This document shows positions 1 through 64,000 of a stretch of DNA of 64,000 nt, piece by piece. The notes below the pieces were generated by a model that was given only the letters and a program-made list of their open reading frames with translations, did not search any database and was not told the DNA's origin. Position 1 is the first letter of the stretch. Every line of letters begins with the position of its first letter. The translations under genes were made by a program, and so were the position numbers. Source of the stretch: Octopus bimaculoides (taxonomy: Eukaryota); the NCBI RefSeq assembly GCF_001194135.2, contig NC_068993.1:55604180-55668179 (forward strand), read 5' to 3'.

Positions 1-37204
<37,204 letters not shown>

Positions 37205-37952
37205 CAAAACTGACAGTGCAGGTCGTCTTCACCCTAGGTTCTGTTTAATCAATCTTCCTCTACTTCTTCCCTGCATTTTCTCTGCTCCCAACCTCCCTCT
37301 TTACTACCCATTTCTCAGTCCTTTCATTTGTCAATCCCTACCGTCTCTCTTTCTCTTTCCTTACAGCCTGTACAATGATAGGGTCCTGTTTATAAGTGAC
37401 ACTTCATTCCTCTCGGTGCAGTTCAGATTCCTCCAGCTTGTCAATTGGCAGTGATTCCTTTCACTGCTAAACTATCTTTTCTTTTAACGGGGTGTTAATC
37501 ACTTCCAGTTTATTGATAAAGAGGTTATGTTCACAGACATTGCTACCCTCTTATCTACTATGAAGACATTTCCTTCCCTTAAACTAGTTTTGAGGGGCTG
37601 TTGAGGATATGATATACAAAGAAGACAACAAATATGAACGTTAAACGTTAAACTTACTTGACATAATTTCTAACAATAGGTTCACAATAAAAAAAAAAAA
37701 AAAACCTTCAATTTCACAGATTTTTTTCTCAATCTTTTTTTTTTTTTTACCTATTCCATTTCATGCAAATAAATGTTTTTCTTTTTTTTTATTTTTTTTC
37801 CCCTTCTTGTTTTCTGTTTTTTGTTTTTCTTTACCCAAATTGAATTTCCATTTGCTTGTCTGGGCAATGTGATTTTTTTCACAGTATTAATTTACATTGG
37901 CATTTGAGAAAAAAAAAATATAGCACTTGTCTCATGCTGTCTTGGATATTTC

Positions 37953-38636
37953 NNNNNNNNNNNNNNNNNNNNNNNNNNNNNNNNNNNNNNNNNNNNNNNN
38001 NNNNNNNNNNNNNNNNNNNNNNNNNNNNNNNNNNNNNNNNNNNNNNNNNNNNNNNNNNNNNNNNNNNNNNNNNNNNNNNNNNNNNNNNNNNNNNNNNNNN
38101 NNNNNNNNNNNNNNNNNNNNNNNNNNNNNNNNNNNNNNNNNNNNNNNNNNNNNNNNNNNNNNNNNNNNNNNNNNNNNNNNNNNNNNNNNNNNNNNNNNNN
38201 NNNNNNNNNNNNNNNNNNNNNNNNNNNNNNNNNNNNNNNNNNNNNNNNNNNNNNNNNNNNNNNNNNNNNNNNNNNNNNNNNNNNNNNNNNNNNNNNNNNN
38301 NNNNNNNNNNNNNNNNNNNNNNNNNNNNNNNNNNNNNNNNNNNNNNNNNNNNNNNNNNNNNNNNNNNNNNNNNNNNNNNNNNNNNNNNNNNNNNNNNNNN
38401 NNNNNNNNNNNNNNNNNNNNNNNNNNNNNNNNNNNNNNNNNNNNNNNNNNNNNNNNNNNNNNNNNNNNNNNNNNNNNNNNNNNNNNNNNNNNNNNNNNNN
38501 NNNNNNNNNNNNNNNNNNNNNNNNNNNNNNNNNNNNNNNNNNNNNNNNNNNNNNNNNNNNNNNNNNNNNNNNNNNNNNNNNNNNNNNNNNNNNNNNNNNN
38601 NNNNNNNNNNNNNNNNNNNNNNNNNNNNNNNNNNNN
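37953..38636. other. Assembly gap (N run); smaller gaps at about 308, 18611, 23477, 46010, 47869-48036 and 62875
   Basis: Runs of n. Confidence 0.99.
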
Positions 38637-38719
38637 ATCTTGAAGAAAAATAAGTTCTCAGTGTTGGCATGAAAGGGGACAAATAGGTTTAATTTCTCTC
38701 TCTCTCTCTCTTGTTTTTG

Positions 38720-38766
<47 letters not shown>

Positions 38767-40289
38767 TAAAATGAAGTTCTTTCTTGTGATTTTGCTTTCA
38801 ATTGTAAACAAGACTTCAGGAGGTGAGGACTTCATTATATTGTTTCTTACAAGTGTTATGTAAATATTGTTTTCATATGAATGGCATAGCTACATTCACT
38901 GAGGATGAGTTTCTGAAACACTAACACCAAGCAGGCACATTAATACACACACACACACACTCACAGTGGAATGCACGCACACACACACACAACAATTTAT
39001 GTAAGTCATTTTAACCAATCTAGTTTTGGCATTACAAGGAGTTACACACTGTCAGTTATTTTGCAAACAAAGTAGATAGCCTTTCAAAATGGTTGGGAAA
39101 TAATAAAAAGACAAAATGCAGTGAAGAAACATTTTGGATATATTTACATCCCCTCCCCCACCTTCCTACCCTCCTTTTATTATTTTATTTTAAAGATGGT
39201 TTATTTATTTCATTTCATATTGCTATCACATCGCATCAAAACTGAGTTACTTGTCTAACATATCCTCCATTCAAAACCTTTTCACTTAATCACCACTGGT
39301 ATCAAATTTTAGAATTTCATCTCTGGGCATGTGTATATATATGTGTGTGTTTGTGTGCCTATATCTATATATATATGTATATATATGTACACATACACCT
39401 ACACATATTCACAGGCACTCGTGTGTATGTGCGTGGGCATAAATCAATTCAAGGAGAGAATGTTTGAAAATTATTTGTATCTAACTTTTTTTATATCATG
39501 GAAGTTCTAAGTTTTCCAAGACTATTTCAGGAGTATTTTAAATGTTCTCCCAGAATTTCTTTGTCTAGCAACGTGTATCATATGCCAGCTTATTACAACT
39601 GATCTCAGGAATATGGCTATGAATTATAGTGTATCTCTTCGTGCATATATTTTAGTGTATTGAGCTTTTATATATATATAATATAATATAATATACATGC
39701 ACTCGTACACACACACACACGCATATGCATAAACATTTTCTTTACCTCTCAAGAATCTTGAAATGTATAGAATTTTAATAAAAACCTGAAATACGAACAT
39801 GTCATTATCCCATAGACATTCATCAAACAAAAATGTCTTTTTTTTTTATTGTATTTCTTTCTAGATGACCTTTCCCTTCCCTGTCTTTTATGTTAATTTT
39901 TCTCTTTTTTATTTTTTTCCTGCTTTCTCCTTAAAATTACACTTGCATTTTTCTGAGAAAAAAAAAAAAAAAAAGAGAGAGAGACACTGACCAATCTCCT
40001 TCCTTCCAGTAATACCTCTCTACAATCATTCTGAACTGACCAACCTATTGCATTGTCAACTGCTGTTACCATGAACCCCAAATACACAGAAGATCCTTAA
40101 CCTCTGCTCTCTCTTGGTCTACTAAACCTGGCACCATATATATATGTCTCTAGTTGTCCCTCCAACACTAATTACATTTATTTTGGGTGTTCTTATTTAT
40201 TGATTTTTTTTTTTTTTTTTGTAATCTTCAAAGAAGAAAGGGATAGAAGACTTTATTTTACTTAGGTGAGACCTGATACTCAATTTATA

Positions 40290-40424
40290 ATAGTATATAT
40301 ATGTATGTGTATAATATATATATATATATAAATGTATGTATATATTATATATATGTATGTATATAATATATGTATGTATATAATATATATATATATATAA
40401 ATGTATGTATATATTATATATATG

Positions 40425-40469
<45 letters not shown>

Positions 40470-41058
40470 ATGTATATATATGTGTGTGTGTATATATGTA
40501 TAATTTTTTTTTCTAAGGCCTGGTTCTTCTTTATCCCATATTCTCACTGCTGTAACACTTGTACTTTGCATGATACTAATGTAAGCATCCGGTAACCTTT
40601 TTACTATTACTACAAGTACTATTACTCTACTACTACTACTACTACAACTGCTATTGCTAATAAGACTACAACCCCTGATTAAAAGCTGGACATTGTGTAC
40701 AAGTCATTTCTCATCCTCAATAAGATTTCATCCCACATGACCAGACAATTCTCATCTCTCTCTACTACTACTTCTACTACTACTACCACCACCACTACCA
40801 CTTACTAAGTGCCATTTTAAGTACCGGCATCAAAAGTTGCCATTTATCACCACCAACACCAACACTACATGTGCTTGTCAAGAAGTTTTAGATTTCCTCA
40901 AGCATATCTATATATATATTCCATCATATGTATACAATATGTATATATACATATGTACATGAGTATGAGTGTGTGTATATATGTATGTGTGTGCATCATG
41001 TCCCTCTATATATATATATATATATGTATATAAATTGTCATATATATGTATATGTATG

Positions 41059-41089
<31 letters not shown>

Positions 41090-41110
41090 GTGTGTATATA
41101 TATATGGTGC
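40290..41110. repeat. Compound (TA)n/(TG)n/(CTA)n microsatellite field
   Basis: Directly visible simple repeats. Confidence 0.95.
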
Positions 41111-41591
41111 ATGTGAATGTTTGTGAGAGAGTGTATGTTGATATCATTGTTTGCGTAGATAGTCTCAGCAAAGTGTTCGATCCACAAGCCTTTGTTGAAC
41201 TGGGTCATTTGGTTGTCAAAACAAATGGAAGTCAATAAAATGTTTATCCTTTTCTGCTTATTTTGTTTTTTCTTATTGCAACCTGATGTTATATTTGTGT
41301 GTCCGTCCAGTGATGTTCTGATCAGCAGATATTTTTTTTTTATGTCCTTCCACATGAGTTATCACTTAAGTTATTGTTGTCTATCTACGTAGAAACTCAA
41401 CGACCTGCCAGGCAACAGTACCCATGTGTTGAGTTGAATGGCAAACAAATTGGTTGAGACAGATTCATGAAATGTATTGCTCACCCACATCTTTCTTAAG
41501 TTTCTGGAGTTTGAACATCTGCCTCTTTACACTTCTGTTGATCCATGCTCTTTTTTTTTTTTTTTTGCATAGGATTTGTCTATTACAACAT

Positions 41592-41812
41592 TACGAGAGC
41601 GTGCTAAAAAATTCTTGGCTTTAAGGGTATCGCAAAAAGCCTGGTTGGAAACCCAACCTCCCAAGTTCTTTGACAGGGCTTAGAAAAACTGAATGACTGC
41701 TACAATAAATGTGTGAATCTGAGAGAGGAATATGTTGAATAAAATCCTAATTAACTGATCCTCCTGTGTTTTCTTTTACCCAAAGCCAGGAACTTTTCAG
41801 CACCCCCTCGTA
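41592..41812 (+). mobile_element. Mariner-derived MITE, copy 1
   Basis: TA-flanked TIRs TACGAG.G.GTGCT.AAAA.TTC.TGGCTTT; interior keeps the transposase C-terminus GLEKLNDCYNKCVNLREEYVE*. Confidence 0.82.
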
Positions 41813-42196
41813 TATTTAATAACTGGCACTCCAGAAAAGTAACATGTACATATACATAAGGCTCTTGTAACTTGTAAGACCATTGATAGTTTCATTTGCC
41901 TCCTGGTCAATTAAACTACTGTCATCATGGCTGTTACCTCTCAAAAGACATCCACAGCCATTTAATATCATTTCATCATGGGACTTTATTTTCTATTGCA
42001 ATTGATGAACAATAACATCATTGATTATAGGTTTCAAACAAGCTAATCACTGATACAATGTATTTCTGGTAACGTGTGAGAAAAGAGTGTTTAACTCATT
42101 ACACATCAAATATAGCTTGAGGGACTTTGTAAAAACACTGGTGGTTCAGTTTTCTCATTAATCTTCATATATCAATAAATATTGATGAACAATATG

Positions 42197-42408
42197 TACG
42201 AGGGAGTGCTGAAAAGTTCCTAGCTTTAAGGGTATCGTGAAAGGCTTGGTTGGAGGCCCAACCTGATGAGTTCTTTTACAGGGCTTAGAAAAACTGAAGG
42301 ACCGCTACAATAAGTGTGAATCTGAGAGTATGTTGAATAAAATCATAATTAACTGATCCGCCAGTTTTCTTATACCCCAAACCAGGAACTTTTCAGTGCC
42401 TGCTCATA
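42197..42408 (+). mobile_element. Mariner-derived MITE, copy 2
   Basis: Same structure; GLEKLKDRYNKC remnant. Confidence 0.8.
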
Positions 42409-42409
42409 T

Positions 42410-42660
42410 ATGGTAAGAAGTTTGGTTCTAGGTTCAGTCCTGCTGTGTAGCACCTTGGGCAAGTATTTTCTACTCTAGCCTTAGGCTGACCAGAGTCCAT
42501 CATATATGTATTTGTGTTATGTTTGCCACCCCCTGCTTGGAACATGTGGGTTGGTTTGTGTCCCTCATAACATAGCTGTTCAGCAAAAGGAACTGATAGA
42601 ATAAATACTGAAGTTGATTTTGTTCACCTAAGAACCCAGCATGACTGAAACGAGTAAAAG
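42410..42660 (+). mobile_element. SINE family B, 5'-truncated or degraded
   Basis: TGGTAAGAAG...GGTTCAGTCC...CACCTTGGGCAAG. Confidence 0.65.
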
Positions 42661-42938
42661 CTAAAAAATATACACACAGACATACATATACATGTGGCAG
42701 GCTTCTCTACAGTTTCTGTTTGCCAAATTCCATTTAACTAAATATTGGTTAGTCTTGGAGAAGAGACTTGTTTAATGTATCCCAGAGTAGAACCAAACAC
42801 AATGGACTTCACAGCATAGCAGTGCCTGTATCTTTAAAGCAACATTGGGTTTCTATTCTAACCTCTACAATAAAATGTTTCCAAGCCCTGGAAAGGGTAA
42901 AATTTAAGACAACTATAGAATTTGAACCTCATCAGTTT

Positions 42939-43272
42939 GTGAAGGTGCATGGCTCAATGGTTACAGCATCAGGCTCACAATCATGAAGTAGTGAGTTTGA
43001 TTCCTGGACCAGACTATTGTATTCTTGAGCAAGACACTTTATTTCATGTTGCTCCAGTTCACTCAGCTGTAGAAATGAGTTGCGATGTCACTGGTGCCAA
43101 GCTATATCGGCCCTTGCCTTTCCCTTGAATAACATCAGTGGTGTGGAGAGAGGAGGCTGGTATACACAGGTGACTGCTGGTCTTCCATAAACAGCCTTGC
43201 CCGGACTTGTGCCTCGGAGAGGAACTTCCTTCGTTCAATCCCATGGTTATTCATGACCAAAGAGGGTCTTTT
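42939..43272 (+). mobile_element. tRNA-type SINE family C (GAAGGTGCATGGCT..GTGGTTAG head)
   Basis: A/B-box-like head and CTTGAGCAAGACACTTTATTTCA core shared with 57900-58212, but with a different 3' half. Confidence 0.75.
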
Positions 43273-43326
43273 GTCAGTGTTAACTTGTATCCAAGTAGTA
43301 GATCTGTAGCAAGTGATTGACCCTCT

Positions 43327-43830
43327 TCATCTTGATTGGTGCAAAGGGAGCCGGTGGCTGTTCAGACCAAGGGTTGTATAGAAGAGCTGGAGGCACTTAT
43401 TGCAGGGGGACAAGTAAGTGCAAGTGATACTTTTTGCATATTTGACGTTTGATCTCAGCCTCTTGAAAACCGTTATTCTCCATCTGGTCTGTTCCTGTGA
43501 CGATGACATGCTGTCACTTTGGATTGCACTTGGGTCAATGGGGCAGCAGAAGGGAGCTAGTCTCAGAAGTGGAATTTGGGGGGTTCCGTGTGATCTGATA
43601 GCTGAGGCCAATTCCACAAAGAGGAATTGCCATGAGAGGCCTGTTTGAGGTATACGTACGATGTGCCCCAACTAGTGGGGGCAGCTCAGAGCAGAACCTT
43701 GTCATTGGTAATGTAGTCTTTCCATTGAATCCTCATGATTGCTCAAAGTTTGTGCCAGCACCTATAGCTGTGCTTCTTGTTGAACAGACCTGCTTAATCT
43801 GTCTTCTACATTACAAGATCTATGTAAGGT
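43327..43830 (-). mobile_element. RTE-clade LINE ORF2 C-terminal fragment (degraded)
   Basis: IMRIQWKDYITNDKVL, MGHIVRIP and a terminal C..C...F....GL.SH motif (PCNKCLQLFYTTLGLNSHR). Confidence 0.7.
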
Positions 43831-45054
43831 TTTAATCCAGAACTAAGTGACTAAAATGATCACCATTCAACCACTTCCATCCTGATGGATTAAGTCTAGT
43901 CACAATGTTCACTCTTTCACATTGACCAGTTTTCAATGTGGGGCAGCCACACTCGCATGTCTGCTTTCTCTCTTGACTACTGAAGATTAATTACATTTCT
44001 CTCCTGCCATTATGGTGTTGATGTGGAAGTGTCTATAGCAGTATACCTACACTACATTAATGCTGAAGTAGAAGTAGCAGCAGTTTCATATCTGTTCCAC
44101 ATTTCCCTGCCACCCCAAATTCTCTGGCTCAAACTTCCGTTTTAAAGCGATCCAAATTAAAATCTTCCATCGAAATATTTTGTGATTCCATGTTCAAAAC
44201 ACAAGCTTGACAACGACAAGTTATTTTACTAAATTCCTCATTTTTTTGAAACAAAAGCAGTGCATTTCAATAGAACAAAAGGATGAACTACATGCAAGAG
44301 AAGCAGGGAAGAGTAATGTCCCCTTGTTCAAAACAGTCAGATTTGAAACTTGACAATTTGTTATTAGTAAACATTGATATATATGACGGAAGATGTATAG
44401 ATGATTAAGTAACCCACGGTATAGAACAGGCTCATAATTTGTCGACTTCAGCAAAATTCGAAATTTATGTCAGAATGTTGTAAGCAAACTATATCAAAAA
44501 AAAAAAGGCACAGGGTGATGTTCATATAGATATGTGTTTGTGTCATTTCAAAACATCAGCCCTCGGTTTGCATCCTATTTTGTCCAGTTTTTTAAATGTA
44601 CGTCCATATTTTGGATACATTGTGGTACGTTTTATAAAATCTTATTGAAAAATTAAGTAAAAACAATGATTTTGCTGTTGTATATTTATTGTAGAAAAGA
44701 AATTACTTGAGATTTTAGTTTTAGTTGGAGACAGGAAACAATAACTCCAAAGCAATTGTTAGTGACTTGCAGATAATTTCATATTAGAAAGATAAAGTTG
44801 GAGAATTTTTGTAAAATACTGAAATTCGAAATATGAATCTCTCAAATTAATTTCCATGTTTACTGAAAGGACTGGTAAATGTTTTTGCAAGGAAGGGACA
44901 ACTACGGATATGTTTCAGCTTCTTAGACCTCATCAGCACAGTACAGCTTCATTAAGCCTCTATAACAGTGGATAGATTTTTACAGGTGCAGGCATGGCTG
45001 AGGAGTTAAAAAGCTTTTGGAACATAATAACCGCGATAGCCGAGGGATTAGTGT

Positions 45055-45085
<31 letters not shown>

Positions 45086-45274
45086 GTGTGTGTGTATACA
45101 TGCATATATATTCTTTGTATTATATATACCTATATGTGTATATATATATATTAAGATTTAGATTCAAAATTGAATGTATGTATATATATATATATATGTA
45201 TGTGTATGTATATATCTATATGAATGTATATATATATATGTGTGTGTGTGTGTGTGCATGTATATCTGTCTATC

Positions 45275-45308
<34 letters not shown>

Positions 45309-45494
45309 GTAATCCCCCGACTATATATATATGAGACCGAGTACGCTGAAGAAAGATGAAATTGCCTGTTATTTTATACAGCATGGAGATTGAGTCCAAC
45401 AGCTAACTTACCAGAATACAAAAACTATAAAACAACGTAAAATGCTAAAAGCGTCGAGAGAGAAGAGAATGCAGAGAAATTAAAAAGAGATGTT

Positions 45495-45690
45495 GAGAAG
45501 GCGGGGGAGGTGTTGTTATCTGCGATGCTGATTGGTCGTTTACAAAGCATGTGACCACCATCCGCCAAAAGATGATGGGTAGGGTTTATCAAAATTGTCG
45601 CACCTGCGCAGTTGCCATTCCGATTATCTCCTCCCCTCCCTCCACATTCCTTCTCATTCTCGCACCTGTCTCTCTCTCTTTCAATTAATG
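45495..45690 (+). promoter_or_regulatory. Probable TATA-less FKBP12 promoter / 5' end
   Basis: CpG-retaining region with GC box GGCGGG (45500), inverted CCAAT (GATTGG 45529), E-box CATGTGAC (45548), TGCGCA (45605) and a pyrimidine tract about 150-210 nt upstream of the ATG; motif words only. Confidence 0.5.
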
Positions 45691-45837
45691 TTGGTTTGTG
45701 TCGAGGAGTGGAACACCAATCTTGCGGGGACCAGTTTGTTATCTTTTACTGTGTTTTAACCGAATCGAAACAGGACTCTTACGGAAGAAAAGCAACCTGC
45801 TAAATCATAGCTAGACCAATATATCTGTTTGAACAAT

Positions 45838-45874
45838 ATGGGCGTTACAGTTGAGAAAATCAGTGACGGCGACT
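45838..45874 (+). CDS. FKBP1A: FKBP12 exon 1 ([12 protein letters not shown])
   Basis: ATG at 45838; 37 nt; GACT|gtaagt. Confidence 0.93.
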
Positions 45875-48800
45875 GTAAGTAAAATTGAATCGAGCTTGTT
45901 ATACTGTTCTTCTTTTTACTTTTGTTATATATCTATATAGGTTATATATAAACTGCATATGTATACAGGATATATATATATATGTGAGATTTATATAGGA
46001 TATATATATNNNNNNNNNNTCTCTAACTCTCTCTCTCTCTATATCTATATAACGCATATAGAAATCGTAAAATATAGTGTTCGTTGAATTGACTCCCGAT
46101 ACAGGTTCGATCCTTCGTAGGAAGAAAACTATTTTTCACCTACGTTACTTGCCCTCACAAAGAATTCGGGCTAATGCAGTAGCCCCAATTTTCATTAGAA
46201 ACTATTATTTCAAATATCACCGAGGTCCACGTCGCCTTTCTTTTTACTGGGGTATATAAAACAAGTACTAGTCAAGTACTAGGGTAGCTTTAGACTACTA
46301 TTTCCTCCCACCAAATTTGTGGCCGTGAGCCAGTGTTAGGAATTATTATTATTGTTGTTGTGAAGTGGCCTAGACAGTATGGTTGTTACTGGACTACATT
46401 ATTGCAGTATTTAGTTTCGTTCCTAAGTTCAAAACTTGCTGAGAATGACTTTAGCCTTCAACTCTATCCAATTATCAACAAAATATACTGGAGCCAACTT
46501 GATCGGTTGTTAATTATTCGTCCCCTTATATGCATAGTCAAAACGAAATATTTACCACTATAACAACCATAATTATCACTACTTCTAAAGCCATAATATC
46601 ACTATTATTATCATCATTACCATTAAGCACCATCATTATCATTACCGTCATCATCATCGCCATCATTTATCACCACCAGCTGCATCACCATCGTTATTTA
46701 TCATTATCTGCAAGAAGATAGATAAAACATCGGGAAAGAGAGAGTTGTAATTTGTGTAGTAACTACTTCAGTACGGTATTATTCCGAGTTGAAATCATGT
46801 TGGGAAGCAACCTTTGTTGCTGTTTATCATTCGGGTGACAGGAAGATCATCAATTTCTGTAACTAAAATTGCCCTTTCCTATGCATTTAGAAACGGACAT
46901 TGTTCTTAATGAAACAACTTTTTGGTAGATGGAGCGCCCGATTAGTTACGCTATTTTAGTCTATGTATTTTGATCCCAACAATACGGTGACAGTAATAGT
47001 AGACTGACAATAACATTAGATTGTCTATGGACAATCATGTTTGGATACCGTTCATCCTTTTCCTTTCTGGGGTTGATAAAATAATGTCCCAATCAAGGGG
47101 CCTCGACGCGACTGACTTCCTTCCCCTCACAACTGGAGCCAGATGGTCTTGACCGCCGGGATTGCAAGCGCCCCTGACGGAATAACCCTCTTCTTTGTAG
47201 GATAGAGGCAAATCCCTGGTCTGGGACGCGACGCGCTGCTATGTTCTTCGGCTCCAACCTTGATGCATCGGCCTCAAATCCAGGTGTCGCCATTCGTTAC
47301 TCGGAGGAGAGGAAAATAAACAAATACAAGAGTCTGGTCGGCCACTATCTGCTTGTGCCAGTGGCCATCGACATCTAGAGTGCTCTCCGACTCCGCTCTG
47401 CTGGTTACCCCAGCAAATTCGGCATAACTGCAGTCCGTCTGGGAAACGATCCTCGCGAGGTAGGGTGGCTGTTGCAGCTGTGTTGCTGGCCATTTTCCTT
47501 GGCAATTATATATTGAGGTGTGACGAACACGCCATTTGTTCTGAGTTGTCCAACCTGTTACTCCCTCCCCTCCATATTTTGTTGCTTAATCCCCCCTCCC
47601 CTTTTCTGTTTTTTTTTTTTGTTCCTTGGTGAGCTCTGGGTTTTTTTCTCTATAATTTTGATCGTTTATATTATTAGTGTTTTTTCTTTCTTTTCTTCCT
47701 GTAAAAAGTATGTCATTAATAAATAGATAAAAGAAATTTTTCAAACGTACTGGGGTTCAAACAAAATGTGCGGTTTTGTGCAGTATCTTGTTACGGCGCT
47801 TTATCTTCATCCTTCCTTGGTTGAAAAAGTAAATAAATACCAAGCATTGGGGTGGGGCTCCGTCTAATNNNNNNNNNNNNNNNNNNNNNNNNNNNNNNNN
47901 NNNNNNNNNNNNNNNNNNNNNNNNNNNNNNNNNNNNNNNNNNNNNNNNNNNNNNNNNNNNNNNNNNNNNNNNNNNNNNNNNNNNNNNNNNNNNNNNNNNN
48001 NNNNNNNNNNNNNNNNNNNNNNNNNNNNNNNNNNNNATTTGCAAAAATATTGGCAAAGATCGACATTTCTAAACCTCCCCCCATTTCCTTCATTTTAAAC
48101 TTTTTTCAAAATATGCGGAAAAATACGGAGATTATGATTCTGAAAAAAAATTTTTTTTAAGAATTTTTTTTTCTAAATACGTGGAAAAATACGGACATTA
48201 TGATTCGGACAAAAATTTCAAAACGTTTCTGTACTTACGGTTAGGGTTTTAGGGTTAGTGTTGGGGAAAAAAGTCAAAATTGAAGATGTTGGGGAGGGGA
48301 GGAACTTCACAATGCCGATTTTTGGCAAAAAATTTTTTTTTAAATAAACAAATTAGGGAGAAAATAGTGGGGGGACGGGACGGGCGGAAGTCTTTCCGAA
48401 ACACCAAGTGCTAGGATTGACTAACCCCCTCCACTCAAAATTGCTGACCTTCTGCCGAAATTAGTAATATTCCTCCTATTAGTAGAATCTTGCAACAACA
48501 CCGTACTCTCAATGACAATCTTTAGACTTTGTTTGTTTAGTACTAGGTCAACCCTGGTTGAGCATGCTTATGATCACTGGCATTCCAACAGTGACCATCC
48601 AAAAGAATGTAGGGTGTGATTTCAGAGGGACTTGGCCCCTATTTCTAACAGATTGAATGACCACATAGAGCAGACATGGGGCACCCTATTTCGAGAAGAG
48701 GGCTGCAGGAGATATGACTCATCGTCAGGCAGGCTTCACTACTAAGAGTTTTCGTTGGGCATGTCGTTCAGAAAGAGTCCCATGGGTCACAGGTTGCCAA

Positions 48801-51800
48801 TGACTGATGTACGGCTTGTCTCATTAACTTTTGTTTTGTTTATGTATATGTTCATCCATTTCAAAGAAATTATTTCATTTTGTTCAGTGAAATAAACTGG
48901 AATCAGGGTGGTTTATTTACATTATCAGTTTTAGTTTAGATAACAATTATCTATCTTACATATTTATTCAGGGTACTTCAGTCTTTTGATTAGCTAGAAA
49001 TAAGTCAAATCTTCAAATCACATCCCGTTGTCTTAAAAATGAGAAGGTCACATTATCCAGTGTAGTCTTAGATATCCTTGAAATAAAGTGATAACCACAG
49101 CTCGAATGCTTTGGATTGTAGTTTCCGTCTACCAAATCCACTCTCAAGGCTTTGGTCGGCCCGAGGCTATAGTAGAAGACACTTGCCCAAGGTGCCACAT
49201 AGTGGGAATGAACCCAGAACCATGTGGTTAGTAAGCAAGCTACTTACCACACAGCCACTCCTGCACCCAGTTGTTTTTACAAAAAGCAAAACATCAACCG
49301 TAAAAGCAGTTTATGACATGCATACAAATACGCATATAGTATGTATGGAGACAATAATATCAAGGTCAACAATGCACATGCAGGCACACATTCATTCATT
49401 GTGCTTGTTGTTGGCAGAGGTAATTGCGTTTTGAACTTTTCTGTGTTGATTTTAGTCTGGCTTTTATATATTCATAACCACTTTCACTGTTGTTTCAGTC
49501 ACTCCCTTTACAGAAGCTGTCAACTACCTCTAGGTGGTTGGCTTCTAGGCTTTTGAAAAGCATTTAATGAATGCTCTTACTACTAACTACTTCTGTGCAT
49601 CTGCTGCACACGAAATTGTTCTTTTTTCTCAGCCAACCACAGCATCTCTTGTTGACTCGTAGTTTACATTGGATGCACAGTATAAAATATAGAATTTCTG
49701 CACCTTGAGTTGAATCACTATTTGAGATGGCAGTAGAGTTGTGTATTCTTTTCTGCTAATCAAGACATTTTTTTTTCTTTGCTAGGTTTACAGGATGGTA
49801 AAATCAATGTTGCAAAACTGAAGCTTAGGTATAGGATACCTTAAAATCCTAGCAAAGTAAATGCCAAATTCCTTTGCATGACTGAAAATGTCTTGCAGAA
49901 AATATAGAATTGCTCTGCTTGAGAAGACATGTTAAGCTAAGTGGAAAAAAGGGTATGGCCAGTCTAGCTCTCACCTTACCATCTCTAGTCAATCTGTCTA
50001 ACCCATGCCAGCATGGAAAATGGACGTTAAATGATAATGAAAGAGAGTATGATCTCACCTGCCACCTGGGGCCTACATGGCCAGAGACAGAGCGGTGAAA
50101 GGAGTCCAGGGAGGGATTCCTCCTTTGGGAGGGGTGAAGCCCTGGATAAAAATAAGGAAGGTTTACTTTTAGATCTGGAACTTTTCCTCTGATTCTTTAA
50201 CTGATTTATTTACAAGGTCATTGATATTCAAGGGTGCCACCAGGCAGCCTGTCTTCAGCTGCTCTACTTTGGCCTAGAAAATTATGATAAAAAGAAGACT
50301 GAGGAATGCTTAGCTGTATCCTAAATTCCTTTTAAATTCATTGCTAACTCTCAGCATCTCTGTACATGGTTTGTACAAGTCTTACATCTCAGCCATCTAT
50401 ACCTAGTTTTCTTATTGACTACAAGAATACAGTGTGGAACCTTATTAAAAGACTTCTACAGGACAGTGAATGTTAAAAGTTTGCATCCTTTCTGTTTTAG
50501 TCCCTTAGTATTTAAACTGGCCCTCTCTGGTCCAAATATTCTTCTTGTTTTATGTTCAAACCAGCCAAATCCAACCTCTTGTACCTACTCTACAATGTCA
50601 TTCTAATATAAGTAATCACGTCATTGAAGTCTCCAAGCTATGAGATAATGTATGATTAATTCAAAACAATGTGAATAAATAAGCATTAAATTTGACAAAG
50701 TTATCTGAATGCTAAAGGTATGTATAAGTTACCAGTGTAGTATTATCACACTAATAAAAACACATGGCTTAACAGGGGCCTTTTTTCTGATTGTATCACT
50801 TTCACAAAGTATTACAAAAAAACTTCACCCAGAACTCTAGCTGCAGAGTAATTAATCCCATAGAAATTGAGTTACACATTGTAAGCGAAAGAATACTAGA
50901 CACTATCATCTTGTGAGACTGTGTCTAGGTTAACACTGTGCCAGTGTTGTATTAAGGCATGGGCACAGTAGATAGCTATCCAGGGACCTCTTGAGTTTAG
51001 GGACCCAGTTCTGATCTATGCATAGTGTGCCTTGCTATCAGTAAATAAATACTTTAGGGCACAATATATTAATTTACCTGGAGGCCTACAATGCTGCTAA
51101 GATGGCCCTGTACCATGGATATGTAACAGTGTCACCATTGAAACATTTAAATGACATCTAAATGTAGATTTATGCAGTTTGACATAGATTGAAAACTTAA
51201 ACAAAAAAAAACAAACTTTTTACAAACAGGTTTGATGAGATATGTCACTGAATTAAATATAGATATAGAAATGAATGCATGGAAGTCTTTTTTTTATTTT
51301 ACAATGATTCCTACTGGTTTAAAATAAGCAAACGCCTTTTCAATATGTTTATGGGCAACTGCGACAGAGCAGAGATAGTGGACCTGTGCATCCTAAACAA
51401 GCTAAAAGTAGGAGAGGCTGACAAAGGTTTGTACAGAGATGATAGACTAGAGATAATCCTTAATAAAAACAGATACAATATGGTCTTCTTGTTATGTTTG
51501 TCAGCAGTTGCTTGTAGTTCAGATGCTTTGTTCTCCTACCATAAGTTCTTTGTAGCTGATGATTTGGCTGAAATGTACTCCTTATGGGCAGAGTGCATTT
51601 CGTCAATGAATTTTGCAATGGTCTGATAGTTCTCATTGAACGTGTCTAGATGTTTGTGCTTGGCAAAGCCAAGAACTTCAGACACTGTCTCATATGTAAG
51701 TTGCTTTAAGCTCTTTCTGTATTGTTCAATACTAATGTGCCCTGGGTCCATTGGGGTGTTTGTCAGTGACTTCTCAATGGCAATTCTGTGACAAGCTACT

Positions 51801-53687
51801 TAGCCTTTGCTGGGACCCTGGTAGATGCTACTACTCTGGGGTCAGAGTAGATTTGGGAGCAATAGTGGCTGGAACTCCTGAACCAGGGCCCTACTACATT
51901 AGAAAAAAGTTCCTTAGGAATATTTCAGTAATTAAAGCCAAAAATCACAATAAAAATGTAAATACTTGCACTGTATTACATCATTTTAGTCTCTCTCTCT
52001 AGATTCCTGCTGTTATTTCTTGAATTTTTACTTTTATTTTCTGGTGACACCATTTATCTGCCACTCTCTCTTTCTCCAGATACATTCTTTTTTCATTATC
52101 TCTCTGCTTGCTCCCTCTATATCTATACCCTTTCTTCCTGGCTCTTACTCTCTCTCTGTGTATATATATATATCTACTGTACTTCATGCTTCCGCCGTTT
52201 CAACACACACACACACTCTGTCTGCCTGTCTCTCTCATTCATTTCTTATCTCTATTACAGGTTCCTTAGACCCATTCTAGGTTTATACTGTGGGAAAGCA
52301 GGTTCTTATGTCTTCTTTTTCCTGCTCAGTACATTCCTCCAAGATAATAATACTGTGATTGATGCTATCAATTAACTCCCACTCCTCAAATCTGCTGACC
52401 TTGTGCCAAAATCAGAACCATTACTGTAAGGGCTTAGATTCTGGTTGTCTTCGATATAAACTAGGCTTCAGACTTACAGGATATGCTGCATTTCACTCAT
52501 TCAACCCTTCAGCACTCAGATTACTCTGTCAAATGTAATGCTTATTTATTTACATTGTTTTGAATTAATTATGCATTATCTTCTATCTTTGATGTTTTGA
52601 TGAAGTGTTTGTATATTTTTAGAAAAGCATTGTGGAATAGGTGCAAGAGGCTAGATCTGGCCAGTTTGAACATAAAACTGGGAGAATATTTGGGTCACAT
52701 ATGGCCATTTTGGATGCTAGAGGGTCAACATATTACTGTATGTGAATACTTGAAATCATGTTTTTTTCTTATTATTCCACTGAATACACCACTACACATT
52801 TTACTCCATTGTACACCACTCTACTCACTGTTATACTCTTTTATACACACACACCATACTCCACTTAACACACCACTTATATCTCACTATATTCACCCCT
52901 GTATCCCACTGTATGTGTCACTCTACAACACCACTATATTCCACTATAAACACACAGTTCTCCACTAGAGCCTTGTGTACAGGCTACTGTACTCTACTGT
53001 ACACACCACTGCAATCCATTGTCTATATTTTACTATATTTTATAATCCTAATTCATCCATATTTTTACTCTTGTGACTTATTGTTGTTTAATGCCTTGTC
53101 TATCTATTTTTAGGTGAAACTTACCCCAAAAAAGGACAAAAAGCTACCGTCCATTATGTAGGTGAGTTTATTATTTTATATTGACTCTGAATCCTAGTTC
53201 AATAACCTCCAGATGGCATATTGGTTATTTGGTGTCACATCAGGATACATTTTGAGGATGACATTCATTTCATGTTCTCATTTGAAATTAGTTTCAAATC
53301 TATTTTGCAGGCTCAGCAGACTATTTTTTCTTCCTTTCATCCAAACAGACAATTCTGTTAACAAAATGAATGCAATATAATGCTAAGTTGTTTTTTTTTC
53401 TCTTCTACTTCAAAAACCTGTTTTTTATGAGAACTGTTGTGATCCATTGTTTTTTGTTTTGTCAAATTACTCTGAATAATAGATAAAGCTACTCATTGGG
53501 CAATCTTCACAGTTTATAACTGGGCGCAGACATGGTTATTAAGAAGCTTGTTTCTAAACCATATGATCCCAGGTTCAGTCCTACTGTGCAGCACTTTGAG
53601 CAAGTATCTCCTATCACAGTCCTGGGCTGACCAAAACCTTGTGAGTGATTTGGAAACTCAAAAAAATCCATTGTGTGTGTGTGTGTG

Positions 53688-53719
<32 letters not shown>

Positions 53720-56700
53720 CAGGCATAGCTGTGTGGTAAGAAGCTTGCTTCCCAACTGCATGCTTCTGGGTTCAGTCCTACTGTGTGACATCTTGGGCAA
53801 GTGTTTTCTACTATAACTTCAGGCCAACCAAAACCAGAAAAACTGCTGAACTACCAGCTATGAAGTTTGTTATTTCCTTGTCAACAAATTGTCTGCTGGT
53901 TCTGTGCTTTCAAAGATGTGTAAAATAAGGGAATAAGAGTTCTCTTGCTTGAAAAACAGGGAAGGGTTAGCAACAGGAGGAGCATTCATCTGTAACACAA
54001 TGCCTCATAATATGTATTCATCACCCCATGGTAGCATAGAAAATAGATGTTTCCACTCTCAAAGCATTGGTTAATCAAATACTTTTCCAGATTTCTTACA
54101 TAGACAGGAAATGTATTTGGGATTGTGTAATTTGATATTTCTTCTTAAGAGTATCAGGTAAGTGAACTGGTTTAAAGTAGGAGTGAAAAACTGATTAACT
54201 GAATGTTTAAAATGATGGTAGGATGTTATTGCAACTACAACAATTTTAACTATTGAACTATTCTTTTCATCTCAGCAACTCTTGCAGATGGAACCAAATT
54301 TGATTCTTCCAGAGACCGCGACAAACCATTTACATTTAAAGTTGGAGGTGGTTTTGTAATCAAAGGTAAGTAATGCTAACCACACTGCCATTTTTGTGTA
54401 CCACATGATTCTCTAAGCCCTTGTCTTTCTTATTTAAGGGCCTTTCTTTCATGAGCTCATTCCCTATTACCATTTTAACAATAACTTTTTTATGGTAAAT
54501 CAGACCAAACCATGGGATCAGGGCACTGTGTCGTATTGTAATACGGTTTGGGAACACAAGTGATTTCTTCAAATCCCCCTGCATCTTCCAGTCATTAGCA
54601 TCTTGCAGAAGTCTGGGTGTTGGATTTCTTTTGTTAACTTTCCTGCTTTGTTCCTTCTTTTTATGGAAAGCAACTTTGTATTGATTCTAATTGCATTAAT
54701 CTTGCCGCAATGTTGTTTTTGTGCATCAAGAACTTGGTCATGCTCTCAAAAATACTCTACAAGCAATGATGACTTAGATCTGTCCAGGATATGTTCCAAG
54801 GACACATATCGTCTGCACCAATGGCATTCATCCATATCACTAAACCCACATCTTTTCAGGAATCAACCTGGCTGATTCCACTTTTTATAGGGTGTTTCAT
54901 GATAGTTTCTTTTGTACAGTTGTCTCCCTTGCTTGCCTATGAACATTGAATTTTCCACACACATAAAATGACTGTTATATTATCAAAATGTTTTACGAGG
55001 CTATATAATGTTTTTCTTTCCTCTTCAGGCTGGGATGAAGGTATTACCCAGGTAACTGTTTTCTTTTTTTCACTTCCCAATATATTTTTATTTATTCATG
55101 TTTTAAATATTCTTTATAAGAAGTGTGATAAGAACTGCTTAATTGTAAAGTAAGTGTTAAGGTTGATTAAATTTAGTGGTTGTTGTTTAAACTCAGGTCA
55201 GTCTTGACTGGACATGTATGAACAAAGCTATTCTGGCTGTAACTGTAATATTCAGCCATATTAGGATTAGAGTATCCTTTCTTTTTAACATGATGATGTG
55301 AAAGAAATTTGGGTACTATTTTTAGCAGATCTTGAAAGTAAAGATTCTTTATTAGTTTGAAAATGTGATAGTTCACAAATGACTGTAGATACTCATCATC
55401 ATTATTTAATGTCTGTTTTCCATGCTGGCATGGGTTGGACGGTTTGACAGGAGCTGGTGAGGCTGGGAGCTGCACCATGTTCCAGTGGTGTGTTTTGGCA
55501 TTGTTTCTACAGTTGGATGCCCTTCCTAATGCTACCCACTTTACAGAGTGTAGTTGGTGCTTTTCATGTGGCACCCATACAGGGTCATCAAACAAATTGC
55601 AAGACAAAACTCCTCGGCTGGGAGGGGAGGTAGTATTGAATACCTAAGAATCTTAGTGGAAGAAAATCTTATCCATTCAACTGAAAATATACATTTGTCA
55701 TGAAATATTTGTTTGAAATTCATTCAATGTGTTTTCCATAGAAGTTCCCTTAGTTGTGATCCAAAGTATTTGCCACATATATTTTATGTTTTATATATGA
55801 TGTTAGGAAGGGCATCCAGCTGTAGAAACATTGCCAGATTGGATTGGAGCCTGGTGCAGCCTTCTGGCTCACCAGCCCTCAGTCAAACCGTCCAACCCAT
55901 ACCAGCATGGTGATGATGATGATACATAATAGCATAAGCAGAGATAGAATACTAGGAGAATATCTGCTTTAAATAAGCTCTTAATTATCTACATACATCA
56001 GATATTTCACAATTATTCTATTAGCTAAATTCATTCATGTTCCATAGACTATTCCTTTACTGATTATTGCAAATCATTAATGTTTTCTTTTTCTATTTTT
56101 ATTTTTTGTTATTTTATAGATGAGTGTTGGTGAAAGGTCAAAATTGATCTGCACGCCTGACTATGGATACGGTCCAAAGGGTTATCCAGGAGTATATCCT
56201 TTTGGCATGTCACATGTGAATATTTCATGCATTAAACAGGTTGAATATAGCAAACTTGCTTGGCCAGATATCAAGTTCTTGTATGAGGGAATGATTTGAG
56301 TTATAAAGTACATACATTATAGTAAGTAATAGTGATTGATTAGATAGGGAATTACTATATACTATGGCCTAGAAGTGGATGTAGTATATAATATAAACAT
56401 TCGTACATCAATCACTCTCTTTCCAAATCCTGCTGCATTTCATATGAAAAGTTTTGTCCTCCTAAGTTGTCTTGCTGTAAACGTCAACCAGCATTTTAAG
56501 CATAACTGTAGGACAACATTCAGCAATCGTTTTATTTAGGTTCTCTAATGGTTGATAACAGCAACATGTTATTACAAATAGCATGTTATGTGGCTTGGAT
56601 GTCAGCATCAAGAAAATATCACACAAAAATAATGCACATAACAAAGAGTGAATGTCACTTAGACAAAGGAAAAAACTGCATTCTACAAGTTTGTTGTTGA

Positions 56701-58522
56701 GTTATATATTCATTTTCATGTTTATGTCCACTTTTTGCAAGTTGGTATAGGTTGGATGAGGCTTAATGCTGTAGTCTTTTTTCTACTTTAGGTACAAGGC
56801 TGAAATTTGGGTGCGTGGGGGGCAGTCAATCAGAACGACCCCAGTATGCAACAGGTACTTAATTTATCAAGCCCGAAAGGATAAAAGGCAAAGTCAACCT
56901 CGACGGAATTTGAACTAAGAATGTAAAGATATGAAATATCGCTGAGTATTTCGCTTGGTATGCTAACAATTCCGCCAGCTCGCCGCCTTTTGATGCTGTA
57001 GTCTGTGGCCAGATGTCCTTATTGCTTTTAAGAAATATACTTTTTCCATCCAAGCTGTGAGACACCATTGCCCAAGGAGTGTCAGTGCAAAGACAGATGG
57101 AAGCATTCGCTCACACTTACAGAGTGAGCTTCCATATAGTTTTTGTCTACCAAATTTCACAAGGCATTTGTTAACCCAAATATGGAGAACATTTGCTCAA
57201 AGTGCCATGCTCTAGGAGTAAACTCAAAACCACATCATTTCAAAGCCAACTTTTTAACCATACAGCCATTTACGGTCAATTTTGCCACTGGTTGCTCTGG
57301 GGTCACCTTGCATTTAGCACCTATAATATGACTACTTTGCTTCTCTTTTCATCGTCATTTTTTGATGTCTGCCTTCTATACTGGCATGAACTGTGTGGTT
57401 TGAGAGGATCCGACATGTCTGCCTTGGTATGGTTTCTATGGCTGGATGCCCTTTCTAACACCAACTACTTTCTTAAAAAATAGCCTTATACTTGATGATT
57501 GTATTGGAATTCGAATGTAATGCTTAGGTGAGATGAAGACATAATTGCAAGTTGAGTGGGAACTGAGGATTTATCTCAGTTACATTTGGAAGAAATTATG
57601 TTTGTATGTGTGGTTTAGTCTTTGGTTGCCTTGATCCAGCAGACTTATGATCAGAGACATTCTGTGACCCAAAATAATGTATCTAGAACTACCTTATCTT
57701 GTGTATTGTTTTTTTTTTTTTGTAAGGTGGTAGGTTGTTGTTTGAGGGAGATTTGGCTGCTATTTCTAGTATGTAGAGACTGCATAGTAACTACCTTGTT
57801 AACTTGAACGTGTATCTATGTATGTACATATAACAATGATGTCATCAGTTTGTGTGTGTCTGGGTATGTGCTAGTTTGTAAATACATAAACATATTTGTG
57901 GCGAAGGTGCATGGCTAAGTGGTTAGGGTGTTCAGCTTGTGATCATAAGGTCGTGAGTTCGATTCTTGGCAGCATGTGGTGCCATTAAACAAGACACTTT
58001 ATTTCACATTGCTCCACTCCACTCAGCTGGCAAAAATGAGTAGTACTTACAATTTAAAGGGGCCAGCCTCGTCACATCCTGTGTCATGCTGAATCTCCCT
58101 AAAAACTACGTTAAGGGTATGTGTGCTTGTGGGGTGCTAATTTCACGAGTAGGCTGTTCCATCAATTGGATCACCTGGAACACTTATTGCTATAACTGAC
58201 AGAAAGCCAGTTAGGGGTTAAGCTTATTTGTTTACATTGCAAAATTCACTTAACATATAATCCCATCCACTGCTTCTATGCATGAATGTATGTGAGTGGG
58301 TATCTTCCTAAATTACTTACATTATATGTTTTCCTTGTCTACCATTTAATATCCTGATAAGTGTGAATGGGAAGGTGTTTGTGTGTGTTTTTTATACATT
58401 TTTGTTGTGCATTTGTACCTCTGTTACACATTATTACATCTGCTTTCCTTAACTGTCTTACTATTCCACCAAATGCAACATTAATCTTCGATGTTGAGCT
58501 CTTATCTCTCAACTCTCTTTGA
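45838..58522 (+). CDS. FKBP1A: FKBP12-type peptidyl-prolyl cis-trans isomerase, 110 aa, 6 coding exons
   Basis: Spliced product [110 protein letters not shown]; collinear with FKBP12; Y26, F36, D37, R42, F46, V55, I56, W59, Y82, I91 and F99 retained. Confidence 0.93.
47097..47520 (+). mobile_element. CRE/R2-type non-LTR retrotransposon fragment encoding a restriction-like endonuclease (frameshifted)
   Basis: Across frameshifts: [42 protein letters not shown]...[24 protein letters not shown]. Confidence 0.72.
48037..48404. mobile_element. Unclassified CpG-rich insertion with about 65-bp internal tandem repeat and TTAGGG words, apparently inside a family A SINE
   Basis: GGAAAAATACGGA.ATTATGATTC occurs twice; GGTTAGGGTTTTAGGGTTAG; SINE-A-like sequence on both sides; left end lost in a gap. 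Confidence 0.4.
49120..49263 (-). mobile_element. SINE family B (5' half), well preserved
   Basis: Reverse complement of the family B head and core. Confidence 0.8.
51345..51470 (+). mobile_element. Penelope-like reverse transcriptase fragment
   Basis: [15 protein letters not shown]...[12 protein letters not shown] resembles the PLE RT motifs MGSYDGAE..ELVGLYIL and GLYRDDGL. Confidence 0.6.
51480..51760 (-). mobile_element. RTE LINE endonuclease-RT linker fragment
   Basis: [35 protein letters not shown] resembles RTE K(H)QDWFDEND..I..LL....AH. Confidence 0.55.
52780..53040. repeat. Degenerate minisatellite (about TACACCACTATACTCCACTG) just upstream of FKBP exon 2
   Basis: Repeated ACACCACT / TACTCCACT units. 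Confidence 0.65.
53114..53161 (+). CDS. FKBP1A: FKBP12 exon 2 ([15 protein letters not shown])
   Basis: ttttag|...GTAG|gtgagt; 48 nt. Confidence 0.93.
   Translation: MKLTPKKDKKLPSIM
53523..53835 (+). mobile_element. Two tandem family B SINE 5' halves separated by (TG)n(TA)n(TG)n
   Basis: Heads at about 53523 and 53720. Confidence 0.75.
54276..54365 (+). CDS. FKBP1A: FKBP12 exon 3 ([18 protein letters not shown]...VIK)
   Basis: ctcag|...AAAG|gtaagt; 90 nt. Confidence 0.93.
55029..55051 (+). CDS. FKBP1A: FKBP12 23-nt micro-exon 4 (GWDEGITQ)
   Basis: ttcag|GCTGGGATGAAGGTATTACCCAG|gtaact; encodes W59. Confidence 0.92.
55393..55925. mobile_element. Inverted pair of family D retroposons (55393-55580 minus; 55798-55925 plus) in FKBP intron 4
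   Basis: GTTTCTACAGTTGGATGCCCTTCCTAA vs TTAGGAAGGGCATCCAGCTGTAGAAAC; CATGCTGGCATGGGTTGGACGGTTTGAC vs GTCAAACCGTCCAACCCATACCAGCATG. Confidence 0.8.
56120..56193 (+). CDS. FKBP1A: FKBP12 exon 5 ([25 protein letters not shown])
   Basis: ttatag| acceptor; ends GGAGT| before ATATCCTTTT. Confidence 0.92.
56795..56985 (-). mobile_element. SINE family A inside the U12 intron
   Basis: Reverse complement of the family A consensus, CpGs partly retained. Confidence 0.78.
57900..58212 (+). mobile_element. SINE family C inside the U12 intron
   Basis: tRNA-like head GGCTAAGTGGTTAGGG...GAGTTCGATTC. Confidence 0.8.
58462..58522 (+). CDS. FKBP1A: FKBP12 exon 6 ([19 protein letters not shown])
   Basis: Follows the AC acceptor; matches the FKBP C-terminal IPP.ATL.FDVELL; TGA 58520-58522. 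Confidence 0.93.
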
Positions 58523-59639
58523 ACCTAACCTATCTTTATACGATTATTTACTGTACATTCACGATGATGGCTACTCCTGCGACAACAATTCACCATGTGG
58601 CCAGCCCTGCAAAACTCACTCTGGGTGTCAAGTTTTTTAATATTTTCTTTTTTATCTTCTGCCATTCTATGACATAAGAGTGAAGCTGCCATTTTCATAA
58701 ATTCAAAGATTTTTACTCAAAATTTCACTTTCAAGATGTTTGCTTTTTAATTCTTTACTTTTTAAAATTTGAGTATATTTCTTGATTTTCTCTGTGTTGT
58801 TAGCTTATGGAAAGAAAATGTAGGGCTTAAGTCCTTATACTAATTTCATTCTGTACAATTTACACAGTTGTATAACAAAACTAAAAACTAGCTCTGGGAA
58901 CTATTATTTCTTACAAATTCATTTAAGTTAAAGAGGTTTTCCTTTTTTTTTTATTATTCTTTTTGATTAAATATTCTCTGATCATCTTAAATAAAATTTT
59001 CTCTGAATATCTTAAAGAATTTTGTATTTACAAACAATTTTTTGAAATATTTCCCTACCAACCTTTTAAAATTTTAGTTTTAAAAAAAAAAGAATATATT
59101 TTCAAAGTAAAAGTTAGGCCAGTATCAATGTGAAAAGGTTTTCAATAGAAAACATTCTGAAATAATTCTAAATAATAACATAATAAAACAATGTTTAGTA
59201 TTCATTTGGAAACAGTTCCTTTTCTTTGTGTTGGTTTTTGTTTATCAGATGTTGAGGAAGTCTGTCAGATTTTTTATCAAAATATTTTCATTCCAAAAAT
59301 GAAAAAAACCCCTCTATTTGCAGACAAATTTGGATAAAAGAGACACAAAGTCTTTCAAAGTGAGGATGTGTAAAATTGTAGTTAACAACAAAATTGGTCA
59401 ATAGTATTTCCTGAGATTTGAAGAACTTCTATGACACTATTATGATTCCTCTTAACAAAATTATAGATTCTCATTTGAGTGGTTTACACAAAGAATGTCA
59501 ATAAATTCCAATTCACTTAGATTGGCCAGGCTGTCTGGTGCCGAGTTGGCTCCGCTGGCCACAGCATTTGGTGCATTCCCCTTGTGCTTTTGCCATTCTC
59601 CTCCATGTTGTTCCAAACATTTCTCTTAAATTTTGACGG

Positions 59640-59912
59640 AAAGAGAACATCTGCTTACTGCACAGAGAGCCATGGAAAGGTCAATGCTGGGAACCTCATT
59701 AAAAGATCACACTTGGAACGAGGAGATCAGCGATAGAAGTGGAGTGTAGGGCATCATTGCAGAATACCGCCATGCAAAGCTACGATGTTGCTGGTCATGT
59801 CGCAAGGTTCACAGACAATCGGTGGACTTGTGCAGTTGTAGAGTGGTACATGTACAAGCAGAAGAGACCATCTGGAAGACCTCTAATCATGTGGGAAGAA
59901 GATTTAAGAAAT
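59640..59912 (+). mobile_element. RTE-clade LINE ORF2 C-terminal fragment
   Basis: LLTAQRAMERSMLG...D...NEEI, AGHVARFTDNRWT, KRPSGRP..WEEDL. Confidence 0.8.
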
Positions 59913-60084
59913 TTCAATTACTGAATATAATGGGTCTGTTGTTGTTCTATCAAGAACTGTACACAAGCTGCAGGATGGAAAAAAAAATCACCAATGTTGT
60001 GTTCACTGAAGTTTTCCAGAGTGAAAAAACATTCTTTGTGGCCACTGTGTGACCTCTTAAGCAGGTGTTTTCTATTATAGCTCT

Positions 60085-60290
60085 TTTCTACTCTAGGCAC
60101 AAAGCCCGAAATTTTTGGGGAGGGAAGGGGCAGTCGATTAGATCGACCCCAGTACACAACTGGTACTTAACGACTCCGAAAAGATGAAAGGCAAAAATCG
60201 ACCTTGGCTGAATTTGAACTCAAAACATAAAGACAGATGAAATACTGCAAAGCATTTCGCCTGGCCTACTAACAGTTCTGCCAGCTTGCC
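60085..60290 (-). mobile_element. SINE family A
   Basis: Reverse complement of the consensus. Confidence 0.75.
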
Positions 60291-60714
60291 TTCTATTATA
60301 GCTCTGAGCTGATATACACCTTGTAAGTGAATTTAGCTGACAGAAACCATGTGGAAGCCTTTCGTATATGTCTGAATATATATGTGTGTGTCCTTCCACC
60401 GCTTAACATCTGGTGTTGATTTGTTCCTATCTCTTTTACTAAGTGGTTCAGCATAAAGACAAACAGAATAAATACCAGATTTGGAAAAGTGTCAGAGTTG
60501 ATTTGTTTGACTAAATCCTTTCGAGGCAGTGCCCCAGCATGGCCAGAGAATAATGACTGAAAACCAGTTAGAGATAAGATATTTAAAAAAAAATAATTTC
60601 TTTTTATATAGTTGCAGCTTAGAGCTGCGGCCATGCTGATGCACAATTTTTTCTCATAATATTTAGTTATTTTTTAATCATCAACACTAGTTTTAGAAAC
60701 GACCAAAATATTCT

Positions 60715-60920
60715 TTTCTACTCAAGACACAAGGCCCAGATTTTTTGAAGAGCAGGCCAGTTAATTAGATTGACTCTAGTACACAACTGGTACTTATCGA
60801 CCCCGAAAGGACGAAAGGCAAAGTCGACCTCAGCAGAATTTGAACTCAAAATGTAAAGACAGACAAGATACTGCCTATCATTTTACCAGGCATGCTAACG
60901 TTTCTGCCAGCTCACCACCT
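60715..60920 (-). mobile_element. SINE family A
   Basis: Reverse complement of the consensus. Confidence 0.75.
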
Positions 60921-61021
60921 TACAGCAAAGATGGTTTTGGAGATATTCTCTGGCTTGCCAGTTCCTGTCAAACTGTCCAAGTGATGCTAACATGGAAAAA
61001 TGAATGTCAATTGACGATACA

Positions 61022-61368
61022 GGTATGGCTGTGTGGTTAGAAGTTTGCTTCCCAACTGCATGGCTCCAGATTCAATCCCACAGTGTGGCACCTTGGATAC
61101 ATGTCGTCTATAGCCTCAAGCTGACCAAAGCCTTGTGAGTAGATGTGGTAGATGGAAACTGAAAGAAGCCCATCATATATATGTATGTGTCTGTGTTTGT
61201 TCCCACTCGACCACTGGTGTTGGTGTGTTTATATCCCCGTAACTTAGTGGTGTGGCAAAAAACACTGATATAAGAGTCAGGCTTATACAAAAAATAAGTG
61301 CTGGGGTTGATTTAGTCGACTAAAATTCAAGATGGTGACCCAGTATGGCCATAGTTTGATGACTGAAA
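61022..61368 (+). mobile_element. SINE family B, near full length
   Basis: Head, core, (TA/TG) spacer and 3' CCAGTATGGCC...ATGACTGAAA tail. Confidence 0.82.
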
Positions 61369-63547
61369 GAAAGGAATATTACATACACTCACCTTTATTT
61401 ATATATAATGTGTGTATGTACATAACAGACAACAAAACTACCAGAGAAAAGAGTAAACTGTTTTTTATTTGTTAAAATGTCTTTGTTTAGTTGGTTTTTG
61501 TGTAGAGGTTAGATGGGGGGGGGGGGAGAATAATGATTTACATTAAATCACTGTAACATACAAAAAAGAGAACTTAAAATACACAACTGAAGACATTTTA
61601 CTGAGGGGTGGGTGGTAGGTGGTGTCTTAGTAAAGTGGGGGGACAGACATGTATGTATAAAATGTGAAAAAGTGAAAGAAATTGTTTTTTTGTTAAAAAG
61701 AGAATATTTAAGACTTGGATTAATTGAAATGTATTTTAATATGTAATATGTAAAACTATTAACATTACAGACATCAATGCTGGCATCATAAAACCAAAAA
61801 AAAATTTTTACCAGCAATCTAAGGCCCACAGTCACTGGTATATTATGAATTATGAACTGGTTTGAAACCAGTCACTGACAAATGTTTAGTATTTTAGTCA
61901 CAAGTAAAGGAGGTAGTGAGTCTTCAGAAACGTAGACTATACTCTAATTTGGATACAATGATAGAATATTCTAGGATTTAACTAAGGCAGTAAACAAATC
62001 TTTTAGCTTGTTGTCTAGTACTGCCATTTACAACGGCGAAAAGCAAAGTCTAATTAGATTGTGTCTAGATCTGCCAAAGGCATATTAAATTGATAGAAAC
62101 ATTTACAATATATGAATATATCAAACACTTGTAGTTCATTTAGGGGGAGGAAAAAAAGTCCCCACAATAACAAAACATTTGATCACATTGGAGTTTATTT
62201 GAATAGGAGAAGGAAAAAAAGCTGTGATGGTGTTTAAGTTCTTAATCCTAAATACTTCTGATACATCAATAATGTCTTAAAATATTCATCATAGTGTTCA
62301 CTAGTGTTGTTTTTTTTAATTATTAAGCATATATATTTGTTTTGTGTTTGTGTGTGGACATATATGTATAATTTGCACATGTCTGTAAGTCTATTTTAAT
62401 TATATAATTTATGAGTGTACATGTGTTTCCATGGGAAACAAATTGTCAGTAATATTCTGAAGGACTTTCATCCATAGACAGAAGGACAACAACTAAATGG
62501 TGAAGAATATCCTGATGACTTAAAATCTTTGTCAATTTTCATTTGTTGAACATTTTCACTCAGATTACAAATGTCAGTAGGAAGTGTTCATATTTGCATT
62601 GGATATAGTGAGATCAGGTTTGTTAATAAGTCCAGGTAATGGCAAACAGTGTGTGTAAGTGTGTGTGTGGTGTTAAGATAATTATTCTGACAACCCAACA
62701 GAGTTCCTGTTTTGTATAACACAAGAGGAGGGACTAATTGGTACACATCCACTACAGTAATTATTAAATAGGAATCATAAAATATAACCGACAAGATATG
62801 TTTAATTTTCAAGAAAAAGAAGAGGAGGAACATTTAAAATATAAATATGACTGTTTTTTAAGAAAAAAAAAAAANNNNNNNNNNAAAAAAAAAAAAAAGG
62901 AATAAAGAGGTTTCTATGTAAACCTGGAATAAAATCAGAGATTACAAGGTTTTTACGAGAAGGGGTAGGGATCTTTTTATGATTTTTTTTCCTTACAGGA
63001 AGAAGCAAAGAAGAATTCTGATAGCTTGAAAATACAGTGAACCTACTTGAGAAACTATATTTTTATCATACATACCACTACCTGGTATTCTACAATATCT
63101 AAAGACAGCCAAGTTGAAACTAATTCATTGTGATCCCACTGATGGATCATCTACAGAAATGGTACACTGAAGTAGCTGAATATTACTTCACCAGGAAAAC
63201 ATGAAAGCTAGTTCAGTTAAATATAGCAGGATCAATAACCAGTTGTTAGAACTAAGCTCCAGTGATGAGGTAGGATGGATTCACTGATATCCTCACCTCC
63301 AGACTCGTATAAGAACTAGACGGTAAGTACAGATTTACCATAATACAAAATTTAATGAATGGTTCACAGTAGAACAGGAATTATATAATCGCATTCATTG
63401 GCTTACAGCTGTTTTTGCTATAAGGAACTGTACATCCAAAGGAGAACTGAGTAACAATGTGACATGGCTTCATCAGAGATTCTTATAGTAGAAATCACTA
63501 AGCCAATGAATGTGATTATGTCACTTCTATTCTTTTGTCATTCATTT

Positions 63548-63599
<52 letters not shown>

Positions 63600-64000
63600 C
63601 AAGAGAGAGAGATAGAAATAAGTAATCCCGCCTGTAATCTTTACTGTGGCTTCAGCCCACATTTAAAGACTTAAAGAAAGGTATTGGAATCTCAATATCT
63701 GGCAAGTTTGTTCCTTTAACTGCATCAAATTAATTAGAAAAAACATTGGAGCAAATAATTCTTCATCATTTCTAGAAATCAAACATATCAAAAATGAATT
63801 GTTTTCCAAAGACAATGTATAAATAACTGTTGAAATTACATTTAATTAGTTGGTTTAATATCTTTAAAAAATGTAGTCTTAATTATGTAGTAAATACTCT
63901 GTTACTATTCCAGATACCAAAATACCTTGATTGATTGGGAAACAACTTCTGAACAGTTTTGAGTTAGTTTTGGTCAATAGAAATTATTTTTTAAAAAATG

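Follow-up and report, generated by a model that had tools for sequence, protein, structure and literature searches.

The last intron of the Fkbp12 gene of Octopus bimaculoides, found by direct reading at positions 56194-58461 of the plus strand and 2268 nt long, is very probably a U12-dependent (minor-spliceosome) AT-AC intron, as judged from its splice signals. All positions are those of the window, the 64,000-nucleotide stretch of DNA that was analysed. The octopus FKBP12 intron is a textbook AT-AC case, rather ordinary within a well-known intron type, and it leaves the mechanistic knowledge of U12 introns unchanged. The structure of the gene was obtained with the help of a transcript contig, L010 (931 nt, Logan, SRR32601320), and is as follows.

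45632-45874, plus strand: exon 1, with the 5'UTR (at least from 45632) and the ATG at 45838, followed by the donor GTAAGT (L010 alignment, tblastn, translation)
52701-52737, plus strand: alternative first coding exon of RefSeq isoform X2, lying within intron 1, followed by the donor GTATGT (exact match to the N-terminus of P0002)
53114-53161, plus strand: exon 2, with GT-AG flanking introns (L010 spliced alignment)
54276-54365, plus strand: exon 3 (L010 spliced alignment)
55029-55051, plus strand: exon 4, 23 nt, with part of the codons for G-WDEGITQ (L010 spliced alignment)
56120-56193, plus strand: exon 5, 74 nt, ending with the GT of the Val90 codon (direct reading, L010 alignment)
56194-58461, plus strand: U12-type AT-AC intron, phase 2 (unique L010 junction; conserved in 8 other loci)
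58462-58894, plus strand: exon 6, with the third base of the Val90 codon, the stop TGA at 58520-58522 and the 3'UTR to at least 58894 (L010 alignment, translation)

L010 contains 5'UTR and 3'UTR sequence and the entire CDS with 99.6-100% identity to the window, and it joins position 56193 to 58462 with no alternative placement. Since the contig is devoid of all five introns, it was taken to originate from RNA. A second transcript-sized contig, also intron-less, encodes a near-identical protein (P0124). RefSeq has an exact match to the spliced 110-aa product, Fkbp12 isoform X1 of Octopus bimaculoides (XP_014787493.1), and hence the 56193^58462 junction is already annotated. The sequence-only reading had proposed a minor-spliceosome AT-AC intron with these borders, and the L010 junction, the RefSeq protein and the motifs confirm them to the base; the junction which it had named for checking is the sole possible one in L010. 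The upstream four introns of Fkbp12 are all GT-AG. No paper on this AT-AC intron came up in literature searches on U12 or minor introns together with FKBP, FKBP1A, FKBP12 or FKBP3.

The encoded protein is a single FKBP_C domain of ~108 aa that has the residues of the FK506 pocket and is orthologous to FKBP1A/1B, as indicated by the Pfam match (FKBP_C, E = 1.3e-36), the matches to FKBP1A/1B in the PDB search (E about 1e-43) and the RefSeq name Fkbp12. In the PDB search its residues 2-107 align without gaps to residues 1-106 of the human FKBP12 chains, and it is 63% identical to the human FKBP12 sequence. With 272 CDS nucleotides ahead of it, the junction is in phase 2, after the second base of a valine codon which is Val91 if Met is counted as 1 and Val90 by the usual FKBP12 numbering. 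The gap-free correspondence of octopus and human residue numbers places this split codon at Val90, where the 80s loop of FKBP12 has its tip. The complete FKBP fold is yielded by the 56193^58462 join only. On translation, retention of the intron adds 34 foreign residues up to a stop at 56297-56299 and removes the last beta-strand together with Phe99, just as had been foreseen for the read-through GVYPF tail.

The signals of the intron are given below.

56194-56202, plus strand: U12-type 5' splice site ATATCCTTT (direct reading, motif count, ortholog comparison)
58446-58453, plus strand: U12-type branch-point sequence TCCTTAAC, agreeing with TCCTTRAC at 8/8 positions
58460-58461, plus strand: terminal AC of the intron (direct reading, transcript junction)

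Exon 5 stops with ...CCA GGA GT at 56193 and the intron opens with ATATCCTTTT from 56194. At the other end TTTCCTTAAC (58444-58453) is followed by TGTCTT and by the AC, after which exon 6 opens with T ATT CCA CCA AAT at 58462. No AG occurs between 58375 and 58461. U12 donors read /ATATCCTT or /GTATCCTT, a pattern with which ATATCCTTT agrees, and the octopus branch site is a full match to the U12 branch consensus. The branch adenosines (58451/58452) are separated from the end of the intron by 9-10 nt, a short distance without a polypyrimidine tract, and in the orthologs the distance is 9-13 nt. Spacings of 9-10 nt are among the shorter ones in the U12 class. Introns of this class carry AT-AC or GT-AG termini; the octopus termini are AT-AC and their excision is accurate, as seen from the L010 junction and the exact RefSeq protein. 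Moreover, the phase is non-zero, and the position and type are conserved in cephalopods, amphioxus and sponges.

In the window ATATCCTT occurs 2 times against 3.85 expected on both strands; for TCCTTAAC the count is 5 and the expectation 2.33. As these counts are near expectation, the motifs by themselves are not rare, whereas their placement is. The chance of finding ATATCCTT exactly at the break in protein homology is ~3e-5 per position, and that of finding TCCTTAAC at one of the ~10 positions allowed for it ahead of the resumed homology is ~2e-4; arithmetic from the motif counts gives a joint chance for both of the order of 1e-8. The assignment to the U12 class is thus motif-based, being made from consensus matching and these chance estimates, and dependence of the FKBP12 intron on the minor spliceosome is implied by the motifs. 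From the established mechanism of this class, U11 and U6atac would recognise the donor ATATCCTTT, U12 would pair with TCCTTAAC close to the 3' end, and the output of functional FKBP12 mRNA would depend on the minor spliceosome.

The same intronic 9-mers as in octopus occur in accepted minor introns of human and mouse, for example in POLE2 and CACNA1I (Olthof 2019, PMC6717393). The octopus intron resembles such AT-AC introns in its ATATCCTTT donor, in its TCCTTRAC branch site near the 3' end and in its AC terminus, as well as in its non-zero phase, its deep positional conservation and its being the lone minor intron among GT-AG introns. Unlike POLE2 and CACNA1I, the host gene FKBP12/FKBP1A is not in the human and mouse minor-intron tables, where FKBP3 is the sole FKBP (PMC6717393). 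The absence of FKBP1A from these tables and of the intron from the shark point to an ancestral minor intron surviving in cephalopods, amphioxus and sponges. Both observations also agree with the earlier statement that human FKBP1A lacks an intron at this place. Vertebrate FKBP3 (FKBP25) is similar in that a minor-class intron interrupts a gene for an FKBP domain, with the donor CAA/GTATCCTTT and the branch site TTTTCCTTGACC (tables of PMC6717393), but it is a different paralog and its intron is of the GT-AG subtype.

A phase-2 AT-AC intron was found at the same codon in Octopus sinensis (1692 nt), Argonauta hians (307 nt), two assemblies of Branchiostoma floridae (233-235 nt), the demosponges Halichondria panicea (86 nt) and Dysidea avara (712 nt), and two eukaryote metagenome contigs, L074 (sponge-like) and L077. 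The donor in the orthologs is ATATCCT(T): ATATCC is invariant at 9/9 loci and ATATCCTT is present at 8/9, Halichondria having ATATCCTA. The branch sites of the orthologs match the consensus at 7-8/8 positions. A scan of metagenomes for CCNGGNGTATATCCTT returned 120 loci, only 2 of which are FKBP genes, the others being chance matches. The intron is absent at the Val90 site in the annelid Owenia, the prawn Macrobrachium, a shark and the mucoralean fungus Umbelopsis; Varroa was kept outside this tally, the only contig retrieved for it being intron-less.

This survey of cephalopods, amphioxus, sponges and metagenomes supports the earlier suggestion of an ancient intron retained in the octopus lineage. 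The distribution agrees with repeated loss of an intron that dates back at least to the origin of animals, as read by parsimony on a patchy sampling of cephalopods, amphioxus, sponges, two metagenome contigs, an annelid, a prawn, a shark and a fungus. The intron would date to the common ancestor of sponges and bilaterians, and several lineages, the sampled vertebrate included, would have lost it outright without conversion to the U2 type. In that case FKBP12 joins the genes with a minor-class intron in the first animals, and the sampled annelid, crustacean and shark offer a clean case of outright loss in place of conversion. Minor introns are present in Octopus sinensis, molluscs are relatively rich in them, and ancestral animal densities were at least those of human (PMC10639083).

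The octopus intron carries lineage-specific insertions. On blastn comparison of the O. bimaculoides and O. sinensis introns, only 56194-56453 and 58139-58461 align.

56454-58138, no strand: block without counterpart in the orthologous O. sinensis intron, lineage-specific insertions (blastn)
56778-56992, minus strand: SINE copy in antisense orientation to the gene (8 further copies within the window; target-site duplication)
57903-58041, plus strand: second SINE-like repeat with a tRNA-like head (copy at 42941-43080)

The antisense SINE is flanked by a 12-bp target-site duplication, ATGCTGTAGTCT, at 56766-56777 and 56993-57004. A convincing duplication was found neither for the second SINE-like repeat nor for the whole 56454-58138 block. 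Of the three retroposon insertions described earlier, one clear SINE stands, and the rest are one SINE-like repeat and fragments. ARAGORN and Rfam, run on the intron and the window at gathering and E-value thresholds, gave no calls and no known hosted RNA, snoRNA included; the SINE heads were likewise not called as tRNA. From a few hundred bases the Octopus intron would have grown to 1.7-2.3 kb by species-specific SINE insertions, and a U12 intron can thus take up kilobase-scale insertions of this kind with its signals intact. The identity of the intron to O. sinensis is 89-93%, within the range of the other Fkbp12 introns; a candidate conserved intronic element was dropped, as conservation between the Octopus species is no higher here than in other introns.

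The borders and the class of the intron can be weighed against other solutions. The statement that no GT-AG solution reconstructs the C-terminal strand was too strong: five in-frame GT/GC-AG solutions preserve it, all of which share the AG at 58373-58374. Each of them either loses a portion of exon 5 or brings in junk residues, and one gave rise to the wrong 168-aa UniProt model. The companion prediction, that gene finders restricted to GT-AG would err here, held good, as GVYPFGMS is read through in UniProt A0A0L8FRX8 (168 aa) and also in O. vulgaris CAI9732154.1, and the AT-AC intron explains these two wrong database models. The older octopus model uses the following feature.

56281-58374, plus strand: spurious GT-AG 'intron' of the old 168-aa model, without transcript support

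That this GT-AG intron belongs to the true gene model, giving an FKBP of 168 aa whose 80s loop carries a 58-residue insert (UniProt A0A0L8FRX8), has in its favour an intact frame and a preserved C-terminal strand, but its probability is close to negligible: L010 joins 56193 to 58462 instead, the insert has no homolog among the FKBP12 relatives aligned here, the acceptor at 58374 is preceded by the purine-rich TGATAAGTGTGAATGGGAAG and not by a pyrimidine tract, and RefSeq has superseded the model. Removal of the AT-AC intron by the major (U2-type) spliceosome, as in the small known AT-AC subclass, is extremely unlikely. Although AT-AC termini alone are insufficient to define the class (PMC7367187), the donor is ATATCCTTT, unlike that of U2-type AT-AC introns, which resembles ATAAGT, and a perfect TCCTTAAC lies at the branch position in place of a polypyrimidine tract. 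Further, the donor and branch motifs have been kept from sponge to octopus, whereas the remaining intron has not.

Within the U12 assignment, the history and the role of the intron can also be read differently. Independent gains at one site in cephalopods, amphioxus and sponges would agree with the patchy distribution and with the four sampled lineages without the intron, and the GT/T context in the conserved Gly-Val-Ile-Pro-Pro, present everywhere, makes a shared 'proto-splice site' conceivable. The codon, the phase, the rare AT-AC subtype and the motifs are identical across nine loci, however, and gain of minor introns is held to be very rare and loss common (PMC10639083), which renders a non-ancestral intron very improbable. 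It is unlikely, though less so, that the intron acts as a selected switch, with FKBP12 dosage limited by slow or stress-sensitive minor splicing and a U2-type acceptor near 56790 supplied by the SINE. In human cells expression can be limited by minor introns, which can respond to the U6atac level (PMC3728624), the complete fold is encoded by the correctly spliced mRNA only, and the A-rich tail of the SINE does appear on the plus strand as a T-run and then TTTAG (56778-56792). The AG in question (56791-56792) lies within the SINE element and not, as had been described, in its flank; moreover, a U2-type AG is no partner for the AT donor, the sole nearby GT (56192, GTATAT) is a weak U2 donor, and any use of the acceptor must be very recent, the SINE being missing from O. 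sinensis. Against a switch of any kind, no intron-retention or alternative-acceptor transcript was seen, and the two RefSeq isoforms differ in the first exon only; repeated losses of the intron have had no visible effect; its identity to O. sinensis is typical of other introns; and a pan-eukaryotic survey favours largely neutral evolution of minor introns (PMC10639083). The same doubt attaches to the view of the intron as a retained dosage gate and not a neutral relic, which is suggested because every unspliced or mis-spliced product is without the last strand, and to the related possibility that it shares with the U12-type intron of vertebrate FKBP3 a descent from one minor intron of the ancestral FKBP domain. 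If the dosage gate were true, FKBP12 output, and thus regulation of TOR, calcineurin and the ryanodine receptor, would be tied to minor-spliceosome activity such as the U6atac level, and the gate would apply in cephalopods, amphioxus and sponges.

Apart from the AT-AC intron, the octopus gene is similar in plan to the FKBP1A/FKBP1B-type gene of the shark, with which it shares the intron positions after GD, HY(T/V)G and AQ or TQ. In the shark gene MSVGQ...LE is carried by a single last exon, whereas the octopus gene is split by two further introns, the AT-AC intron and one that interrupts the (K/R)-G-W codons (VIKG/WDEG).

The last intron of Fkbp12 (56194-58461, 2268 nt, + strand) is a genuine U12-type AT-AC intron, ancient and spliced as the sequence-only reading had predicted; its presence is borne out by direct reading, motif placement and the restored reading frame. 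The exon 5/intron boundary (56190-56205) reads ...CCA GGA GT/ATATCCTTTTGG... and the 3' end of the intron (58444-58470) reads ...TTTCCTTAAC TGTCTT AC/T ATT CCA CCA AAT.... The joining of 56193 to 58462 restores the C-terminal reading of FKBP12, with the stop codon at 58520-58522, and the junction follows CDS nucleotide 272 (phase 2). A motif scan placed the two signals as follows.

56194, + strand: donor motif ATATCCTT
58446, + strand: branch motif TCCTTAAC

Neither 8-mer is by itself rare in the 64-kb AT-rich window (donor 2 against 3.85 expected, branch 5 against 2.33 expected), and it is the placement which carries the weight. The donor motif lies exactly at the end of the protein homology and the branch motif falls within the few permitted positions before the homology resumes, the joint chance of both placements being ~1e-8 by arithmetic from the motif counts. 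A second + strand copy of ATATCCTT at 49072-49079, within intron 1, is at chance level and has no paired branch motif.

Split reads across 56193^58462 had been named as a check, and this junction is supplied by a 931-nt transcript contig, L010 (Logan, run SRR32601320), which encodes the exact Fkbp12 protein and matches the window in six blocks of 99.6-100% identity. The exon limits were obtained by a base-by-base junction search of L010 against the window, all on the + strand.

up to 45874 (aligned from 45632), +: exon 1
53114-53161, +: exon 2
54276-54365, +: exon 3
55029-55051, +: exon 4
56120-56193, +: exon 5
58462 to at least 58894, +: exon 6

Junctions 1-4 can each be placed on GT..AG, whereas the fifth has only one possible placement, with AT..AC termini. 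L010 is probably of RNA origin, as it lacks all five introns and carries both UTRs. A second short contig is intron-less and codes for a near-identical protein.

The earlier statement that no GT-AG solution restores the C-terminal strand was too strong, as five in-frame GT/GC-AG solutions were found; all share the AG at 58373-58374 and each was judged biologically implausible. The expectation that GT-AG-only gene finders would mispredict the gene is realised in two database models, both reading GVYPFGMS... into the intron. The older 168-aa UniProt model A0A0L8FRX8_OCTBM reads through the donor and regains the frame via the GT-AG pair 56281/58374, thereby carrying 58 spurious inserted residues, and the 108-aa O. 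vulgaris protein CAI9732154.1 likewise runs into the intron (GVYPFGMSQ...). Both are mis-modelled because the AT-AC intron went unrecognised, and the value of the present analysis lies in intron evolution and in the correction of these two models.

A tblastn search with FKBP12 located the coding sequence of the window in six colinear pieces, all of them + strand, and the product has one FKBP_C domain (E = 1.3e-36). Residues 2-107 align gap-free with the human FKBP12 and FKBP12.6 chains (E about 1e-43); the split codon is therefore residue 90 in the usual numbering, and the intron had been correctly assigned to the 80s loop of the fold. The 110-aa product is identical to XP_014787493.1 (isoform X1, Octopus bimaculoides), and therefore the AT-AC junction was already implicit in RefSeq. 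The intron is of a well-known kind, and no paper discussing it was found in the literature search. RefSeq isoform X2 differs from X1 solely by an alternative first coding exon and is devoid of the conserved N-terminal strand.

52701-52737: alternative first coding exon of isoform X2, inside intron 1, donor GTATGT

In homologous genomic loci, the intron was located by tblastn and direct reading.

AT-AC introns of FKBP12 homologs (length; donor; branch region/3' end)
O. sinensis: 1692 nt; ATATCCTTTT; TCCTTGAC...AC
Argonauta hians: 307 nt; ATATCCTTTC; TCCTTAAC...AC
Branchiostoma floridae, two assemblies: 233-235 nt; ATATCCTTTC; ACCTTGAC...AC
Halichondria panicea: 86 nt; ATATCCTAAC; TTCTTGAC...AC
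Dysidea avara: 712 nt; ATATCCTTAT; GCCTTAAC...AC

The codon and phase in all five species are the same as in O. bimaculoides. In a metagenome scan for CCNGGNGTATATCCTT the same AT-AC intron was recovered at two further FKBP loci, on contigs L074 (peptide 94% identical to Suberites FKBP12) and L077 (intron of about 1 kb). L077 (Ga0056129_1011788, reverse strand, about 574-1715) holds a divergent eukaryotic FKBP gene end, LSVGQRVKMTCPPKYGYGKRGFPGV/IPADSTLIFDIELVSMQ. In the genomic loci read, the site is intron-less in Owenia fusiformis, Macrobrachium rosenbergii, a shark assembly and Umbelopsis isabellina, the last having a different intron ten codons upstream. To our knowledge, human FKBP1A is also without an intron at the Val90 site. 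The simplest history is that the minor intron predates the sponge/bilaterian divergence and was then repeatedly and cleanly lost. This matches the general picture in which minor introns are often lost, ancestral animals had them at a density equal to or above the human one, and molluscs have comparatively many (PMC10639083). Among the entries listed in the minor-intron tables for human and mouse, FKBP3 is the only FKBP gene, and its U12-type intron is of the GT-AG subtype (CAA/GTATCCTTT; TTTTCCTTGACC) (PMC6717393), whereas that of Fkbp12 is AT-AC. FKBP1A not being among these entries would agree with a human gene that lacks the Val90 intron.

From the established mechanism of this class, the intron would be recognised by U11/U12, with catalysis probably carried out by U4atac/U6atac and U5. 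Translation of the retained reading adds 34 foreign residues up to a stop at 56297-56299, and the predicted loss of Phe99 and the last strand follows. As this is the last intron, no junction lies downstream in a retained transcript, which would probably not be a classical target of nonsense-mediated decay. A regulatory role of the intron in Fkbp12 is not to be assumed: minor introns are able to limit expression in human cells (PMC3728624), but that assumption is weakened here by the recurrent losses of the intron and by the case for neutral evolution made in PMC10639083.

Only 56194-56453 and 58139-58461 can be aligned to the O. sinensis intron (85-93% identity, not above that of the other Fkbp12 introns), and the 1.7-kb block 56454-58138 is therefore lineage-specific.

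56778-56992, antisense to Fkbp12: SINE, 215 nt, with the 12-bp target-site duplication ATGCTGTAGTCT on both sides
57903-58041: second SINE-like repeat, in the 56454-58138 block
57417-57469 and 57717-57768: short repeat fragments, in the same block

The SINE has eight other copies within the window. The proposed number of three retroposons is roughly right, but just one is cleanly delimited. The U2-type AG near 56790, earlier placed in the SINE flank, belongs to the SINE itself, the acceptor-like T-run and TTTAG at 56778-56792 being its antisense A-tail end. This acceptor is unusable by the AT donor, and as a U2 donor the nearest GT (56192, GTATAT) is weak. The AG is used by neither RefSeq isoform nor by L010. 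No known RNA genes were found in the intron by ARAGORN and Rfam. The O. sinensis intron gained two copies of another repeat (L011, the O. sinensis locus, 22762-22860 and 23596-23710), whose window counterpart is confined to intron 4 (55802-55910). Given these different insertions, the two species enlarged the same intron independently.

Elsewhere in the window, an assembly gap (run of N) at 37954-38636 explains why GC content seems to fall at 38-40 kb of the composition profile. Long (TA)n/AT-rich tandem arrays occur at 40294-40481, 41007-41105 and 45054-45292, the last of which precedes the Fkbp12 5'UTR by a few hundred bases.
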